Source: a virus. From it: a DNA stretch of 64,000 bases. Location: positions 64,001 through 128,000 of the IMG/VR virus record IMGVR_UViG_3300026488_000013; one strand, given 5' to 3'. A model generated the notes under the pieces. It was not told where the DNA came from. It was given only the letters and a program-made list of their open reading frames with translations, and did no database searches. This document shows, one piece after another, positions 1-64,000 of the stretch; within the stretch, counting starts at the first letter, position 1; each line of letters opens with the position of its first letter. The translations under genes and the position numbers were made by a program.

Positions 1-1745
1 CCAGATAGGGAATGTGAAATTTCTTTAATCGCATTCTTAGGATTCGATACTAAACTGCTTGCTATAGTTTTAATTCTGCTTTTATATTCTAATATGGAAT
101 TTTTTTTAATATTTATAGGTTTATTAAAAGCAGCAACAATATCATTACTTAACTTTGCCAACTCGTTTTTAATATTAATTATCTGTTCATCTAAATTTGA
201 AGACACATGAATACTAATATATTTGTCCAAAATACTCTTACTGGAATCTGCCGCAGTGACAGACAATTGATTTCCCAAATTTTTAAATGACTCCGATATA
301 ACAGAAAGCTTACTTTCTACAGTAGAATTTAATTGTTTTACACTTTTTAACATAACATTTAAAATATCGTCTAATTTTTTATTATCATCACAAGAAATAA
401 TTTTTCCTTCAGAAATTTTATCTATTGCTTCTTGAATTTCTTTTACCTCTTTTTCAGCTATTTCGTTTAAATTTTCTAATGCGGCCTTTATGGTCTTTGG
501 GACAATTATCGATGTGTTAAAAATATAATTAAGTTTTTCCTTAACCAGATTTGATAATTCCTTAGCTTCATTCAACTTATGTTTTACATAATTTTGAATA
601 TTCGGAACTATCGATTCTATTTTATCCATAGTATCCTTTGATAGAGGTTTTAACACATCACCATTTTCCTCTTCATATTTCAGTATATCTTCCTCGGTTA
701 AATCCTCAAAATCATTATTTCCAGTTATTTTATAATGAAAATATTTTGCGAATTTAATTAAATCATCCGCCCCATTTTCAGTTAACTTTTCCTGTTTCTC
801 GTCTGGCAACTGGGATTTCAAATATAGATACTGATTTATCTTATCTTTAAGTTCTTGTGTTAATTCGTTTAATTGGTTATTTATATTCTCTTTCCTCTGA
901 TTTACAGACTGTTCTAAAGATTCGTAGTTTTCACAATACGTTTGAATTGACAATATCAATTCGTTATCTACTACAGAATTTATATTAATAATAATATCAT
1001 TTTTTATATTTGTTATAGCTTCCGGAGATTGTTCCAATAATGTTTTTATATATTCGTCAATATTGTTATATTCCGAGCCGTCTGTCTCGGAGGTATCTGT
1101 AGTAGGTAATTCTACACTTTGGAGTGCAGTGATTGTTGATTTATATATCTGTTGGTCAATATATGTATCTGGCGCCCATTGAATATTATTTAATATTGCA
1201 TTGAGATTTGGGTTTGTTCCTGCTCCGCCTCCGGATACCGGAGAACCCTGGTGTAGTTGAATAGATTTGGTCGATGTTATTTCAACTTCATCTGTCGCCC
1301 GAATTTTAATTTTTTTACCGGAACTAATTTCAACTCCTTTGTCAGATATTTTAATTCCAGATTCTCCGCCAGAGAATTTTATCTCGATAGAATTATTATT
1401 TTCATCAATTTTTATAGAATGGTTTTTTGGAGTTTGGCATATTATATAAGTCCCTTTGTTTATTACACCTTCTTTTCCAAGTTTAAACACATTGCCTTCA
1501 TATTTTCTATCAATATAACCCGAATTAATATTATCATTCTTAAATTTTATTACAACCCTCTGCCCCTCCAACAAGGGAATATATGTTCCGCTATAACTGT
1601 CTATAATATTTTTTTGCGATGCATCATAAACAACAATAGTATCATCCCCGATTAACTCCGGTATCATTACTTCGACTAAACCGTATTTATCTCCTCCATA
1701 AACTTTTTTTATTACACCTATAAACTCTCTATCTCTTAATCGCAT
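1..1745 (-). CDS. Baseplate central spike (T4 gp5/VgrG-like OB-fold and beta-repeat) with long helical C-terminal extension; partial, runs off the window edge
   Basis: Not in the ORF track. Manual translation from ATG at 1745: MRLRDREFIGVIKKVYGGDKYGLVEVMIPEL...SGTYIPLLEGQRVVIKFKNDNINSGYI (gp5 OB-fold pattern), then short beta repeats (SIKIDENNNSIEIKF, GIKISDKGVEISSG), a Gly/Pro linker and a helical region. The frame was open in every line checked, including position 1. Confidence 0.7.
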   Translation of the reverse strand, partial: MRLRDREFIGVIKKVYGGDKYGLVEVMIPELIGDDTIVVYDASQKNIIDSYSGTYIPLLEGQRVVIKFKNDNINSGYIDRKYEGNVFKLGKEGVINKGTYIICQTPKNHSIKIDENNNSIEIKFSGGESGIKISDKGVEISSGKKIKIRATDEVEITSTKSIQLHQGSPVSGGGAGTNPNLNAILNNIQWAPDTYIDQQIYKSTITALQSVELPTTDTSETDGSEYNNIDEYIKTLLEQSPEAITNIKNDIIININSVVDNELILSIQTYCENYESLEQSVNQRKENINNQLNELTQELKDKINQYLYLKSQLPDEKQEKLTENGADDLIKFAKYFHYKITGNNDFEDLTEEDILKYEEENGDVLKPLSKDTMDKIESIVPNIQNYVKHKLNEAKELSNLVKEKLNYIFNTSIIVPKTIKAALENLNEIAEKEVKEIQEAIDKISEGKIISCDDNKKLDDILNVMLKSVKQLNSTVESKLSVISESFKNLGNQLSVTAADSSKSILDKYISIHVSSNLDEQIINIKNELAKLSNDIVAAFNKPINIKKNSILEYKSRIKTIASSLVSNPKNAIKEISHSLS

Positions 1746-1799
1746 AATTATTTTTGGTTAGCTTTCTAAATTGAATGGAAGAAAGAAAAAAATTTAATA

Positions 1800-2837
1800 T
1801 TAAACCAATTTTAGAATTTCTTTTTCCAGAATATCTGTTTTATCCGGAACATTAATTATACCTGAGACCATCGATTGGGGATATTTGGAAAGTATTAATG
1901 ACACTATGAAGTGGAATAAACTATTGAATATAAAATGATAGAAGTTTTTAAATATACTTGAATGGACTTTAACAAATTCGTTAATTGGGATTAGATATAA
2001 ACCCAAATTCTTAAGTAAAATGGGAAGTTGGTTTATATTTTTATATTGGTTTATTCCTATTTGGAGAAGTTCGACCACGACCGATTTCCGTTTTACTTCC
2101 AAAATATCACTTAATTCGGTCAAATATCTGTCCCAGTCTTTAACAACGTAATATTGGTTAGTTAATACACCGGCGATAGACAATTTAATCAAATCATTGT
2201 CATTAGCATTTTTAAAGTTTTTAAACACAGTTTTTATAAACTCCGAATATATTTCTGTTAATTCGGGTATTACATTAAAAGGTGATTCAAAATATTTATA
2301 ATTAGCTATCATTACTTTTAATAATTTTGCACCATATATCGAATAATACAAATCGGGTGCAGAGGATTCTATCTCAGACATTGCAACCGAATATAATTGA
2401 TTTACAAACTTTAATTCTTCTTCCGACAAATCATCGGGCGATTCTATCTTGGATTGTCTGGAGTTAATAATATTAAACAGTTTCGAATATCTCAAATTAT
2501 CAAGAATTACATAGGGATATATCGCATCTATATCCTCACTCGCCGGCATATGGGAGTAATATAATATTCTTAAAGGAAAAATATTTCTGGATACAAACGC
2601 TAAATTTATCTCGGCGGTTTTTAATACATCATTTACTATCTTATTGACATGGGTGGCCGAAACCTTCTTTGAATAAGCATTTATTATATTTAAAAATTCC
2701 TCTTCAAAATTATGACCTAACGATTTTAAAAAATCCGCCCTTATTATTTCTATTAAATGTTTTTTCAAAGCTTCTTGTAAAATCTTATAATCTAATTGAA
2801 CATAATCGAGATTTTTAAATTTTGCCTGCACCGCCAT
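1800..2837 (-). CDS. Hypothetical protein (345 aa)
   Basis: Long ORF with GGAG upstream; no recognisable motif. Confidence 0.6.
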   Translation of the reverse strand: MAVQAKFKNLDYVQLDYKILQEALKKHLIEIIRADFLKSLGHNFEEEFLNIINAYSKKVSATHVNKIVNDVLKTAEINLAFVSRNIFPLRILYYSHMPASEDIDAIYPYVILDNLRYSKLFNIINSRQSKIESPDDLSEEELKFVNQLYSVAMSEIESSAPDLYYSIYGAKLLKVMIANYKYFESPFNVIPELTEIYSEFIKTVFKNFKNANDNDLIKLSIAGVLTNQYYVVKDWDRYLTELSDILEVKRKSVVVELLQIGINQYKNINQLPILLKNLGLYLIPINEFVKVHSSIFKNFYHFIFNSLFHFIVSLILSKYPQSMVSGIINVPDKTDILEKEILKLV

Positions 2838-2856
2838 TTTGTTCTCCAGCTACTTT

Positions 2857-3069
2857 TTATTTTTTATAAAACTTTTGAAGCTGAAACATTAAACGGTTTT
2901 TCATATATTGTTTCAGTCCCGGTATATGCGTTCGTTTTAAATTATGTAGAGTTGATTGAGCTTTAATAAATCTCTGGTGAGAATTAACATATGTTTTTAA
3001 TGGTATTTGGTAAGTATTACTGGCTCGAGTAAATTTATTCGCTAAAAGCTTAAATAAACTCCCATACAT
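2857..3069 (-). CDS. Small basic hypothetical protein (70 aa)
   Basis: Fills the gap between co-oriented genes; K/R/H-rich. Confidence 0.5.
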   Translation of the reverse strand: MYGSLFKLLANKFTRASNTYQIPLKTYVNSHQRFIKAQSTLHNLKRTHIPGLKQYMKNRLMFQLQKFYKK

Positions 3070-3098
3070 TTTCGCACTGTTAGTTAATACTACACCGA

Positions 3099-4268
3099 TT
3101 ATTTTCTCTTAAATATATGAATATCCAATCTTATATTCCCGTTTTTAAAATCAGATATAACATCAGGTGAAATTACATTTTTATCCAACCTTAAATGCTT
3201 TTCCAATTTATTGCTGTTAATTTCTTCGATAATAAAGTCGTTATTTAAATTCGAATAAAGATTTGAATTCACTGGAATAAAACATCCATATTTATCAGTA
3301 TTGGATAAACTGTCAACATCTAATGAAAATTTAAGTGTTAGGAATCGTTCATCCTCATTAATAATATTTTCATTAGTAAAATACGTCGAAATAACATAAC
3401 TGGATAAAGAATACTGGGAAGAATAATTTTTGTAAATGTCTATTGGGGTGTATGATGTTGCGGCCGTTGCAAAATATCTGTATTCATTATATGGTGCAAT
3501 TCGCAATGTTATTTTATCAGGATATGATGTTCCTATTACAATTAACTGTATCGGCAATTCTAAAATAACATTAAACGATATTTCAATTTTTGAATACAAT
3601 GAAGATTGCAGAAGGTCTCTTTTTTGAGAATTATCTATGTTATCGGCTACCTGCACCAGCGGCCGCATTTCAAAAGGTGCAAAAACTATATTACTTTTCC
3701 CGGTAATATAATCTGTATTTACATACAAATAATAAATTTCATCATTTTCCAAGTCCCAATCTGGTAAATTATCCTCGAAATTATATAGGGGAATAAACGA
3801 TATTATTTTCGATGTTGGCGACGGAAAATAAAAATATGAACCCGGAGGAAATAAACTTTGCAACACATGCTTTATTTGGACAGCGTTTAGATTTGAATTA
3901 TCAAAAATCCTCATTGTGAAATTAAATTGAAATAGTTGATTTGATGCCAATATGGCCTGATTCTTAGTTTCATTGACACATATATATTGTTCAAACACAT
4001 TATTTCCAAACGGGGCCGCACTTACAATTGGTATTCTATTGAATTGTTCTACTGGGTAAAAGTCGCTTACCTCAAAAAATACTTTCCTCGGAATATTAAT
4101 TTGTTTTTCATCCAATAATTTTTTAATGGTAAATGTATAATCTGAGAATGAATATTCAATTACCGGGAAATAATCGTATCCAAAGAATTTATTGAGACCC
4201 GCACTAAAATTTACAAAAAAATCTTTTAATATCTGGTATATAGGTATAAAAAACCTGCCCGAATCCAT
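3099..4268 (-). CDS. Hypothetical protein, possibly virion neck/tail-completion
   Basis: 389-aa beta-rich ORF; function guessed from composition and context only. Confidence 0.4.
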   Translation of the reverse strand: MDSGRFFIPIYQILKDFFVNFSAGLNKFFGYDYFPVIEYSFSDYTFTIKKLLDEKQINIPRKVFFEVSDFYPVEQFNRIPIVSAAPFGNNVFEQYICVNETKNQAILASNQLFQFNFTMRIFDNSNLNAVQIKHVLQSLFPPGSYFYFPSPTSKIISFIPLYNFEDNLPDWDLENDEIYYLYVNTDYITGKSNIVFAPFEMRPLVQVADNIDNSQKRDLLQSSLYSKIEISFNVILELPIQLIVIGTSYPDKITLRIAPYNEYRYFATAATSYTPIDIYKNYSSQYSLSSYVISTYFTNENIINEDERFLTLKFSLDVDSLSNTDKYGCFIPVNSNLYSNLNNDFIIEEINSNKLEKHLRLDKNVISPDVISDFKNGNIRLDIHIFKRK

Positions 4269-4343
4269 ACTATAAAAAATTGATGAATTTAGCCCGGAAA
4301 AAGAAAGATAGAGAAACTTAAAAACACGAAAGAATAATATTTA

Positions 4344-4751
4344 TCATTCCAATTCTTCTTCTATCATAAACGCTTCTTTTAATACCTTACCTGCATACTC
4401 CTCATTTTCCATTATTTGAGATACCAAAATGTCTCCAATTATTTCTTCGGTCAATATTTCACTAACTTTCTTAACAAATTTAGCTAATTCATTTTCACTA
4501 ACATCTTGGGGTGGGTCGTCGCTTTCAAATATTGCTTCACCTTTATTTATATCAATTCCTAAATCTTGTGCCGCCGTTTCAAGGATAACATTTCTAAACT
4601 TATTATCTTGTATAAATTTTGTTAAATTTTCTTCTATAATCTTATTAACCAACTCTTGGTTAATTATTTCGACCACATTTTCCTGTAATAGTTTTTTTTC
4701 TATTTCTTTTAATGTTTTATCTACTACTTGTTCTAAAATTTTGGTATTCAT
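4344..4751 (-). CDS. Acidic protein, putative prohead core/scaffold component
   Basis: Strong RBS (AAGGAGG); several hydrophobic-x-E motifs (LLQEN, IIEEN, ILET, IFES) like those in the head proteins at 23-29 kb. Confidence 0.45.
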   Translation of the reverse strand: MNTKILEQVVDKTLKEIEKKLLQENVVEIINQELVNKIIEENLTKFIQDNKFRNVILETAAQDLGIDINKGEAIFESDDPPQDVSENELAKFVKKVSEILTEEIIGDILVSQIMENEEYAGKVLKEAFMIEEELE

Positions 4752-4888
4752 TTTATTTACCTCCTTTTTATTTTTTTAAAGAGGAAAAAGCTGAGTTTCA
4801 TATTCAAATGTATCACATAAAATAAAAATAATTCAAATGATAAAAGGTAATTGATGAATTTGGATTTTCTGATGAAGTTATATTTATC

Positions 4889-6100
4889 TTATTTGGTTAT
4901 ATCTATTAATTTAGTAAACTCTACATTTAGCAATTGTAAATGCTCCGCAATATTGTAAAATCTGCCAATTGGTTTTGGGTTATTTAATTTGAAATCAATA
5001 ATTTTATCAATATGTTTATTAATAAATTTTTCTGCGGCGGTTATATCATAAGCCGGTGCAATATATGATGTAATTTCATTTATTTTATCTATTACCACTT
5101 CTTTTTCATTATACAACTTGTTTATTACACCAAGATATTTAGTCATTACCAGTTCTTTATTCTGGAGAAGTTTATTAATTCCGTCCGTAATGGTATTAAC
5201 ATTTATAGCTGAATAATCACCATGTGGTAATAGCAATATCTCATTCATCAAAAACACCCTGTTTAACTCATTCCCAATATCATACAAAAATATTCCCATA
5301 TCATTGTTTACTAAAAAATCGCCAATTATTCCAGATAAATATTCTTTAACCATACTTAGGATTAGAACATCATCTTCATTTTTTATTATTTTATCACACC
5401 TATTACATTTTGGTAATTTGGTTAGCATAAAATCTGGATGGAAAATTATATGGTCTTTACTTTTACTAAGCTCCGCAGCATATTTATAAAATTCTAAAAC
5501 TATCGTATCATAATTTTGTTCTAACAATTCTTCAGTTTTTTCCTGTTCCACAACCGCCGCCTTATAAATATCGTCTACAAAATTATTTATTTCAATATCA
5601 TTTTTTTCTTCACTTTCTATTTTTATTTCATTTTTATAATTTGATTTATTTTCTTCACTAAAATTGCCCCTATCATTGCATTCAACAGAATTTTCAAATT
5701 CATATCTTGAAATTATAAAATCAATTCCCCTTTCCAATTTTAAAATTAGTTTTAATAATTCATTTAAATTTTTAATTTTAAAAATTAATTTTCCTTTTTT
5801 ATTATTTTTCACGTTTTTAAATAATATTGCAAATTTATAAATTTCATTTTCATAATTTATTTTGATTTTAAATTTTATTTCCAAATTTGAATTAACTTTT
5901 TCAAAATTCTTTATTTTTTTATTTTTTAAAATTTCTAAAGAAATTAAACTTTCTAATATTTTTAATTCAAAAATTAATTCATTTAAAAATTTGTATTCCA
6001 AATTAAAATCATTTATTTCCAATTCTTTAATTTTATCAATTAAAGTAATTAGTTCATTATTTAATTTTTTTTCAATAACCCGATTTAAAGTTTCCAACAT
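4889..6100 (-). CDS. Hypothetical protein (403 aa)
   Basis: Long ORF; K/I/N/L-rich N-terminus encoded by A-tract DNA; one CxxC (CNRC). Confidence 0.6.
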   Translation of the reverse strand: MLETLNRVIEKKLNNELITLIDKIKELEINDFNLEYKFLNELIFELKILESLISLEILKNKKIKNFEKVNSNLEIKFKIKINYENEIYKFAILFKNVKNNKKGKLIFKIKNLNELLKLILKLERGIDFIISRYEFENSVECNDRGNFSEENKSNYKNEIKIESEEKNDIEINNFVDDIYKAAVVEQEKTEELLEQNYDTIVLEFYKYAAELSKSKDHIIFHPDFMLTKLPKCNRCDKIIKNEDDVLILSMVKEYLSGIIGDFLVNNDMGIFLYDIGNELNRVFLMNEILLLPHGDYSAINVNTITDGINKLLQNKELVMTKYLGVINKLYNEKEVVIDKINEITSYIAPAYDITAAEKFINKHIDKIIDFKLNNPKPIGRFYNIAEHLQLLNVEFTKLIDITK

Positions 6101-6157
6101 AAATTAAATATTTCCCATATTAATTTTTTTTCTTTTAAAAGAGGAAATATATTTTTC

Positions 6158-6276
6158 CACATAATTCTTAAATAAATATTCTTTCAGAAATTAATTTGTT
6201 CCACAAATATGTATCTTATATAATAGGTATCTCTTTTATTTATATCTTTATCTGATGGATGTATAATTCCATTTGT
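6158..6276. repeat. 119-bp dispersed intergenic element, copy 1
   Basis: CACATAATTCTTAAATAAATATTCTTTCAGAAATTAATTTGTTCC...GATGTATAATTCCATTTGT; aligns without gaps to 23039, 49480 and 57447. Confidence 0.95.
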
Positions 6277-6426
6277 TTTAGATATTAAATGTAGCTTGTT
6301 AGAAAAGTTAACTTTGAAACCAATTTATAAGAAGTTTATAAGAAGGTAAACAAAATTAACTTTAATAACATAATTGTATGAATAAAAAATAAATTAACTT
6401 TAGTATTATAACTCTATTATACAGTA

Positions 6427-6476
6427 GTATCTTCTCCTATAGTAATTATACCCAACGGATGTATATAATTATTTGT
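6427..6476. repeat. ~50-bp satellite module B, related to the 3' half of the 119-bp element
   Basis: GTATCTTCTCCTATAGTAATTATACCCAACGGATGTATATAATTATTTG; near-identical to 23339-23387 and similar to 57769-57818. Confidence 0.85.
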
Positions 6477-6509
6477 CTTTAACACAAGAAGCATTTATGT
6501 CATATTTAT

Positions 6510-7478
6510 ATGGATATTTTGGACTTTATGATGGTAGAAAAAACATTAGAAACCAAAATTAACGAATTGCTAGGAAAATTAGATTTAGCTAAAAAACTGT
6601 ATGAAGAAGGTTTGGAAAAGAATAAAGAAGAAATTTCAAAATTAATTGTAGAAATTTGGGAAGGTCTTTTATACTTACAAAATTATCAAAATGTAATTAT
6701 AACCGGGAAGGAAAATTGGCATAAGGAATTAATAAAAGATATTCCACAGTTAGCGATTAGAAATTTAGCTATAATTGAGGAGTTTGGCGAAGCTGCGGAA
6801 TCTTTAAAATATCATTGGTGGAAAAAATCAAAACATATAGATTTTCAGCGGAAATTATATAATATTGACTATTGGTTAGATATTAAAAACAACTTTTTCA
6901 TGGAGCTGGTAGATATTACACATTTTGTTTTAACGTCCGCAATTCCAATATTAATAAAAGAAGAAGTGATAGATAAGGAAAAAATAAAAATAACAGATGA
7001 GGCGGTTAGAAAAATAACAGAGAAAATTGTTATACACGAATTATGTAGAGATTACACTCCAGATGAATTAGATATAGCAACATTTTTAAATTCTTTGATT
7101 TTTATAACCAGCCCGCTATATGCGATTCCAAAATACTTTTATACTAAACAAACTAAGGAAAAAGAACCCATAATAAAACTACCAGTCGTCTCTTTATACT
7201 ATCTAACTGCATTCATTTCGTATACCAAAACATTTAAACATTTTTATAATTTAGTCGCCGTTTATATATCCAAAATGGTTTTGAATGTATTTAGACAAAG
7301 AAATGGATATAAAGAAGGAACTTATATTAAAATTTGGGACATAGATAAAAAATTGGAGGATAATTATTACTTAACAAATGTAATTCTTCCGAAATTAATT
7401 GGCGGAGGACGCTTATCATATCAAAATCTGTTATCTGAGTTAGAACAAAAATATAAAGAGGTAATCGATAATAACTGA
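6510..7478 (+). CDS. dut: Dimeric all-alpha dUTPase (Campylobacter-type, dUTPase_2 family)
   Basis: Motifs EEFGEAAES..HWWKK, MELVDITHF, YISKMVLNVFRQRNGYKEGTYIKIW, EDNYYL. Confidence 0.9.
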   Translation: MDILDFMMVEKTLETKINELLGKLDLAKKLYEEGLEKNKEEISKLIVEIWEGLLYLQNYQNVIITGKENWHKELIKDIPQLAIRNLAIIEEFGEAAESLKYHWWKKSKHIDFQRKLYNIDYWLDIKNNFFMELVDITHFVLTSAIPILIKEEVIDKEKIKITDEAVRKITEKIVIHELCRDYTPDELDIATFLNSLIFITSPLYAIPKYFYTKQTKEKEPIIKLPVVSLYYLTAFISYTKTFKHFYNLVAVYISKMVLNVFRQRNGYKEGTYIKIWDIDKKLEDNYYLTNVILPKLIGGGRLSYQNLLSELEQKYKEVIDNN

Positions 7479-7515
7479 AAAGAAAAAATATATTATTTTT
7501 CTAATTTATTTTTTC

Positions 7516-9657
7516 TTGCTGTTTCATATTATTTACAATCTATGGATATTAATGTATGCTATGGAAGGTATGGAGCGACCCGAAAAAGTGGTTTCATTAG
7601 GTGTGAGAGCCATAGGTTTTTACAATACAACCGATAGTAGCAGGCTCCATATGATAGCCAAATATATGCCATTTCAAGCAGTTCCTTTTGAACATAACGA
7701 AGTGCCTCGCCTCATACCCATCGATTTAATAGATATTGCAAATTATTCCAATACGGGTGAGTTTATATACATCGCAGAAGATGATGGAAAAGTTATCTAT
7801 TCTGACAATGATGTAATATTAATAAAACTTAATTCCAATGTTTACAAAATATTTTATACACCAAAATATAAATATCTGTTCGATACATTTGGAACCAAAT
7901 TAAAAAGAAAACTGAAAACCGGGGATGCATTTAAAAAAGGTGATGTTATTTTCGAATATCATGGATTCGAAAATGGAATACCAACGCCTGGATACAATAT
8001 GAAAATCATGATAGGAACTTTAAATTTTCTAAATTTTGAGGACGCTGTTATAGTATCTGAGAGTTTCGCTAAAAAAGTTGGTTGGTATATGTATAAGGAA
8101 TATATAATTCCTGTTTATGTTCATACTAAAATTAAGAAATTGCCTAAGGCGGGCGAAATATATAAAGAAGGAGATACCATACTTGAAATAGAAGAGAATA
8201 GAATATACTTCCAAGCATATAAGAATGTAGATATGATAAGAACGAAATCTTCTAGAAAAAGCGGCAACAATAAAGGCTTTATTAAAAAACTAAATAAAAC
8301 TATTAATGATTTGATGAAAACATTAGAGGATGAAAAATATGCTATAAAAAAATCCTCAATAGTGATAGAGGATGCAGAAGAGGCAGAAATCTACAAAGTA
8401 GAAGCAATACCTATTAGAGCAGATAAATTGATATTTTGGGATGATGATACTAATAAAATGTTAGAAGAATTATCAAAAGAAACGTATTTAAAAAAATATA
8501 AAGAAGTATTAAAAGGTATCAAAGAAAATCTAGATACTAAACTGTCTGAGGAAAAAATAAATAATAAAATAGTCAAAAAGGTTTTCCATGTTAGTAAACG
8601 AAATCCGATAAACATATTACAAAATAAAGCATATTTAGGGTATATATTGAGAATAATAGTTGTTAGCAAAGTAAGATTTAAACCTGGGGATAAAATATCG
8701 ACGATGGGTGCAAATAAAGGAGTGAGTGCTATAGTTGTCCCGGACGAATTAATGCCAGAGATAAAAGAAACGGGCGAGCCGATAGACATGGTTATATCCC
8801 CAATGGCAACTCCCTCCAGAATGAACATAAATCACATATATGAATTTTGGATAAATAAGCTGTTATTATGGATTGAGAACAAAATTAAATCATATAGAGA
8901 TATGAATTCCGAAGAAATTGATAATGTATTAGAATTATTGATTGAAATAGCTGAAATGTTATACAGGGCTGCCCCTGAAGAAGATAAGGAGTATTTTAAA
9001 ATACAATTAAACGAATTCCTTGAAATAAAGGACAATATAGTGAAAAAAGAAGAGTTCATCAATAAAATAAGAAACGGTGAAAAAATACGATTGTTTATAC
9101 CATCTTTTAAAGAACCTGACGCATTTGATATAGAAGACATTAGAAAATTATTTCTCAAATATAATATTCCCGAACATATGGAATTAGTTTTTAAACCAAA
9201 ACAATTATTTAATCACATAACAAAAAGAGATAATGAATATCTTCCAGATGAACTTATTTTAGAATGTTCAGTATCGGAAATGTATATGTTAAATCTGAAA
9301 CATATATCTAAATTAAAAATGAATGCCAGAGCTACCGGCAAATACTCTAGAACAACCTTACTGCCGCCCAGAGGCAGAAAGAAACATGGCGGTTCCAGAA
9401 TAGGTAATGATGAAGTTGCAATATTATTCTCATACGATTCTATGCCAGTAATAACAGAAATGCTGAAAATAAAAGCAGACGACCATATAAACAAAGTAAG
9501 AATGATACATTATGCGGAGCTAGGGCAATCTTTTAGTATAAAGAATATGAAAGATACGGATACCGTCATAACATCAATATTAGAAAACGCACTTAATACA
9601 CAGGGAATATCTATTGAAAAAATAACTAAGGACAAAAAGTTATTTAAATCCATATAA
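7516..9657 (+). CDS. rpoB: Multisubunit RNA polymerase beta subunit, C-terminal half (likely start ATG 7552-7570)
   Basis: DSSRLHM..QAVP (cf. DANRALMGSNMQRQAVP), NFEDAVIVSE, GDKISTMGANKGV, PSRMN, LKH, ARATGKYS..PPRGRKKHGGSRIGNDE. The N-terminal half of beta is absent. Confidence 0.93.
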   Translation: MLFHIIYNLWILMYAMEGMERPEKVVSLGVRAIGFYNTTDSSRLHMIAKYMPFQAVPFEHNEVPRLIPIDLIDIANYSNTGEFIYIAEDDGKVIYSDNDVILIKLNSNVYKIFYTPKYKYLFDTFGTKLKRKLKTGDAFKKGDVIFEYHGFENGIPTPGYNMKIMIGTLNFLNFEDAVIVSESFAKKVGWYMYKEYIIPVYVHTKIKKLPKAGEIYKEGDTILEIEENRIYFQAYKNVDMIRTKSSRKSGNNKGFIKKLNKTINDLMKTLEDEKYAIKKSSIVIEDAEEAEIYKVEAIPIRADKLIFWDDDTNKMLEELSKETYLKKYKEVLKGIKENLDTKLSEEKINNKIVKKVFHVSKRNPINILQNKAYLGYILRIIVVSKVRFKPGDKISTMGANKGVSAIVVPDELMPEIKETGEPIDMVISPMATPSRMNINHIYEFWINKLLLWIENKIKSYRDMNSEEIDNVLELLIEIAEMLYRAAPEEDKEYFKIQLNEFLEIKDNIVKKEEFINKIRNGEKIRLFIPSFKEPDAFDIEDIRKLFLKYNIPEHMELVFKPKQLFNHITKRDNEYLPDELILECSVSEMYMLNLKHISKLKMNARATGKYSRTTLLPPRGRKKHGGSRIGNDEVAILFSYDSMPVITEMLKIKADDHINKVRMIHYAELGQSFSIKNMKDTDTVITSILENALNTQGISIEKITKDKKLFKSI

Positions 9658-9661
9658 CACT

Positions 9662-10807
9662 ATGACATCAACGGGATATTTAAATATAAGATTTACATTA
9701 GAAGATTTTTCTAATCCATATTTAAATAAAATATCTCTAATCCCTATTTCATTTAATATCGTTAAAAACCCTTTTAAAAAACATTCCACAATTTATTTTT
9801 TATCATTTAGCATCCCTGAAATCATGAATAGAGTTGTTTCGTTAAATTCGATAATTAATTATGATATAAAAGTTGAGTTTTCTTATGTGAAGAACAATTT
9901 TGAAAAAAAACTTTTAATTTTAACTCTCAAACCTATATCCATTTCCAACATAGAAAGTTCCGATATTTATAACGGAATAAGCTTTGTTAAATGTATTGCT
10001 ATCTCCAAAGATGATTATTTATGGAACTCCGGCGGTAATATAATTGCGGGTGCGTATGATGTATCAAATTATGAGGATTTATTTAGCAAATTACTGAATA
10101 ATTTTAAAACATACTTATCAGTAGATATTATGGATTATACTATTAAGAATAAATATATTCCCTCTAAATATAAAGTTCAAAAGATTTTTATCCCGGATGA
10201 TTTGAATAATATAGATGCTATTAACTTTGTTGTAAACAAATATAAAACACACACATATCCTTCTACATACTTCTATGATAGTTTTAGTTTAATTGGCAAA
10301 AATTTTTATGAGCTAAATATTGAAACGAATTTATCTGCTATAAAAGGGTGTAGTTTTATTTACAAAAAATCCGCACCGAAAGTTTCTCTTAAAAATATCC
10401 CGATGAATATAGTAGAAAGAAAAAAATTTAATTTAATCATGAATAAAGAGTTAACAGATATTGTTAACGCAGGGAAAATCAAAATAGTGGATGAAATGGG
10501 CAATTATAAAATTCTTAATGTTAACCCGGACAATAAATCTGTTAAAAAAATAATTGCTCCCGACGACATTAAAAGTGCGGAATACAGGATAATGAAATTT
10601 ATAGAATTAATAAAAAATATGCAGGGATTAAATTTATATTACGTTAAAAATATTTCTCCAAGCTTAATGGATATTGGGCATGTTATAAGTTTTGATGGAA
10701 GAAAATATAATTCTGCCATATTATCTTCTACGTTGAAATTTTATAAAATTCAAGATAATAAATGGTTTTGTGATGGTTATTATTTGATTGCGGAATTCTT
10801 AAATTAA
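9662..10807 (+). CDS. Hypothetical protein, possibly baseplate hub-like
   Basis: 381-aa beta-rich ORF tightly coupled to rpoB; function uncertain. Confidence 0.4.
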   Translation: MTSTGYLNIRFTLEDFSNPYLNKISLIPISFNIVKNPFKKHSTIYFLSFSIPEIMNRVVSLNSIINYDIKVEFSYVKNNFEKKLLILTLKPISISNIESSDIYNGISFVKCIAISKDDYLWNSGGNIIAGAYDVSNYEDLFSKLLNNFKTYLSVDIMDYTIKNKYIPSKYKVQKIFIPDDLNNIDAINFVVNKYKTHTYPSTYFYDSFSLIGKNFYELNIETNLSAIKGCSFIYKKSAPKVSLKNIPMNIVERKKFNLIMNKELTDIVNAGKIKIVDEMGNYKILNVNPDNKSVKKIIAPDDIKSAEYRIMKFIELIKNMQGLNLYYVKNISPSLMDIGHVISFDGRKYNSAILSSTLKFYKIQDNKWFCDGYYLIAEFLN

Positions 10808-10824
10808 AAAAAAGAATGTGAGGT

Positions 10825-12003
10825 GTGAGGAAAATGAATGTAGAAAGGAAGACTTTTGAACAAATTATTGAAGAAGATTTTAAAGAACTTTATATTTATT
10901 ATGCAGACAAACTACCCAAATTATTTAAAGAAATTTCAGAATTGGGAATAGATTTAGAGGAAAGAAAATTATCATACAGAGATAATAGTTATGGAATAAC
11001 GGAAATAATATCATGTCCTATTAAAGCAAGGCTCCGCCGTGAGGGTAAAGAACCCAAAATTGAAAAATTTGAAATAGCAGACGGATTTATTTTTGAAACT
11101 ATTGTAAAATTTTTAATGGTAAAAATCTTTGGTAAAGAAAAGGTTGAGTTTGAGAAATTATTACAATACGATTTAACCTTAGATGATAGAACGCAATTTA
11201 AAATCGACGGTCATCTTGATGTATTTATAAATTATTCGGAGGATACCAAAATAGGCCTTGAAATTAAAAATACAGTATTGCAATTTGATAATATATTATA
11301 CAATTCTCCGCCTCCATTAATTATTTTAAATCCTGATGAAATAAAACGAATAAATATTTCTCCTAAGTATATATTACAAGCATCTATCCAGAAATTCATT
11401 CTTGAGAAAATGTATCCTGGGAAGAACATAAAACAATATTTATTGATTAAAACTAATTTGAAAACCAGATGGAAGCTCGGAAAGAGTATTATTCTTTATC
11501 CGGTAGTATACACAATATCTGAAGATAAATTAAAAGAAATCTGTTATAGATTTAAGAACTGCCAAAAACCTCGTGCAGTTTGGGAATGCAAAGTTTGTTC
11601 ATATAAAGATGAAAGATATTGTAGCGGATTTACCGATGAAAAAATAAACAATGATACATCTTTAGAAATAGAAGAAATAAAAAATATAAATGATGAATTA
11701 ATAATAGAATTGTTAGACAGAAAGGAAGAGTTAGAAAAAGAAATTAGAACAATTAACGAAGAATTAAAAAAAAGAATTAACGGACAGATTAATTACAAAG
11801 GAAAAACTTTAGGGTGGGTTGATGAAGAAAAAGAAAAAATAAATCCTGCGGCACTTAATAAATTATTAAAAGAGAAAGGAATTAAAAACAGAAGTCAATA
11901 TTTTATAGTCAATCCATATAAGAAACAAGAATTGAAAAAAATATTAAAAGAAGATTATGACAAGATAGTGATAAAAGAAAAAAGAAAGAAATTCAAAATT
12001 TAA
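10825..12003 (+). CDS. Cas4-like PD-(D/E)XK exonuclease with Fe-S cysteines and C-terminal coiled coil
   Basis: N-terminal CP (SCPIKARL), GHLD..LEIK, LQASIQ, and C-terminal PRAVWECKVCSY...YC: the 1+3 Cys pattern of Cas4/AddB-type nucleases. Confidence 0.8.
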   Translation: MRKMNVERKTFEQIIEEDFKELYIYYADKLPKLFKEISELGIDLEERKLSYRDNSYGITEIISCPIKARLRREGKEPKIEKFEIADGFIFETIVKFLMVKIFGKEKVEFEKLLQYDLTLDDRTQFKIDGHLDVFINYSEDTKIGLEIKNTVLQFDNILYNSPPPLIILNPDEIKRINISPKYILQASIQKFILEKMYPGKNIKQYLLIKTNLKTRWKLGKSIILYPVVYTISEDKLKEICYRFKNCQKPRAVWECKVCSYKDERYCSGFTDEKINNDTSLEIEEIKNINDELIIELLDRKEELEKEIRTINEELKKRINGQINYKGKTLGWVDEEKEKINPAALNKLLKEKGIKNRSQYFIVNPYKKQELKKILKEDYDKIVIKEKRKKFKI

Positions 12004-12007
12004 ATTA

Positions 12008-12535
12008 TTATACCATCTCAAACTTTATCTTTTTATTCCCAATAAACTTTTTAATTTTACTTACAATATCGTTTTCCTGTTTAATATTCCTCGAACCTAC
12101 TTTTATTAAATAATTATTGTAATTTTTCAACAATTCTTCCCTATAAATTCTGTCTATATCATTTAGACAATTTACCAATTTATTATTTACGATTATATAA
12201 CCAAACTCAACATATTCTATTGCATCGTGCGGTATTAATTCACTATTGGATATATCTATTAATGTGGCCATTCTAATATTTTTTTCTCTTATAAATTCTT
12301 CCAATTTTCTTCTTGTCTGATTAATACTATATTCTTTGGCTTGTTCGATAAGATATTTAACTAATCTATTATATTCGAACATTTGTTCCACTATTCTTAA
12401 CAAGTTGTTCTCAATATTATATATATCGTAGATAATATGTATAGCAGGTTTATATTTATTATCTTCAATTCTTCTTTCATAAATGATTTTTGAAATTTCT
12501 ACTCTTTTTACTAACAATTCTTCAAACTTTCTCAT
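12008..12535 (-). CDS. Hypothetical protein (175 aa)
   Basis: ORF with AGGT upstream; no motif. Confidence 0.55.
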   Translation of the reverse strand: MRKFEELLVKRVEISKIIYERRIEDNKYKPAIHIIYDIYNIENNLLRIVEQMFEYNRLVKYLIEQAKEYSINQTRRKLEEFIREKNIRMATLIDISNSELIPHDAIEYVEFGYIIVNNKLVNCLNDIDRIYREELLKNYNNYLIKVGSRNIKQENDIVSKIKKFIGNKKIKFEMV

Positions 12536-12588
12536 ACCAACCTATTAACCATAATAGAAAATCTATTATTAAAAATACTGATTAATAT

Positions 12589-12963
12589 TTATTTTAATTT
12601 TCGTTTAATTTTATAACTATTTAACTTATTAAATAAATCTAATTGTTGTTTCAAATTTATTATGCATTTTCTTAAAAAAAGATAATTTGATATAAGGTGA
12701 TTGATAGATTTTATATTTACACATACATAATTTTTGTTTTCCTTTGGAATATAATATCTCAACAATATTGGGTTCGCAGTGTTATTTAAACAAAAATTAA
12801 TCTCATCAATCAAATTCCCGCTCCGTTTTGTTATTTGAATTTTCGTATAATTTAATTCTAAATCTGAATAATTTTTCTTAACATTTAAATTTATCTCTCC
12901 GCATGAAAGTAATAAAACTGGTAATAAAATTATAAGACCATTAACAACAGTTTTATGTTTCAT
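12589..12963 (-). CDS. Lipoprotein, putative o-spanin
   Basis: Signal peptide with lipobox LLLS-C; overlaps the upstream membrane-anchored gene by 4 nt. Confidence 0.6.
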   Translation of the reverse strand: MKHKTVVNGLIILLPVLLLSCGEINLNVKKNYSDLELNYTKIQITKRSGNLIDEINFCLNNTANPILLRYYIPKENKNYVCVNIKSINHLISNYLFLRKCIINLKQQLDLFNKLNSYKIKRKLK

Positions 12964-13298
12964 TTTATATATATCGTGCCATTTTTTGTGTTGAAATAAT
13001 TTTTATTTCTAAATTCCTTTAAAATGTTTTGCAATTCTCGCATTTTATATCTTTGAAAAGTATCCAGCACAACATCAATTTTATACTGACATTCCTCTAA
13101 CCTCCTCTTCAAATCTGCATTCCCATTTTCATAATATTTAACAGCGGTTTTTAATTTTTCATTTTCTATTATTAATTCATGATATTTATTGTAAAATTTA
13201 ATAACTAAAAATAAAACAGAGGCGACGGTTACAAAGATTAGGGAGTAAATTATAAGCCGTCGCCGTATTGATAAGAAAACTAAAATTGATGTCCACAT
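12960..13298 (-). CDS. Putative i-spanin
   Basis: N-terminal TM (LIIYSLIFVTVASVLFLVI) followed by a coiled coil; directly upstream of the lipoprotein. Confidence 0.6.
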   Translation of the reverse strand: MWTSILVFLSIRRRLIIYSLIFVTVASVLFLVIKFYNKYHELIIENEKLKTAVKYYENGNADLKRRLEECQYKIDVVLDTFQRYKMRELQNILKEFRNKNYFNTKNGTIYIK

Positions 13299-13300
13299 TA

Positions 13301-13852
13301 TTAATTACCTTCAAAAATACTTGCGTGTTTCATAATCATAACACCAAAAGCAGACAATGCGGAAATTATTACAAAGATAATTATTGACTTTACTATTTCA
13401 CCATACACTGAGCGAGCATTTATTAAATTTTTAACATTGTGGTCAATTTCCTTTATAGTCAATTCAATTTCCTTGAATTCTTTTCTTATATATTTTACTT
13501 CGTCATTTAATTTTTTTATTTCTTTATCATGCAACTCCACTATAGTAATTTTTCTTTCAATATCGAGAATACTATCTTTTAATTTTGTTATTTCAGAAGA
13601 ATGGGCGGTCACGGTTTTAACAGTATTTTCAATTATTGACTGATGTTTAGTAATAAGATTTTCTAATTCAGACACTCTTTCGACAGATTTTTTTATATCT
13701 TTTTTTATCTCTTTTAATTCCTCAGTTAAATGTTTTATATCAGATTTTAATGATACTAATAATTCTATGCTGGATAGAGTATAGTCTTTGGAAGAATTTA
13801 TAATATTGCTGTATTCTTTTTCATCACTGTGTGTGATATATTTTGGAGACAT
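13301..13852 (-). CDS. Coiled-coil protein with C-terminal TM, holin/XhlA-like candidate
   Basis: Heptad-rich body, C-terminal hydrophobic helix IIIFVIISALSAFGVMIM; adjacent to the spanin candidates. Confidence 0.45.
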   Translation of the reverse strand: MSPKYITHSDEKEYSNIINSSKDYTLSSIELLVSLKSDIKHLTEELKEIKKDIKKSVERVSELENLITKHQSIIENTVKTVTAHSSEITKLKDSILDIERKITIVELHDKEIKKLNDEVKYIRKEFKEIELTIKEIDHNVKNLINARSVYGEIVKSIIIFVIISALSAFGVMIMKHASIFEGN

Positions 13853-13904
13853 AACTGTTAATAAGACTATAAAAAGTTAAAGAAGGAGAAAAATATTAAA
13901 CCAA

Positions 13905-14681
13905 TTATCCGCCGGAAGGTTTATTAAATGCATTTATATTATAAAATGCAGACTGGGCAATATCCGATATTTTGAGTTCTTTGGACGATTGAGCTCTTGC
14001 AGACACTAATGCAGCACCAATATTTTTGAGTTCGGGATAGTCAAAATCGGTAAACCAGTCGTCACATGTATAAGATATAGACAGTTGTAGCAAGGATTGA
14101 GAAGTTATATCGCTATCAAAGTTTCCTAATTGGTCGTCATCGGGCGGCAATACACCATGTAAAACATACACTCTCTCTACCATATCGGGCGTGATTTTAT
14201 AACTATCATCTACTACGAACGAACCCAATGGTTTTGTTTGGACAACTAGAAATGTTGCTTTAGTTTCTTTTGGAATATTAGTAGTTCCCGCCCCAGTTAT
14301 ATTATCTGCAATAATTTGTGCCCAGGCTTGATGAAATGCGAATACAGGAGAACCACTCAATTCATTATAAGTAATAGAAAAATCATTATTTTTCATTCTA
14401 CCTGTTATGTATTTAGAATTACCGCCTATATGTGGCATATCCGCTTTATTCAATGTAGAGTTTGGCGGTGTAAAGTTTACAGATGTCCCGGCCAAAAGAT
14501 GTTCTATTACATCGGGGTTGTATTTCAACTTATCTACTAAATACTGGGGCGGGTCAATAAATAGGTGCCAATAACCTTTAATAAAAGGTGTGTTATTTCT
14601 TAATCCAACATATTTTCTAGAAAAACTATCTGGTAAATCCATTTGAGATGTTAATTGAGTGAAATCCTCAAAAGAGGGCAT
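13905..14681 (-). CDS. Tail tube protein
   Basis: Directly downstream of the sheath; gp19-like pattern (VNFTPPNSTL, FSITYNE, W, LSISYTCD). Confidence 0.75.
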   Translation of the reverse strand: MPSFEDFTQLTSQMDLPDSFSRKYVGLRNNTPFIKGYWHLFIDPPQYLVDKLKYNPDVIEHLLAGTSVNFTPPNSTLNKADMPHIGGNSKYITGRMKNNDFSITYNELSGSPVFAFHQAWAQIIADNITGAGTTNIPKETKATFLVVQTKPLGSFVVDDSYKITPDMVERVYVLHGVLPPDDDQLGNFDSDITSQSLLQLSISYTCDDWFTDFDYPELKNIGAALVSARAQSSKELKISDIAQSAFYNINAFNKPSGG

Positions 14682-14767
14682 TTATATTAAACCTCCGTTG
14701 CCTTTTTACAAAGGGAAATAAAGAAAAAAATAAAATAAGAAATTTTTATTGATTATTCTACTATCTA

Positions 14768-16666
14768 TCAACTATTAGGCATAAGCATTAAAGTTACATT
14801 TACTTCCTCAATAATACCGACAAACCATAATTTAATAATCACGTTTAGAGCATTAGTTGATTTGTCAAATTCTACAATTACTTCATATTTTTCCAAAATT
14901 CCCATTGTGGGTTTATCTACAGTGAAATTAGATAAATAATCTTCCACTCTACGGCGAGCCATTTGAATTATAGCGGGTGTAGCTTTTCGTTGCAGTAAAT
15001 CATACAATCTGGGATAAAGGTCTTTTTTAATTTTGTTTAGGAATTTAACATAGTTGGCTCTTTGTAAATAACTAGAACGTTTATAAAATGTTTTTTGTTC
15101 AACAAAGAAATATGTCCCGTCGGCAGTTTTAACCAAAGGATTGATTTGATATTTGGATAGTTCTTTAGCTTCTTCAATATTAGGAATGTATGTAGGATTT
15201 TTAATAGATGTTCTAACTGCACCGCCATTTAGACCGGCAACAGGGACAGTCAAATCCATTACAGTGTCCACATATAAATGACTATCCATTAGCCAGAAAG
15301 ACAAAGGTAATTTAATTGTCCGGTTATTATAAGGGTCATAATAATCACAATATGCACCTTCTGTTCCAGTTACATTATATTGAGATTGGTTTAGTAAATC
15401 AGTCCTCCATTGAATATCTTGTGTATATGTATAAGATAGAGGTGCAGATACTATTGCAAAACAATCATCTCTTGCTTTAGCAAAATCACAAACTGCTTGT
15501 TGCACATCGGGGTCTCCGGTATAATCAACAACATATTCGACTTCATAAGGTTTAAATGGATATTCACTAATCAGTATTTGGGATGTCTCTTTGTTATATG
15601 TTCCATTATAAGCTTGAATAAGTAAAGATTTCATATTTGTTGGAGACATGTCGCCATCATATCCTCCAGATAAAGATATTACGCCATTGGTAGATTGAAG
15701 CATGTTATAAAATGCTTTACCGTATATAAACGGTTTTTCAGCCATTTTTTGTTTAAGAGTTTCGTCTATAGCAACATAAACATACATAGACGAACCATTT
15801 ATTACTTCTTCAATAAACATATTAGCTCCGCTGGTAGGATTTAATACAGGCTGCCCGTCTGGGGTAGTGTCAACAAGAGATACTACATAATTATTTTCAA
15901 GAATAGTAGGGGCGGCGGTAGGTTTCTTTTCATACACAGTTATGTTATAAAACATATAAGGCATATACGGAATAAATTCTTCCTCATCTACAAAATATTC
16001 TTCAATCGTTTCATTTCTTACAGCACTTAGTTTCACATAGTTATAATAATTTCCTTTACCTTTTGCGATTATTACTATTTGATTTGTTCCAGGGAGTATA
16101 GATTCGTAACTGGAAATAGCACTAGATATATTTCCTAAGCTAATATCGGGTATTTGCACCGCAACATAATTACTATCAACTGTTACAGGTTTATCGACAG
16201 TTATTTTGTTATTATCTGTATCTACATTAGTAACTATTCTATAAATATACTTACCACTGGCGGGTTCATACAAAACTATTTCTTTATTCTCTGCAAATAC
16301 AGATGCATCGCTCACAGGAATAACAACATCGTTTGTTACGGTATCGGTTACATCAGTTTCGGAATATTCATTAAAAGTTAACGTTGCATTAGCGTATTTT
16401 GCATCTGCAGGAGTTAGTCTAATTCCATATACATTTACATCATCATATTCAATTGCTTTCAAAACATAATACAACCCGTTTCCATATTTTACAGAGTTGG
16501 GTTTGCCGAATAAAGATATAACCTGTTCGGGAGAATATAGTTTAAAAATCTGCCCGTCAATACCTTTTTCGCTGAAAAATGGAATATAAACCCTGGTATT
16601 ACCTTCTACGGGCGGAGCGATGTAAGTTTGGTCTACTATTTTAAAATTAACGCTAGGAAAAGCCAT
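14768..16666 (-). CDS. Contractile tail sheath protein
   Basis: MAFPSVNFKIVDQT N-terminus, FSEKG, LFGKP, LSGGYDG, PVAGLNGG, QINPLV, EQKT..SYLQRAN. Confidence 0.93.
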   Translation of the reverse strand: MAFPSVNFKIVDQTYIAPPVEGNTRVYIPFFSEKGIDGQIFKLYSPEQVISLFGKPNSVKYGNGLYYVLKAIEYDDVNVYGIRLTPADAKYANATLTFNEYSETDVTDTVTNDVVIPVSDASVFAENKEIVLYEPASGKYIYRIVTNVDTDNNKITVDKPVTVDSNYVAVQIPDISLGNISSAISSYESILPGTNQIVIIAKGKGNYYNYVKLSAVRNETIEEYFVDEEEFIPYMPYMFYNITVYEKKPTAAPTILENNYVVSLVDTTPDGQPVLNPTSGANMFIEEVINGSSMYVYVAIDETLKQKMAEKPFIYGKAFYNMLQSTNGVISLSGGYDGDMSPTNMKSLLIQAYNGTYNKETSQILISEYPFKPYEVEYVVDYTGDPDVQQAVCDFAKARDDCFAIVSAPLSYTYTQDIQWRTDLLNQSQYNVTGTEGAYCDYYDPYNNRTIKLPLSFWLMDSHLYVDTVMDLTVPVAGLNGGAVRTSIKNPTYIPNIEEAKELSKYQINPLVKTADGTYFFVEQKTFYKRSSYLQRANYVKFLNKIKKDLYPRLYDLLQRKATPAIIQMARRRVEDYLSNFTVDKPTMGILEKYEVIVEFDKSTNALNVIIKLWFVGIIEEVNVTLMLMPNS

Positions 16667-16744
16667 TTAAAATATACCCCTCTAAGATTGTTTATTAATG
16701 GTTGTTAAAAAAACTATTTATTAATTAAATTGAATTATACTGAG

Positions 16745-17380
16745 TTAGAATAAAATATACCATTTAAATGTTATAGATTCATTTTCTTCCAAAATTTTAT
16801 CGGTTGTTGTATAGTGAGAGAATAATCTCCAATTATCTCCGTTGGTATAAAATAATCCTACTTCATTAATCTTAACAGGTGCCACTAAATCTGGCTCTTC
16901 GGAAACAACAATACTTAAAGTATTCTCAATAGTGGTATAATGGTTAGTATTTGAATCTAAAATTATTTGTTTTGAGTTGATAGGTTTCAGAATTCCGTCC
17001 CTTTTATAATCTGGATTGGACTCATTGAGTTTTAACGGAGAGTATAAATCATTATCTGGGTCATCAGGGCCTATTTTTGTTGTTCCATCATTAGAGTTGG
17101 TTCCTCCATTACCAACTCCAAAATGTGTTATGCTCCAATCCGTGTAATCCCCTAAATCAAATGTTTTACTCGCAGCAAATTCCCTGCCATCATAAACAAC
17201 CAGATTTTTTCCTCTTTCTATAAATTCGTTATTTTTATAAATTTCGACTAAACCTACAATTTTATCTTTTTCCTCTAAATTATCAAAAATAAATTCTATT
17301 TCCTCTTTTGTAAGGTGCGGCGATTTTTTAGAAAATTTAGAACTATTTAGGAATTCTAAGAAGTTTTTATATTTTTTCAT
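16745..17380 (-). CDS. Baseplate/tail-fibre attachment protein
   Basis: KNLVVYDGRE, ITHFGVGNGG, INEVGLF, ITFKWYILF: tail-collar/fibre N-terminal-like pattern. Confidence 0.6.
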   Translation of the reverse strand: MKKYKNFLEFLNSSKFSKKSPHLTKEEIEFIFDNLEEKDKIVGLVEIYKNNEFIERGKNLVVYDGREFAASKTFDLGDYTDWSITHFGVGNGGTNSNDGTTKIGPDDPDNDLYSPLKLNESNPDYKRDGILKPINSKQIILDSNTNHYTTIENTLSIVVSEEPDLVAPVKINEVGLFYTNGDNWRLFSHYTTTDKILEENESITFKWYILF

Positions 17381-17425
17381 CTTATACTCTCCGCTGTGTT
17401 GTGAAGAGTTAATAAAACATTGTTG

Positions 17426-19195
17426 TTAATCAGATATTATACTTTCCGTTACTATATCGTCTATTATCATTCTATCATTATTGGAATTATTTATTTTAAT
17501 ATTCATTTTTTCGGATTTATTAACATAAATACTCGATACGACTGATTTTATATTCGTTTTTATGAATTCGTTAATATTAATTTTAGAATTAACCTGAGAA
17601 TATATGTCTGTCAGATATTTAAGACTATTAATCATGCATCTAGACTTATTAATATTTTCAATTTCCAATAAATTTTTATTTCTTATTAAAGCACTATCTG
17701 GAATATTAGTATTTAAACTTATTTGTGAAACAACAGATTTCATTATTACCATTTCATCTAGCCCGGAAATTACATAAAATATATTAGTATAATCAATAAA
17801 GGGTATTATATAATATGGAACTTGTGTCAATATAACAGATATTCTATCGCCGATATAATTGGTAATTACACTAAATTTCTCGGAAATATTTAAAAACATA
17901 TTAATAAATGAATTTACATTATCATAATAAAGCTTTAAATTTTCATTGTTCGAATGTAATAAAAAATACCCGCTGTTTAACAGTGATATAAATATTGAGT
18001 AGAATATATCTGCCAGTAGCGACGCCTTGTCATCGTCTGAATATATACTTGATTGGAGAATATTTCTTATCTTTCCTATAAACTCTGGGTATTGTTGCAA
18101 TAAATAGTTTTCAACATATTCTAATGGAACATTTTCTTCATTTGTTTTTGTTATATTTTTATAAACATATTTGTTCAATAAATCTCTAAGCTCTCCATAC
18201 TTTTTGTCATAGAGTTCGGAATACTTATACTCTTTATGCCCATTTTGTAGCAGGTCAACTATATATTCAAAAGTTTCATAGTCTTGTTCTAAATATGTAT
18301 TTAATTCCAAGGCAGATATATACTTGGAATATGTAGAATTTTTATTGTCATAAATATAGTATACGGAACCAAAATATTTTAGCAATAAGTATTCTATTAT
18401 TAAGGGAATATCTTGGATAAAAATATAATACTTTGTATTGAAGTCGAATTTAGAGGCAATAGATGGGGTTAAGTTTATTTCGATTTTTAAATTTTTGAAT
18501 TTGGTTAGAAACAGAGCGGCACGCAGGAATTCGCTTAAACCCTCAATAATGGCTCTTTTTCCATGAATATATAAAATATTGGTTTTATAAGGAAACACAA
18601 ATTTATCCAAATTATTTAAAATATCTTCTTTAGTTAGCATTAGATTAGGAATTTTCTCTTTAACATAATCAAAATCTAAATATTTTAAATCGTCCACCGG
18701 ATTTGTTAAATAATTTATAAAAAAATAAACATCGTTTTTATTTTTATCATACACAATTTCAAGCTCGCCTATTGAAACCATATTTTCAAGTCTTAGAATG
18801 TTAGTAAGAACCATTATATCATTAACTGATGCCCGCCACCTTTTTATTAAACCAATATTATAAAAAAGCAACTTTATTTCTTCTATAGTCAATTTCTTAA
18901 CTTTTTCCTCAGGTATCCCAAATAAATCTATGATTTTAGTATATAAATCTAAATACTCTTCATCCTTAATATCCAGGTTTAAAAAACTTCTAACAAAGTA
19001 TGTTAATGGGATAGGGATTTCATTATATGTTTTTTCTAAATGCTGGTTAAAAATAATATCGAATAAAATTTCTTTTAAATTTTTATTTTTTATAGTGTTT
19101 TCTTCGTCCAAATAAGATGTTCTAAATTGGTCAGTTATATTAGAATAATAGGTGTGTAATTTTTCTAAAAAAAGTTTTAATTTATTTCTATCCAT
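17426..19195 (-). CDS. Hypothetical protein, probable baseplate wedge component
   Basis: 589-aa ORF within the baseplate cluster. Confidence 0.45.
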   Translation of the reverse strand: MDRNKLKLFLEKLHTYYSNITDQFRTSYLDEENTIKNKNLKEILFDIIFNQHLEKTYNEIPIPLTYFVRSFLNLDIKDEEYLDLYTKIIDLFGIPEEKVKKLTIEEIKLLFYNIGLIKRWRASVNDIMVLTNILRLENMVSIGELEIVYDKNKNDVYFFINYLTNPVDDLKYLDFDYVKEKIPNLMLTKEDILNNLDKFVFPYKTNILYIHGKRAIIEGLSEFLRAALFLTKFKNLKIEINLTPSIASKFDFNTKYYIFIQDIPLIIEYLLLKYFGSVYYIYDNKNSTYSKYISALELNTYLEQDYETFEYIVDLLQNGHKEYKYSELYDKKYGELRDLLNKYVYKNITKTNEENVPLEYVENYLLQQYPEFIGKIRNILQSSIYSDDDKASLLADIFYSIFISLLNSGYFLLHSNNENLKLYYDNVNSFINMFLNISEKFSVITNYIGDRISVILTQVPYYIIPFIDYTNIFYVISGLDEMVIMKSVVSQISLNTNIPDSALIRNKNLLEIENINKSRCMINSLKYLTDIYSQVNSKININEFIKTNIKSVVSSIYVNKSEKMNIKINNSNNDRMIIDDIVTESIISD

Positions 19196-19232
19196 TCATT
19201 TTGTTTTGAAACATATAATGTCCTTTTAATAC

Positions 19233-20204
19233 TCACAATGTATAATATATCTTGGATAAATTCTTATGCAATTCTAAGGCTCTGGCATGTTGTTCAGAGT
19301 AATCTTTTAATTCATTTAATTTATTTAACCAATAATCATATGAGTGTTTATTAGTGTGATACTTATCGCAACCTTCATCTGGAGTAAATTTACCCGGAAA
19401 CATTAACGGTGCCGCAGGTATGGCAAAATCTAGTCTCATTCCTTTTTTATTAATCGCACCACCTATATAATCCAAGAAATATAAATTCAAATATTTTTCA
19501 TATTCTTTAGTCGAATTCTCCGATTTTATACAGTAATACGCCTCTTCATTGTAATCAAAATACTGTTTAAAATAAGGAATGTAATTATCATAAATTAATT
19601 GAACAACATTAACCTTCTCCAGATACTTATCTTTTTCAACAAATTTTCCCAAGCTATAATCAAAATAATAAATTTGGTTCAAATTATTCACCAATAAATC
19701 ATTAATAAGATTATCCTTAGTAATTGTTGATTTTACCAACTCAATATTAAACATTGGTATAACTGTATTAGATAACAACGGTGTGCTTATAGTTGTTATC
19801 TCATATACAATATTTGAAAATGTTTCTTCATCATAAAACATTATAAAACTACCTACCGTTAAATCATCAAATCCTATAATAGAAACTGATAAATTTGTTT
19901 GTGGATTAAGCCCGCCTTCATCCAAAATAAGATTAAAATTCATATTCGATGTATAAAATATCGGAACATATTCATAAACATTGTATTTATACCCTGTTAG
20001 TGTAGAACGGTTTTTATCGTATGTTAAGTCAGTATCTTTATCATATACCGATGTATCTAATGCAGGTGTTATTATCCTGGCCGGTGTTGCATAATGATAT
20101 AAACCTTTATATTCTTTAACAAAATTCAAAAATTCCCTTGTTAAAGAGTATGTATATGCTGGTTCTTTTGTTAGTAAATCTATTGGATTAAAGTTTAAGT
20201 TCAT
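19233..20204 (-). CDS. Hypothetical virion protein
   Basis: 323-aa ORF overlapping the gp25-like gene; context only. Confidence 0.45.
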   Translation of the reverse strand: MNLNFNPIDLLTKEPAYTYSLTREFLNFVKEYKGLYHYATPARIITPALDTSVYDKDTDLTYDKNRSTLTGYKYNVYEYVPIFYTSNMNFNLILDEGGLNPQTNLSVSIIGFDDLTVGSFIMFYDEETFSNIVYEITTISTPLLSNTVIPMFNIELVKSTITKDNLINDLLVNNLNQIYYFDYSLGKFVEKDKYLEKVNVVQLIYDNYIPYFKQYFDYNEEAYYCIKSENSTKEYEKYLNLYFLDYIGGAINKKGMRLDFAIPAAPLMFPGKFTPDEGCDKYHTNKHSYDYWLNKLNELKDYSEQHARALELHKNLSKIYYTL

Positions 20205-20838
20205 CTGTTATATCTAACTGTTCATCATTTATTATTAATGAAATGAAAATATTGTACGAAACACCTGCAAAAGAATTGTTAGAGGTGGATGTCTCTGAGA
20301 TAGACACTGTTTTAAGTTGAAGTCTATTGATTTTAAATTTAGTATTTAAAATTTGGACAAGATGAGACAGGAATTTTTCTATTTCCCTTTTAATTTGTGT
20401 TGCGGCGGTATTCGTATCCAAATACTTCAAAATATCGAAAATCGAGCTTCCATATCCGGGGTCAAACAATAAAACACCTTTTCTCGTTCGTATAAAATTT
20501 CTAAGATTAAAAACAACAAACTCGACCAGGTCTGTTATATAAAGCAAACCATATTCTGTTAACTCAAAATTTATATCTAATACTTTATCCTTATCAACAC
20601 CATCTTGTTCGTCAATATATTTTCCAACAGCCTTATATAACGACGATTCTATTGGTGTATTTTGGGATGAGCGTGAAGAGAATAAGGAAAGATTATTTTG
20701 GCTATTTATATAACTTTCGATTGATAATCTAAGCTTGGGGTCTAATATTAACGAACTATCGAATTCGTTGGTTAATTGAAGAGAAATCGGTAATTTTTTC
20801 TTTAATGTATCCGGTAATTCAGAAACAACTACCTTCAT
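20188..20838 (-). CDS. Baseplate wedge protein, gp25-like
   Basis: LRNFIRTRKGVLLFDPGYGSSIFDIL matches the gp25/GPW signature. Confidence 0.75.
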   Translation of the reverse strand: MKVVVSELPDTLKKKLPISLQLTNEFDSSLILDPKLRLSIESYINSQNNLSLFSSRSSQNTPIESSLYKAVGKYIDEQDGVDKDKVLDINFELTEYGLLYITDLVEFVVFNLRNFIRTRKGVLLFDPGYGSSIFDILKYLDTNTAATQIKREIEKFLSHLVQILNTKFKINRLQLKTVSISETSTSNNSFAGVSYNIFISLIINDEQLDITDELKL

Positions 20839-20877
20839 TTTATTTCTTTTTTATCGTTATATTACTTTAAAAAAGAT

Positions 20878-22014
20878 TTATTTTTTCTTTTCAAGTTCTC
20901 TTTTTAATTTTTCATATTCTTGGATTTCCTTTTCTAATAATTCTTCTTCTCTGGAAACAATCCTATCCAATAAGGGCGCCGGAATAGACATAAAATTCAA
21001 TGTTTCAGAGAAATTTAATTTCGACGCATTATGCATTCTAATAAAATATTCCAACTTCTCATTATACTTATTAATCAATTTATTAACCATTATATTGGGA
21101 TGCATCCTGTCTATCAAATCTATATACAACTTCATATTATTTCCACATTCTGGACATATTACTTCCTGAATAGGAATAGGAAAATATTTTCCAATTACAT
21201 TTTTTTTATAAAAATTTAATATTTCACTAAAAAATTTTGCGGGCAATTTATCAATAAATTCTTTTATTTCCCAAAAATTGCTTATTTTTATTTTTTCATT
21301 TATTTTTATTTCTGAAATAAAAAATAAAATTAATTCGCCTTCACTAATTAAATTACTTAAATTATTATTTTTTAAAAATTTAAAGTTTGTCTGAAAATAT
21401 TTTCCTAAACTCGGCAATGAAAAAATAATTTCGATTTTTTTACCATCTTTTTCTTTTATAAATTTTTCATAATGTTTTTTGTAGCAAAATAAATCCTGAC
21501 ATGGGATAATCTTTAAAAAATAATTCGAAGTAAAAATTTTTTCCAGATTAATATTTATTTTAAAGGTATTTTCACAATATACACATTTTACTTCTTCCTG
21601 ACCCAAATATTTTATTTCATTTTTATTTAATACGATATTTGAATAAAATGACGATATTAAAAAATAAATGTCCCCTAAAAAAATTCCATTAATAAAATTG
21701 TTAAAATTATTTACAAAATTTAAATAATTTTCATAATTAAAATTATTTTTAAAAATAATTTCCGAATTAAAATATTCTGTTAATTCTTTATTTAAATTCT
21801 TAAAAATTATTCTTAAAAAATTAACTAATTTAAAATAATCTGAATTAAAAGATTTTAACTCAGAAATAATTTTTATCAAATTGTCTGGACGGGTATCTTT
21901 AACAGGATTTTTTACAAATAAATTAATTTTTGTTCCTAATAACGGAATAACAAAATAAGAAGAAGGAATGTCGTCCAAAATTTCTTTTATTGTTATCGTC
22001 GTTTTTTTTCTCAT
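20878..22014 (-). CDS. Baseplate hub assembly protein (T4 gp26/gp51-like), zinc ribbon
   Basis: CVYC and CPECG motifs, FSLPSL; paralogous to the adjacent gene. Confidence 0.55.
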   Translation of the reverse strand: MRKKTTITIKEILDDIPSSYFVIPLLGTKINLFVKNPVKDTRPDNLIKIISELKSFNSDYFKLVNFLRIIFKNLNKELTEYFNSEIIFKNNFNYENYLNFVNNFNNFINGIFLGDIYFLISSFYSNIVLNKNEIKYLGQEEVKCVYCENTFKININLEKIFTSNYFLKIIPCQDLFCYKKHYEKFIKEKDGKKIEIIFSLPSLGKYFQTNFKFLKNNNLSNLISEGELILFFISEIKINEKIKISNFWEIKEFIDKLPAKFFSEILNFYKKNVIGKYFPIPIQEVICPECGNNMKLYIDLIDRMHPNIMVNKLINKYNEKLEYFIRMHNASKLNFSETLNFMSIPAPLLDRIVSREEELLEKEIQEYEKLKRELEKKK

Positions 22015-22017
22015 TAT

Positions 22018-22905
22018 TTAAATGTTAAATATTTTGGAAAGAAACTCTATTTGGGGGTTTAAAATTAATTTTATTTTTTCACCGCAGTTTTTACATTCTA
22101 TTTCAGTAGTGTATATAGGGATATAATCTTTCAATTCTTCAATTATTTTGTTAATGGCTTTTTGCTTATAATATATTGGCAGAGTTGAAATAAATTTGTT
22201 TATTTCGTGTGGCAGATTAAATTCATAATTTTCAGCCGGCGCCATATCATTGGAAGATTTATATCCTTCTACAATTATTTTTTCAACGAATAATTTAAGT
22301 TGGTCGTCTGGCACAGAAATTAACGGCGCAATCTCAAGCGGTGCATTTACATCTATATCTTTTAAAGAAGAATTAATAAACCTAACAAATTTTTCCATAG
22401 TAGGAATTTTCATAACCAACTTAATCTTTATTTTCTCAAATTGCTTAGCATTTTTAGGCCGCTCTATTTTAAATTCATATAATATCTCATATTCATTAAA
22501 AGGTATATCTTTATCCCATTCCTTATTTTCATTCTTATATTGTGAATATTCTATTTTAATTTTGTCGTCATACTTATATCCACATGCGCCGCATTCAATA
22601 TTATCTACCTCATGCTCCCTATATGAACATTCCAATATTTTCTTTAATAACTCAAAATAATCTAAATGACTATTTTCCTTCAAAAACTTATTTTTATCAT
22701 CCGTTTCCACTTTCGATATAGCAATTTCAATTAATTTCGTTATAACTGTTTTTAAATTAGATTTTTTCAATTTTCTCAATTCACTACCATATAATTGCCT
22801 TAATCCATATTCATTCTTCGATATAGGAAATTTAACAAAACATTTTTCATCTTCAAATATTTCTAATATTTCCTCTATAATATTGTTTCTTAAAATTTTT
22901 TCCAT
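22018..22905 (-). CDS. Baseplate hub assembly protein (T4 gp26-like), zinc ribbon
   Basis: FPIS..YGLRQL, CGACG, MKIPT, CKNCG. Confidence 0.6.
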   Translation of the reverse strand: MEKILRNNIIEEILEIFEDEKCFVKFPISKNEYGLRQLYGSELRKLKKSNLKTVITKLIEIAISKVETDDKNKFLKENSHLDYFELLKKILECSYREHEVDNIECGACGYKYDDKIKIEYSQYKNENKEWDKDIPFNEYEILYEFKIERPKNAKQFEKIKIKLVMKIPTMEKFVRFINSSLKDIDVNAPLEIAPLISVPDDQLKLFVEKIIVEGYKSSNDMAPAENYEFNLPHEINKFISTLPIYYKQKAINKIIEELKDYIPIYTTEIECKNCGEKIKLILNPQIEFLSKIFNI

Positions 22906-23038
22906 TAATCATAACCTCCCTTCTGTAAATTATTTCAATTACAAAATTAATTTCCCATATTAATTTTCTCCAACAAAATTTTGTTTCACATACTTGTTTT
23001 AAAAATTTATTTTTCCTTGAAAAGGAAAATGTAATTAT

Positions 23039-23157
23039 CACATAATTCTTAAATAAATATTCTTTCAGAAATTAATTTGTTCTATAAATGTGTATCATAT
23101 ATGATAGGTATTTCTTTTATTTATATATTTATCCAATAGATGTGTAATTTTATTTGT
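23039..23157. repeat. 119-bp dispersed intergenic element, copy 2
   Basis: Ungapped match to 6158-6276. Confidence 0.95.
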
Positions 23158-23338
23158 TTCAAATATTAAATAAGATTTGCCATGAAATATATTTAATCCT
23201 AACATTAGTTTTCACATTTTCCACAAATAGAGAAATATCCTTCTAGTAGTAGATATTTCTATTGAAAATAAAATATTGACTTATGAATTATTGAATATAA
23301 AATTTTATAATAGAGTTGAATAAATTCTACTATATACT

Positions 23339-23387
23339 GTATCTTCTTTTATAGTAATTATACCCAGCGGAAGTATATAATTATTTG
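23339..23387. repeat. Satellite module B
   Basis: GTATCTTCTTTTATAGTAATTATACCCAGCGGAAGTATATAATTATTTG. Confidence 0.85.
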
Positions 23388-23493
23388 AAAAAATAAAATA
23401 TTATTTGTGATAAAAAAAAATAATGAAAAAAATTGTTTAAGGAAAATACAGATTTGAGAAAAAATAGGATAAAGAAAAGAAGGGGAAGAAATA

Positions 23494-24990
23494 TTAAACA
23501 CCTACTAAAGTGATTTTGGCCATTTTTTTAGGGTCAATAGTTAAAATGGTGGATTGAGGATATACTTCTATTTTTGTGGTTCCACCGGATAGTTCAACAG
23601 TTCTTACGATGGGTGCTCCTAAAATCGCATCTATTATTCCAGGGTTATTTCTATTGCCTTGGGTTAGAAGATATAGAGTTCCTTTAGGAACAAAGTTGGA
23701 TTTGATTACTTCGAATTTTTGAATGGCCATCACTTGTCCGGCGGATACACCAACTTTCGAATTAGGGTTACCAAATAAAGTTACATAGTTGGTAAGAGAT
23801 TCAATTATATGGGCATCTTCAGGGTTTACAGCAATATATTTAGGTTCCATTAGAGTGTTGTTATATACCATGTTGATAGCTTTTAGTAGGAAAGGAATTA
23901 GATAGGCATAAAAATCTGCAGGGTTAGACGGATTTAGTTGAGGAGGCATATTAGTGAAATCTACAGTGAAATTGGCAGAAAAACCGCCCTCATTAATTTT
24001 TAGTTCACTAATTATTTCGGCATCTTTCATTAATTGAATTTGAGCCTTAATAGCATCGGCCAAGTCTCTTAAATAATCAATGTTGTATTGACCCTTGAAT
24101 TCCACTTTTTTCCATACATCAGTTACAGCTTCGAAAGGAATAGTTGCTTCTACATATCTTTGTATGCTTTCTATTTCTTCATCGAAAACAACTTTATAAC
24201 CGTTGTCATTAGTGGAAGAGATGATAGTTTTAATAGTTACAGTTTCAGGTGTAATAGTAGAACTTTCAAGAGATTTCGCAACAGCACTTACAGTTATATC
24301 TCCTGTTCTATCGTCAATTCTTATGGTTATTTCAATATATCCTTTAACATCTGTAGTTTCAACTTTTGCGTATATGGTTTTGTCTGCCTTTACATATGCT
24401 GTGACATATTCGGTATGAGTGTTGCCATCCCCATCCTTCCAATCAACTTTTGTCAACATAGTTTTTGTAAGAATTACTTTGTATCCTTTTCCGCTAAGCC
24501 CCGCCTTAGTGAAAATATTGTCGGTAGTATTAACTGAAAATGTCAACTCTTTATATAGCTTAGAATAAATATCTACAGGTTTAGGAACTTCAAAAGTATC
24601 TACAACAATATCTCCATTTAATATTTTTGCGACACGTTTTTTAATGTTTACTTCTACCTTATTATTATCGGTTTTAAAAGGTATAGCCAATTTAGCCAAT
24701 ACAGGTTTTTGATATAGCTCGGCCAAGGCAGGATAATATGCAACTACAGCGGCCAGTGTTTGACCATTGTTTATAATTTCTGCTTCATTAATCATTTGTG
24801 TAAATTCCAAAGCAGCCTGTTCAAAAAGCTCCGCAGATTCACTAGGCAATTTAGTAGCTATAGATTCTATATAACTGTATAATCTTTTTTTGTCTTTAAT
24901 AATTCCGGACAAATCACTTTCTGTAAGAGTTCTGGTTTTTCCTAGAGTTTTTCCTATTACTTCTTCGTACTGTTCTAGAATTAAGGTCAT
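23494..24990 (-). CDS. Major capsid protein
   Basis: 498 aa, strong RBS AGGAGGA, directly downstream of the prohead protease; HK97-like C-terminal pattern (YIAVNPEDA, EVIKSNFVPKG); N-terminal LxE cleavage-like sites. Confidence 0.75.
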   Translation of the reverse strand: MTLILEQYEEVIGKTLGKTRTLTESDLSGIIKDKKRLYSYIESIATKLPSESAELFEQAALEFTQMINEAEIINNGQTLAAVVAYYPALAELYQKPVLAKLAIPFKTDNNKVEVNIKKRVAKILNGDIVVDTFEVPKPVDIYSKLYKELTFSVNTTDNIFTKAGLSGKGYKVILTKTMLTKVDWKDGDGNTHTEYVTAYVKADKTIYAKVETTDVKGYIEITIRIDDRTGDITVSAVAKSLESSTITPETVTIKTIISSTNDNGYKVVFDEEIESIQRYVEATIPFEAVTDVWKKVEFKGQYNIDYLRDLADAIKAQIQLMKDAEIISELKINEGGFSANFTVDFTNMPPQLNPSNPADFYAYLIPFLLKAINMVYNNTLMEPKYIAVNPEDAHIIESLTNYVTLFGNPNSKVGVSAGQVMAIQKFEVIKSNFVPKGTLYLLTQGNRNNPGIIDAILGAPIVRTVELSGGTTKIEVYPQSTILTIDPKKMAKITLVGV

Positions 24991-25128
24991 TATTTATATT
25001 CCTCCTATTAGATTTTTAATTTTTATAACGAATAATTTAATTAATTATTTTTTTTGATTTTATCGGGGAAAATTTAACTTATTAAAAATACGAAAAAAAA
25101 CTTTTTAGAAAATAAAATTTTGAAAAAA

Positions 25129-26937
25129 TTAATAATCTGCCAAAAATGCAATAGCCAGTTCTTTATCCGGTATTAATTCTAAAATTTCTTTATTTTCAAT
25201 TAAAAATTTATTTTCCAAATAATTTGAATTAGAAATATTTTCCAAAATTTTATCTGCTAATTTATTAATTTTTTCATTCGATAGGTCTTCTTTTTCAAAG
25301 AATAATTTTTCAAAAGCTTTTATAATATTATTATAAATTGATTCGTTTAAAAGTGGTGCTAATAATTTATCAATATATTCATTTAGTTCATCGTTTGAAA
25401 ATTCATAGATTTCTTCAGGTTCTTCCTCATCATAATCAATTATATCTTCCATCACATTAGTTTTTAATATTTCTCTCTCAATTTCGGTAATGTTATCAAA
25501 TTCATTAATTATTTCTTTAGCTAATTGTTCATTTTCAACAATAAACGAAATAATTTCGTTTTCGTCATATACATTAAATCCTATTTCAAATAATTCGTTT
25601 GTATAAAGCGGCGCACTTTTAGGTTGACTTATGTCAATATTAGGAACTAATTTCCTGTCAATATACTCCAACAATTCTGATAATTTATTTAAGTCGTAAT
25701 CAAATTTTTCCATAAATAATTCATCAATAAACGTTTCAGCTAATATTTCAGATTCATTTATATTTTCGATTTGAGATTCATCAATATTTGGAGTATTATA
25801 TTGCCAATACATTTGGAGATATTTTTTAAGTCCCATTCTGGGGCCGCAGGTCATCAATGACAGAGGAGTTATATAACCGGCGTTGATTTGCGTATAATTT
25901 TTATCTATTATTTCATTAGCTAATCTTTCCACATAAGATATAACAGCTTTAGTAATGAACTCATTTTTATCAAAAGCTTTACAAAACTCGTTATTTACAC
26001 ATACTACTACAGTATCATCGCTCATCGTTACATTTATTTTGGATACATCATCCGCATACATTATTCTTTGGATGTATTGTTTCAAATCTTCATCAATATC
26101 TGTTTCAGTAATAGAAATGGTATTATTGCTGGAATTTTTTATTTTTTCTAATATATCTTCGGGAATAATTACTGAGCCGGGGATAATTTTATTAACATTG
26201 GGTGTGGAAGAAATTTCAGATTCTGTCAATAGAGAAATACTATCTGGTGTTATAATTTCATTTTCTTGAATTTCTACTAAGCGTGCGCTTTGGTGAGATG
26301 GATTGATAACAACATCATAAGTTAGCGGTTTTTCTAATTTTTCAACCAACAGATACGATTGGCCGTTTTCGTTAATAGGAACCACTTTACCAAACGCCCT
26401 GAGGGAAAATCCTACATTATATCCTTCTTTAATAAGAGAATATACCATTTGACCTTTAGGATTATCTAAAGTTACTCCTTCAACTATAACCCTTTTACCA
26501 TCGAAATCAATATTTTTATAAAGAACACCTACTTCTTTAATAAATATTTGGGATGCTCTACGTTTCAATACTTGGGGGTCGGATGTTTCTACGAACGGAT
26601 GGTCAACTTCTGCCGGTAATCCGCCACGCTTTCGTATTTCAGCTTTGAAATATTCAACAGCTTCTTGAAGAACTTCAGGCGGATAATATCTGCCATTTTT
26701 ATTAATTTGTGTAGATTCTTGAACAATTGCCCTAAACCCTACTTTTCCTGATTTGCTTATAGGAGAATAACTTTCATTAATAATTTCTAATTCAGATATA
26801 ATATCATCAGATTGAAAAGATTCTAAAATATTGGATACTACAGACAAACTATCCTTTTTAGTTAACTCTTTTATTACCGACGGTTTCGTTATGTAAGGTT
26901 TTTCTATAATAAGAGCTAGAAATTCTTTATTGTTCAT
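25129..26937 (-). CDS. Prohead core protease (T4 gp21-like) with acidic C-terminal scaffold-like extension
   Basis: INKNGRYYP, EVDHP, TLDNPKG, GFSLRAFG, TYDVVINPSH. Confidence 0.9.
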   Translation of the reverse strand: MNNKEFLALIIEKPYITKPSVIKELTKKDSLSVVSNILESFQSDDIISELEIINESYSPISKSGKVGFRAIVQESTQINKNGRYYPPEVLQEAVEYFKAEIRKRGGLPAEVDHPFVETSDPQVLKRRASQIFIKEVGVLYKNIDFDGKRVIVEGVTLDNPKGQMVYSLIKEGYNVGFSLRAFGKVVPINENGQSYLLVEKLEKPLTYDVVINPSHQSARLVEIQENEIITPDSISLLTESEISSTPNVNKIIPGSVIIPEDILEKIKNSSNNTISITETDIDEDLKQYIQRIMYADDVSKINVTMSDDTVVVCVNNEFCKAFDKNEFITKAVISYVERLANEIIDKNYTQINAGYITPLSLMTCGPRMGLKKYLQMYWQYNTPNIDESQIENINESEILAETFIDELFMEKFDYDLNKLSELLEYIDRKLVPNIDISQPKSAPLYTNELFEIGFNVYDENEIISFIVENEQLAKEIINEFDNITEIEREILKTNVMEDIIDYDEEEPEEIYEFSNDELNEYIDKLLAPLLNESIYNNIIKAFEKLFFEKEDLSNEKINKLADKILENISNSNYLENKFLIENKEILELIPDKELAIAFLADY

Positions 26938-26981
26938 TTTGAGAGAAAAGGAAAGGAAAAATACAGGTCGATAGGTATTAT

Positions 26982-27677
26982 TTATTTGACTTTAGTAGGG
27001 TCTATTCCATGTAGAGGGTTTAATTTGGGAACGTTTTGTGTCGTATTTGTTGCTTTATCTGCAATATCATTGACAACATGTTGAGATGTTTGTTGTGTTC
27101 CTCCGTGCAACATATTTATCACTTTATCTTTAATAGCTTCAATTCCTTCTTTTGTTTTATCTGCAATATCGTGTGCAACATCTCTTGCTTTATCTGCTAG
27201 CTCTCCAGCAATTTGTTTGGTATGTTCGGGGTTGGATAAAGCCGCAGCTGCTGCGGCACCAGCTCCTAAAATACCTGCACCAATTGCTCCCCATTTTAGT
27301 GCTTTTTTCATTTTTTCTTTTAATTGTGGAGATAGAGACAATTCGTAAAAGAGGGTATCCATAACGCCTATAGCATAGGATTCTACAATATCCTTTAAGT
27401 AAAGATAGAAATTTTCATTCGCAAAAGTTTCATTTAAATATTCCGGATTTCCATTAATCGTTTCAAAAATGGAAGCAACGATGTTCGAAACATATTCCGT
27501 AACTAATTCAGAAGCTACTTTTTCAATCTGATATATAGTTTCTTCGGGCAGTATATTTTCTTGAATTAAGTCCCCATATTTGCCGGCAGCAATTTGATAT
27601 GCTTCTTCTAAAGCTTTACTTGTAACATTTTCTACTAATTGTATAATGTCGTTGAATTCCTTTTCTGTTAATTGCAT
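26982..27677 (-). CDS. Putative internal head protein with hydrophobic Gly/Ala helix
   Basis: Acidic N-terminal half with LxE sites, then WGAIGAGILGAGAAAAAAL and amphipathic repeats; strong RBS. Confidence 0.5.
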   Translation of the reverse strand: MQLTEKEFNDIIQLVENVTSKALEEAYQIAAGKYGDLIQENILPEETIYQIEKVASELVTEYVSNIVASIFETINGNPEYLNETFANENFYLYLKDIVESYAIGVMDTLFYELSLSPQLKEKMKKALKWGAIGAGILGAGAAAAAALSNPEHTKQIAGELADKARDVAHDIADKTKEGIEAIKDKVINMLHGGTQQTSQHVVNDIADKATNTTQNVPKLNPLHGIDPTKVK

Positions 27678-27722
27678 AATTTATAATAACCTCCTTTTGG
27701 TTTTAAAATTAAAAAAAAATAA

Positions 27723-28628
27723 TTATTTACCTCTTATTAGAGCCGTATGAATTGGACGAAGCCTGTCAGCTATTTTTATACCAAATAAACGTCCTCGTTC
27801 GAACCCCGTCCTATGACCTTCAGTATATCCTTTATCCATTCCTATTCTAGCGCCGACTAAACTTCCAACTAACATACCATGTCTTTGTCCAATTTCAGCA
27901 CCTCTATCGTATCCCATTTTATAAAGTTTAGTATTATTTAAATCCCCTTTTAAGATTTTGATAGCTTCTTCAGATGCAAATTTTGCCCTTTTTGCAATCG
28001 TTTTAACTTTCTCTTTCTTCTGTTTAAGTTTTTCCTTAACTTTGTTCAATTTATCTTTTATTCTTTGGTATCTTTCAGATTGTTTTAGTTTATTAATTTT
28101 ATCAAGTAGTTTTTGTTTATATTCATTTAATTTAGATTTAACAATAGAACCTGTTGTATTATATTTTTCTTTGGTAATTTCGGCCGCTTTTTTTGCACGT
28201 TGTTTAACAATATCTAATATTCCCGAAATATTTAATCGTTTAGACTCCTGTATTTCTTCTTTATATTCATATCCTTGTTCAAAAACTAATTCAGATTGCA
28301 AAATTTCGCTAACAGTTCGATAGGAATTTTCAACTATATATGGGAAAATCGCAGACACGTAATTTTCATCAAACCCTTCCGATAGAAGTTCAATTATTGT
28401 ATATTCTTGCAGTAGAGATACCAATTCTATAAATTCTTTTGCAGTTTCAATAAATTCCTCTTGTTTTTCAATAGATTCAAATACCAGCTCTCCTTCCTGA
28501 ATTAAATCTTTATAAGATTCATTAATTATTTCTTCATTGACTTCTCTTAAAATATTAAATATCTCGTCTCTTCCTCTAATTGATGTAATATTTTGCCCGG
28601 TTTTAGTTTGAAAAATACTTAAAGTCAT
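27723..28628 (-). CDS. Putative internal head protein with GxxxG repeat
   Basis: Acidic N-terminus (IINES, LIQEG, IQES), basic coiled coil, then GYDRGAEIGQRHG...GFERG. Confidence 0.5.
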   Translation of the reverse strand: MTLSIFQTKTGQNITSIRGRDEIFNILREVNEEIINESYKDLIQEGELVFESIEKQEEFIETAKEFIELVSLLQEYTIIELLSEGFDENYVSAIFPYIVENSYRTVSEILQSELVFEQGYEYKEEIQESKRLNISGILDIVKQRAKKAAEITKEKYNTTGSIVKSKLNEYKQKLLDKINKLKQSERYQRIKDKLNKVKEKLKQKKEKVKTIAKRAKFASEEAIKILKGDLNNTKLYKMGYDRGAEIGQRHGMLVGSLVGARIGMDKGYTEGHRTGFERGRLFGIKIADRLRPIHTALIRGK

Positions 28629-28656
28629 ATTTAATAGGTTCCTCCTGCGGATTTTT

Positions 28657-29322
28657 CTATAAAATTCTTTTTAATGCTTTTTGAAGTGTTATATCTGCTG
28701 CCTTTTGGAGTGTATCACCCGTTTTTTCAGCGCCTGTGCCTGCCGTAGTTAATGCAGTTTTGCTTATTGCAGATAAAATTCCGACCGTTCCAAAGGTTGT
28801 TTCCCCACCAATTCCAGTATATTTCATTATTTGAGCCAATTTTTTAAGAATTTTATCTTTTAATTTAATGTCTCTGGGATTTTTACTTTCTATTTTTTTC
28901 AATATTTGTTCGCCCTTAATTCCTAATTTCGCAAATAAGTCTGATAATGTAATTGATGGTTTTTCTATTCCATGATGGATTAATTTAGATGCAAATTTTG
29001 ACGATTTACCTGCCAATTTGAGCGAGGTTCCTGCTAAACCCAGCGTCCCACCTGCAAACGCCAGGGTATATCTTGCATTATTTTTAATACCTCTACCGGC
29101 CTTCTTTAGATTGTCTAAAACACCATATGATTTAAATTTTGATAAAATATTTGGTTTAGGTGATGATATTTTTACTTTAGATGAAATTCCGGATAACTTA
29201 TTTTTTATGAAAGATTTAATCTCATAGAGTTGATAATCAGAATAGTATGTTGGATTTTCGTTTAATAAAATAGAAAAAATACCACATTGGTGTGTATTAT
29301 TTATAGAAAGGAAAATACTCAT
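28657..29322 (-). CDS. Basic Gly/Ala/Thr-rich putative internal head protein
   Basis: Head-cluster context; amphipathic segments such as LAFAGGTLGLAG. Confidence 0.45.
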   Translation of the reverse strand: MSIFLSINNTHQCGIFSILLNENPTYYSDYQLYEIKSFIKNKLSGISSKVKISSPKPNILSKFKSYGVLDNLKKAGRGIKNNARYTLAFAGGTLGLAGTSLKLAGKSSKFASKLIHHGIEKPSITLSDLFAKLGIKGEQILKKIESKNPRDIKLKDKILKKLAQIMKYTGIGGETTFGTVGILSAISKTALTTAGTGAEKTGDTLQKAADITLQKALKRIL

Positions 29323-29405
29323 TACATTTGGATTTTATTTGAGAAAAAAATTAAATATGAAAAAAACGAAAGAGAGAGAAAAAAAGAGAATTAGATATTA
29401 TTTAA

Positions 29406-30257
29406 TTAAATATCTTCGCCGGTTTCATCAGTGGTTGTAGTAGTAGAAGTATCGGTTGTAGTTGTATCTGCGGTGCTGGTATCACCTATAGTTCCATCTT
29501 GATTAATATCGGCAGCAGTTTCAATAGCTTCATCTACTGTATCGGTATAGGGGCAAGGTTCGAATTCCAGAGTAATAACGGGATTAGTTTCTTCTACTTC
29601 ATACTCAAAATCATAGGCTTGATTTAAGAAATTAACTAATTGAACATCGGATTTAACATAATATTCAATTTTATAAAATCCATCCTCGGGATTAGTTGCA
29701 TAGCGGTAAAGCCTACCAACAACGTTACCACTATCATCAGTTATGTCTTTGGTTTCAATTAGTTGCATGTTTTCTTCCCTTTCCCCGTTATCTGTTACCA
29801 ATACTAGTTTTACTGTTACAATTTTATTAGTATTAGGGTCATATACTTTGGAAGTGGATTTTACTTGGGGAATAGTTGACATTTTACGCAAGAAATCAAG
29901 CAAAGATACATTAGAACCATCGGGTAGAGTTAAACATAGTCTGTTAAGCAAGCCTTCCTGAGAGATGGTTTTTAAAACTTTTTCAAGGATTTCTTCCAGT
30001 TGACCTTTTTCAGCATCGGTTAGAATTTCCGCCAATGTTCTAACTTCATCTAATTCAGATTGAAGTTGGGCGAGTTTATCGTTTAGGGTGGTAGTTACAC
30101 TATCAATATAGTTTTTTAAGGTAGTTTTAACATTATCATCTGCTAGTTCAACGGCCTGTTTAAGTGCCTCTATCATCTTAAGAATGTTGCGAATGTTTTG
30201 TCTCATAAACATGTCGGTGCCGATTTGTAAACCTTCGATTACTCTTTCTACTGCCAT
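29406..30257 (-). CDS. Probable abundant virion protein with coiled coil and Thr/Asp-rich tail
   Basis: RBS AAGGAGG; DINQDGTIG Ca-loop-like motif; DTSTADTTTTDTSTTTTTDET tail. Confidence 0.5.
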   Translation of the reverse strand: MAVERVIEGLQIGTDMFMRQNIRNILKMIEALKQAVELADDNVKTTLKNYIDSVTTTLNDKLAQLQSELDEVRTLAEILTDAEKGQLEEILEKVLKTISQEGLLNRLCLTLPDGSNVSLLDFLRKMSTIPQVKSTSKVYDPNTNKIVTVKLVLVTDNGEREENMQLIETKDITDDSGNVVGRLYRYATNPEDGFYKIEYYVKSDVQLVNFLNQAYDFEYEVEETNPVITLEFEPCPYTDTVDEAIETAADINQDGTIGDTSTADTTTTDTSTTTTTDETGEDI

Positions 30258-30348
30258 ACGATAACCTCCTTATTAAAAAATTGTTTTATATTTTTTTTGA
30301 AAAATAAAAAAAATAATTTATTCATTTAAAAAAAATATATTTTTAATT

Positions 30349-30966
30349 TTAAATATTTATTCCATCATCGTCCGAAACATAAAATCGATAAAAACCATAA
30401 TCCTTATATTTTTGGTATATTTTCTCTAGATACGGGATAACTTCATTTTTTACAAAACTATAAGCATCAAATTTTAATAATTCGGTATAAGTTTTCGTTT
30501 GTTTAATTTTTGATTCTTCATCTTTTTCTTTTAACCAAATTTCCTCAATAGTATTATGAAGCTCAATAACGTATTGGGCGTATATTTCTTCTACTGTGCC
30601 GCTATCTAAATTTCTTGTTACAAAATTTAATGTTGAATTTAGTTCGTTCATACATTCGTAATAATTATCGCCCCAGTCCATTTTTACTAAATATTCTTCA
30701 ATGGCTTTTTGAGTATATGACGAATATTCGTTTATTTTTCTTAGAATTCTTTTTTGATGGATACATTTTAAATCTTTATAAACAATATTATTCGTTTCAT
30801 CATATTTAACGCAATCGGGATATGCTGTAACTAAATCTACCTTAATATACAAACCTGAGTCTTTATTTTTTTCCCAAAATTCTTCCTCTTTATCCGGAGG
30901 AATATGTAATAGTGGAATAATTTTTATTTTTCCTGTATTTTCATCTTTTATTTTTCTATAAATCAT
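30349..30966 (-). CDS. Tail fibre assembly/chaperone-like protein
   Basis: Downstream of the LamG fibre; helical, resembles the other fibre-linked chaperones. Confidence 0.45.
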   Translation of the reverse strand: MIYRKIKDENTGKIKIIPLLHIPPDKEEEFWEKNKDSGLYIKVDLVTAYPDCVKYDETNNIVYKDLKCIHQKRILRKINEYSSYTQKAIEEYLVKMDWGDNYYECMNELNSTLNFVTRNLDSGTVEEIYAQYVIELHNTIEEIWLKEKDEESKIKQTKTYTELLKFDAYSFVKNEVIPYLEKIYQKYKDYGFYRFYVSDDDGINI

Positions 30967-30988
30967 ATTCTATATTCCAACTTATACA

Positions 30989-31987
30989 CTATTCTTGGAT
31001 TTCTCTTTCATTATAAAGAATTTTATGTTCATCGTGTGTCAATGGTCTGGAAAAAATTCTGAAATGGTCAAATTTCCCCATAAATGATTGACTCATTTCA
31101 AATCCGCCGCAGTATGTATCTTGGTCTTGGCCTAATATTAAACAATTATTTAAAGAATATTTTGATAAAACAAAATCGTCGTTTATATAATAAATTTCAT
31201 CTATAAATTCTCCGTCAATAAATAATTCCACTTTTTGAACAGGATTTTTCAAAATGTTTAAAGAGATTAATTTCCAAGTTTTAGTTGGAATATACTTCGA
31301 TTTACTAAAAACATAAATTTTGTTGTTAATTATTATTTTGAAATAACCATTGTTTTCATATAGCAAAATTCCGTTATAAATATTTTGATATGCTAAAGAT
31401 ATATAAGGATTAATTTGGTTATTCGAATATTTATAAACCCATAACGAAAAAGACATTTCGTCGAATAATGGAATATTTTTAACTAAAAATCCATTCATAT
31501 CGTGCGGTATTTCTCCCAAGTCAATAGCACGGTCGAATATTCCGGGAGCATAACTTGCCGCCCCTAATTTATACCCATGATATATTCCCGTTTCGTCATT
31601 GGTAGAATAATTAAACCGATAAAATGCTATTATCGAATTATCATTAAAAATATCTACTTTAAAAAATTCCGACGGCTCTATAATTGTTCCAAACGACCCC
31701 ACCCATACATTTCTATTTGGAGTATCATCTACACATATAAAAACTTCGCCCGTAGTTTTATTTATCCAAACCGAACCTACAGGCAAATTTACATTTATTG
31801 TGGGGTTATCATTTGAATATGTAATCTTTAATGTGTTTTGTTTAAGTTCTATAGAATATTGTTTTAGTAATTTTTTGACTATTTCCTCTATCTGTGCCTC
31901 GTTATAAATTTGGGTTGTTGTATTTATATTGGTATTATCCGATGTGATTATTTTTATTGGAAATCTGTTAAAATCTATGAAATTCAT
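30989..31987 (-). CDS. Tail fibre/receptor-binding protein with LamG (ConA-like) domain
   Basis: PVGSVWINKTTGEVFICVD; DIFNDNSIIAFYRF; SFSLWV; LGQDQD..GGFE..QSFMGKFDHFRIFSRPLT. Confidence 0.8.
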   Translation of the reverse strand: MNFIDFNRFPIKIITSDNTNINTTTQIYNEAQIEEIVKKLLKQYSIELKQNTLKITYSNDNPTINVNLPVGSVWINKTTGEVFICVDDTPNRNVWVGSFGTIIEPSEFFKVDIFNDNSIIAFYRFNYSTNDETGIYHGYKLGAASYAPGIFDRAIDLGEIPHDMNGFLVKNIPLFDEMSFSLWVYKYSNNQINPYISLAYQNIYNGILLYENNGYFKIIINNKIYVFSKSKYIPTKTWKLISLNILKNPVQKVELFIDGEFIDEIYYINDDFVLSKYSLNNCLILGQDQDTYCGGFEMSQSFMGKFDHFRIFSRPLTHDEHKILYNEREIQE

Positions 31988-32047
31988 CTCAGTGCATTTT
32001 AATTAGCGATGGATTAACAAGACATAAAAAAATAGAAAAAGATTAAT

Positions 32048-32407
32048 TTAAATTATTGAGTAAGATACATAAACAGATACATATTTTGAGTTCGACGGAA
32101 AAGGATTTTTTACCTCTAGAATTAGTTTATTATTTGGAGGGATATAAATAGTTCCAAAATAAAGCCCCGCACCCAATTCCAATTTATAGTTATATAAAAT
32201 ATATGCTAAACTTTTTTCATTATTTAAATCTTGAATTTTTACATTTATATATACATATTCAGATATTGTATTTGATATTTCAGTTATTTTCTCATCAACT
32301 AATACTACAACAAAATTGCGGATAAAAATATTTCTATCTGTTGTTAATAATTCTAATGATATAAAATCAGAATTTAGTAAAATTTGTCTTTTAACAGACT
32401 GCAGCAT
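32048..32407 (-). CDS. Hypothetical beta-rich protein
   Basis: 119-aa ORF in the fibre cluster. Confidence 0.5.
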   Translation of the reverse strand: MLQSVKRQILLNSDFISLELLTTDRNIFIRNFVVVLVDEKITEISNTISEYVYINVKIQDLNNEKSLAYILYNYKLELGAGLYFGTIYIPPNNKLILEVKNPFPSNSKYVSVYVSYSII

Positions 32408-32427
32408 AACATAATCTATTGATGGAA

Positions 32428-32946
32428 TTAATATTTACACATATATAGTTCAATATTTTCTACTTTCCTACATTCGAAGAAATATTTTCCAATCAGATTT
32501 TTATCAGATTCAGAAATTATATACTTATAACCTTCGAGCTTAATCTTATTGGCTAATATTTTATCAATATTTGACTTAACACATATTGGTATAGATTTGA
32601 AAAAATTAATGTTATAAGTGTTAGGCGAAATATAATTACTGTTGCCTATGTTTAATTTAAAAATCTGAACCGCAATATTGTTATTTTTAATTTCTTCAAT
32701 TTTACCGAATAGTATTCCATTATAATAATTTTTGTAATTCAGCAGAATATTTAGCTGATTCGGAGATAATTCGGTAGCCGTAGTTTCATTGCACCTGTAA
32801 TTATTTAGAAATTCTGATTTTAAAATGTAGGCACCCGAAAGACTTGGAATAATAAATGAGAAAAATGTAATTAAAAGATGATTAAAATTTTTAATAAACA
32901 AATTAAGTTTCCTCCACGAGACAGTTTTTTTATTTTTAATACACAA
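32428..32946 (-). CDS. Hypothetical membrane-anchored or secreted protein
   Basis: N-terminal hydrophobic segment LLITFFSFIIPSLSGAYIL. Confidence 0.5.
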   Translation of the reverse strand: MCIKNKKTVSWRKLNLFIKNFNHLLITFFSFIIPSLSGAYILKSEFLNNYRCNETTATELSPNQLNILLNYKNYYNGILFGKIEEIKNNNIAVQIFKLNIGNSNYISPNTYNINFFKSIPICVKSNIDKILANKIKLEGYKYIISESDKNLIGKYFFECRKVENIELYMCKY

Positions 32947-33579
32947 TTAAGAAAGTGTCGGGAGCTCCGGGAATTGAATATTTGTTAACTCAATTGAATT
33001 TAATTCATCGATTGTGGTGGCATTTTCTATTTTTTTCTTTATACTCCGGTATATAGCTTTTACTCTCTGAACAAATTCTATTCTAACTGCGACTTTCAGT
33101 AATTGTTCTATTGCAAATTTAAGGGTAGTATCGTCTTCTGAAATATTTAATGCTGAATAAATATTGTTTAACTCGGTATTGAAATCCGAATTACTATCAT
33201 AGATAGCTAATACGGATTGTGCCAGTAATTGTCTAAACTGTATTTCATCGATATTTTTCATTCTTATATAGTTCTCATAATAATCTTTATCTGCTATATC
33301 ACTTTTCTGTTTGATTGGAGGATAATTTCGTTCAATATATTGAGTTGTAATTCGGTTTAACTGGTTTAACAAATTTTCTTTTAATTTAAGAAATACGCAT
33401 TCATTATCTATTTGGAATGTCTGTTTATCTATGCATTCTATTGGTATATCCTCAGGTATAGGTTTATTTCCTTGCTTGAGCCACTTTTGATATTCTTGAA
33501 AATCTTTATTAGCTGGGTTGTTAGGAATAAAAATCTCATCTGTAAGCCTTATTACACCATTTTGTATTAATTTATACAT
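32947..33579 (-). CDS. Tail fibre assembly chaperone
   Basis: MYKL..GVIRLTD..FIPNNPANKDFQEYQKWLKQGNKP N-terminus and IENATTIDELNSI C-terminus, typical of fibre-associated chaperones. Confidence 0.75.
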   Translation of the reverse strand: MYKLIQNGVIRLTDEIFIPNNPANKDFQEYQKWLKQGNKPIPEDIPIECIDKQTFQIDNECVFLKLKENLLNQLNRITTQYIERNYPPIKQKSDIADKDYYENYIRMKNIDEIQFRQLLAQSVLAIYDSNSDFNTELNNIYSALNISEDDTTLKFAIEQLLKVAVRIEFVQRVKAIYRSIKKKIENATTIDELNSIELTNIQFPELPTLS

Positions 33580-33593
33580 ACACTATTCCTCTT

Positions 33594-35213
33594 TTAAAGT
33601 TCTGCGTCTGCGTAAATATTTATACCATATATGTTACTAGAATCACTCGGATTAAAAATAACGGCATTGGGTGATATTTCGATAGGCATGAACGCATATC
33701 TCGTTATATCTTCTATAATTTTTACAGATGGTGTCACTCTTTTAACAATTTTCCAGTTATGAATTCTTCTATATACGTTGCCATTATCACCACTACTTCT
33801 TACTATTTCGTAATATCTCATGCATCTTAACAATTGAATATCATAGGGAATTCTTTCAAATTCAGTAGCAAACCATCCTTCTTCTAACTGAACTCTATGT
33901 ATCGCAATATAATCTCCCGCCTGCAATCTTACACCGCCAGATACACTAAATTTCTCTCCTAAATACGTTCCTTCATCTGATACTAAATAATCCGCCACAT
34001 CCGTCATTCCAACAATAACTAATTCAAAACCTAAGTTGTTATCGTTATTAACTGCTGAATTGGTGAACTCTAACAAATTGAATGTAACAGATATTCTTTG
34101 AACAGCATTAGGTGTATCGTAGTTAAATATTCTGATTTGAGATTCTACATTATTAGGGTCAGTTTTGTTTATTAGTGCAACACTATATATGCCCGCTCGA
34201 GTTGACATAAAATCAAATGATAGAGTTAACTTAGACTTCTTCTTGAAATAGGGATAAAGATGTCGTCCTTCAAATCTATACACAAACGTTTTTGCAAATT
34301 CAGAACTATAATCTGGTGTTTTCAAAATTTTATATGTAGCGCCTGTTGCATCTTGAGGTTGAGACTCATACATAAGAGTTAGGACTTCTTCGTCGGTTAA
34401 GGCTCGGTTGAAAATGCGGACTTGGTCAATTAATCCTATAAAAAACCATTGCGAATAGCCGATATGTAATTTATTCTTATGGTCTAGTGTTTTATTATAA
34501 CCATTTTGAGAAAAAACTTTTTTGCTATTTTTAAAAATGGTTACAGAATTAGGCCCAATTGAAATAGATAGATGTATCCATTTACCAATCCAATCTTCTA
34601 CTTTTTCCGAGTATACAACTGTGCCATTGGTTCCATATTGAAAATCTACAGAGCCGTCGAAGAAAGAAACTCGAAAAGTTGTGTTTTGCTCACAGTCTCC
34701 TGTAGTAAATAAACCCTGTCTACTATTTGTATTTGACTGGGAATTGTAAAGCCACATAGAAATTGTAAAAACATTGTTGTTAGGTAGAGGTATATTGTTT
34801 ACAATTATTTTGCTATTTCCATCAAACTTCGCAGCTTGCTCAAACATACCTACATCATACTGCTCTGTTCCATACCATGTTCCATTATACTTTCCAGATA
34901 AATCATTTGCATTTCCATCAAAAGTATATGTTGCTATACAAGAACCATCTCCAAATATATCTAAAGTATTCGCTTTAGAACCAAAATTCGGAACAAAACC
35001 TTTTATTAATAATGCATTTTTTGGGTGGTATGAATACCATCTGTCGGCGGTGTATTTTCCTTCAGCGACTATATTATGTATAATGCCCCTTTGCCATATT
35101 TGAAAATCACCATTAATTATCAAATTCTTAAAATTTTTTAAGTTTGATTGTATATATGGGTGGGCATTCAAACCGTTATTATGTTCTTCTGTTAATATCT
35201 TTTTTCTACTCAT
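33594..35213 (-). CDS. Tail fibre protein with inserted LamG domain
   Basis: HNNGLNAHP; KNLIINGDFQIWQRG..YTADRW; LamG (DIFGDGSCIATYTFDGNAND...IDQVRIFNRALT); VQLEEG..ATEFE..QLLRCMRYYE. Confidence 0.85.
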   Translation of the reverse strand: MSRKKILTEEHNNGLNAHPYIQSNLKNFKNLIINGDFQIWQRGIIHNIVAEGKYTADRWYSYHPKNALLIKGFVPNFGSKANTLDIFGDGSCIATYTFDGNANDLSGKYNGTWYGTEQYDVGMFEQAAKFDGNSKIIVNNIPLPNNNVFTISMWLYNSQSNTNSRQGLFTTGDCEQNTTFRVSFFDGSVDFQYGTNGTVVYSEKVEDWIGKWIHLSISIGPNSVTIFKNSKKVFSQNGYNKTLDHKNKLHIGYSQWFFIGLIDQVRIFNRALTDEEVLTLMYESQPQDATGATYKILKTPDYSSEFAKTFVYRFEGRHLYPYFKKKSKLTLSFDFMSTRAGIYSVALINKTDPNNVESQIRIFNYDTPNAVQRISVTFNLLEFTNSAVNNDNNLGFELVIVGMTDVADYLVSDEGTYLGEKFSVSGGVRLQAGDYIAIHRVQLEEGWFATEFERIPYDIQLLRCMRYYEIVRSSGDNGNVYRRIHNWKIVKRVTPSVKIIEDITRYAFMPIEISPNAVIFNPSDSSNIYGINIYADAEL

Positions 35214-35238
35214 AATATCTACCTCAAAAACGAGAATA

Positions 35239-35410
35239 ATGACTTTCTCCTCTCACTTTAGTGAGGGGCTTCCTGCTTCATCGTGGGCTAAGCCCACTTC
35301 ATGGGTAGGGCAGACTTTAAGGGGTCTGTCATCCCCTTTAAAAAGACTTAAGCTCTGTAGGTTGCGGGGGATGATTTCCCCCGCAGTTATTCCCCTTCAT
35401 AGCTTAAACC
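35239..35410 (-). mobile_element. IS200/IS605-family right end / TnpB omegaRNA-like structured RNA (no tnpB adjacent)
   Basis: GC-rich island with hairpins at 35363-35385, 35319-35338, 35283-35297 and 35249-35268. The minus strand ends GATGAAGCAGGAAGCCCCTCACTAAAGTGAGAGGAGAAAGTCAT, matching the GAAGCAGGAAGCCCC-hairpin-GTCA pattern of IS605/IS1341 right ends. Confidence 0.7.
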
Positions 35411-36439
35411 TCAAACTTCCAAAATATCGGGCTGTTCCATTAACAATTCCTCCAAAGATAACCCTAGTAAAGATGCATATACCTCTAAATCTTCGCCTTT
35501 AATGGAATCTATTAGTTCCAAATAACTCTGAGAAGGAATTAATTTAAATTCCTCTTCTTTTAAATTTTGCTTTTTACCTCTTTTATAGAAGCGTTCAAAT
35601 TTTAACCTTCTTTTGATTTTTTTGGAAATCCACTTTTCTATTGCATACTTATGAATTTTTAAAGGATTCTTTTCAAATACTTCTTCGACAATATAATCAA
35701 CTTCTTCTGGTTTTATATCATTTATGTGTTTGGGTAGGAAATCCTCTATAAGAAAACTGCCGACCTCTTCCTCGTGTTGAGACTCCTTTTTATCTCCTGG
35801 CGTTCTAAAAGCAAAATCTCTATTCAGAATATGTAGCAACTCGTGAAATAAAGTCCAGATTTGTCTCGCTTTGCTTTCTCCACCGTTAATAAAAATGAAA
35901 TTTTTAGTAGCTAAACCGCTAATTGTAGCCCCGTAAAAATAAAATATAAAAATATTTCTTTTTGCTAAAAACTGCTCTAAAGCTTCTAAATTGATGCTAC
36001 TATTTATTTCCAATCTAACTTCGGTTAAAAAAGCTTCAAGTTTGCCTTTCCATAAGTTTTTTAGGAATTCTAATTCAGGTTCTTTTGCAAAATTCTCACT
36101 GAAAGTTTCTTGGATAGCAACAGCTTTTTTGATTAACAAAATATTATTTCTTATAAATTTCCGACTCTGTTTTCCCCGGGGGGCACGGGCACTAAATAAT
36201 TTCTCTTTGAACAAATAAGCTGGAAATTCTACATAACTTTCCAAGGCTTCTAATACTCCCCATTTGTATTTTTCTATTTCTTTTTTTAAGAGTCTAATAT
36301 CTTGTATCTGAAAAACATGTTCTAAAATTTGTTTTTTAGGTATTTTGAGATATTTATCAACATTATTTAGATATTCCCGGCACGTCTCGTAAATTTCATT
36401 GATTTTTGCTTCATAAGATTGCACTGTGAATTTCCCCAT
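35411..36439 (-). CDS. ImmA/IrrE-family (Peptidase M78) zinc metallopeptidase
   Basis: ISGLA..FIFING.ES.ARQIWTLFHELLH (HExxH) followed by HEEEV..F; interrupts the tail-fibre gene cluster. Confidence 0.8.
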   Translation of the reverse strand: MGKFTVQSYEAKINEIYETCREYLNNVDKYLKIPKKQILEHVFQIQDIRLLKKEIEKYKWGVLEALESYVEFPAYLFKEKLFSARAPRGKQSRKFIRNNILLIKKAVAIQETFSENFAKEPELEFLKNLWKGKLEAFLTEVRLEINSSINLEALEQFLAKRNIFIFYFYGATISGLATKNFIFINGGESKARQIWTLFHELLHILNRDFAFRTPGDKKESQHEEEVGSFLIEDFLPKHINDIKPEEVDYIVEEVFEKNPLKIHKYAIEKWISKKIKRRLKFERFYKRGKKQNLKEEEFKLIPSQSYLELIDSIKGEDLEVYASLLGLSLEELLMEQPDILEV

Positions 36440-36588
36440 TAATTCTAATGTTTTACTAATACTAGTTTGAATTTCAAGGTTATAGATAAAGTATTGCTAC
36501 AAGTAATATTTGTTTCTTTATGTGATTCTTATTTTTGGAAACCTTTCCTTTAAAATGCCTGTTTTTCAGTTAAAGAAAAAAAGAAAAA

Positions 36589-37383
36589 TTACGGACGGGG
36601 AATTTTATCGAATTCAGATTTTAGCAACGTGGGTATATCCTTATATTGTTCTATCAATTCTTCAACATTGGATACCTTTAATTCATCTACTTGTTTTTCA
36701 AGTTGCTCTTCTACTTCCCAGATTTTGTTTATCCACATTATTAATTGACCTATGAATCCTAAGCGAGGAACTTTAGACAGTATAAAATCTATGGACTCTT
36801 GAGGTATTCCGTAAGATTGTAAAAATTTTTTAATGTCGTTAAGAGTAAGTTCTCCTGCAAAATATTTAGCTGCCGCTCCTTTTACATCTTCTAATGTAAT
36901 AGGAAGTTTAATATCATTTATTTGTTGTAGAGTAGTTATTAATGCATTTGATGCTTCATCGATTTTTCCTGAGATAGAATTTTTCAAAGTCTCCAAATCC
37001 CTGGCCGAATTCACATCATCCTTTAACTCTTGCATTAGATTTCCAAATTGTTTTAAAGCAGTTACAATAATGTCAAAACCTTGTGCAATAGTTCCTGATA
37101 CAGTTGTATATGATAATGCTTTCATAAGTTCATATTTAATTTCAACCTCAATTTTATCGAGTTCGGCTATAAGGTCGGCCAGGTTTTCATTATAATGCTG
37201 CTTAATTGTCTTCTCGATATATTCCTTCTCAGTGTACCAATCCATTGTATCCTTTATGTATTGTTTTACGGTATTAATGTCTCTTAACTCAGGTAATAAC
37301 TTGGTTTTTTTTGTCATAGGGTCATGATAATAAATATTTAAATCTGTATATACATTTTTACCTATTTTGATAAAAACTCTCAT
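36589..37383 (-). CDS. Tail fibre-associated chaperone-like protein
   Basis: Follows the fibre gene; helical; RBS AGGAGG. Confidence 0.5.
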   Translation of the reverse strand: MRVFIKIGKNVYTDLNIYYHDPMTKKTKLLPELRDINTVKQYIKDTMDWYTEKEYIEKTIKQHYNENLADLIAELDKIEVEIKYELMKALSYTTVSGTIAQGFDIIVTALKQFGNLMQELKDDVNSARDLETLKNSISGKIDEASNALITTLQQINDIKLPITLEDVKGAAAKYFAGELTLNDIKKFLQSYGIPQESIDFILSKVPRLGFIGQLIMWINKIWEVEEQLEKQVDELKVSNVEELIEQYKDIPTLLKSEFDKIPRP

Positions 37384-37399
37384 TATCTACCTCCTTTCC

Positions 37400-38389
37400 T
37401 TAAAGTGTTGCAGATAAAACATTCTTGGCCAGTCCTGTATCACTATCAATAACTATACCAGAAATCACATCTTTTAGTTCTAGGTTATTACCATTATTGT
37501 CAATTATTGATTTAACTCTAGCATCAATTGCTCCAGAAACATGCGAATCTCCTTGGTAAAAGTCAATAATCTTACAATTGGAATTCTCAACCTTTGCATT
37601 CAAATACCATAAATTTATTGCTGCGAAGGCCGTTCCGGCATTCCTACTGCTAACATTAAAAATATTTGAACCTCCTTCGTCAGTCATAACTATCTGACTA
37701 TAATCGGCCGGCCAGCCATTTAGAAAGACACTGCTAACACCCCCATAAAAGTTTATTATTCCTTTATGGTGCCATGCCCAACCTTTATTCGTATCTGTTC
37801 TCTTTGGATTTTCCAATATTATAAATCCTTCTATTGAGTTTGAAGATAACCTTAATGTAGAATCAAATAACAATATACCATATGCATGATTGAGTATACC
37901 AGACTCTACAAACACCTCCGCAGTAATTTTTGCAAATCTATTACTACCATTTGCCTTGAGTGTAATAAATCTATTTCTAACAATTATATCTGATGTTATT
38001 TTATATTCGATAGGATTGTCATAATCATCGGAACCGGCTAATACTATTGTTAAATTACTACCTACCGGCGCTGAATCAAATGCTTTTTTCAACGTTTTAA
38101 ATGGTTCGCTTGCAGTTCCGGGGTTATTATCATCTCCGTTCTCTGCATCAACATATACGGTTTTATTAAACTGACCCAATGCTCCGCCCACAGCATCCCA
38201 CATATCTTTCTTGATTTGTGCTATATTCTTAACATCAACATAAACTAAATTACCGTCTTCATCGATTGTAGGTACTTGAACTACTTGTGGAGTTGGGTCA
38301 AAATAAATCTTCTGGTGGTTGGTTACAAAACCTTTAATTGTATTGTAAGCATTTTTTAAATAATTGTATATATCGTTTATACTTGCCAT
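37400..38389 (-). CDS. Tail fibre/spike protein with DUF1565-like motif
   Basis: VYVDAENGDDNNPGTASEPFKTLKKA followed by a beta-helix-like region. Confidence 0.7.
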   Translation of the reverse strand: MASINDIYNYLKNAYNTIKGFVTNHQKIYFDPTPQVVQVPTIDEDGNLVYVDVKNIAQIKKDMWDAVGGALGQFNKTVYVDAENGDDNNPGTASEPFKTLKKAFDSAPVGSNLTIVLAGSDDYDNPIEYKITSDIIVRNRFITLKANGSNRFAKITAEVFVESGILNHAYGILLFDSTLRLSSNSIEGFIILENPKRTDTNKGWAWHHKGIINFYGGVSSVFLNGWPADYSQIVMTDEGGSNIFNVSSRNAGTAFAAINLWYLNAKVENSNCKIIDFYQGDSHVSGAIDARVKSIIDNNGNNLELKDVISGIVIDSDTGLAKNVLSATL

Positions 38390-38393
38390 CTAA

Positions 38394-39263
38394 CTATACC
38401 TCTTCTATATAAAGTTCTCCATTCTCAATAGTTAATTCATAGAGTTTGTCAGTTTTTTTATCTTTTAAAATAATTTTATTTTTAGATGCGGATGTTTTAT
38501 AAATATATTGATTAATTAAACTAATATCTTTTTTCAATTCTAAAATATCCTGAGCAAATATGGCATAAAATTCAGTTATTTTGTTATATATGTCTTCAAT
38601 TTTAGAACTTAAATCGTTATTATTGATTTTCCTAGGTGTTGGGTAAAAATTTGTAGATATAATCGAGCTAATATAGGCATCTGAAGAAATAACAGGATTA
38701 TTTAAAAATTTTTCAAACCAGTCAGTATAAAATTGATTATCTGATTCAGGATATAATTCTATATTTGTGCCATCGTCATACAAAAACCCTATAGGGACGA
38801 ATGGATTTCCTGAAATATCAGAGGGTATTTTATCTTGTCTGGAAATTTTAAATGTAGCCACATTATAAGGATAAGTCTTTACATATTTATAATCGATATA
38901 AATCATTAAGACAGGATTTGATGAATCTAAAATATAATCCCCTGTCTTTGGAATTATTAAATGAACTTCATCTAGAAATTTAATGATAACCTTATCCACT
39001 ATAGCGGAGCCTGGTTGAATAGAAATTTTGTAATAATATGAAGTGTTTTCTATTAAAGAAATATTCAATCCATCGATTAATCCATTTTTTTTACCAAGCA
39101 ACTTTGCATTAAAATCATTCAAATAGTCAGAGAAAAATACCTGTTTATTAGTGCTTGTAGTAATAGAAATAGAATAAGGGTCAAAATATCTTTCTTGAAT
39201 TTTGGACAATTTACTTTTTATCGTCGTAATATCGTCGCTTAAATAATCTATAACAACAGTCAT
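38394..39263 (-). CDS. Virion structural protein (fibre base-like)
   Basis: GLIDGLNI, ISIQPGSAIVD, YIDYKY. Confidence 0.5.
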   Translation of the reverse strand: MTVVIDYLSDDITTIKSKLSKIQERYFDPYSISITTSTNKQVFFSDYLNDFNAKLLGKKNGLIDGLNISLIENTSYYYKISIQPGSAIVDKVIIKFLDEVHLIIPKTGDYILDSSNPVLMIYIDYKYVKTYPYNVATFKISRQDKIPSDISGNPFVPIGFLYDDGTNIELYPESDNQFYTDWFEKFLNNPVISSDAYISSIISTNFYPTPRKINNNDLSSKIEDIYNKITEFYAIFAQDILELKKDISLINQYIYKTSASKNKIILKDKKTDKLYELTIENGELYIEEV

Positions 39264-39266
39264 ACT

Positions 39267-39773
39267 TTATAATCGTCCTTTAATATTTTTATAAATATAT
39301 TCTGTTAAAGGTTTTAAAATAGAAATAAGAAATTGGTAATATTCTTTGACTGCTTCAAGAGAAAAATTTTTAGCAACTTTTAAGAAATCGTCTGTTAAAC
39401 TATTTATTATCGTTAATGTTTCCAAAATATCTTTATTCCGTTCGTTTTTTATTAATTCGGGCATACGAATTATAGTGTCAATTTTATTATTAATCCTTTC
39501 AATCTTATCTATATAAAAATATTTTTCTTCAATGTTTAAAAAATGCTCTAATTCTGTAGGAATAGATACATTGACACTTTGGTTATGTGCTGCAGTTTGA
39601 AGTAATTGGTTTATATCTTGTTGATTAGATAGTTGGGGTGATTCTTCTTGTTTATTCTGCGACGGGTTGAAGTTTGGATTATTTTGTTGTTGAGGCAATT
39701 GTTCATTTTCTTCAATAAAATGTTTATTATATTTGAATTTGTAATATTCAATTAACAAAGGATTACTTCTCAA
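39267..39773 (-). CDS. Hypothetical protein with Q/N-rich linker
   Basis: Coupled to the portal stop codon. Confidence 0.5.
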   Translation of the reverse strand: MRSNPLLIEYYKFKYNKHFIEENEQLPQQQNNPNFNPSQNKQEESPQLSNQQDINQLLQTAAHNQSVNVSIPTELEHFLNIEEKYFYIDKIERINNKIDTIIRMPELIKNERNKDILETLTIINSLTDDFLKVAKNFSLEAVKEYYQFLISILKPLTEYIYKNIKGRL

Positions 39774-42470
39774 TTAAAATCCTCCCGATAACCCACCGCC
39801 ACCAGATTGTTCTTGCTGTTGTTTATTAATGTTTAACAATTTGTCAAACTCCGCTTCTTTAGGATTATCTGATTTGAGTAATTCATCCCATTTAACAGAT
39901 GGAACTAATTCCTTTAATAGCTTTACTATATCTAAAGTATTGGCTAAATTGGGAATTTGGGTTAAAGTAGATATTATTGCTCCGGCAGTTCCTACTATAT
40001 TTTGAAGCTGTAGAAGATTTAGAATTATGGGCCTAATCATTCTAACTTTTACAAAATTATACGTAGGAATATAGGTGGTTTTAGGTTCTATTGTTTCAAA
40101 TATGATTTTATCAAATAATTTATTTATTGAAAGCTCAATATTTTTTTGAATATCGGTTATCATTTCAGACCATTGTATGTTTGCATCTACTATTTTCTCT
40201 CTAATCTCAGCTCCATCCATAAATCCGAGTCGCATCGATGGAATATTTGATAACATTGCAATATCTTGCTTAAAATCTTGAATATCCTGAACTCTTACAT
40301 TGGGGTCTCCTAATCTTTCCATTGTTTGTGATAATATAGGTTGACCATCCTTCAACACTTCAAACATAAATTTAAAATCGGTCAAATATCTGTTTATTTT
40401 TTCTAATCTGCCTAAATCATCTATCGTTAGCGATGCGCCACGGAGTTTAGACGCAATTTGCCTCACTTCACTTTCCCAGTTTTGCAATGCACCCGCATTT
40501 ATTTGATACTTTGTATATAAAGGTGTTCTAGTTAATCTATACATTATATTTGAATAAACACTAACTAAATACAAAGTTGAATGGAGAGCCACCGGAGACA
40601 AAATTGATTCACCGTAAGGATATTCATCCATATACAAATAAAAATGAATTAACTCATTCGGTAATAAGATTCTAAACCTTATTTTAGATAATTTTTGCTC
40701 AAAAATAACATCCTGCAAAACATTGAAAAACTGATATTTAAACTTTTCATCAATGTTTATCAATTCAAATATCTTGTTTAAAATTTTTTTATATCTCTCA
40801 TAATATTCAATTTCTGGAGTGGTTAACCCATTTAGGTCATTTAAAGATTTTTCTATTTTTTCAATATATTTATTTAACACAGAATTCAGATTTTTATAAA
40901 AATAATCTAACAACTTTGAATACATTTTCTTAGAAACTTTTTCAAAATCCAAATGCAGCGTGTTTATTTTGTCAAATATTTTTCCTAATTTTTCAATTAT
41001 GGAATCGGTAGCCGAAATAGATTCATAGTCGTTGTTATCCGAATCAGTTTTATAATACGGATTTATTACCAAGTATCCGTATATTTTATATCCATCACTT
41101 ATAGGGATAACATATTCAGGGTCATATATTTTAAGTTCAATTTTTTGCGACAACTCTTTATGGCTAAATAATCGTAAATAATTTAAATAAGATTCGATTT
41201 GGTCTTCTATGGTTTTTCTATTTCTATTATTCTTCTTTTCTCTGCCCGCTCCCTCAATCAGCAATGCTTCAAAATTGTTATTTATTTCTTTACCCACCGA
41301 TTCAATATTTTCCAATTCTTGCACCACAGTTTCATATTTTTGTTCATAATCGTCATAATATTCATCAATTTGTGTCTCATTCATATATGATGAATTATTT
41401 AAGATGGGATTTGATATTTCCAATTCGAGCAATTCTTTTGAAACTAAATTGAGGGTCTCTTCCAGTAAATTGTCAAATAATTGATATTTGTTTATTTCGT
41501 TTCTTTTATATTTTGTAATAAGGGCGGTAATTTTATTTACCGAATAACTTGTTTCATTAATCAGTTCATTATTAACAGAGTTTATTACTTCAGATTCAAA
41601 AACTAGTTCCGGTGATATTAACTTTCGAGCGGAATTACTATGTGATGTAGAGTAAGAAAATACATTTTTTATAGTAGCGAAGTTGTCTAACAAAAATTTC
41701 TTTTTATTAATAACTTCAATATATACGTCACCTTTGACTGCGGCTTTTGGGATAATTTTATTTCTAAGCAGATTATATATATCTAAATGCTTCTCAATAA
41801 TTTTATATATCCTTTTAATTTCATCAACTATTTCTTTATAGTATATATCGTTAATATATTTTTTAATCTCAATATTCTCTTTATAATGAAATATTTCTCC
41901 GGAAACAGGGTCTTCTTGGAGGATTGACCTTACATACTCTTTAACTATGCGGCGTGCGATTGGGAAAGATTTATAAAGATTATGCATAGATTTATATACC
42001 GTAGCTTTGTTAGCATAGTATGGTATAATCGATTCGAAAGATTGAGCTAGATTATTAAGAATTTTTTTCTTTCCAATATCTGATGAAATAGAATTCAAAT
42101 CTCTTATATCATAAACATCCTTAAATAATTCTATAAATACCCTTTGTAGCGGATTATTTTTCAATTCATGATACAAATATTCATCTGAAATGGTCTTCTT
42201 TCCGAACAAAAATAATTCTTCTCCAATATCATTTTTTTTACCTTTTTCAGCATGTTCCTTTAATGTTGTAATAAATTCTATAAGTGCTGGCAATATATTC
42301 GTTTCGTCGGTATCTTTATGAGAATTATTTAAGTTTTCCTGGGAAAACTTGGACACAGAATTTAACTTTTCTTCTAGTTCATTAATTTTATTTATCAGTT
42401 CATTTTCTTCTTTGTTCGAAGAAAAAATAGATAAAAATCTTTGTATTAAACCTTTATTACTATCGCTCAT
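39774..42470 (-). CDS. Portal protein (T4 gp20-like), enlarged
   Basis: AVKGDVYIEV, YPYGESIL, YRLTRTP, VQDIQDFKQDIAMLSNIPSMRLG, Gly-rich C-terminus. Confidence 0.8.
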   Translation of the reverse strand: MSDSNKGLIQRFLSIFSSNKEENELINKINELEEKLNSVSKFSQENLNNSHKDTDETNILPALIEFITTLKEHAEKGKKNDIGEELFLFGKKTISDEYLYHELKNNPLQRVFIELFKDVYDIRDLNSISSDIGKKKILNNLAQSFESIIPYYANKATVYKSMHNLYKSFPIARRIVKEYVRSILQEDPVSGEIFHYKENIEIKKYINDIYYKEIVDEIKRIYKIIEKHLDIYNLLRNKIIPKAAVKGDVYIEVINKKKFLLDNFATIKNVFSYSTSHSNSARKLISPELVFESEVINSVNNELINETSYSVNKITALITKYKRNEINKYQLFDNLLEETLNLVSKELLELEISNPILNNSSYMNETQIDEYYDDYEQKYETVVQELENIESVGKEINNNFEALLIEGAGREKKNNRNRKTIEDQIESYLNYLRLFSHKELSQKIELKIYDPEYVIPISDGYKIYGYLVINPYYKTDSDNNDYESISATDSIIEKLGKIFDKINTLHLDFEKVSKKMYSKLLDYFYKNLNSVLNKYIEKIEKSLNDLNGLTTPEIEYYERYKKILNKIFELINIDEKFKYQFFNVLQDVIFEQKLSKIRFRILLPNELIHFYLYMDEYPYGESILSPVALHSTLYLVSVYSNIMYRLTRTPLYTKYQINAGALQNWESEVRQIASKLRGASLTIDDLGRLEKINRYLTDFKFMFEVLKDGQPILSQTMERLGDPNVRVQDIQDFKQDIAMLSNIPSMRLGFMDGAEIREKIVDANIQWSEMITDIQKNIELSINKLFDKIIFETIEPKTTYIPTYNFVKVRMIRPIILNLLQLQNIVGTAGAIISTLTQIPNLANTLDIVKLLKELVPSVKWDELLKSDNPKEAEFDKLLNINKQQQEQSGGGGLSGGF

Positions 42471-42507
42471 TATTGCCTCACCTATCTTCTAATTGGTATT
42501 GAAAAAA

Positions 42508-42864
42508 TTAAAATTGGGCCAGATTGCACTCGATGAAATCTTTTAAAGTATTTAAAGAAACTATTTTTAACCTACTATTGAGAAAATCTGAAGTAAAATA
42601 GATTATTGATGGAACAGAATTTATTAGCAAAAGAAAATGATAAAAATTTTTGTTGCCATATATATCAAATGCGGTTTTAAATGGATTTTGTTCCCACTCT
42701 GGTTTAAACTCCACTTCCACAGTATTGTTTAAAAAATAGTCTATATTTTGAATAAATAAATTTGAATAAGGATATTGAGAAAACTGATTATGAATAAATG
42801 AAATAATATCCGAAGACTGTATGCTCTCCTTAAATTCGTCCAAAGGATTTATATATTGCTGCAT
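42508..42864 (-). CDS. Baseplate wedge protein, T4 gp53/LysM-like
   Basis: EQNPFKTAFDIYGNKNFYHFLLLINSV matches the gp53 pattern (P..IS..LYG....W.IL..N). Confidence 0.65.
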   Translation of the reverse strand: MQQYINPLDEFKESIQSSDIISFIHNQFSQYPYSNLFIQNIDYFLNNTVEVEFKPEWEQNPFKTAFDIYGNKNFYHFLLLINSVPSIIYFTSDFLNSRLKIVSLNTLKDFIECNLAQF

Positions 42865-42898
42865 TGAAATAAAAATTTAAACCTTTATTATTCAGTAT

Positions 42899-45313
42899 CT
42901 ATTGAAGATATTCTTTTACCTTCTGATATACAGTGAGACTTTCTATCATTTTATTAAGTTCCCTTAATTTTAATATAGAATCATTAATGTCTTCGTATAT
43001 AAAGGGCAATTCATAAATATCATAAAACCTATTATTAAATTTGTTATACAAAATATAGGAACCGGCATATTGAACAATTATGTTAAAATGGACTGGGACT
43101 CCATCAATTATTATCCTTTTATGTTTAAAATCTATTTCAATTTTCTTAGCAATTTCGGGATTTGATTTTATCTTATCCAATAATGCGGCGGAATATGTAT
43201 ATTCATTTATTGGTTGCCCCGAATCCTTTATCTTTGTGAAACTAAATTGTGATAAAGAAATAACATTTTGGATTACATCTATATCGTCGGAATTTGAAAA
43301 TATATGGTTTATATTTTTATTTTCCTGTTTTACAATCACATCATAATTTTTTTCACTACTATGCTCCATTTCTTCTGATGCGGCGGTGAATAAATCAAAT
43401 TCATCATCACTATCGTTTAAATTTACAAAATTCTTATTTCTTATTTCTTGAATTTTCTTTTCAATTTTAGTCAATTTCCTTTGCAGGTTATCCAGATTAA
43501 AATTGGATAAATTCGATTCAACTATAATCTTATCAATAAGCTTACTTATTCTATCATTCGAAATGTAATTAGTGTTAAGACCGGTATCTAAAAGGAAATC
43601 GCTTATACTTTTAACATTTATTTTCCTATTCTTGCTTTTCTTTTTATTATTTTGTTCTTCTTCATTTTGAAAATCGTTACTCTGCGAAAAAGCAGGCTCC
43701 GTTTTACGAATCATGAATATATAATCAGAATATTGAATTTTCTTATACGAATCACCCATTATTTTATTGTTAAGCGGGGAACTATAATCTTCCCCAATTC
43801 TATTTAACTGTGTTGCAGTAAATACTGGTATCATATACATCTTAGCAAGAGAGCGTAAGTCATTTATTATTTGACCATGTTCCTTATACTCATCATCATA
43901 ACCCTTGGTAGAAGTCATAAGGTTAAGATAATCTATTACAACCAATTTAATATTTATTCCATATTCTGATTTAAGATGTTCGATATCCTGTATTAAATCC
44001 GTCACAGAATATTTATTCTGCTTGTCAGTCACATCTCTAATAATCAGGTTTACTTTATTTTTGGTTATTTTGTATATCGAATTCTTTTTAAGTGTTTTAA
44101 ATATGTCAGATATTTCCTTCTTATGTTTTTGGGCTAATTCAGGGAAATATTTGTTTACCATATTAGAGAGGGCCGCAATATTATCGTAAAATCGTTTGAC
44201 ATGTTCAAAATTATAGTTACCAAATATTGATATTATTCTTCTGGTTAATTTAAATTTGTTATCTTCCAGTGTTACAAACAATATACCGTCATTTTCTTCG
44301 AATGAACTCAAATTTGATTCAATAAATTTTTTCACAGCATTGATTAAAAACATGGTTTTACCGTGTGAGGATGGCGCCGCCAGCAAATAAATAGAGCCCG
44401 TTTCAAAACCTCTTATAGGTATATCCCAAAACAACCATCCGGTTTCATATAGTTTATAATTTTCAGAGACAAACTTAGTTATTTGCTCTAACGAATTAGT
44501 TTCTTCTTCTTTTTCCTCATTACCCATTAACAGGAATTTATCCGAAATACTATTTTCATCAAAATTCCCCAGCTCTATTTGTGAAATAATATTTTGAATT
44601 TCAAACTTAAAATCGTTAATTTTCTTAAATATATCATTTAAAGATTTAAAATTGCCATATTCAAAGTTTAAAACTGTCGATTCATATTTCATCAACAATT
44701 CCTTTATGTTTACCAAACTTTTCCAACCCTTCAATATGAGAGAAATCTCCGCCTCTTTTTCTTTTATATTTTCCAAATTTATAAATTCCGTAGGGTTTTT
44801 CAATATCCGGTTAATGTCTTCGGTAGAGAACCCGAAATACTTAAATAAATATTCTTCCGGAATTAAAATATTTTGGAAAATTAATGAAGGCAGTTCTGTT
44901 GAAACTATAACTTTGTTAGATTTAGAAACTGCGCCACGGTTTAAATATTGCTCATATACCCCTTTACGAATAGAAATAATTGAATAAAGATTTTTAAGTA
45001 TAACTCCTTTTTCAACCAATTCATTTTTTAAAGATTTAAAATATTCATTAACACTCAATATTGAAGTATCGTCCGGCACGAATTCTTCATTAAGAATTTT
45101 TCTTATTTTATTCTGTAGTTTCTTACTGTCCTTTATAGTTTCGTTGAAAAACGAATTTATAATTTCCTCTATTACCAAAAGAGAAAAATTTAAAAATTTA
45201 TCCTCTTCATATTTTAACACTGGATTTAAAACATAATATTCAAACATTTTTTTAAACACATTAGGTGCGAATAATTTTTCAACAACATGCTTAATCAAAG
45301 AGGCACCTTTCAT
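42899..45313 (-). CDS. DnaB-like replicative helicase
   Basis: Walker A APSSHGKT, FVTLED, Walker B VVIDYLNLM, TATQLNR, GDSYKK. Confidence 0.9.
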   Translation of the reverse strand: MKGASLIKHVVEKLFAPNVFKKMFEYYVLNPVLKYEEDKFLNFSLLVIEEIINSFFNETIKDSKKLQNKIRKILNEEFVPDDTSILSVNEYFKSLKNELVEKGVILKNLYSIISIRKGVYEQYLNRGAVSKSNKVIVSTELPSLIFQNILIPEEYLFKYFGFSTEDINRILKNPTEFINLENIKEKEAEISLILKGWKSLVNIKELLMKYESTVLNFEYGNFKSLNDIFKKINDFKFEIQNIISQIELGNFDENSISDKFLLMGNEEKEEETNSLEQITKFVSENYKLYETGWLFWDIPIRGFETGSIYLLAAPSSHGKTMFLINAVKKFIESNLSSFEENDGILFVTLEDNKFKLTRRIISIFGNYNFEHVKRFYDNIAALSNMVNKYFPELAQKHKKEISDIFKTLKKNSIYKITKNKVNLIIRDVTDKQNKYSVTDLIQDIEHLKSEYGINIKLVVIDYLNLMTSTKGYDDEYKEHGQIINDLRSLAKMYMIPVFTATQLNRIGEDYSSPLNNKIMGDSYKKIQYSDYIFMIRKTEPAFSQSNDFQNEEEQNNKKKSKNRKINVKSISDFLLDTGLNTNYISNDRISKLIDKIIVESNLSNFNLDNLQRKLTKIEKKIQEIRNKNFVNLNDSDDEFDLFTAASEEMEHSSEKNYDVIVKQENKNINHIFSNSDDIDVIQNVISLSQFSFTKIKDSGQPINEYTYSAALLDKIKSNPEIAKKIEIDFKHKRIIIDGVPVHFNIIVQYAGSYILYNKFNNRFYDIYELPFIYEDINDSILKLRELNKMIESLTVYQKVKEYLQ

Positions 45314-45339
45314 TTAGAAACCCCCTACACCTGATTGAT

Positions 45340-46770
45340 TTAAAAACTTAGAGCCAAAGAAATTAAAACAGCATCGGGCGAGATATTTACCCCGACCATA
45401 TTATTACTTATATCCGTATCGTTGTCGAACCTAGAAACATATTCAAAATATTCACTCAATATTGAAAGGAACTTATCATATATAACATCACAATCATAGT
45501 TTACTATGTTAGATTTAATCTCTTCGTATTTAGTTAAAAGAATATACATATCATCAAAAATATCGGATGAATACTTAACATTGCCGGTATTAGAAACAGT
45601 ATTTAAAACCATCAAATTGGTAAAAGTCCTAGTAGATAAATTTATCATCCAACTTGAGAGATAATCGCAAAGAATTTCTTTATTCAGCAGTCCCAATTGT
45701 TTACCTATTCCAAAGTAATTTATTTGAATTTGGAATAATTCATTTACTAGGACTTTAAGGACAGAAACCGAAACATATGTTAATATTGCATCTATTTTTG
45801 CAATTATAGAATATATAAGATATGTTTGCAAATTATAGATGTATTTACTGACAATATTCAAATTAGATTTTATTTTTGATTTTATTATTTCGTATAATTT
45901 ATTAACCAACATATCCACAATATACATTTTTGAAGTGTCTATTTTTGCGGAGGCAGAATCATATTTAAACATCAACGGTATAAACAACGCTAAATCTTGC
46001 AAAAGAATATTCGGGTTTATGAAAATATAGTTAGATTTAACAAAATACTTATCTATATTAATATATTCTTTTATCTGACCTACAATAATATCATTTATTT
46101 GGGAAGATAAATTATTAATATAACTTGTTTTATCCTTTTCCACAACAAAACTTTCAAAATTATAGACATTATACAGCTTATTCAAAAATATAAAATCATA
46201 AGCGGAGTTCCCTACATTTTCAATTGTATTGTAATAGGTATAAAAATAAAAATCATAATAATGTGAATGTTCTCGAACAATAAAGTATTTTTTATATCTG
46301 CGACTTCCTGTTAAAAGATTATTACTATTAAGAATTGAATTATCGTAATCTGAACTTAGATAATTAAGAAATAAATCAACGTTATTAATTAATTTACCAC
46401 CCTTAAACAAATAAAATTCATTAAATCTTTTTAATAAACTTTCTAAATATCTATCTGAAATCAGCAAATCAAATATCAAATTTATATCGTTAGGATTTAT
46501 ATAAAGCAACTCACTATCAAATGCAGTTAGATTCAATATATTAGAACTTATTTTTGGGTTATAATTAAAATAATATGCACGGCGGATTAATTCTAATATT
46601 GACAAATAATTAAAAAAGTTTCGGATTAAACATTTGGAACTATCTTTTACATTAGAAAATATTAAACTATATTTTGGGGAAAAGTCAGTTATTAATCCAC
46701 ATTTTCTTAAATTTTTAACAGTGTTATTTAAAGTAAAAAATTTTGGAATTGAATATACTGAATATTCCAT
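45340..46770 (-). CDS. Hypothetical protein (476 aa)
   Basis: Long ORF; no motif recognised. Confidence 0.55.
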   Translation of the reverse strand: MEYSVYSIPKFFTLNNTVKNLRKCGLITDFSPKYSLIFSNVKDSSKCLIRNFFNYLSILELIRRAYYFNYNPKISSNILNLTAFDSELLYINPNDINLIFDLLISDRYLESLLKRFNEFYLFKGGKLINNVDLFLNYLSSDYDNSILNSNNLLTGSRRYKKYFIVREHSHYYDFYFYTYYNTIENVGNSAYDFIFLNKLYNVYNFESFVVEKDKTSYINNLSSQINDIIVGQIKEYINIDKYFVKSNYIFINPNILLQDLALFIPLMFKYDSASAKIDTSKMYIVDMLVNKLYEIIKSKIKSNLNIVSKYIYNLQTYLIYSIIAKIDAILTYVSVSVLKVLVNELFQIQINYFGIGKQLGLLNKEILCDYLSSWMINLSTRTFTNLMVLNTVSNTGNVKYSSDIFDDMYILLTKYEEIKSNIVNYDCDVIYDKFLSILSEYFEYVSRFDNDTDISNNMVGVNISPDAVLISLALSF

Positions 46771-46788
46771 TGTTTAAAAAAATTAATC

Positions 46789-48003
46789 TTATATTTTCTT
46801 TCTGGTAAATGAAAAATACGATTTTTTATGAATATGTTTATCGTGAGTTAATTTTTCGGTTGAAATTGGATAAGCATCCTTATACGGGCGCAATGAATTT
46901 ATTAATGATGCTAGAGTAGGCTGGTATGAAATTAATTTCTCATCTGTAGGTGTAAAGGAACTAGCATCTATAGGGTTTGTTAACACATTTTTTGTGTCCA
47001 GTGGTTCATCTTTTAAATTTGTATAATCTATCGAGAATTGCGAGTATAAATCTACAATGCTAATAGTAAGTTCCAATTTGGTAGGTTGTTTATATGCATT
47101 ATATACCGTGTTCTGACCACCTCGATTTATAGTGATTGATTGTATTGCTCCCATAACTATATCCTGCAACCCATATGCTTTAACCCTAACATATAGTGGT
47201 ATTCCCACAAACCCATATATATTTAATGGGGAACCTAACAATAACAATGCAATAAGCGGTGCATACACCCATTGATAAAGTATTTCAGGATGTCCATATG
47301 GAGAAGATAAAGTAACATTAATGTTTAATGTTCTAGAATATTGAGTATCTGCCCAAACTTTTGGGAAATCTATTTTTAAACCTCTTGAACCAGCGCTGGC
47401 AATTTGAGATAGAAAACTAATAAAATCATTTCCTGTCATCTGTGAAACGGTTCTATCTATCTCATCAGGGGTAAGATACAATGATTTAGACACCATTTTA
47501 AATAATTCAGCTATTCCACCAGTTAATTGTTTTATCTTATTCCCAAAACTATCTAGTAATTGTTTTATAGGAATTTCTTCGTAGTTCGATGTAATGCTTT
47601 CACTTAATTGTGTATTATCGGTAGCATACAGTCTGATAAAGCTAATGGTCTTATCATCGTCAATAATTTTAAACATTTTAAGCAATCTATTAAACTGTTT
47701 AACCCCCTCGGCATAATCTGGTTCGTATAAATATGTTAATGTATGTTCTAATTCCTTTTTAGTATTTTCATCTGTATTTGAATTCCTAATTCTATCTACA
47801 ATCTTTGACGACGGCTTAGGTATCATAGGAATAATATCTACAGGATGAAGATTAGAGAAAATTAGGTTGGTATAATATCCTGTTCCGAAATAGCTTCTGT
47901 CTTCTATTAAATTTGACGCATCTATTTCCAAATAAGACATATATGTCCAAGGAAGACCTGTTTCTATAATGTATTTTCCCGGCCCTATTCTTGTTAAAAT
48001 CAT
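46789..48003 (-). CDS. Putative tail tube initiator/baseplate protein (gp48/gp54-like)
   Basis: PKVWADTQYSR, PLYVRVKAYG, GAIQSITINRGG, PTKLELTISIVDLY: tube-fold pattern. Confidence 0.5.
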   Translation of the reverse strand: MILTRIGPGKYIIETGLPWTYMSYLEIDASNLIEDRSYFGTGYYTNLIFSNLHPVDIIPMIPKPSSKIVDRIRNSNTDENTKKELEHTLTYLYEPDYAEGVKQFNRLLKMFKIIDDDKTISFIRLYATDNTQLSESITSNYEEIPIKQLLDSFGNKIKQLTGGIAELFKMVSKSLYLTPDEIDRTVSQMTGNDFISFLSQIASAGSRGLKIDFPKVWADTQYSRTLNINVTLSSPYGHPEILYQWVYAPLIALLLLGSPLNIYGFVGIPLYVRVKAYGLQDIVMGAIQSITINRGGQNTVYNAYKQPTKLELTISIVDLYSQFSIDYTNLKDEPLDTKNVLTNPIDASSFTPTDEKLISYQPTLASLINSLRPYKDAYPISTEKLTHDKHIHKKSYFSFTRKKI

Positions 48004-48027
48004 TACTTTTCTTAAATCCCCTCTAAA

Positions 48028-49416
48028 TTAAGCAAAAGCCAACACCAAATAATCTCTCCATTCATTTGGAATATCTATTCTATAACGGAGTGGCTTCATT
48101 TTCATAAAATCTTCATCGTCTAACCATAAATCATATGTCGCTTCTATTCCGTATTTTTCATTTATCACCAATAATTTTTGCGAGGGTCTTGTTAACCATC
48201 CTTTTGAATACGAATATTCATCTACACCTTTTAAAGTTCCATTCATAATTATAAATCCTGTCCCATCATATAGCATAGCCGGAACATGGAAATGTCCTAC
48301 AACATAATATGTCATTGGTATGTTCGGTTGTTTTACATTTGGAAAGAAATTAATATTTTGCTTATTTCCAAAATCACGCCGCAATCCATAGAAAGGAATA
48401 CCACTCCAAGATTTAATCTCGTCGCCATGAGAAAAACAAAATCTAAAACCTAATATATCTTTAAAAATAAATGGAGACTTGGTTATTTCCCATTTTATGT
48501 TTTCATATTTTTGAGTTAATAATGCAGCTATTTGATATGTGATATAATCAAAAGAATTAAATCTTTTCTTATATTCCTTCTTCTTTGTTATCCTTCCATG
48601 ATTTCCTACCACTGTAAAAACATTTACCTCGTTAAACACTTTTGACAGTTCTATTAAAAGGGCCGCAATTAAATAAGCAGCCAAACCTATTTGCTCGGTA
48701 ATCGTTAAATCAACATTTTTAATCAATTCATCATGTATTATTCCCGATACCATATCCCCGCCCAACCAAACATTTATTTTTCTAATTCCATCATTACATT
48801 CATATAATTTTTTTATCTTTACAACTTTCTCAAATATTTTCTCAACTCTTCTTGTAGCAACATTTAAATCAAATTTATTAACATATCCTATTTCTTCAGG
48901 TTCTACTATTTCTAATATATGCCAATCAGATAAAAGCAATAAAAATTCCCTCTTCAATTTATTTTTATCTTCAAAATTTATTTTTTCTCTGTCAGAATAA
49001 TTTATTTCAAATTTTATTTCATTTAAACTATATTTTAAAAATTCGATTAAAATTTCGTCAATTAATTTTTTATCATTTTTGTTTTTCTCATCGATTAATT
49101 TATTATAAATTTCTTTTTTTAAATTTTTTACATTTTCATTTTTCAATAAAAATTTTAAAAACTCCTCAAAACATTTTTCGTTCAACAAAATTTGTTTCAA
49201 AATTTTATTTAATTTTCTGGCTTTATATTCTCTGATTAAATAATTACTCTGAATTCTTTTTCTACCAGGAATTAATTTTTCAATTATCTCTTTTGAATAA
49301 TTTTTTGTTTTAATTTTATTTATTATTTCTAAAATAATTTCTTCCAATAAATTAATCATTTCATCATTAATTTTTAAATTGTAATTTTTTAAACATTTTA
49401 AAATTATTTCTTTCAT
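48028..49416 (-). CDS. Calcineurin-like metallophosphoesterase/nuclease
   Basis: SDWH, GGDMVSG, GNHGR, HGD, GHFH. Confidence 0.88.
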   Translation of the reverse strand: MKEIILKCLKNYNLKINDEMINLLEEIILEIINKIKTKNYSKEIIEKLIPGRKRIQSNYLIREYKARKLNKILKQILLNEKCFEEFLKFLLKNENVKNLKKEIYNKLIDEKNKNDKKLIDEILIEFLKYSLNEIKFEINYSDREKINFEDKNKLKREFLLLLSDWHILEIVEPEEIGYVNKFDLNVATRRVEKIFEKVVKIKKLYECNDGIRKINVWLGGDMVSGIIHDELIKNVDLTITEQIGLAAYLIAALLIELSKVFNEVNVFTVVGNHGRITKKKEYKKRFNSFDYITYQIAALLTQKYENIKWEITKSPFIFKDILGFRFCFSHGDEIKSWSGIPFYGLRRDFGNKQNINFFPNVKQPNIPMTYYVVGHFHVPAMLYDGTGFIIMNGTLKGVDEYSYSKGWLTRPSQKLLVINEKYGIEATYDLWLDDEDFMKMKPLRYRIDIPNEWRDYLVLAFA

Positions 49417-49479
49417 TAGACTTTTAAAACTAATGGATTTTTCGTTTTAATTTTTTAAAAAAGAAAAAAATATAATTCT

Positions 49480-49598
49480 CACATAATTCTTAAATAAATG
49501 TTCTTTCAGAAATTAATTTGTTCCATAAATGTATATCATATATAATAGGTATATCTTTTATTTATATATTTATCCAATAGATGTATAATTTTATTTGT
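49480..49598. repeat. 119-bp dispersed intergenic element, copy 3
   Basis: Ungapped match to the other copies. Confidence 0.95.
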
Positions 49599-49642
49599 GT
49601 GAATAATAAAATAAAATTGGTAAGGGAAATACTACAATTCGA

Positions 49643-52135
49643 TTACATAAATATCTTATCAAATGCACTTTCAACATATGTATCTTTTGTTTCAGTTAAC
49701 ATATTTCTAAGTGTCCGCTTTGAAGGTTCGTATAGAAATGCCAATATAGGAGATAATCTTTCAGATGCCTTGGGTAAGGGCAACTTCACAAACTTTGACA
49801 AATCTAATTCGTGGAGCTGGACATTATTATTGTGAATAAAGTATCTTAAGGTTCTATTTATATCGTCAACATCTTGCTCCGTTTTTGATTCGTTAACTTC
49901 TGTATCATTATCCAATTCTATATCTTCTTCTTGTTCTATTTCATTTTCTTCTTTCAAGAACCATAACGCACTCAATATAGTTTCAATCATTACAGATTTA
50001 ATAAGTTCTATCCCCAATAAAGTATCTGTTATTTCATCATATGCAGTAAATATATCTTTATCTATCATTTTGGATTTTATTATTTTTTCAATATTAACAA
50101 TTTTTGTAACAATATCGTCGTTTACCAATTTACCATTTCCTTTTACTTTAAATTTTATTATTCCATTTTCACCTATCTTAACGTCTATTAATTCTATTCT
50201 ATAATCATACCCATTCTCCTCTAGGAATTTGTTTACTTCATTTATCAACTGTTGAGGGGTATATTCTTTATTATGGATTTCGATATACCCGTCATCGGTA
50301 TTAAGTTCGATTTTGTATTTTTCTAATATTTCGTTGGGTATCTTGATTATCGCACGGCCGGATGTATGGAATGTGCGTAATATAAGTTGAGTAAACCTTT
50401 CAGTTATATATTGGATTGATAACATTCCCAGCTGTTTTGATTTTATGGATTCGTATCCTCCGCATTTTTTACATACTTTAAATCCAGGAAGTTTGCAGGT
50501 TATAGGGCTTCTTAATAGTATTTCTTTACCAATTATACTTTCGTAGTTATTTTTTGTTATTAAAATCTCTCTATTTAATTCTTCATCCTTGTAATATCTT
50601 CCTATCAAGGATTTGGCATGAACTTCATTTTTTACCTTTATTTTAAAATATTTATCAGTCCCGCAATCTTCCGTATCTTCATCAAACATTATAAATGATA
50701 GATTGTATAAACCTGTCCTTTGGAGAAATCCAGAGCGTGGCGTTTGAACCATTTTGTCAATCTCTCCTTTTCTTGCACCGTGTGCAGACATAAATAATTC
50801 TTTTTTTGTTAAACCTTTATTTAATGGATGTCTTACCGGTTCGGATTGAACTATATTTTTTGCATCCGCAAGAAAACCTTTCGTATATATTGTCTGTTCA
50901 ATTTGGTCTCTGGACGCTCTGGCCCCCGATTGATATATTTTCCAAAGTTCCGTATCTTTCTTTTCCATTTCTTTAAAAACTATTTCGGAATATTTATTTA
51001 AAAGATATAACCCAAATATTGGCTCGTTCGGAATGTTGTTTAATATCTTTTCCACTTCATCTTTGTTGGGGGTTATATAATCGTCCAACGTTAATTTTGG
51101 TGCAATTTTCGAATACGAAAATTCTGATAATACTAACATTATTTCGTGAAACAAATCTAAATATCTCCTACCAAATTTTTCCAAATCTTTATCTTCATAA
51201 AGTTTTTCTTCCTTGTTTAAATATTCGATTATTACTTCGTTCACAATTCTTACCTTTTTCTTATTTATATCAGTTTCCTTTAGATAAAGCTTTTTATTAA
51301 ACACTCTATAATTCAAGTAAACCAACCCATACGGTAATGTTATATTTTGATTTTTTATTCTTACTGCATACTTTCTTACATCCTCTTTAAACAGAATAAT
51401 TGGGTTGGGTTTAAAATCCTCAATCGAATCTATTTCAATTATTTTTTCAATATATTTCGTTGTCGATAACTGATTTAGTGCATATAAATATTCATGGCGT
51501 AATTTGTGTAAAAAATCATCATTTCTGTGGTATCTCAAGAATGTGGTTGCATGAATTCTCTTATTAAATATGTCTTGTTTTGCTTCAACAGTATTTATTG
51601 CATACTGTGCCATTGTGTCCTGCACAACTATATCATTTGCTACAAATGTGAAATTCTTATCCAGTGTCATGTCATATGCTGTTCCTTTTCCAGAATATCT
51701 TATTTCAATATCAGTTATAGGTATCCGTTTTACTTTATTATTTGGTAAAACTTTGATAAAGTATAGGGATTTCTTAATTTGGAAAGGCATATTTAAAATT
51801 TCTACAGGAGATATTTTTTCAAACTCGTCCAGCTCTATATTATAAACAATCAGCGAGTGGTCTCCAGATGCTTTAAATGGTTGAAATCTATTTCGTTTAT
51901 CTTTTATTTCGTAAAGGTCTAAGTTTTCATGGACAGAGAACTCAATTATTTTTGCTCTTTCAATTTTTCCAGTTTCCATATTAAGCGATTTTGTAAACAT
52001 ATCTTTCATAGGTTTATATTTGATTACTTTGACTCCATCGTTTCTTACATATTCATCAATTTTGATAAAAAATTCTTCTAGAAATTCTTTAACACCAACC
52101 ATTTTCTTCATAATTCTATCATATCCATAAATCAA
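49643..52135 (-). CDS. rpoC: RNA polymerase beta' C-terminal half fused to an N-terminal split-intein C-fragment (likely start ATG 52111)
   Basis: After the intein: TMAQY (follows NADFDGD in RpoC), SGARAS, GLT..LFMSAHGARKG..D...TPRSGFLQR (bridge helix), EDCGT, RSPITC..VCKKC, ERFTQLILRTFHTSG (trigger loop). Confidence 0.92.
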   Translation of the reverse strand: MIYGYDRIMKKMVGVKEFLEEFFIKIDEYVRNDGVKVIKYKPMKDMFTKSLNMETGKIERAKIIEFSVHENLDLYEIKDKRNRFQPFKASGDHSLIVYNIELDEFEKISPVEILNMPFQIKKSLYFIKVLPNNKVKRIPITDIEIRYSGKGTAYDMTLDKNFTFVANDIVVQDTMAQYAINTVEAKQDIFNKRIHATTFLRYHRNDDFLHKLRHEYLYALNQLSTTKYIEKIIEIDSIEDFKPNPIILFKEDVRKYAVRIKNQNITLPYGLVYLNYRVFNKKLYLKETDINKKKVRIVNEVIIEYLNKEEKLYEDKDLEKFGRRYLDLFHEIMLVLSEFSYSKIAPKLTLDDYITPNKDEVEKILNNIPNEPIFGLYLLNKYSEIVFKEMEKKDTELWKIYQSGARASRDQIEQTIYTKGFLADAKNIVQSEPVRHPLNKGLTKKELFMSAHGARKGEIDKMVQTPRSGFLQRTGLYNLSFIMFDEDTEDCGTDKYFKIKVKNEVHAKSLIGRYYKDEELNREILITKNNYESIIGKEILLRSPITCKLPGFKVCKKCGGYESIKSKQLGMLSIQYITERFTQLILRTFHTSGRAIIKIPNEILEKYKIELNTDDGYIEIHNKEYTPQQLINEVNKFLEENGYDYRIELIDVKIGENGIIKFKVKGNGKLVNDDIVTKIVNIEKIIKSKMIDKDIFTAYDEITDTLLGIELIKSVMIETILSALWFLKEENEIEQEEDIELDNDTEVNESKTEQDVDDINRTLRYFIHNNNVQLHELDLSKFVKLPLPKASERLSPILAFLYEPSKRTLRNMLTETKDTYVESAFDKIFM
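51617..52135 (-). mobile_element. Split intein C-fragment (large, lacks block A; ends Gln-Asp, Thr at +1)
   Basis: SLNMETGKIERAKI, block B ASGDHSL, block F AYDMTLDKNFTFVAND, block G IVVQD|T; an in-frame TGA lies upstream. Confidence 0.8.
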
Positions 52136-52190
52136 GTCAAATGTGAGAAATCATAATGTTTTAAAAAATAAAACCAAAACAAGACTTTTG

Positions 52191-54218
52191 CTATTTTGCG
52201 ATTTCATTAAAAATTTGTCTTTTTGTATTCAAGATTCTACAAATCTTTTCGTCTATAGTATCTTTTGCAATCAAATAGTATATTAATACCGTATCCGATT
52301 TCTGTGATATTCTATGTATTCTATCCTCCGCCTGCTCTAAATCCTGTGGGTTCCACCACAATTCTACAAACAACGATGTATCAGCCGCAGTGAGAGTTAT
52401 TCCTTCTTTTGCGGCCTTTAAAGACAATACTATAATTTTATGCTCAGGATTATTTTGAAATTTATCTATTATTTGTTTTCTTTCTTCCGGGGGCGTATCC
52501 CCGGTTATTTTTAATGGTTTTAATCTACCAAGTTGTTTGTCACTTACTATTTCCTCATATAACCTTTTCTGAACCTCCTTATGATATGCAAAAACCACCA
52601 ATTTAGAATTAGGATATTCCGCAAAATAATTTCGTATCCAATCTATAGCATATTTAGTTTTTATTTCTCCTATTTTCATCCACAATTTATTATATAATAT
52701 CAAGAATATTTCAGGATACTTCTGTGCTATATAATCCATTGCATTCTGAACATCTGTTATATATGAGGGTAGGTATGCACTGGGTCTAATTTCTAATAGT
52801 AGATTTTTTATTTTATCAACGGAATTATAATTTTGTATCTTAAATTGCTCGTATTCTTTTTTATCTTCATCCGATAATTCAACCCAAATAGTTTTAACAA
52901 GTTTATCCGGTAATTGTTTTAATACTTGTTTTTTTGTTCTTCTAATCATTATCGTTGTTCTCAATTTCATATTTATGTCATCTAACATTCTGGAGCCTAA
53001 TATTTTCCAATAACCTCCACGCCCTTTTCGTATGAATTCCATTATCAAATATCTTTGTCTAAATTCCGTTATCGTATCAGCATAATATTTTAAAGTGTCC
53101 GTTATTTCCAGTAATGGTATTAATTCTTCAGGATTGTTTTGAATAGGCGTTCCTGTTATGAGAATTTTTTTATCTATTAATTTTGACAACTCTAATACCG
53201 ATTTTGTTCTTTTAGAGTTTCTATTCTTCAAATAATGAGCTTCATCGGCTATTAACAGATTAAATTTATGTTTCTTCAATAAATCCTTCCAGTATTGTAT
53301 TATGTCGTAATTTATTATTACGAATTTTTTGTTTTTAAATGTTTGCAACCCGTGATAAAACCCGCTCAATGCCGGGTTGGTTCCTTTAAGAATAAGTATA
53401 TCTGTTGAAGGTATTTTAAAGAATTTTTGTATTTCTCTTTTCCAGTTTTCTTTTAATATAGCGGGGGTTATTATTAAAACTGGAAATGTTTTTGTTTTAA
53501 TAGTCCATATTAAAGCTTGAAGAGTTTTTCCGACACCCATTTGGTCTGCCAATAGCACAGAATTATATTCTTTCATTTTCTTATGTATTAGTTTTACACC
53601 GACGCACTGAAATGGAAATAATTTATCTCCACTGGGGAGTATTTTTAAGGGATAACTTTCATCTTTACATTTTTTACTAGAAACTGCGGCGGATTTTTTA
53701 TATTCGTCTAGCAATTTTTCCATAACCAATTCTATCGTGTTTCTAATATCATCATCTAACCACTTTTGTTCTAAAACCAATCTGTAAGTTTTATATGTTA
53801 TTGGCAATTCAATATAACTATCTCGATAGTTATAATAATAATTTTTCCCATTGATAATATAATCCCATATACTTTTCAATTCATCTGTATATTTCAATAC
53901 TCTGGCAAGCTGGGCAGGTGTTAGATTTTTCAATCTTAAAAACATTTTTTCAGTATCAAGTTCCACATTCCTATCCATCTTCAACTCCTCTATTGATGGT
54001 AATTTAATAACACTAAAATTAAATTTGGAAATGAGAAATTTCAAATTTTCGTATTCTTTTTGTGTATAGAGATATATAAGCCACTTCTTTCCTTTTTTAC
54101 CAAAATAAGTATGACTAAACAAGTTTCTTATATTGTTATTAATTTCATCTAAATATTTATTCAACTTTATTGTGAAAATTTTATTTCCAACATACTCTAC
54201 TACACCGGTGGCACTCAT
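52191..54218 (-). CDS. SNF2-family (HARP/SMARCAL1-like) helicase/annealing ATPase
   Basis: LADQMGVGKT, DEAH, TGTPIQN, IRRTK, EGITLTAA, WNP..QAEDRIHRISQ. Confidence 0.93.
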   Translation of the reverse strand: MSATGVVEYVGNKIFTIKLNKYLDEINNNIRNLFSHTYFGKKGKKWLIYLYTQKEYENLKFLISKFNFSVIKLPSIEELKMDRNVELDTEKMFLRLKNLTPAQLARVLKYTDELKSIWDYIINGKNYYYNYRDSYIELPITYKTYRLVLEQKWLDDDIRNTIELVMEKLLDEYKKSAAVSSKKCKDESYPLKILPSGDKLFPFQCVGVKLIHKKMKEYNSVLLADQMGVGKTLQALIWTIKTKTFPVLIITPAILKENWKREIQKFFKIPSTDILILKGTNPALSGFYHGLQTFKNKKFVIINYDIIQYWKDLLKKHKFNLLIADEAHYLKNRNSKRTKSVLELSKLIDKKILITGTPIQNNPEELIPLLEITDTLKYYADTITEFRQRYLIMEFIRKGRGGYWKILGSRMLDDINMKLRTTIMIRRTKKQVLKQLPDKLVKTIWVELSDEDKKEYEQFKIQNYNSVDKIKNLLLEIRPSAYLPSYITDVQNAMDYIAQKYPEIFLILYNKLWMKIGEIKTKYAIDWIRNYFAEYPNSKLVVFAYHKEVQKRLYEEIVSDKQLGRLKPLKITGDTPPEERKQIIDKFQNNPEHKIIVLSLKAAKEGITLTAADTSLFVELWWNPQDLEQAEDRIHRISQKSDTVLIYYLIAKDTIDEKICRILNTKRQIFNEIAK

Positions 54219-54245
54219 TCCGACTTTTCCTCCTTAGAAACAGTT

Positions 54246-56963
54246 TTAAATTATTTCCAAGTCCGATATATCCATATCAACATATTCATCTTGTTTAAAC
54301 TCTTTTCTAATCAATTCTTTAATATGAGGGAATAACAAAAATTTCCTTATCGTTTTATCATAATAATTAATCAACAATTTGCCAGTTTCAGTATTGGTTA
54401 AATTATTTTGACCTGTTATATTATTTAAATTAATTTCAAATATTTCTTTCTTAATATCCCTAAAGAAAATATCTGCGGCGGATTTTATCTTAAAGTAATA
54501 ATAGACCATTGCATAAATAACTATTGGAACAAGTCTTCTTATCAACAATTCTATCAATCCGTATTCGTTAATATTTTTATCCATTGCTAATTCATTATAA
54601 AATTTCTCTGTGATTATTATTTTGGTGCCTTTTCTACCTGCTCGGCGGATTGCGATATATTCGTTATATTCCATTCCTTTAAGAACAGATTTAACTATGT
54701 TCTTAGATATTACTTTTTTATATCCAAACTTACCCCTTAATTCCGTATAAAAATCCTTTTGTTTAATATAGAATTCTACATTTCCTTTTTCAGTTAATTC
54801 TTCCATCAAATATTGGAAAATCGTGGATGTTGTTATCCAAAATTTTCTTACCATCCAAAGATGCTCTTTAGAGAAATAATAATCTATTCCCAACAACTTT
54901 CCATTTTCCTTAATTAATTTCGTTAACTCATTATTTGTTTCACCAATTATATCTTCATACGCACGTTCTAATGTTTCCTTCAAATATTCATAAGTAACCT
55001 CAACTTTATCGATTTGAATATCCGGTTCAATATCTTTCCATTCATACTTTTTCATGTCGTTTGAATACAATTCCCTAATCTCGCTATATACATCATCTTC
55101 ATTTCTTATTATTTCATACTTCGAACCTAAATATTTTAATATCGCAGTTTTAATATTAGTATCAAAATTGCTTCCTTTTTTAATTATTTCCCTGGTAACT
55201 ATCCTCATTATACCACTGCGGTCGGTCATTCCATATCTAATTTTTTTAATTTCGATAATACCGTATTCTGATAATTTTCTTATAAACCATCTTATTTCCT
55301 TGTTATCTTTCTTGTGATTCAAAATCTCCGCCGCAAGTCTATTCATAAATTCAGTTTTATTTATTTCATGTTTATCCACATCTGTTCTAAACTCTTTATC
55401 TAACTCACTCAATATAATATTAAATATTTGTTCATACGTCTTTACAAAATTGTTTATACTCCCAATAAAGCTGGATAAGTTTTTAAATATCCCAATGTTA
55501 TTATTATCAATAATAGATAAAGGGGTCGCCTTTCTCCAAGCAATTTCAATATCCCTGTCTAAGTTATTTTTATCTGGTAGATACTCTCTTATCAGTTCAT
55601 CATATATATCAAAATCCAAATCTAATGCTTTAGCAAACGCCGCAGCGGGCAACATCACATTTTTAAATCTTTCCCTATTATACATGTCGGATAATTTCGC
55701 AATATATGTTTCCAAAGATTTTTTTCTTATATCCTCGAAATTTATTTCATTATTGTATTTAACATTAACCAATTTTCCAAATTTATCTTTTATTTCCTTA
55801 TGTTCATTTAGAACTTTTATAACCGAAACAATTATTTCGTTTAAAGAGTTAAATTTTGTATTAGCCAATTTTTCACGAATATAGTTTTCTACATTAAATT
55901 CCGAAATTATTTTTTCAAGAATTAGCAATTTCGATTTATTGTAGGTTGCGAATTCGTGATTAAATTTTTTATTTTCACCATTGTAGAATGAAAATAAAAA
56001 ATTTTTTATTTTTCTTATCCTTATTTCGGCTCTTTTGGTTAAAAATTCATTATTTAATTTTAATTCCTCATTTACTATTTTATTAAATTCTTTTTTTATA
56101 TTTTTTTCTAATTTGGATTTTTTATTTTTTAATATTGAAAAGAATATATCAAACTTTCCATTATTCTTCCTTAAAATTAATAAATTAATTTTATCTCTAA
56201 AGTTGTCCAATATATTGGAATAAATTTTTATAAGGCTTAGTTTTTCACTTTTATTGAATTGATTTCTTTCAATAAAACATCCCATCATTTTTTCTCCTTT
56301 TTCATTAATCACCACGGTGCCGGGTTGCCAAATTAAATTCACAGGATTATCTGCAAAATGCATATCCAACTTTAACCCAAATGCATTAAAATAAATTTCC
56401 GAAATTTTATAAATCGAATTAACTAATTTTTTTATTTTTTTTCTATGAATATTGTTTTTAAATTTTATTCCGTTCATAAATACATATAACCTCAAATTCC
56501 CAGATTTACTTTTTTCTATCCAATAATTTTTTTCTTTCAGGTTTAATATTGATTCTGCAAAAAATTTAGTTGGGGCATATGCCTTTTCCACGGCGCTATC
56601 TATATCAAAAATTAAACAATCAAAATAATCTATTTCGTCCCATTTATTTTTTAACTTAATTTTATTTTTCCAAGTTTCAGGTTTTAACGTCTTACCCTTC
56701 AAAAATAAATATTCATATAGTTTTTTATTTATCTTCTTTCCAAAATTAAACCCATTTAAAATTCCAAACAGCTTTTTAATACCTTTGTTCCTGTTATTTC
56801 TAAAATTAATGGCTCTTAGCAAAATAGCCCAAAACAATGAATCCAATATAGATATTATATTCTTACTAATATATCCTGTAATAAATCCTGTTGTATCTTG
56901 AATCAATCTTAACATCGCCGCACCCTCCTTTTTCTTTTCTTGTTGTTTCCTCATTTTCTCCAC
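54246..56963 (-). CDS. Large putative replication/origin-binding protein (AEP primase-like N-terminus, PriCT-like helix, winged-helix-like C-terminus)
   Basis: LIFDID and EKSKSGNLRLYV resemble AEP motifs I and II (His replaced by Arg); helical ERFKNVMLPAA...IEIAW; wHTH-like segments (VKSVLKGMEYNEYIAIRRAGRKGTKI). Confidence 0.45.
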   Translation of the reverse strand: MEKMRKQQEKKKEGAAMLRLIQDTTGFITGYISKNIISILDSLFWAILLRAINFRNNRNKGIKKLFGILNGFNFGKKINKKLYEYLFLKGKTLKPETWKNKIKLKNKWDEIDYFDCLIFDIDSAVEKAYAPTKFFAESILNLKEKNYWIEKSKSGNLRLYVFMNGIKFKNNIHRKKIKKLVNSIYKISEIYFNAFGLKLDMHFADNPVNLIWQPGTVVINEKGEKMMGCFIERNQFNKSEKLSLIKIYSNILDNFRDKINLLILRKNNGKFDIFFSILKNKKSKLEKNIKKEFNKIVNEELKLNNEFLTKRAEIRIRKIKNFLFSFYNGENKKFNHEFATYNKSKLLILEKIISEFNVENYIREKLANTKFNSLNEIIVSVIKVLNEHKEIKDKFGKLVNVKYNNEINFEDIRKKSLETYIAKLSDMYNRERFKNVMLPAAAFAKALDLDFDIYDELIREYLPDKNNLDRDIEIAWRKATPLSIIDNNNIGIFKNLSSFIGSINNFVKTYEQIFNIILSELDKEFRTDVDKHEINKTEFMNRLAAEILNHKKDNKEIRWFIRKLSEYGIIEIKKIRYGMTDRSGIMRIVTREIIKKGSNFDTNIKTAILKYLGSKYEIIRNEDDVYSEIRELYSNDMKKYEWKDIEPDIQIDKVEVTYEYLKETLERAYEDIIGETNNELTKLIKENGKLLGIDYYFSKEHLWMVRKFWITTSTIFQYLMEELTEKGNVEFYIKQKDFYTELRGKFGYKKVISKNIVKSVLKGMEYNEYIAIRRAGRKGTKIIITEKFYNELAMDKNINEYGLIELLIRRLVPIVIYAMVYYYFKIKSAADIFFRDIKKEIFEINLNNITGQNNLTNTETGKLLINYYDKTIRKFLLFPHIKELIRKEFKQDEYVDMDISDLEII

Positions 56964-57446
56964 CTCCTTTATTTTTTTCTTTTAAAAATTTCTTGACATC
57001 AAACATCATCTACCAAATCAATTATTTCCAAATTTTAAAACAAACAGCAATAATGGAATTCAATCCTCGTCCAACGGTGCTTTAATCACAATAATCAAAT
57101 ATATCCATATTGGTTTTTTATTCTCTCTTATTTAAGTGTAAGATTTTTTTCTTTCTTAGAAATAAATCAATTTTTGTTTATCTGCAAGTTTTCCAAATTA
57201 TTCTGTTTCTACATTTGGGTTATTAATATCTTATTTAATTTCCTTTCATTTAAATGTTTTTATTTTTTCTTAAATATTTTAGTATTTAATTTATTAAAAA
57301 ATTTCTATTTTTGTTTTAAGGCCTAAACTTGTAATTTCATCTTTTATTTATTAAATCCTCTTTTTAAAAATTTTGAAACAAAGCCTTATAATAATTTTAG
57401 TTCTGTTTTTTATTTTTTAAAGAAAAAAAAGTGAAATATATTTTTC

Positions 57447-57565
57447 CACATAATTCTTAAATAACTGTCCTTTCAAGAATTGATTTGTTCCATAAATGTG
57501 TATCATATATAATAAGTATTTCTTTTATTTATATCTTTATCCAATAGATGTATAATTTTATTTGT
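57447..57565. repeat. 119-bp dispersed intergenic element, copy 4
   Basis: Ungapped match to the other copies; lies in a 1.1-kb non-coding region. Confidence 0.95.
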
Positions 57566-57768
57566 TTCTATTGCAAATTCAATTTTTAACTCAATTCTCT
57601 ACTTTGTTTTTAAGGAATCAATATTGCATCTCTCCCTAAATAATTCTTCTTTCAGGAACTTATTTAAATCACAAATGCATTTCATATTCCAAAACGCTAA
57701 ACAACTTAGTCCAATTAAATAAAATATTTCTATTAATAATAAAATGTTGTTCTCTTCATTATATAGTA

Positions 57769-57818
57769 GTCTCTTCTTTTATAGTAATTGTATCCAATGG
57801 ATGTATAATTTTGTTTGT
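57769..57818. repeat. Satellite module B (a more degenerate copy follows at ~57947-58003)
   Basis: GTCTCTTCTTTTATAGTAATTGTATCCAATGGATGTATAATTTTGTTTGT. Confidence 0.8.
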
Positions 57819-58052
57819 TTTATATGTTAACTCTCATTTGTCTAAGAAATTGCTCAGCAAAATATTATTTAAATTTGTTCAGTAAACTAATAGATTAATT
57901 GCAACGAAATGTTATGGTAAATAGGAATACTGTATATTGGTAGATTATATCTCTCTCTTTTTTATAATTATTATAACCCAGATGATATATAATAGTATTT
58001 TGTTTAAATGTAAATTGTATTTTCTTTCAAAATATATGGGTAATGGTAATTT

Positions 58053-58460
58053 ATGAGTTTGGAAGACATTGAGATAGCAAAGAAAATCTGGGAAACTAAA
58101 AAAATAAAAGAAAATAAAGTAATAGTTGATAAAAATGGAGAGAAATATGAAATTAGAGTAGTTTTGATAGATAAAAACAATGATGGTTTATGGAAATTTG
58201 CTATAGAATGGAGAAGAATAGATAAAAAACCACAGTGGATAGATGAATGGAGTTATTTCAAAATATTGGAAATAGGCCCGAACAGCTATATAGTATCAGA
58301 ATCAAACATATACGATGATTGCTCAATGCCATATAAAAATGATTTAGAAAAATATTTATCAGAAGCAGATAAAAAACAACTAGAAAAATTATTAGAAGAC
58401 AAAAAAGAACTGGAAGAAATGTTTGACACCGTATGGAGAGAAATAACAGCAATATCTTAA
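58053..58460 (+). CDS. Hypothetical protein (135 aa)
   Basis: First gene to the right of the repeat region; purine-rich coding bias. Confidence 0.6.
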   Translation: MSLEDIEIAKKIWETKKIKENKVIVDKNGEKYEIRVVLIDKNNDGLWKFAIEWRRIDKKPQWIDEWSYFKILEIGPNSYIVSESNIYDDCSMPYKNDLEKYLSEADKKQLEKLLEDKKELEEMFDTVWREITAIS

Positions 58461-58549
58461 TTTCGCTTTTTTCATTTTTTTTTTGTTCCACATGTGTAGA
58501 GTTTTCAGAAAAGGAATGTTTTAATAATTTCCTCCTGTGGAGGGCAGCA

Positions 58550-59683
58550 ATGAACAGAATTAAGAAAAGATTATTTAATCCAGTGGGCAATGATTTTGCA
58601 GATAATCAATCCCCGATATATTTTGGAACTAGTCCCTTAGTAAATGAACCTACCGGGCTTTTTACAATATTTGAACCTCGTGATAGAGATATATACGAAT
58701 TTGTTACGTTACAAAAACAAAGATTTTGGCGAGCGGATGATTACCCAATAGATGCTATTAAAGAAGGGTTTACCCAATTAGACGAAAATAATAAAAAAAT
58801 TTTCGAATACACTCTATCTTTCTTAAGCTTCTTGGATAGTGTTCAAGTAGCAAATATATCAGACTTAAATGTAGTATATAACATGCCCGAGTATAGGTTA
58901 TGGGGAACTGTTCATCAATACTTTGAACATGAACATAGTATTGCTTATTCTAATATATTGGTTGGATTATTTAATAATAATACTGACGAAATTAAGCGAA
59001 TTTTTTATCTAGCTAAAGACCATCCGACACTCAAGAAAAGGAATGAATTGATAGCTAATAATTACCAGAAGTTGTTTGATATTTTCTGGGAAGGTATTAA
59101 GAATGTTTCGGTAGATGATTATGCACGTGCTTTAACGTATGTCTTAGCCGGCACGTATGCAATGGAAGCAATTACGTTTTATATGGGCTTTAAAATAATA
59201 GAATTTTACCAGTTCAAATATGGAATACTTCCCATGACCAACAAGATGATTTCTGAGATAAAAGCGGACGAACTCTTCCATGTTAAGGTCATGGCAACAA
59301 TAATTAATAGAGTTAAACCTTTTATACTCGAACATATCTCTAATGAGGAATTCGACGAAATAGTTAGAAATACATTGAAAGCATACTATGAATCTGATTT
59401 AGAGTTTTATAGAGATATTTTGCAGAGAAATGAATTTGGGATAACAGATAAACAGATTTTTGATTACATAACTTTCTTGACTAATAGGCGTGCTGCCCTG
59501 ATAGGTTTAAAAGACATAGGTCTCCCGAATGTAGATAACCCGTTCAAAGAAATAGACAATTTATTTGGATATTTAGAATCTCATGATAATTCTAATAGAA
59601 AAGATTCTTTCTTTGAATCATCAAGTGCTGCATACATCGCCCAGAAAATAGATGATTCAGCGTTGGACGATTTTGACTTTTGA
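58550..59683 (+). CDS. nrdB: Ribonucleotide reductase class I beta subunit
   Basis: RFW, FLDSVQ, EHEHSIAY (radical Tyr), MEAITFY, DELFH, DSFFE..AY; GGAGG RBS at 58539 supports ATG 58550. Confidence 0.92.
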   Translation: MNRIKKRLFNPVGNDFADNQSPIYFGTSPLVNEPTGLFTIFEPRDRDIYEFVTLQKQRFWRADDYPIDAIKEGFTQLDENNKKIFEYTLSFLSFLDSVQVANISDLNVVYNMPEYRLWGTVHQYFEHEHSIAYSNILVGLFNNNTDEIKRIFYLAKDHPTLKKRNELIANNYQKLFDIFWEGIKNVSVDDYARALTYVLAGTYAMEAITFYMGFKIIEFYQFKYGILPMTNKMISEIKADELFHVKVMATIINRVKPFILEHISNEEFDEIVRNTLKAYYESDLEFYRDILQRNEFGITDKQIFDYITFLTNRRAALIGLKDIGLPNVDNPFKEIDNLFGYLESHDNSNRKDSFFESSSAAYIAQKIDDSALDDFDF

Positions 59684-59902
59684 TTTTTTTCTTATATTCT
59701 ATGTTAATGACACAGAGGAATTTCTTAATATTAAATGAATATATAAAAGTTGAAATGATTTATGAATTGAATTCGACATTTGTAAAAACAAAAATATAAA
59801 TAATGACTTAAAAAATTATAGAAAAATAGAAAAGAAAACTAATATAGAGATTTTATAGGGAAATCTGCGGGCTAAAACCCCGTATCTATGATGTGGAGCA
59901 GT

Positions 59903-60613
59903 TCACATTTTATACTTTAAATTTCTTATTGCATCGATTAATTCTATTACAAAACTCAAATTTCTATAGTATGGAACCTCTAGGATTTTATCTAATTCGC
60001 CATCTTTAATATCATATCCAAATATTTTATTTATTGCTCTTTTTATTATATATTTGGCTATATTGCTGCTTGTTATATCATCCTCATACTCGAATTCATA
60101 TATTATATCTTTATAATTTTCAATTTCATTTACTAGAATATCTTTCAAAATCTCTATAATTCTGTTATAAAATCTTTCATCTATAATTCTCTTCATCAAT
60201 GATTTTATTTTGAAAATTCCCTCGGTATGAGGGGATAATAATATTTTTGTAATATTTGTAGGAATATTTCCGAATTTTCTGTTAAAATACTCTTCAATCA
60301 AATACTCGAACTCTTTTCTAAGATACTCATTTTCAACCCAATTTATGTATTTGAGTTCCACTATAAGCTCCATTATATCTTTTCCATTTTTATCTTCTAT
60401 AATTTCTTTATCAGATATGATATAAATGTTAAAGTCATTGACTATTGGTGTGTCCTTTTCTATATTTATTATTGGCTCTAAATATATAGCATATATCTTT
60501 GTATTATTATCTGTTTTATATTTTTTATCTATTTTTGTCACGATTTTGACGGTTCTAGCCATCATAACCGATATATTTCCGTAGAAATATGAAAAAAAAT
60601 TAATATAAAGCAT
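59903..60613 (-). CDS. Hypothetical protein (start probably ~60564)
   Basis: ORF with no polymerase motif C. Confidence 0.55.
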   Translation of the reverse strand: MLYINFFSYFYGNISVMMARTVKIVTKIDKKYKTDNNTKIYAIYLEPIINIEKDTPIVNDFNIYIISDKEIIEDKNGKDIMELIVELKYINWVENEYLRKEFEYLIEEYFNRKFGNIPTNITKILLSPHTEGIFKIKSLMKRIIDERFYNRIIEILKDILVNEIENYKDIIYEFEYEDDITSSNIAKYIIKRAINKIFGYDIKDGELDKILEVPYYRNLSFVIELIDAIRNLKYKM

Positions 60614-61760
60614 TTATTCTCTTCTCCAGGTTTTTGTTTAAATATTTCTGAACACCGGCCTGGGCGAATTTAATCATGAATTTTGAATTCATTGTTATTG
60701 GACTTCCTATATTTTTATCGTTTAGGATAAATGTAGGAACAATATTTACACCATATGATACCGCATTAAGTTGAGGTTTTACAACCTTTCCTTGTAGTTT
60801 ATCATAATATGAATATTTGAAGTTATCCCCTTTCTCATACCAATATGCGGAGGTTTTCTTTAGTTGTTTCCGCAAACTCATATAATCATCTATAAATCCA
60901 ACCATTATACCTACTTGGTTGTCGTGTTTTTCAAATAGTGCCCCACTAAATGTTAGAACATATTTTTTCAAATATTTCTCTATAAATTCATCGATAGTTA
61001 TTTCCCTGATTTTAATCTTATTACTGGTCGGATTATCAACTACTATTACTCTAAACTTTTCCCATTCTTTATCACTTTTTATACCTAAATATAGTTTTAG
61101 GTATTCTTTATATTTTCTAATATTACCCTTCGCTACAATCCAAAAGTATATCAATTTATTTGTTTCATCATCCTTATATGACAAAAGATGTGTATAGTTT
61201 TCTAGAAATGGTATTAATCTGGTTTTTAATACAATGTAATCCTCACCGTTCATTATTCCATCTAAAGTATATTCGGCAAAAACATACATGAGTTCATCCA
61301 ATATTTTTAAAGTGAATTTTAGATTGTTTTCTATAATCTCTTTTTTCTTGTTTGGCTTATACCATTCTACAAACGATAAAATTAGTCGATTAAATGATTC
61401 TTTAAACGAATTTTTAAGATTTAAAATCTTAGATTTTAAGACCGTTTTCTTCTTAGGTTTATCTGTGTTGACAAATTCTTGCACATATTTAGAGAACTTC
61501 CTTAATGCATCGATAAGCTTATACGTTTGGGGAGGATATACTCTGGCCCGAAGAGTAGTGAAGTCTATATTAAACATTTTTACTGTAGAAGGATACATGG
61601 ATGTGTTGTGAACAAGAATATAATAATCAGATTTTGGGTCTTTGGCAAAAAATCTTTCAGTATCTTCTACAGAAATATCATATACATAATCATCCTCAAT
61701 TTCTATAATTTCTATGCTTTCAATTTCGTCAATAAACCAAACTCTTCTTCTTTCTATCAT
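60600..61760 (-). CDS. Family B DNA polymerase middle fragment (motifs A-B) with N-terminal split-intein C-fragment
   Basis: HN|TSMYPS..FNI (motif A remainder), SGALF, motif B KPQLNAVSYG; no DTDS; RBS AGGGG. Confidence 0.88.
   Translation of the reverse strand: MIERRRVWFIDEIESIEIIEIEDDYVYDISVEDTERFFAKDPKSDYYILVHNTSMYPSTVKMFNIDFTTLRARVYPPQTYKLIDALRKFSKYVQEFVNTDKPKKKTVLKSKILNLKNSFKESFNRLILSFVEWYKPNKKKEIIENNLKFTLKILDELMYVFAEYTLDGIMNGEDYIVLKTRLIPFLENYTHLLSYKDDETNKLIYFWIVAKGNIRKYKEYLKLYLGIKSDKEWEKFRVIVVDNPTSNKIKIREITIDEFIEKYLKKYVLTFSGALFEKHDNQVGIMVGFIDDYMSLRKQLKKTSAYWYEKGDNFKYSYYDKLQGKVVKPQLNAVSYGVNIVPTFILNDKNIGSPITMNSKFMIKFAQAGVQKYLNKNLEKRINALY
61605..61760 (-). mobile_element. Split intein C-fragment (52 aa, His-Asn end, Thr at +1)
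   Basis: IESIEII...VYDISVEDTERFFA...ILVHN|T: blocks F and G. Confidence 0.92.
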
Positions 61761-61800
61761 TTGTGCCCCCTTTCTCTTTTTTTTAAAAAATGGAAATTAT

Positions 61801-62421
61801 CTATACATTAAAGCCCGGTATTTTTATTCCGAAATCATCTATTAATATATCTAATCCGCTCCATTCGTAGAAATCATAAACATTATGTCTTTTCGGAGGT
61901 GGCTGTTTATGAATTATATAAAGTGCTGCGTCAGTCATAAGACCTGCAGCATTATTTGCAATATTTATTAATTCATCCTGAACCGTTGTTGATGTTAAAA
62001 ATGACATTAAATTATCATATGCGATGTTACCAACCAACTTGTCGTTTTGCTCATCTACCTGGAAGCAATTATCCAAATCACAGTCAACATATTTTGTATA
62101 AAATGATATTTTTTTTATTACTGCGCAAGTCTCGGTAGGGGGTAAAAATAATTTATCTCTAAAATACGGCATTGTTTCGAACATATTATGGACGAATTGA
62201 CTGTAGTAACCAAACAGTGTAGTAAATATTCTTTGTTTAAAAACAGATGCTTCTATAAATTTATAAGAATTATAAGCAGATAAAATGTTGTTTATTAATG
62301 AGTCTAAATCCTTTTGGTATTTGGGAGCTATTTTCATCCAATAATTTCTAAGTTCGGGTATGAACTTATTTTTAAAATTTCTAAGCAAGTGAATATCTTT
62401 AATATTTATATCACAAGCCAT
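61801..62421 (-). CDS. Hypothetical protein (206 aa)
   Basis: ORF with GAGG RBS; no intein block A at its C-terminus. Confidence 0.55.
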   Translation of the reverse strand: MACDINIKDIHLLRNFKNKFIPELRNYWMKIAPKYQKDLDSLINNILSAYNSYKFIEASVFKQRIFTTLFGYYSQFVHNMFETMPYFRDKLFLPPTETCAVIKKISFYTKYVDCDLDNCFQVDEQNDKLVGNIAYDNLMSFLTSTTVQDELINIANNAAGLMTDAALYIIHKQPPPKRHNVYDFYEWSGLDILIDDFGIKIPGFNV

Positions 62422-62533
62422 TTATAAAACCTCACGAAAAAAAATGTCGCCGGATGCTCATTATTTTAGTGATAGGGCGGTTGACTGATTTAAAATGAAA
62501 AAAATATTAAAATTAAAGTTAAGAGATAATTTA

Positions 62534-63565
62534 TTATTCTATGTAAAAATCTATCATCATTCTTCTTATTTTATCTTCTATATCTGCCGGTAATTTATTC
62601 AAATAGTCGTGTATTCTATAATCCAACATTAATACCATTTTCTCGAGTTCTTTAGTATTATTTGTTTTAGCTATTTCTATGAGTTTGTTTATAATATCAT
62701 CGCTATCTAATTCGATATATTTCTCCAATTCCTCGATATTATCTATTGTTTCTTTTTTACATTCATTTATTTGCTCATTTACATTATCCTCACATTTGGT
62801 TATTTCTTCTTTTAAATTATCCAACTGTTTTATTATCTTATCAAACGGATACTCGATATATTCTAAATCATGTTTCATATATTCCACTTCTTTTCTTCTT
62901 ATCATCGCATTTATATATTTTTTAATCAATCTGCTTATGTTGGCGTCTATTTTTATAATACTTTTCAATTTGAACACATATGTATTTCTATATTTCGAGA
63001 TTTCTTTATCGGGTATTTCTAATTTCTTGTATACAGTATAATATTTGGTCGAATATACTCCCGATGGACCGTATACGGGGTCGTTCACCTCATATTCCAA
63101 TATATGTTTGGTTTTTGTCTCTTTTGTATATCCAACATATTTATCATCAATATGGAAGAGTATAAAATACCCTTGGTTTTTATTTCCTATTATTATTTCA
63201 AATATTGCAATGTCTTTTATATCCTTATTCTTAATTTCATTATATATATCTTTCAAAGCTTCTATAGGTAGGCAATCTATATATCTTAAATATTCATCTA
63301 AATGGATTCTCCAGTCCCATTCATATATTTGTTCTAATATTTCATTTTCAAAATCTTCTATTTCTTTTATCTCATGTTCGAAATATTTAATAATTTTTTT
63401 TATATTCTTTTTATCATTTTCGTGTTTTTCTTTTAATTGTTCTATTTCTTTCTTTATATGTTTAATTTTATCCACCAATTTATCTATATCGCCAGAAATA
63501 TACAATTCTTCTATCGTATTTTTTATAACTTCTAATTCCCTAAGAATTAGTTCTTTTTCCATCAT
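62534..63565 (-). CDS. Hypothetical coiled-coil protein (343 aa)
   Basis: E/K/I-rich helices flanking a beta-rich core. Confidence 0.55.
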   Translation of the reverse strand: MMEKELILRELEVIKNTIEELYISGDIDKLVDKIKHIKKEIEQLKEKHENDKKNIKKIIKYFEHEIKEIEDFENEILEQIYEWDWRIHLDEYLRYIDCLPIEALKDIYNEIKNKDIKDIAIFEIIIGNKNQGYFILFHIDDKYVGYTKETKTKHILEYEVNDPVYGPSGVYSTKYYTVYKKLEIPDKEISKYRNTYVFKLKSIIKIDANISRLIKKYINAMIRRKEVEYMKHDLEYIEYPFDKIIKQLDNLKEEITKCEDNVNEQINECKKETIDNIEELEKYIELDSDDIINKLIEIAKTNNTKELEKMVLMLDYRIHDYLNKLPADIEDKIRRMMIDFYIE

Positions 63566-63636
63566 AGTGCGTTAATATCTATACAAACTAAAAAAGATAA
63601 AAAAACATATACGAAAAACAAAAACACGGAAAAAAC

Positions 63637-63963
63637 TTATTTTTTCTCCATTAACAATTCTATATTATCTATTCGCCTAAATATTATTCTAAGATTTTTA
63701 TCTATCACGAAATCTCTAATTTTATATCTTCTTTTAATATCCTTTAATACAACTTCGGGCGGGAGTTTTTTGGTATAAAGTGTGCTCTTTATTCTATATC
63801 CGCCCCACACTATGTCATTATCGTATGATTCAACTATGAATCTCCCATATGCAAATTTTTTATTTATTTTTTCAAAATCTTTATCTGACAGTCCTAATTC
63901 TTCTTTTAACGCCTTTTCTATTTCAGGGATAATATCTTTTAGTCTATATTTCGGTATAAACAC
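63637..63963 (-). CDS. Hypothetical protein (108 aa)
   Basis: ORF with typical codon bias. Confidence 0.5.
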   Translation of the reverse strand: MFIPKYRLKDIIPEIEKALKEELGLSDKDFEKINKKFAYGRFIVESYDNDIVWGGYRIKSTLYTKKLPPEVVLKDIKRRYKIRDFVIDKNLRIIFRRIDNIELLMEKK

Positions 63964-64000
63964 ATTTGTTTTAATATATATTGTGTTTTCTTTTGGTATG

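Follow-up and report, generated by a model that had tools for sequence, protein, structure and literature searches.

TnpB has a part in the retention and homing of transposable elements, in which it cleaves alleles that lack the insertion. Its guide, the omegaRNA, is reportedly processed by TnpB itself from the nuclease's own mRNA. The omegaRNAs that are often found encoded in the elements known as PATEs depend on a TnpB supplied in trans (Meers et al. 2023, 10.1101/2023.03.14.532601), so gene-less elements that encode an omegaRNA are of a kind already described. Guide RNAs have also been reported for TldRs, nuclease-dead TnpB proteins that act as repressors (Wiegand et al., 10.1101/2023.11.30.569447).

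The DNA analysed here (the window, 64,000 nucleotides) comprises bases 64001-128000 of a 167-kb IMG/VR phage record that is approximately 60% complete and has a GC content of 28%; coordinates are those of the window unless marked as genome coordinates. A structured GC-rich element of approximately 165 nt (copy A) occupies 35239-35403 on the minus strand, directly 3′ of the stop codon (35411-35413) of a peptidase gene, and its 3′ edge reads ...GTCAT at 35239. Copy A has approximately 49% GC, compared with 28% for the genome, and a minimum free energy of -70.4 kcal/mol, compared with -53.2 kcal/mol for shuffled sequences, a value that none of 200 shuffles equalled. The structured element that the preliminary description placed right after the peptidase stop is thus real (35239-35403, z = -4.0 versus shuffles). 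Rfam release 15 gave no match at gathering scores over the whole window, and nothing within 35239-35403 at E values up to 10. We consider that copy A is very probably the solo right end of an IS200/IS605 TnpB-type insertion sequence, with a shortened omegaRNA scaffold, and that it lies beside the peptidase gene by accident.

The scaffold of copy A (35239..35403, minus strand; 202 bits with R1, a covariance model built from the three phage copies A, B and C only) has four hairpins, all on the minus strand. Hairpin 1 (35364..35384), an 8-bp GC stem with a 5-nt loop, corresponds to helix 2 of the alignment, in which all eight pairs have changes on both sides; its counterpart within tnpB is a homologous stem that precedes the segment coding for the zinc ribbon (TNB), and this counterpart can be seen in the tnpB ORFs of loci L059 and L115. 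Hairpin 2 (35303..35336; helices 5 and 6) has the core CAGAC-CCCUUAAA-GUCUG, which shows no differences among the three phage copies, and outer GGG/CCC pairs that lengthen the stem. Hairpin 3 (GUGGGC-UUA-GCCCAC, 35283..35297; helix 7, with changes on both sides in four of six pairs) is a relic of the C-terminal codons of tnpB (..W-A-L-P-T-M-K, with the coding register taken from L059), and contains an in-frame TAG in copy A. The terminal hairpin (35249..35268; helix 8, six of eight pairs changed on both sides) has one C-A mismatch in copy A, where a conserved stem position shows a G-to-A change. The 3′ adaptor and right-end boundary follow at 35239..35248 and read AGAAAGUCAU in copy A versus AGGAGGUCAC in the family consensus, a difference at two conserved positions; this part was delimited by the divergence of flanks after TCAC. 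The next 20 nt (35219..35238, minus strand, read from the sequence) are the guide-equivalent flank. They overlap the GAGGT ribosome-binding site of a tail-fibre-like gene whose ATG lies at 35213, and a guide position over this site had been called correctly (35238-35219 reaches GAGGT).

Two further features of copy A were considered. A long-range helix pairing ACAGAGCUU with AAGC.., proposed by RNAalifold from three sequences, was rejected, as the linker is not conserved in bacterial copies and helix 4 is just 75% paired. A 20-codon ORF (35339-35401, minus strand) starts at the would-be ATG of a partner gene, 7 nt past GAGGT, and runs through hairpin 1, and its translation would unfold the 5′ stem; it is probably incidental, since copies B and C have no counterpart.

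The pairing was assessed over 36 family members, in an alignment that was fitted to the model and so favours the structure. Paired cells amounted to 90.8%, versus 45-53% when the partner was slid, and 27 pairs were changed on both sides, versus 6-16 in the slid controls; 0 of 500 shuffles gave pair statistics as high as those observed. As far as an alignment can tell, this supports a conserved secondary structure of four stems with covariation. The right-end boundary is sharp: in more than 10 relatives, the flanks are unrelated directly past ..TCAC (TCAT in copy A). At the other end, (T)TTAC directly precedes the left end in 13 of 14 elements.

The phage contig holds three copies of the scaffold element, all with different flanks. 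Copy B (genome 155-418) is 86% identical to copy A over the part that aligns; copy C (genome 10627-10838) is 74% identical and has an additional 24-nt hairpin, as well as a relic of 26 aa from the C-terminus of tnpB. In a short-sequence tree, copy A pairs with copy B (support 87/85) and copy C falls among the bacterial gene-less copies without a resolved placement, while the phage, bacterial gene-less and tnpB-linked scaffolds together form one well-supported clade. Of the 44 positions that at least 85% of 28 bacterial members have in common, copy B differs at two, copy A at five and copy C at eight. Three of the changes in copy A are G-to-A or C-to-T transitions, located in the terminal stem and the 3′ adaptor, and six of the eight in copy C lie within the 3′ adaptor and the right-end boundary. 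Copy B is a complete gene-less element, and is the sole match when the 167-kb contig is searched with a left-end profile; copy A has no left end anywhere in the contig by this profile, and neither a promoter-like nor a terminator-like site adjoins it. The element is non-autonomous, as had been proposed.

Outside the phage, R1 matched 36 of 148 genomes of the order to which an Aquificaceae metagenome-assembled genome (MAG) belongs, with 17, 7 and 6 copies in the richest genomes. An 18-mer in the core of hairpin 2, invariant in copies A, B and C, retrieved true relatives in the Aquificaceae MAG (121 bits with R1) and in a metagenome contig (113 bits). Across five genomes that were checked, at least 10 R1 matches lie at or overlap the 3′ ends of ORFs with a TNB domain, for example in G147:C92, where the RNA spans 48985-49151 and the TNB domain 49149-49325. 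Three of these ORFs were examined and are TnpB proteins of 417-436 aa with PF07282 (TNB) and PF01385 (OrfB_IS605). A Y1 tnpA is present in three of five Aquificales genomes with the family, and in one of them (G090:C61) Y1 tnpA, tnpB and the RNA lie at one locus in the order tnpA-tnpB-RNA. These matches to tnpB ends outside the phage are the decisive evidence for the link to TnpB. The reading of the element as an omegaRNA and IS605 right end, with its right boundary at ..GTCAT, was therefore correct, because R1 matches sit on tnpB 3′ ends, in one case with a Y1 tnpA, and the flanks of more than 10 relatives diverge at the equivalent ..TCAC. Relatives at the ends of insertion sequences favour this reading even though Rfam returned nothing. 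A housekeeping RNA (such as an SRP RNA upstream of dnaX) was ruled out because the family is multi-copy, patchy (36/148) and situated on tnpB ends. The copy in the Aquificaceae MAG (WFPT01000059.1, L045:4658-4960) is gene-less and lies between pdxA and a ferredoxin-like gene, with dnaX following. The home of the family is the thermophilic Aquificales and their phages.

The full form of the element consists of TTAC, a left-end hairpin, tnpB (preceded in some cases by tnpA), an omegaRNA overlapping the 3′ end of tnpB, and ..GGTCAC. In tnpB-bearing elements, this order reads TTTAC, left end (ACGCCAGAAAG, hairpin, GATGAATGGCG.CCGATAGGT), tnpB, scaffold ending in ..GGAGGTCAC, and flank. The top-scoring bacterial matches and phage copy B contain no ORF: TTTAC and the left-end hairpin are followed by a sigma-70-like promoter, a mini-omegaRNA and ..GGTCAC. 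The promoter-like site, TTGAyTTTTT...TATAAAAT, comes after the left end, and beyond it a short AT-rich linker joins the 5′ stem to the 3′ scaffold. Elements with and without tnpB have the left end in common, and the subterminal hairpins of left and right ends are alike. The gene-less forms are without the approximately 150 nt, coding for the zinc ribbon, that separate the 5′ stem from the 3′ scaffold, and have thus retained the RNA-forming parts and dropped the part needed for protein only; relic C-terminal codons of tnpB nevertheless persist in the scaffolds. The bacterial copies inspected have unrelated genes or tnpB ends as neighbours.

The preliminary description had reported neither tnpA nor tnpB, which is true within the window, but the same contig carries a tnpB outside it, at genome 166634-167050, interrupted by the end of the contig (TNB domain, E = 8e-22). 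The 3′ end of this gene gives the best non-self match of R1 in the contig, in register and aligned end to end with the same ..GTCAT stop (14.6 bits, E = 0.016); as a link between the element and TnpB, this match is no more than a weak hint. The TnpB of the phage is of a distant type, and across 93 aligned residues its C-terminal part shares 34% identity with a cognate-type TnpB. We found no Y1 tnpA and no second TnpB core on the phage contig (approximately 60% complete). On an unrelated 63-kb viral contig (IMGVR_UViG_3300026512_000011, L115), a 412-aa ORF (L115:1699-2979), presumed to be tnpB, has a scaffold of exactly this type at its 3′ end (68 bits) with a terminal hairpin nearly identical to those of copies A and B. 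As this contig pairs a presumed tnpB with the same type of scaffold, the cognate nucleases of the family may travel on phages. The element around the phage's own tnpB (genome 166228-167050, L007:1229-2051, minus strand) has a right end, ..GTCAT, that abuts a 128-aa ORF matching the middle of a ribonucleotide reductase large subunit (phrog_84 positions 427-522, E = 6e-16). The element may sit inside a split ribonucleotide reductase gene, either in the manner of an IStron or beside an intein, with the upstream part of the gene off the contig.

Searches for related loci of the tnpB fragment in IMG/VR returned none, INPHARED contained no BLASTN match to either the locus or the tnpB end, and exact-motif scans of IMG/VR with three phage-derived motifs produced chance matches within coding regions only. 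Across the motif scans, the INPHARED comparison and the related-locus searches, neither an insert-free allele nor a close relative of the phage was found. The proposed search for other copies and empty sites thus yielded two more copies in the contig but no empty-site allele, because the relatives of the tail-fibre gene are too distant and share no common gene order; they reach at most 40% identity over a long stretch, and up to 61% over segments of approximately 30 residues only. The tail-fibre-like gene itself (33594..35213, minus strand; Laminin_G_3 domain, phrog_4492 tail fibre) lies directly downstream of copy A.

On the other side of copy A, the gene at 35411..36439 (minus strand) encodes a 342-aa ImmA/IrrE-type peptidase. 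Its match to Peptidase_M78 (PF06114) is weak and covers only approximately 33 residues, at 26 bits versus a cut-off of 22; it also matches phrog_87 (metallo-protease), and H199, E200 and H203 of the HExxH core are invariant across homologues. The protein is intact through its last residue. Each of its three homologues (62-69% identity) has, 10-18 nt downstream, a gene of approximately 185-192 aa (L020:1244-1822, L021:1270-1836 and L022:957-1511), and R1 gives only noise at these loci. The partner belongs to no Pfam or PADLOC family and is absent from the phage contig; PADLOC, run on both peptidase and partner, gave just a marginal capP match (E = 0.003). Judged by gene order, peptidase and partner constitute a putative two-gene module, uncharacterised to date, of which the phage has the peptidase half only. 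The L020 pair adjoins P2-type tail and baseplate genes. In L020, the ATG of the partner follows the peptidase stop codon and GAGGT; in the window, the scaffold starts at the same point.

These neighbours bear on two readings in which the peptidase and the RNA belong together. In one of the two readings offered by the preliminary description, 35239-36569 is a single non-autonomous cargo unit, mobilised in trans and defended by the cutting of insert-free siblings; for an element of IS605 type, TnpA would move it and TnpB would do the cutting. The peptidase gene does occupy the canonical place of tnpB, with the scaffold in its 3′ UTR, in keeping with the reported processing by TnpB of its own mRNA, and known PATEs have omegaRNAs that need TnpB in trans (10.1101/2023.03.14.532601). 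However, the sequence upstream of the peptidase gene contains neither a left end nor a TTAC junction, and 35239-36569 is therefore not a transposable unit. The left boundary suggested at 36569, with TTTAA as the target motif, fares no better: the left-end profile matches copy B only, and the family target is TTAC, with (T)TTAC as the 5′ flank. Moreover, the 3′ end of the peptidase gene, including the stop codon and GAGGT, matches scaffold-free homologues that run into the partner gene, which places the junction at the scaffold instead of at 36569; nor was a tnpA found on the contig. We regard a cargo transposon as highly improbable. A new functional pairing, in which the structured RNA is used by the ImmA/IrrE peptidase or regulates it, is scarcely credible. 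What speaks for it is adjacency and probable co-transcription in this one phage; the peptidase adjoins one of the three phage copies (copy A only), and the other two, as well as all bacterial copies inspected, have other neighbours. Copies B and C lie near genes unrelated to it, among them an HNH-type endonuclease, ORFs of unknown function and a putative virion structural protein. The preliminary description had named a failure of peptidase homologues to co-occur with the RNA as a refutation, and this is the outcome: the scaffold follows the peptidase at 0 of 3 loci, and all three homologues have the partner of approximately 190 aa instead.

Two further readings would give the scaffold a present function without the peptidase. 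A role in the tail-fibre mRNA, as an insulator, a processing site or a stable leader at the 5′ end, would explain why the stems of the scaffold are still intact, and why each of the three phage copies lies just upstream of a co-oriented gene, with a distance from right end to ribosome-binding site too short for a promoter. However, such co-orientation is expected by chance, because the contig is nearly single-stranded in gene orientation (100 of 116 large ORFs on the minus strand). The genes downstream of the three copies are not related to each other, bacterial versions of the RNA adjoin unrelated genes or tnpB ends, and no terminator-like site was detected from 35000 to 36800, all of which makes this reading very unlikely. 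A domesticated guide RNA for a TldR-like, nuclease-dead repressor of the tail-fibre or a host gene is exceedingly unlikely. Systems with separate guide RNAs are known, some of them on prophages (10.1101/2023.11.30.569447), and the complete gene-less copies have a strong predicted promoter of their own. Against this, the guide-equivalent sequences match only their own flanks in the contig, which have no TTAC 5′ motif, with no second TTAC-flanked target; no TldR-like gene was seen, the sole TNB match in the contig being the truncated tnpB; and the multi-copy distribution fits mobility.

The solo right end accounts for the locus without a role for the peptidase. Copy A is homologous to TnpB scaffolds, has the boundary of the family, is missing its left end and promoter, and has no link to the peptidase. 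In the simplest history, a deletion would have removed left end and promoter together with the partner gene, joining peptidase to scaffold, and the 5′ edge of copy A would have been fused to the ribosome-binding site and ATG position where the usual partner gene of the peptidase would begin. Such a copy would be unable to transpose, and would be transcribed only within a peptidase-to-tail-fibre transcript. As no promoter adjoins copy A, any RNA would come from transcripts starting at or before the peptidase gene, and a sigma-70-like candidate upstream of that gene (36442..36471, minus strand; 9/12 match to consensus) is the likely source, although promoter-like sites in the region are not enriched (7 versus 5.8 in shuffles). 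A cognate TnpB, supplied by the Aquificales host or by the unsequenced approximately 40% of the phage, could cut copy A from the transcript and load it, and the complex would then cut TTAC-flanked alleles without the insert.

Copy A is probably a solo scaffold that is decaying or that depends, at most, on factors acting in trans. Of its possible fates, we lean slightly towards an inert, decaying relic; that it is still usable as a guide in trans seems, from its sequence, rather unlikely, and reuse for something else, such as transcript stability, is distinctly improbable. The inert relic is rated above the active guide because of the missing promoter and the 3′ changes. Against a relic, all four stems are still foldable and only five of 44 conserved positions differ. 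A broader and improbable proposal is that gene-less mini-omegaRNAs, including copies without a left end such as copy A, are kept by the phage as RNA-only cassettes for homing or exclusion. A host or phage TnpB loaded with each guide would then cut co-infecting relatives that lack that insertion, and co-conversion would drag neighbouring genes into the rival, here the peptidase moron. If this were true, TnpB guides would match free-standing homing endonucleases in role while being programmable, and would do so in a phage that already abounds in introns and inteins.

Elsewhere in the contig, a second family of gene-less GC-rich elements is found on the plus strand at genome 9595-9950 (L006:9595-9950) and 18219-18581 (L008:4919-5281), the two copies being 85.5% identical over approximately 325 nt, with a 47-nt fragment at L008:8005-8053. 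In each copy, a stretch of approximately 135 nt shares 82-85% identity with the 3′ end of a tnpB locus in the Aquificaceae MAG (L052:1286-1421); by this similarity, the copies are putative orphan omegaRNA cassettes that belong to another lineage of TnpB. A further GC-rich non-coding island of approximately 230 nt (genome 160806-161033, L007:5807-6034, minus strand) resembles, by BLASTN, neither the other element families nor any of the loci compared. The 167 kb carry at least six TnpB-type right-end or omegaRNA modules: three of the present family, two of the second and one with tnpB. The idea of a protease paired with a guide-like RNA is thereby removed, and a documented case of orphan omegaRNA modules in a phage of Aquificales takes its place. 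The gene-less forms offer a natural minimal omegaRNA design from a thermophile, useful for shortening TnpB guides, and they bear on the question of whether phages compete with one another by means of TnpB guides. For annotation, the gain is a covariance model and definitions of the ends (TTAC ... TCAC) for a family absent from Rfam.

Set beside described systems, the family is closest to PATEs (10.1101/2023.03.14.532601). Like them, copy B and the best bacterial matches have a left and a right end and no ORF, the TnpB omegaRNA scaffold encoded by their right end depends on TnpB, and on TnpA, in trans, and many copies occur in genomes that also hold tnpB and tnpA elements. Unlike PATEs, the gene-less elements described here have an internal sigma-70-like promoter and a shortened scaffold without the zinc-ribbon coding stretch of approximately 150 nt, and they are found in a large phage of thermophiles. 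Copy A, with left end and promoter missing, is not even a PATE, just a solo right end. As in canonical TnpB omegaRNAs (ISDra2/IS608 group), the family scaffold overlaps the 3′ coding end of tnpB and stops at the right-end boundary, the guide is flanking DNA, and the left end is preceded by a TTAC-type motif, which the IS608 group also shows; the resemblance between the subterminal hairpins of left and right ends is also a feature of IS200/IS605 family elements. Copy A departs from the canonical arrangement in that a peptidase gene, not tnpB, lies upstream, and no Rfam family matches. TldR guide RNAs resemble the family in that a TnpB-type scaffold forms an RNA gene of its own, driven by a separate promoter and in some cases located on a prophage; the family differs in the lack of a TldR gene, in guides that match only their own flanks and in being multi-copy with transposon ends. 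The neighbouring ORF, finally, has the M78 HExxH core of ImmA/IrrE (Peptidase_M78) metallopeptidases, but its match is weak (26 bits, approximately 33 residues) and the approximately 190-aa partner of its homologues is missing.

Follow-up and report, generated by a model that had tools for sequence, protein, structure and literature searches.

A cysteine-less, Asp-terminated and atypically split intein, probably trans-splicing, at the catalytic loop of a phage RNA polymerase beta' subunit

The beta' subunit of one of the multisubunit RNA polymerases of this phage is encoded in pieces, and the C-terminal piece begins with a long intein fragment whose missing part appears to be located at the end of a second gene of the same contig. 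The element is most likely a natural, atypically split intein of the class 1 type, inserted directly after the Mg-binding NADYDGD loop of beta'. Cysteine-less and terminated by Asp, it probably trans-splices to produce a full-length beta'. The anatomy and complementarity of the two halves, the family to which the intein belongs and its conservation were determined directly.

Anatomy of the C-half gene

The window analysed here is the whole stretch of 64,000 nucleotides covering positions 64,001 to 128,000 of the virus record IMGVR_UViG_3300026488_000013; the source genome has a G+C content of 28%. The beta' C-half is encoded on the minus strand by an ORF (P0006, 49643..52135) that is open from a TTG codon. 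Two ATG codons, at 52111 and 52102, are its likely starts and give a long C-terminal split-intein fragment (IntC) of 165 and 162 aa, respectively; from the first of them, the fragment spans 51617..52111 (-). In the numbering from the TTG start, the Hint/intein domain corresponds to residues 9-173. The stretch 5' of the start (52112..52153, -) contains the TTG (52133-52135) and an in-frame TGA stop codon (52151-52153), leaving no room upstream for the coding of an N-extein or of block A. A promoter-like site (TTGACT, 16-nt spacer, TAGAAT; 52113..52140, -) stops 2 nt short of the ATG at 52111; it is a match to the consensus only, and the count of such sites was not above that of shuffled sequence. 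Further upstream is the gene for an SNF2-family helicase (52191..54218, -; Pfam SNF2-rel_dom, E 1e-41, and Helicase_C), which is unrelated, so the IntC gene stands alone. Both the stop codon and the helicase gene had been noted in the original prediction, which was made by a model from the DNA letters.

The last two intein codons, CAG GAC (51617..51622, -), place Gln-Asp at the positions usually occupied by the penultimate His and the terminal Asn. They are followed by an ACA codon (51614..51616, -) for Thr+1, the first C-extein residue and presumed second nucleophile. The block B histidine is kept (His85 of P0006, in S-G-D-H; 51857..51859, -), with Ser at the Thr position of this block, and the block F aspartate is found in Y-D-M-T (51671..51673, -), with Phe at the His position. 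Another conserved His (in S-V-H-E-N) follows a Val and precedes that of block B by 24 residues. Inspection of the IntC revealed no Cys, as had been anticipated.

The C-extein (49643..51616, -) comprises the C-terminal 657 aa of beta' and the stop codon, and was recognised by Pfam (RNA_pol_Rpb1_5, E 4.5e-15), by PHROG RNA polymerase families and by alignment to the unsplit homologue P0087. It opens with T-M-A-Q-Y, and its Thr aligns just after the DFDGD of P0087, confirming the proposal that the extein resumes here, after the catalytic motif.

Identification of the intein fragment

Pfam, an alignment to the DnaB mini-intein, a fold search and an HMM of the intein allele all identified the IntC. 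The Pfam Intein_splicing profile (PF14890) matched over positions 18-153 of 155 with an E value of 1.8e-4, which is below the curated cut-off. In phmmer, the fragment aligned to residues 27-154 of the Ssp DnaB mini-intein (E 0.003), with its 'FVANDIVV-QD' opposite 'FVANDIIV-HN'. In the AlphaFold2 model, the mean pLDDT per block of 10 residues was 70-90 for most of the span from residue 10 to 150, and the 30 best PDB matches of this model were all intein chains, the top Foldseek match being 9HTH (E 7.5e-8, 21% identity). The allele HMM, whose 10 source sequences are unsplit or typically split relatives, matched the P0006 ORF with an E value of 6e-27 along positions 22-122 of 123 only. Since this match begins only at position 22, block A is truly absent from the IntC, which is without only the first two strands (block A) of the Hint fold; the expected presence of blocks B, F and G without block A was borne out.

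Regarding its class, the terminal His-Asn of class 1 inteins is Gln-Asp in P0006. When an intein ends in Asp or Gln, splicing proceeds via cyclisation of that residue, and ~5% of functional inteins are without the penultimate His (reviewed in PMC4031507); the Asp terminus is therefore a known functional variant, compatible with class 1 membership. Bacterial intein-like (BIL) domains were taken as Hint domains of variable proteins at non-conserved sites, usually without a +1 nucleophile. The element described here is located at the most conserved site of beta', has a conserved +1 nucleophile and has endonuclease-bearing relatives, and so differs from a BIL domain.

A partner gene with a complementary tail

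A separate gene ending in the catalytic motif and a short N-terminal intein fragment (IntN) had been predicted, and it was found in the same 167-kb contig, outside the window (P0004; G000:C1:37465-39411, -). Its 648-aa product ends in NADYDGD, followed by 24 residues that start with Ser, and then by a TAA stop codon. Residues 1-624 are the N-extein, and the 24-aa tail, also Cys-free, is the putative IntN. The Pfam Rpb1_2 match of P0004 reaches profile position 145 of 166 only, that is, up to the motif. The suggestion that the terminal Asp of the intein could itself be the third catalytic Asp was discarded, since P0004 already has D-Y-D-G-D with all three; this Asp also aligns to the Asn of H-N in the DnaB mini-intein.

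The exteins abut exactly on P0087, at DFDGD/x, with P0004 residues 414-627 mapping to 255-419 and P0006 residues 165-812 to 416-1009 (E 9e-52). Together they sum to 1281 aa, compared with 1285 aa for the unsplit homologue P0079. Likewise, ~21 positions of the allele HMM are absent from the IntC, compared with the 24 aa of the P0004 tail, and the alignment with contiguous relatives is collinear through the break. With the partner in place, the abutting exteins and the existence of allele relatives, the proposed atypical split with a Gln-Asp end before Thr+1 stands.

The P0004 tail was recognised by its position, its Ser, its length, its strand pattern and an alignment to its closest relative, P0070, that continues to the last residue. 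When the ORFs of the genome were searched with an HMM of the other IntN tails, the P0004 tail was not singled out, being too short and divergent for statistical homology. In a complex prediction, the tail and the IntC scored 0.56 and the best of three controls 0.00, a pass that may reflect likeness, since solved split-intein complexes exist. The runs shared at least 64% of contacts, with a partner pLDDT of at least 48. Of 80 solved complexes, 58 attained the mark, as did 2 of 110 mismatched pairs; because a custom alignment was used, these counts hold only roughly here. Only 7 of the 80 solved complexes attained it at 0.60 or under, together with both of the passing mismatches.

The genes for P0004 and P0006 are on the same strand, separated by 74,231 nt (~74 kb). 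Directly after P0004 is a gene related to a PHROG HNH/homing endonuclease-like family (E 1e-8), and a homologue of this neighbour also follows the N-half of the closest relative. The nuclease-like gene, the distance between the halves and the presence of a second beta' N paralogue (P0005) would also fit a decaying remnant, that is, a beta' copy broken by invasion of an intein and endonuclease in a phage that relies on its other polymerase. This is highly improbable, given that both halves are intact ORFs and that the IntC and the extein are equally conserved, with 52.8% and 52.6% identity, respectively, between P0006 and P0007, a relative of the same architecture. Moreover, the split layout was found in at least three other phage lineages, and no second Rpb1_5-type C-half was detected in the contig, which is ~60% complete, so that another beta' C-half could exist.

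The phage carries two beta' N-type genes as well as beta genes. P0005 was also considered as the partner of P0006 and was ruled out, since its insert is complete and is followed by an extein of its own. BLASTP between P0005 and P0006 was not significant, and the allele HMM later connected them; a single-sequence fold of the P0005 insert reached a mean pLDDT of only 33. In P0005 and several metagenomic genes, the reading frame ends within DFDG(D) or directly behind it, and group I introns hit the same motif in related genes, observations that would suit a joining of the P0006 ORF to a contiguous N-half by an intron or by RNA trans-splicing, or else a misassembly. We give these explanations the least credence of all. 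Both genes are on the minus strand, and transcription would reach the C-half before the N-half, which makes cis-splicing impossible; no Rfam family matched near either gene end, nor was an Rfam intron found in the P0005 gap; and what is missing corresponds, in the protein, to exactly one intein block. A relative with the same IntC-first gene has different neighbours on its own contig, and another relative has both halves on one contig. Intron read-through as the origin of the IntN tail was also rejected: the relatives differ in nucleotides and keep the Ser and the strand pattern.

Forms and conservation of the intein allele

At the same insertion site, metagenomic relatives were found that contain a LAGLIDADG domain (P0184; LAGLIDADG_3, E 9e-16), that are contiguous mini-inteins (P0102, P0081 and P0096), or that are typically split, as a pair of neighbouring genes (P0113 and P0218). 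At least 18 protein clusters represent the atypically split form; their tails measure 15-45 aa, and only one is shorter than 24 aa. The first tail residue of 18 short-tail relatives is Ser in 16, Thr in one and Cys in one, the latter being the sole 15-aa tail, which may be cut short. Ser1 is encoded by AGC in two genomes, whose counterparts in two others use TCA or TCG. In one 134-kb contig (L099) the halves P0071 and P0217 are 6 kb apart with six genes between them, and the intein of P0217 ends in VQD/TM. Two samples also have both halves, namely 3300003981 (P0068 and P0007) and 3300041960 (P0070 and P0008).

The terminal residue is Asp, never Asn, in all eight C-termini recovered for the allele, none of which has a penultimate His. 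At +1, all eight relatives have Thr, Ser or Cys, and they all keep the Y-D-x-T of block F; the block B His is invariant throughout the allele alignment.

Other searches gave few matches. By tblastn, GenBank phages had no match to P0004 or the IntC, and only distant beta' matches to P0001. Pattern scans of IMG/VR and metagenomes with P0001, with P0004 and with an alignment of the IntC found no relatives, and those with the N-half alignment found generic beta'/Rpb1 loci only. With the C-half, a word-index protein search detected two relatives; neither the N-half nor the IntC alone gave any.

This conservation bears on another explanation, in which the reassociated Hint fragments act only as a clasp, without splicing: the beta' halves would be joined non-covalently, and no peptide bond would ever form between them. 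The beta' of jumbo phages of the phiKZ type is often split and assembled without ligation, the terminal His-Asn is replaced by Gln-Asp in P0006, and fold and complex predictions can address fragment complementation alone. However, conservation extends to Ser1 (in both codon families), the +1 residue, the His of block B, the Asp of block F and the terminal Asp, which counts against a clasp because a clasp would have no need of these residues. Contiguous members such as P0102 and P0184, which share the Asp terminus, are inserted in otherwise intact beta' genes and must excise. In addition, a folded domain of ~190 aa remaining after the Mg-binding loop, ahead of the next strand, would be expected to obstruct the active centre. 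A clasp is therefore unlikely.

Proposed splicing and its significance

For the favoured explanation, a trans-splicing intein, we infer the association of the fragments, the chemistry and the need for splicing as follows. P0004 would provide the N-extein (1-624) and the 24-aa IntN, forming the first two strands of the fold, and P0006 would provide the 165-aa IntC and the 657-aa C-extein. The IntN tail would dock into the IntC to complete the Hint fold, Ser1 would carry out an N-O acyl shift, and Thr+1 would attack the resulting ester. The terminal Asp would then cyclise in the place of Asn, releasing the intein, and an O-N shift would join the exteins seamlessly at DYDGD-TMAQY, giving a beta' of 1281 aa. 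Given the Gln-Asp end, the Phe of block F and the Ser of block B, the attack by Thr+1 may be slow or run differently. The element would be a selfish intein whose Asp end belongs to the whole allele, not to the P0006 copy alone, and its splicing would be maintained by selection, since a polymerase that retains the Hint domain in its catalytic loop should be inactive.

A more speculative idea, which we consider doubtful, is that splicing follows a distinct regime here, such as a metal- or pH-dependent C-terminal cleavage, of which the Asp terminus, fixed in all forms, together with the Asp at -1 from the Mg-binding triad, would be the sign. Where the split is atypical and the halves belong to different genome modules, this could act as a post-translational switch timing the assembly of the RNA polymerase. 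The original prediction had proposed trans-splicing at this loop as a possible gate on phage transcription; it had also proposed that the intein is probably thermostable, an idea for which no support emerged.

If the proposal is true, the phage cannot make the catalytic loop of its own polymerase without protein trans-splicing. The literature searched contained no description of an intein allele at the DFDGD loop, and this large, widespread allele occupies the most conserved site of multisubunit polymerases. Its endonuclease-bearing, mini, typically split and atypically split forms provide a natural series for studying the origin of split inteins. For engineering, the allele offers Cys-free split inteins with short IntN tails (24-45 aa) and an unusual Asp terminus; Cys-free short-IntN inteins are wanted for semisynthetic labelling in oxidising conditions, and very few cysteine-less split inteins have been characterised so far (PMC10189870).

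Comparison with known systems

The PolB16 OarG intein, from a sheep-gut metagenome, has Ser1 and Ser+1, an IntN of 15 aa and an IntC of 168 aa, and trans-splices in vitro; it was counted as only the second cysteine-less split intein active at ambient temperature (Pasch et al. 2023, PMC10189870). The intein described here resembles it in the atypical split, the short IntN, Ser1, the oxygen nucleophile at +1, the Cys-free junctions and the phage-like metagenomic origin. PolB16 OarG is found in a family B DNA polymerase and was reported to have typical class 1 motifs, whereas here the site is the Mg-binding loop of beta', the IntN has 24 aa, and Thr+1 and a Gln-Asp terminus are present. The His of the NX motif follows Arg or Lys in PolB16 (PMC10189870), while the His of S-V-H-E-N, a possible equivalent, follows Val here.

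The AceL-TerL, GOS-TerL and VidaL inteins, from metagenomes, have an IntN of ~16-37 aa and a long IntC in separate phage genes; they interrupt the terminase large subunit and have Cys1 and canonical Asn termini. The short IntN and long IntC on separate genes are shared with our intein, which differs in having Ser1, an Asp end and an insertion in beta'. The three are among the atypically split inteins to which PMC10189870 refers (its references 20, 27 and 28).

The best structural match of the IntC, the cysteine-less split intein Aes123 PolB1 (PDB 9HTH; PMC11923092), also has Ser1 and oxyester chemistry, but it is typically split, interrupts a DNA polymerase and has a terminal Asn (N159A in the crystal form). 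As summarised in PMC4031507, the inteins with C-terminal Asp or Gln of Amitai, Dassa and Pietrokovski (2004) are contiguous and found in ribonucleotide reductase or polymerase II. They share the non-Asn terminal residue; unlike in those summarised there, Asp is fixed here over a whole allele, including its split forms.

In the 'fractured genes' of Dassa et al. (2009, PMC2677866), as cited in PMC6892783, a free-standing homing endonuclease gene is located between the halves of a split intein. The nuclease-like gene directly after the IntN-bearing gene is similar to that arrangement as cited. In contrast to it, the C-half is 74 kb from the nuclease-like gene here, and 6 kb and six genes away from its N-half in L099, and the break is near the intein N-terminus, not at the usual point of endonuclease insertion.

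The beta' pieces of jumbo phages of the phiKZ type assemble non-covalently, and their breaks are located downstream of the catalytic loop. Our phage is similar in being a jumbo phage with a beta' encoded in pieces and two beta' N-type genes, but here the break falls at an intein, which would ligate the exteins.

The C-half gene and its IntC

The viral contig that holds the window at G000:C1:64001-128000 (167 kb in all, ~60% complete, 28% G+C) carries jumbo-phage hallmarks, namely two beta' N-type genes, one beta' C-type gene and two beta-type genes. The beta' C-half was found as an open frame with a TTG start at 49643..52135 (-) of the window, within a block of replication and nucleotide metabolism genes that includes an SNF2 helicase, an exonuclease, a DnaB-like helicase, the RNR small subunit and PolB. 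An in-frame TGA is present at 52151-52153, followed by candidate ATG starts at 52111 and 52102; the protein database start for the product, P0006 (822 aa), is ATG 52111.

Residues 1-165 of P0006 form a Hint domain, the C-terminal fragment of a split intein (IntC). The Pfam Intein_splicing match to the ORF begins at profile position 18 and scores under the curated cut-off; phmmer placed IntC on residues 27 to the end of the Ssp DnaB mini-intein, with V-V-Q-D over I-V-H-N. The AlphaFold2 model of IntC has a mean pLDDT of 70-90 in most blocks (residues 10-150), and all of its top 30 PDB matches are inteins, the first being the cysteine-less Aes123 PolB1 split intein (9HTH, E 7.5e-8). IntC contains no Cys, and its key residues are the block B His (S-G-D-H), the block F Asp (Y-D-M-T) and a terminal Gln-Asp, followed by Thr as the first C-extein residue (+1). 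The gene directly upstream of the ORF encodes an SNF2 helicase. The original description of an intein fragment at the start of the ORF, an in-frame stop just upstream and an unrelated helicase gene before it was therefore correct.

A sigma-70-like site (TG upstream of TAGAAT, which a 16-nt spacer separates from TTGACT) lies at window 52113-52140 (-) and stops 2 nt short of ATG 52111; were this site active, the mRNA would be almost leaderless and ATG 52102 the likelier start. The alignment of the relative P0007 begins at the second Met of P0006. Upstream of the helicase gene is a 905-aa ORF (window 54246-56963 (-)) that matched neither a Pfam nor a PHROG family, and a 942-aa gene without a family adjoins the IntC-bearing beta' gene of a relative (L099), which suggests a conserved neighbour.

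The N-half partner

A whole-contig search with Pfam Rpb1_2 identified a beta' N-half, P0004 (648 aa), at C1:37465-39411 (-), on the same strand as the C-half gene. Its C-terminus reads NADYDGD, followed by a Ser-initiated 24-residue tail (residues 625-648) and TAA, and Rpb1_2 homology ends at the motif (profile position 145/166). The predicted separate gene bearing a short N-terminal intein fragment (IntN) is thus present on the contig. The proposal that the terminal Asp of IntC is itself the third catalytic Asp was refuted, because P0004 already has all three.

The exteins fit together. On the unsplit homologue P0087 (1017 aa), residues 414-627 of P0004 map to 255-419 and residues 165-812 of P0006 to 416-1009, joining at DFDGD|x with no residue absent or doubled. 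The summed exteins (624 + 657 = 1281 aa) compare with 1285 aa for another unsplit homologue, P0079. The two genes are 74,231 nt apart, and cis RNA splicing cannot join the halves because, on the minus strand, the C-half precedes the N-half in the direction of transcription; no Rfam intron family was found at either gene end. This gene order, like the independent contigs described below, contradicts an artefact or joining at the RNA level, and either is extremely improbable.

The 72 nt coding for the IntN tail (L010:2468-2539 (-)) have 40% G+C, against 28% in the rest of the gene and genome, a possible sign of recent acquisition or of a nuclease target. The relatives show no such contrast.

Complementarity and co-occurrence

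An HMM of the allele, the intein family inserted directly after the beta' Mg-binding DFDGD loop, was built on the initial 125 intein residues of ten relatives, unsplit or typically split and all from outside this genome. When the 4023 stop-to-stop ORFs of the whole contig were searched with it, the HMM matched the C-half ORF (E 6.4e-27) over HMM positions 22-122 of 123 only, so that ~21 N-terminal positions are absent from IntC, compared with the 24-aa tail on P0004. In a MAFFT alignment with contiguous relatives, this tail spans the first two strands and IntC starts at the short helix after them. The tail also aligns to the very end of the closest relative, P0070, with equal length and about one third identity; an HMM of other IntN tails did not retrieve it among the genome's ORFs, the tail being too short for statistics alone. 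A complex prediction with P0006 residues 1-200 (IntC and extein start) and P0004 residues 585-648 lends weak support to the pairing, and its pass may reflect likeness to known structures, since split-intein complexes have already been solved.

Similar halves co-occur elsewhere. The N-half P0071 (27-aa tail) and P0217 (795 aa, opening with a 190-aa IntC that ends V-Q-D before T-M) are encoded 6 kb apart on one 134-kb contig, with six genes between them. P0007, 51% identical to P0006, also has IntC first, on its own contig with different neighbours, and its sample also yielded P0068, an N-half whose Ser-initiated tail is 24 aa long; P0008 (IntC-bearing) and P0070 share another sample. Identity between P0006 and P0007 is 52.8% in IntC and 52.6% in the extein. 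A decaying gene is contradicted by conservation and seems very improbable. The first intein residue (Ser1) is encoded by AGC in two genomes and by TCA or TCG in two others; this argues for selection on the amino acid and not on RNA.

The intein allele family

A HMMER search of 1.8 billion representative proteins with P0004 as the query gave 669 matches, the best 150 of which share one insertion point and display four architectures. P0184 has a full-size intein with a LAGLIDADG domain (Pfam LAGLIDADG_3, E 9e-16), ending F-V-F-D before Cys+1. Contiguous mini-inteins were found in P0102 (F-I-Y-D, Ser+1, extein running on) and in P0081 and P0096 (V-I-V-Q-D, Ser+1). Six clusters are typically split, with an IntN of ~130 aa and a single common stop position; in the case checked, P0113 ends inside its contig and P0218 follows 225 nt later, opening with a 60-aa IntC (V-S-V-F-D, then Cys+1). 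Eighteen clusters among these best 150 of 669 matches are atypically split, with tails of 15-45 aa (one <24 aa) starting with Ser (16), Thr (1) or Cys (1).

The C-termini examined all end in Asp (8/8), followed by Thr, Ser or Cys and then Met; the residue before the Asp is Gln, Tyr or Phe, and His in 0/8. Judged from these sequences, the Asp terminus is a working feature of the allele and not an accident of one copy, because in some members the intein interrupts, as one contiguous insert, a beta' gene that is otherwise intact. Such contiguous relatives, like the conserved nucleophiles, are left without explanation if the halves act as a non-splicing clasp, which is unlikely.

In P0081 and P0096 the complete mini-intein is directly followed by a Ser-initiated 25-28-aa tail and a stop. 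This tail is similar to the IntN tails found in other atypically split members, as though a further intein had inserted at this site in a gene already split.

Proposed trans-splicing

Class 1 inteins splice in four steps: an N-X acyl shift is followed by transesterification to the +1 nucleophile, the terminal residue then cyclises, and an X-N shift completes the reaction. The terminal Asn is replaceable by Asp or Gln, and the penultimate His is absent in ~5% of active inteins (PMC4031507); trans-splicing in vitro by Ser1 split inteins with very short IntN has been reported (PMC10189870). Because all residues needed for splicing are present and conserved in the P0004/P0006 intein, the best reading, and a probable one, is that the two proteins trans-splice to a seamless beta'. 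If it stayed unspliced, a Hint domain in the catalytic loop would presumably block the RNA polymerase.

Other inteins and possible introns at polymerase genes

A second split intein of this genome, a typically split one in PolB (Ser1, Thr+1), is encoded at window 60600-61760 (-) and L012:5381-6913 (-) (G000:C1:129381-130913). The N-part ends in IntN (Intein_splicing positions 8-94, E 2.8e-8), and the window gene opens with a short IntC ending H-N, then T-S-M-Y-P-S within polymerase motif A.

The second beta' N paralogue, P0005 (L011:2330-4348 (-) and L011:889-1116 (-), within G000:C1:5001-10000), carries a 160-aa contiguous insert between G-A-D and C-D-G that matches the allele HMM (E 1.1e-4); its last residues are K-K-Q, before Cys+1. 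Beyond it, the frame enters a G+C-richer stretch of ~1.3 kb without a long ORF on that strand, and downstream a 75-codon frame resumes a D-Q-I-N-I-Y-A-V-H-type continuation. The locus looks like an intron stacked beside an intein; Rfam found no intron family in the gap. Other phage beta' genes (P0074, P0085, P0209 and those at L031, L073, L079, L084 and L093) end within or a few codons past DFDG(D), and some share a read-through peptide (..L-P-S-L-N-P..N-C..) that is also present after the C-D-G of P0005, suggesting that related group I introns occupy this DFDG(D) hotspot.

Comparison with known systems

Among the papers searched on phage and jumbo-phage RNA polymerase inteins and on atypical intein splits, none described an intein in the beta' DFDGD loop. 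Atypical splits, cysteine-less inteins and Asp termini are each already known singly.

A 671-aa gene with PHROG matches to HNH and homing endonucleases (E ~1e-8) lies 120 nt after the IntN-bearing gene (L010:329-2341 (-); G000:C1:35329-37341). A 53%-identical homologue follows the N-half P0070 (L094), and a different, mutually homologous gene (582-612 aa) follows P0068 and the N-half P0069 (L095 and L096). A nuclease-like gene after the IntN gene recalls the "fractured gene" layout, although here the C-half has moved away.

Follow-up and report, generated by a model that had tools for sequence, protein, structure and literature searches.

How does a phage obtain a working family B DNA polymerase (PolB) when the PolB gene in view opens with the tail of an intein and stops before the last catalytic motif? 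This question is raised by an open reading frame (ORF) near the end of a 64,000-nucleotide stretch of DNA, hereafter called the window, which comprises positions 64,001 to 128,000 of the virus record IMGVR_UViG_3300026488_000013. A sequence-only reading of the window had placed the catalytic Asp of motif A on another gene and motif C on a third chain, and had proposed that unlinked split inteins serve a genome-wide scheme that times replication and transcription or enforces compatibility between co-infecting relatives. The analyses described below point, with a probability of roughly 85%, to a replicative PolB that this large uncultured phage makes as three polypeptides, two of which would be joined by protein trans-splicing and the third of which would bind non-covalently, with the intein having been broken in this lineage. 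The features involved are collected in Table 1.

Table 1. Features of the split polymerase locus and of the second split intein
Feature	Position	Strand	Remarks
IntC-PolB ORF	window 60600-61760	(-)	386-aa protein P0001
Stop codon of P0001	window 60600-60602	(-)	
Middle PolB extein, 334 aa	window 60603..61604	(-)	PHROG 262, PDB profiles, 71 homologues
Motif B, KPQLNAVSYG (K328…G337)	window 60750-60779	(-)	after fingers, in middle extein
Thr+1 and motif A remainder, TSMYPS	window 61587-61604	(-)	start of middle extein
C-intein (IntC), 52 aa, MIERRR…YVYDISVEDTERFF…ILVHN	window 61605..61760	(-)	Pfam, TIGR01443, alignment to relatives
Shine-Dalgarno-like GAGAAAGGGGG	window 61766..61776	(-)	6 nt before ATG of IntC gene; read from sequence
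In-window spacer between intein genes	window 61801..64000	(-)	ORFs of 206, 343 and 142 aa
206-aa ORF	window 61801-62421		adjoins IntC gene
343-aa ORF	window 62534-63565		coiled-coil-like
142-aa ORF	window 63637 onward		crosses window end
412-aa ORF	genome 128119-129357		C-terminal part Thy1/ThyX-like; beyond window
N-terminal PolB gene, 508 aa	genome 129378-130904 = L005:1381-2904	(-)	beyond window end
Third PolB gene, 840 aa (P0003)	genome 132563-135085 = L005:4566-7085	(-)	beyond window end
Beta' region with 24-aa tail	genome 37468-39411		tail follows NADYDGD
Beta' ORF	window 49643-52135		opens with intein part of ~173 aa

An intein fragment fused to polymerase fingers

The protein P0001 is composed of a C-terminal intein half (IntC) and a middle polymerase extein. 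IntC retains intein blocks F and G (YVYDISVEDTERFF … ILVHN52), which are followed by T53 as the +1 nucleophile; it has a net charge of -9 and contains no Cys. Residues 1-52 match positions 121-155 of the 155-position Pfam model Intein_splicing (PF14890) with an E value of 4e-4, which taken alone is below the cut-off. The NCBIfam model TIGR01443 (intein_Cterm) is matched at 19.7 bits (cut-off 15.6), and IntC aligns with the C-terminal third of contiguous mini-inteins in relatives.

Residues 53-380 match positions 405-568 of 856 in PHROG 262 ('DNA polymerase'; E 1.7e-12), and a profile built from the extein hits the motif B region of PolB structures in the PDB (E 1e-13) and extends to approximately residue 608 of RB69 gp43. 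Pfam, TIGR01443 and PHROG 262 thus agree with the original view that a 52-aa IntC is joined to TSMYPS. Profiles were needed to recover the PolB relation, as a phmmer search of the PDB with the whole ORF gave chance matches only. The middle piece had no tblastn match among 50,697 phage records, and a pattern search of viral contigs for the middle piece alone found none.

The extein ends ~49 aa beyond motif B. As the sequence-only reading had stated, neither a DTDS motif nor an N-intein was found in the ORF, and the flanking ORFs (206 and 236 aa) carry no PolB or intein signal. The IntC gene has a strong GAGAAAGGGGG ribosome-binding site and its own ATG, and therefore would initiate translation independently.

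The N-terminal gene and its complementary intein half

Both of the genes that the ORF appeared to lack, one encoding an exonuclease with an N-intein and one encoding DTDS, were found just past the end of the window. The first encodes a 508-aa protein whose N-extein (residues 1-403) includes Exo I-III (DIE, FDFPY, YNIVD) and ends with …GLIMDFDQ, which carries the catalytic Asp, D402. The N-intein (IntN) occupies residues 404-508 and matches both Pfam PF14890 (positions 7-94, 39.4 bits, cut-off 35.8) and TIGR01445 (32.2 bits, cut-off 24.5). A search of phage records with IntN gave one weak match only. Its 105 residues carry a net charge of +10 and likewise include no Cys.

Ser1 of IntN (Ser404; block A, SLTYDQLILI) immediately follows …MDFDQ and is aligned with Ser1 of contiguous relatives, and the TxxH motif of block B (T73-E-N-H76, in KVTENHSIF) is kept in all aligned relatives. 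His53 is a candidate for the NX motif, and His also occupies the position of the PolB16 NX motif in seven of the eight contiguous relatives. However, the preceding residue is Gln, unlike the Lys or Arg described before the NX motif His of Ser1 inteins (PMC10189870).

Together, IntN and IntC tile the entire length of contiguous 151-160-aa inteins inserted at the same site (P0008, P0011 and L013) with zero residues missing, and the break between them falls at the canonical position of the endonuclease loop. The class-1 positions Ser1, TxxH, HN and Thr+1 are all present across the two halves. IntN and IntC are encoded by different genes that have their own starts and stops, and jointly they constitute one complete domain, which is the arrangement that defines a naturally split intein. 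The predicted junction, DFDQTSMYPS, is exactly what is read in an intein-free relative (P0009; 728 aa, 46% identical). The opposite charges of the halves (+10 and -9) also have parallels, in that four of five split forms (ours, P0004, P0005 and P0022) have a C-part charge of -9 to -12, with P0069 at +7, compared with +2 to -5 in contiguous relatives, although this sample is small. We infer that this is probably a naturally split, cysteine-free class-1 intein inside PolB motif A, and splicing is predicted from these features.

A third gene with motif C, a thumb and a UDG-family domain

The second missing gene encodes an 840-aa chain with motif C (YSDTDS at residues 515-520, including D518 and D520), KKRY at residue 602 and a thumb. 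There is no intein in this chain or at its junction with the middle piece, and motif C is therefore on a third, non-spliced polypeptide, as had been anticipated. A profile of this C-piece, whose relatives were collected from neighbouring genes in the loci, aligns with RB69 gp43 residues 617-773. When the thumb part was used in a word-index search, one distant full-length PolB was the sole match, and the single-sequence AlphaFold2 model of the chain was unusable (mean pLDDT 35.5).

The same chain carries a domain of the uracil-DNA glycosylase (UDG) family at approximately residues 141-308. The Pfam UDG superfamily model matches at 62.9 bits, and the NCBIfam models for type-4 UDGs score 47-54 bits, far under their cut-offs of 125-250. 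UDG motif A reads GINPG instead of the family-4 GEAPG, HPS is present, and candidate Fe-S cysteines were picked out by eye.

Association between the middle extein and the C-piece was evaluated by modelling the complex from alignments that we built ourselves. The pair scored 0.75 and the best control 0.54, giving a margin of 0.21 against a mark of 0.20. Among 80 solved complexes, 58 attain the complex-score mark, as do two of 110 mismatched pairs. Modelling runs share at least 76% of contacts, with a partner pLDDT of at least 75, and the modelled contact brings the motif A strand (P0001 residues 54-64) to the motif C hairpin (P0003 residues 512-527). This pass may mirror the likeness of the two chains to solved intact PolBs instead of pair-specific binding.

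Gene layout and the whole polymerase

The N-terminal, middle and C-terminal pieces cover PHROG 262 positions 105-395, 405-568 and 567-835, respectively (105-835 overall). All three ORFs are open, and Exo I-III, motif A, motif B, motif C and KKRY are all intact across them, which places the assembled enzyme in family B. Its nearest cultured relatives are T4-like PolBs (~27% identity). We considered and rejected assignment to the phiKZ-type 'group 1' PolBs, which are without a fused exonuclease (PMC7824862), because a fused exonuclease is present here and because of this T4-like kinship. CheckV puts the fragmentary record at ~60% complete, and a second, intact polymerase may therefore exist elsewhere.

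All three genes are confined to 10.5 kb of a single strand in the order C-piece, N-piece, middle, with the 508-aa gene 3.6 kb and the 840-aa gene 6.8 kb upstream of the IntC gene. The partners are thus not unlinked, as had been supposed. Two ORFs separate the C-piece and N-piece genes in this genome, and four separate the intein halves. None of these four ORFs matched HNH, GIY-YIG, LAGLIDADG, Vsr or PD-(D/E)XK domains in Pfam or PHROGs, so the homing endonuclease that might have been expected near the intein halves was not encountered there. An Atlas search with the 206-aa ORF returned nothing usable. A sigma-70 promoter scan found fewer sites than in shuffled sequences and was uninformative. 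Terminator-like sites numbered 11, compared with 4 expected.

Distribution of the gene break and the intein among relatives

A collection of 71 homologues of the middle extein was used to examine how widely these arrangements occur. Most are 650-930 aa in length and share the end point of P0001, and DTDS is found in none of the 71 within the matched large-subunit part. The end point between motifs B and C is shared by ~60 relatives, most of which are without an intein. In eight loci (L013, L018, L020, L022-L025 and L058), the C-piece gene immediately precedes that for the N-piece, and the order C-piece then N-piece also occurs in L094. By these alignments, the relatives represent a PolB clade with two subunits and an inverted gene order, in which the large subunit ends ~50 aa past motif B and a palm-C/thumb gene resides directly upstream. 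The break between motifs B and C consequently belongs to the clade, and its reading as part of a splicing scheme is not supported.

In contrast, the intein varies. At the motif A site it is absent, contiguous or split among relatives, and these states are scattered; a contiguous intein at this site requires 9 changes for 11 rows, which is no better than with shuffled labels. Motif C of relatives likewise has no intein, a contiguous one or a split one, and in one relative (L006/L007) the exonuclease region of the PolB gene is interrupted by a group I intron (Rfam RF00028, 74.1 bits). Split half-genes with their own stops and starts are present in three independent contigs from other samples. 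In one of these samples, L094 carries an N-piece with IntN that is 72% identical to ours, upstream of which the genes are arranged as they are here (a C-piece of 66% identity, GNAT and a 228-aa ORF). In others, L008 and P0005 have IntC genes that are 57% identical, and a homologue of the 206-aa ORF precedes the IntC gene of L008.

Proposed assembly and origin of the polymerase

These observations suggest how the enzyme might be built. The 508-aa and 386-aa chains would associate through their oppositely charged intein halves, and IntN and IntC would then fold into one HINT domain that carries out class-1 trans-splicing with the oxygen nucleophiles Ser1 and Thr+1 and the terminal Asn52. The product would be a 737-aa large subunit with the junction …MDFDQ-TSMYPS…. 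This subunit is expected to bind, non-covalently, the C-terminal ~340 aa of the 840-aa chain, which would supply the motif C hairpin (D518 and D520), KKRY and the thumb and so complete the palm, with the UDG-family domain riding at the N-terminus of the thumb-bearing chain.

The whole clade presumably inherited from its ancestor a layout of two genes, in which the palm-C/thumb gene precedes the exonuclease/palm-A/fingers gene. Motif A would later have been invaded by a mobile mini-intein, which in this lineage would have been broken at the endonuclease loop by inserted DNA that now comprises four genes. That no homing endonuclease domain was found between the halves weighs against this account.

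Alternative explanations

The trans-splicing step is predicted from sequence, and the intein halves might no longer splice, leaving either three chains that merely dock non-covalently or a decaying set of pseudogenes. Split PolBs that have no intein do work, as with the T4-like gp43A and gp43B proteins that co-purify and are active (PMC2988022), and poor in vitro splicing has been described for certain natural split inteins (PMC11923092). However, every class-1 catalytic position is kept, both here and in relatives that are 57-72% identical. With the intein placed two residues beyond the motif A catalytic Asp, an unspliced pair is expected to be inactive, and a folded 157-aa HINT domain at this distance from D402 would probably block the active site. 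Decay is also opposed by the three open ORFs with intact PolB motifs and by the presence of both partner genes, whose absence would have indicated a pseudogene. We consider loss of splicing improbable. Even less credible, by a wide margin, is a split that reflects misassembly or that introns or trans-splicing mend in the RNA. The record is indeed a metagenomic assembly, and one relative (L006/L007) does have a group I intron in its PolB gene, but three independent contigs from other samples have the same half-genes, and the IntC gene has its own translation start. A permissive-threshold Rfam search of the window from 55 to 64 kb and the genome from 128 to 140 kb (119-140 kb covered) found no RNA family and no intron. 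Moreover, a strand order of C-piece, N-piece, middle cannot yield N-middle-C by cis splicing, and intein halves are themselves a signature of joining at the protein level.

The remaining alternatives concern purpose. As the sequence-only reading noted, this genome has a second split intein in its RNA polymerase beta' gene, with a different split point and again with Thr at +1. The beta' intein has a short N-part and a long C-part that ends in Gln-Asp, compared with the 105/52 split in PolB, and both inteins adjoin the metal-binding Asp motifs of their respective polymerases. The differing split points make cross-reaction unlikely. The two could conceivably form a functional orthogonal pair, such that both polymerases need cognate halves to be co-expressed and are thereby subject to a checkpoint after translation, or that recombinants with co-infecting relatives, or exploitation by them, are held off, with the UDG tethered to the thumb subunit as part of a previously undescribed heterodimeric replicase; we regard this as improbable too. 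Slightly less likely still, in our view, is that the two were designed to gate replication and transcription in time or to enforce co-infection compatibility. Against such a scheme, the intein comes and goes among close relatives no less haphazardly than shuffled labels, intein-free relatives read the same junction, and relatives also have motif C inteins and an intron in the exonuclease region. The PolB genes are on one strand within 10.5 kb and give no sign of differential expression; the scan for promoters did not outperform shuffled sequences. Scattered presence combined with an unchanged junction is as expected of a selfish element, and the motif A pattern thus fits selfish-element turnover rather than a designed scheme. 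The accumulation of selfish elements in essential phage genes is the usual picture, which the motif C inteins and the intron of relatives match.

Comparison with known systems

A three-polypeptide PolB joined in part by trans-splicing would offer a natural example of one enzyme core rebuilt in two ways, by covalent trans-splicing at motif A and by non-covalent assembly before motif C. In a whole clade of large uncultured phages, PolB is encoded by two genes, of which the one for the thumb comes first, and gene callers or PolB surveys that expect a single long ORF will miss or mis-annotate such polymerases. The clade also provides a compact natural series on intein breakage, with intein-free, contiguous and split states at one site. 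Cysteine-free, naturally split inteins with canonical split sites are rare tools (PMC11923092, PMC12707363), and the intein described here and those of P0004, P0005, P0022 and P0079, with their strongly charge-segregated halves, are new candidates for such use.

Natural cysteine-free split inteins in phage PolBs are already known. The Aes123 PolB1 intein of T4-like Aeromonas phages (PDB 9HTH) is a naturally split, cysteine-free class-1 intein with a 120-aa N-part and a 39-aa C-part, divided at the canonical site (PMC11923092). Ours is alike in being a cysteine-free split class-1 intein of a phage PolB with a break in the canonical endonuclease loop and charge-segregated halves, but the halves are 105 and 52 aa and the polymerase belongs to a two-subunit clade that needs a third chain. 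Searches of the PDB with IntN or IntC did not return 9HTH, and no close sequence relation was detected. The PolB16 OarG intein from a metagenomic PolB likewise uses Ser1 and Thr(Ser)+1 and is atypically split after 15 aa (PMC10189870; PDB 8cpn/8cpo). Its block F is weakly similar to IntC (E 0.03), whereas the PolB intein here is split at the canonical site; it is the beta' intein of this genome that resembles the atypical PolB16-like split.

Several systems also distribute PolB over two genes with a split intein, as is the case in Nanoarchaeum equitans (Choi et al. 2006, as cited in PMC2677866) and, putatively, in the Pseudomonas jumbo phage MIJ3, where an HNH endonuclease gene parts the halves (PMC6892783). 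In contrast with MIJ3, the four ORFs found here have no endonuclease domain and a third, non-spliced chain is needed. The 'fractured genes' of environmental phages place intein halves on neighbouring essential genes for replication or nucleotide metabolism, with DNA inserted at the endonuclease site (Dassa et al. 2009, PMC2677866). Such genes are defined by a free-standing homing endonuclease that lies between the halves; none was found in the four intervening ORFs of our locus, which fits a later stage of the same process after endonuclease loss.

Precedents for a non-covalent two-chain PolB core are provided by T4-like gp43A/gp43B (Petrov, Karam; PMC2988022) and by the intein-less split PolB1/PolB2 of Methanothermobacter (Kelman 1999, as cited in PMC2677866). 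The T4-like break was considered as the equivalent of ours and rejected, because the 503-aa gp43A of Acj61 stops between motifs A and B; here the break immediately precedes the motif C strand (~RB69 residues 608-616), and the genes run in inverted order, starting with the one for the thumb. Each mechanism is therefore known singly, and it is the probable combination of trans-splicing with a non-covalent chain in one PolB that is unusual.

A DNA polymerase probably assembled from three chains

The phage PolB is well supported as a polymerase of three chains, in which, judging from sequence, one junction would be made by protein trans-splicing and the other would be non-covalent. The source, a linear IMG/VR virus record of 167,050 bp in which the window occupies bases 64001-128000 (completeness about 60% by CheckV; G+C of the window 25-33%), encodes multisubunit RNA polymerase pieces, SNF2 and DnaB-like helicases and a ribonucleotide reductase small subunit, and is therefore a large uncultured phage. 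The reductase gene lies on the strand opposite to its neighbours and carries about 75 extra N-terminal residues ahead of the Pfam match.

The middle PolB ORF (P0001), with a strong Shine-Dalgarno sequence upstream of its ATG, opens with a 52-residue C-intein (IntC; MIERRR…YVYDISVEDTERFF…ILVHN) that matches the C-terminal end of the Pfam intein splicing profile (positions 121-155 of 155) and exceeds the curated cut-off of TIGR01443. Thr53 and then SMYPS follow, as the sequence-only reading had correctly described. Residues 53-380 match PHROG 262 'DNA polymerase' (positions 405-568 of 856), and a profile of this extein with 19 relatives matches solved PolBs in their motif B region (E 1e-13). The ORF stops after motif B, with neither DTDS nor an N-intein (IntN) at its end, again as described.

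A PHROG 262 search of the entire record revealed two further PolB places, both just outside the window on the same strand, which are the exonuclease-IntN and DTDS genes that the earlier reading had sought and whose proximity does not support its description of the PolB intein halves as 'unlinked'. Residues 1-403 of the N-piece comprise the exonuclease and N-terminal palm (PHROG positions 105-395; Pfam DNA_pol_B_exo1) and end in …GLIMDFDQ, which includes the motif A catalytic Asp (D402) that had been expected on another gene. The remaining residues (404-508) form IntN, which starts SLTYDQLILI, includes KVTENHSIF, ends …GDKLILI, matches intein profile positions 7-94 (39.4 bits) and also exceeds the TIGR01445 cut-off. 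Motif C does reside on a third chain, the C-piece P0003, which carries a uracil-DNA glycosylase (UDG)-superfamily domain (about 141-308), YSDTDS (515-520), KKRY (602) and the thumb (PHROG positions 567-835). Together the three genes cover the PolB profile with no gap and no real overlap. Two ORFs, for a GNAT acetyltransferase and a 253-aa unknown protein, separate the C-piece and N-piece genes. A single nuclease-like gene is present near the PolB cluster. This 202-aa ORF matches phage PD-(D/E)XK endonuclease family PF24608 (36 bits) and sits 1.1 kb upstream of the C-piece gene, outside the interval between the intein halves.

Locations of PolB genes, inteins and associated features
Feature	Location	Strand	Description
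Middle PolB ORF (P0001)	window 60600-61760	-	386 aa
N-piece gene	genome 129378-130904	-	508 aa
C-piece gene (P0003)	genome 132563-135085	-	840 aa
Thy1/ThyX-like ORF	genome 128119-129357	-	412 aa; just past window
PF24608 ORF	genome 136223-136831	-	202 aa
Ribonucleotide reductase small subunit	window 58433-59683	+	
beta' C-part ORF	window 49643-52135	-	begins with ~173-aa intein (Pfam positions 18-153 of 155)
beta' N-part	genome 37468-39411	-	ends NADYDGD, then 24-aa tail beginning with Ser
Second beta'-like ORF	genome 7333-9354	-	outside window
Motif C-site intein (YGD|…HN|TDS)	L018:7820-9820		thumb subunit
Motif C-site intein (YGD|…HN|TDS)	L058:7424-9448		thumb subunit; LAGLIDADG domain
Motif C-site intein (YGD|…HN|TDS)	L013:1-1290		thumb subunit
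Motif C-site C-intein	L025:2058-3047		thumb subunit; ORF opens with 45-aa C-intein, then SSYNYF
Group I intron (RF00028)	L006:26-245	+	74.1 bits, E 5.7e-19; exonuclease region; L006 and L007
UDG-large subunit fusion	L028:8879-11452		858 aa

A split intein at motif A

When aligned with contiguous inteins at the same site in the relatives P0008, P0010, P0011 and an L013 ORF (151-178 aa), IntN and IntC tile a complete domain with no residues lost, and the break falls in the loop usually occupied by homing endonuclease domains. Ser1, block B T-x-x-H, blocks F and G, the terminal His-Asn and Thr+1 are retained, and Cys is absent from both halves. By these features the PolB intein is a canonical split mini-intein. 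His53 of IntN occupies the NX motif position of Ser1 inteins (taken from PMC10189870) and is only a candidate for the NX motif His because Gln precedes it, instead of Lys/Arg. The net charge of IntN is +10 and that of IntC is -9; in a small sample, C-part charge is -9 to -12 in four of five split forms versus +2 to -5 in contiguous forms.

Splicing would ligate …MDFDQ to TSMYPS…, and NIDFDQTSMYPS is what P0009 (728 aa), a relative at 46% identity that lacks the intein, has across the predicted junction. Since D402 is only two residues ahead of this junction, the unspliced N-piece/middle pair should be inactive. Misassembly is an unlikely cause of the split because half-genes occur independently elsewhere. 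Contig L094 carries an N-piece with a terminal N-intein (72% identity) and the same upstream neighbours, namely a C-piece (66% identity), a GNAT gene and a 228-aa ORF. Genes opening with a C-intein (57% identity) were found in L008, from a hydrothermal-vent metagenome, and as P0005; ahead of the L008 gene sits a homologue of the 206-aa ORF that occupies this place in the source genome. Catalytic intein residues are retained across the divergence of all three.

A nearby homing endonuclease had been proposed as a check, and no endonuclease domain is detectable in any of the four ORFs between the intein halves. One of these, the 412-aa ORF, matches Thy1/ThyX (profile positions 61-184 of 191) only in its last ~134 residues, the first 276 being without assignment; a separate 382-aa ORF in L008 resembles its residues 27-315.

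A clade-wide break between motifs B and C

An exhaustive phmmer search yielded 71 homologues, most of 650-930 aa with exonuclease, motif A and motif B, whose C-termini fall exactly at the P0001 end point; DTDS is present in the large-subunit part of none. In IMG/VR relatives L013, L018, L020, L022-L025 and L058, a motif C and thumb gene immediately precedes the exonuclease gene, an order that the source genome shares with two ORFs inserted. The L022 C-piece has only 322 aa and starts about 33 aa before DTDS. The break is a feature of the whole clade. Aligned to RB69 gp43, the middle-piece profile extends to residue ~608 and the C-piece profile spans residues 617-773, and thus the break lies directly before the β-strand bearing the motif C aspartates. 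Identity with the break in T4-like Acj61 was rejected, since its split gp43A, unlike P0001, ends before motif B. Another relative's protein, P0012 (357 aa), begins 17 aa before motif A (…LIVDYDQTSMYPS) without an intein, and could reflect either truncation of the gene call or a motif A break lacking an intein.

A predicted complex of the middle extein (alignment A2) with P0003 residues 486-840 (alignment A3) scored 0.75 versus 0.54 for the best control, passing a mark that 58 of 80 solved complexes had attained, as had 2 of 110 mismatched pairs. Contact agreement between runs was 76% or more, partner pLDDT was at least 75, and the motif A strand touches the motif C hairpin in the model. The margin is narrow and, since intact PolBs have been solved, likeness to them may alone account for the pass.

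The UDG domain of the C-piece (motif GINPG…HPS) is nearest to family 4, yet far under curated cut-offs. In L028, the large subunit instead carries a UDG-superfamily domain as an N-terminal fusion, and the UDG-PolB association therefore recurs in the clade.

Intein turnover among relatives and the beta' inteins

Contiguous motif A inteins are scattered across a maximum-likelihood tree of 36 large-subunit exteins (nine changes for 11 rows, not an improvement on shuffled labels), and several sister pairs differ solely by intein presence or absence, a distribution that resembles the picture expected of selfish elements. The three split forms share one supported subclade (92/98) with contiguous P0008 and intein-free P0009, and the motif A split may have a single origin. 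Thumb subunits of relatives carry inteins at motif C; the L025 C-piece starts with a C-intein, and the intein there is thus split. One relative (L006 and L007) has a group I intron directly ahead of its PolB ORF, which begins mid-exonuclease domain, has a contiguous motif A intein and terminates after motif B; the two contigs end just upstream.

The beta' intein of the source genome looks atypically split into a short N-part and a long C-part, as previously proposed, and its …DIVVQD ending (Gln-Asp, not His-Asn; the extein resumes TMAQY…) and the 24-aa Ser-initiated tail fit this assignment. The beta' halves are 74 kb apart. The proposal of a genome-wide trans-splicing scheme is unsupported. 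A second beta'-like ORF reads …TLGAD-C…(about 160 aa)…C-DGN…, which suggests an insert within a metal-binding motif; a Pfam intein profile search of the genome did not flag it.

Comparison with known systems

Cys-free natural split inteins are known in phage PolB genes (Aes123 PolB1, PMC11923092; PolB16, PMC10189870; MIJ3, PMC6892783), as are non-covalent split PolBs (PMC2988022, PMC2677866). A survey of PolB diversity (PMC7544198) does not mention split, intein-containing or permuted forms, and we found no literature description of the inverted two-gene clade architecture combined with a thumb chain that bears a UDG domain.
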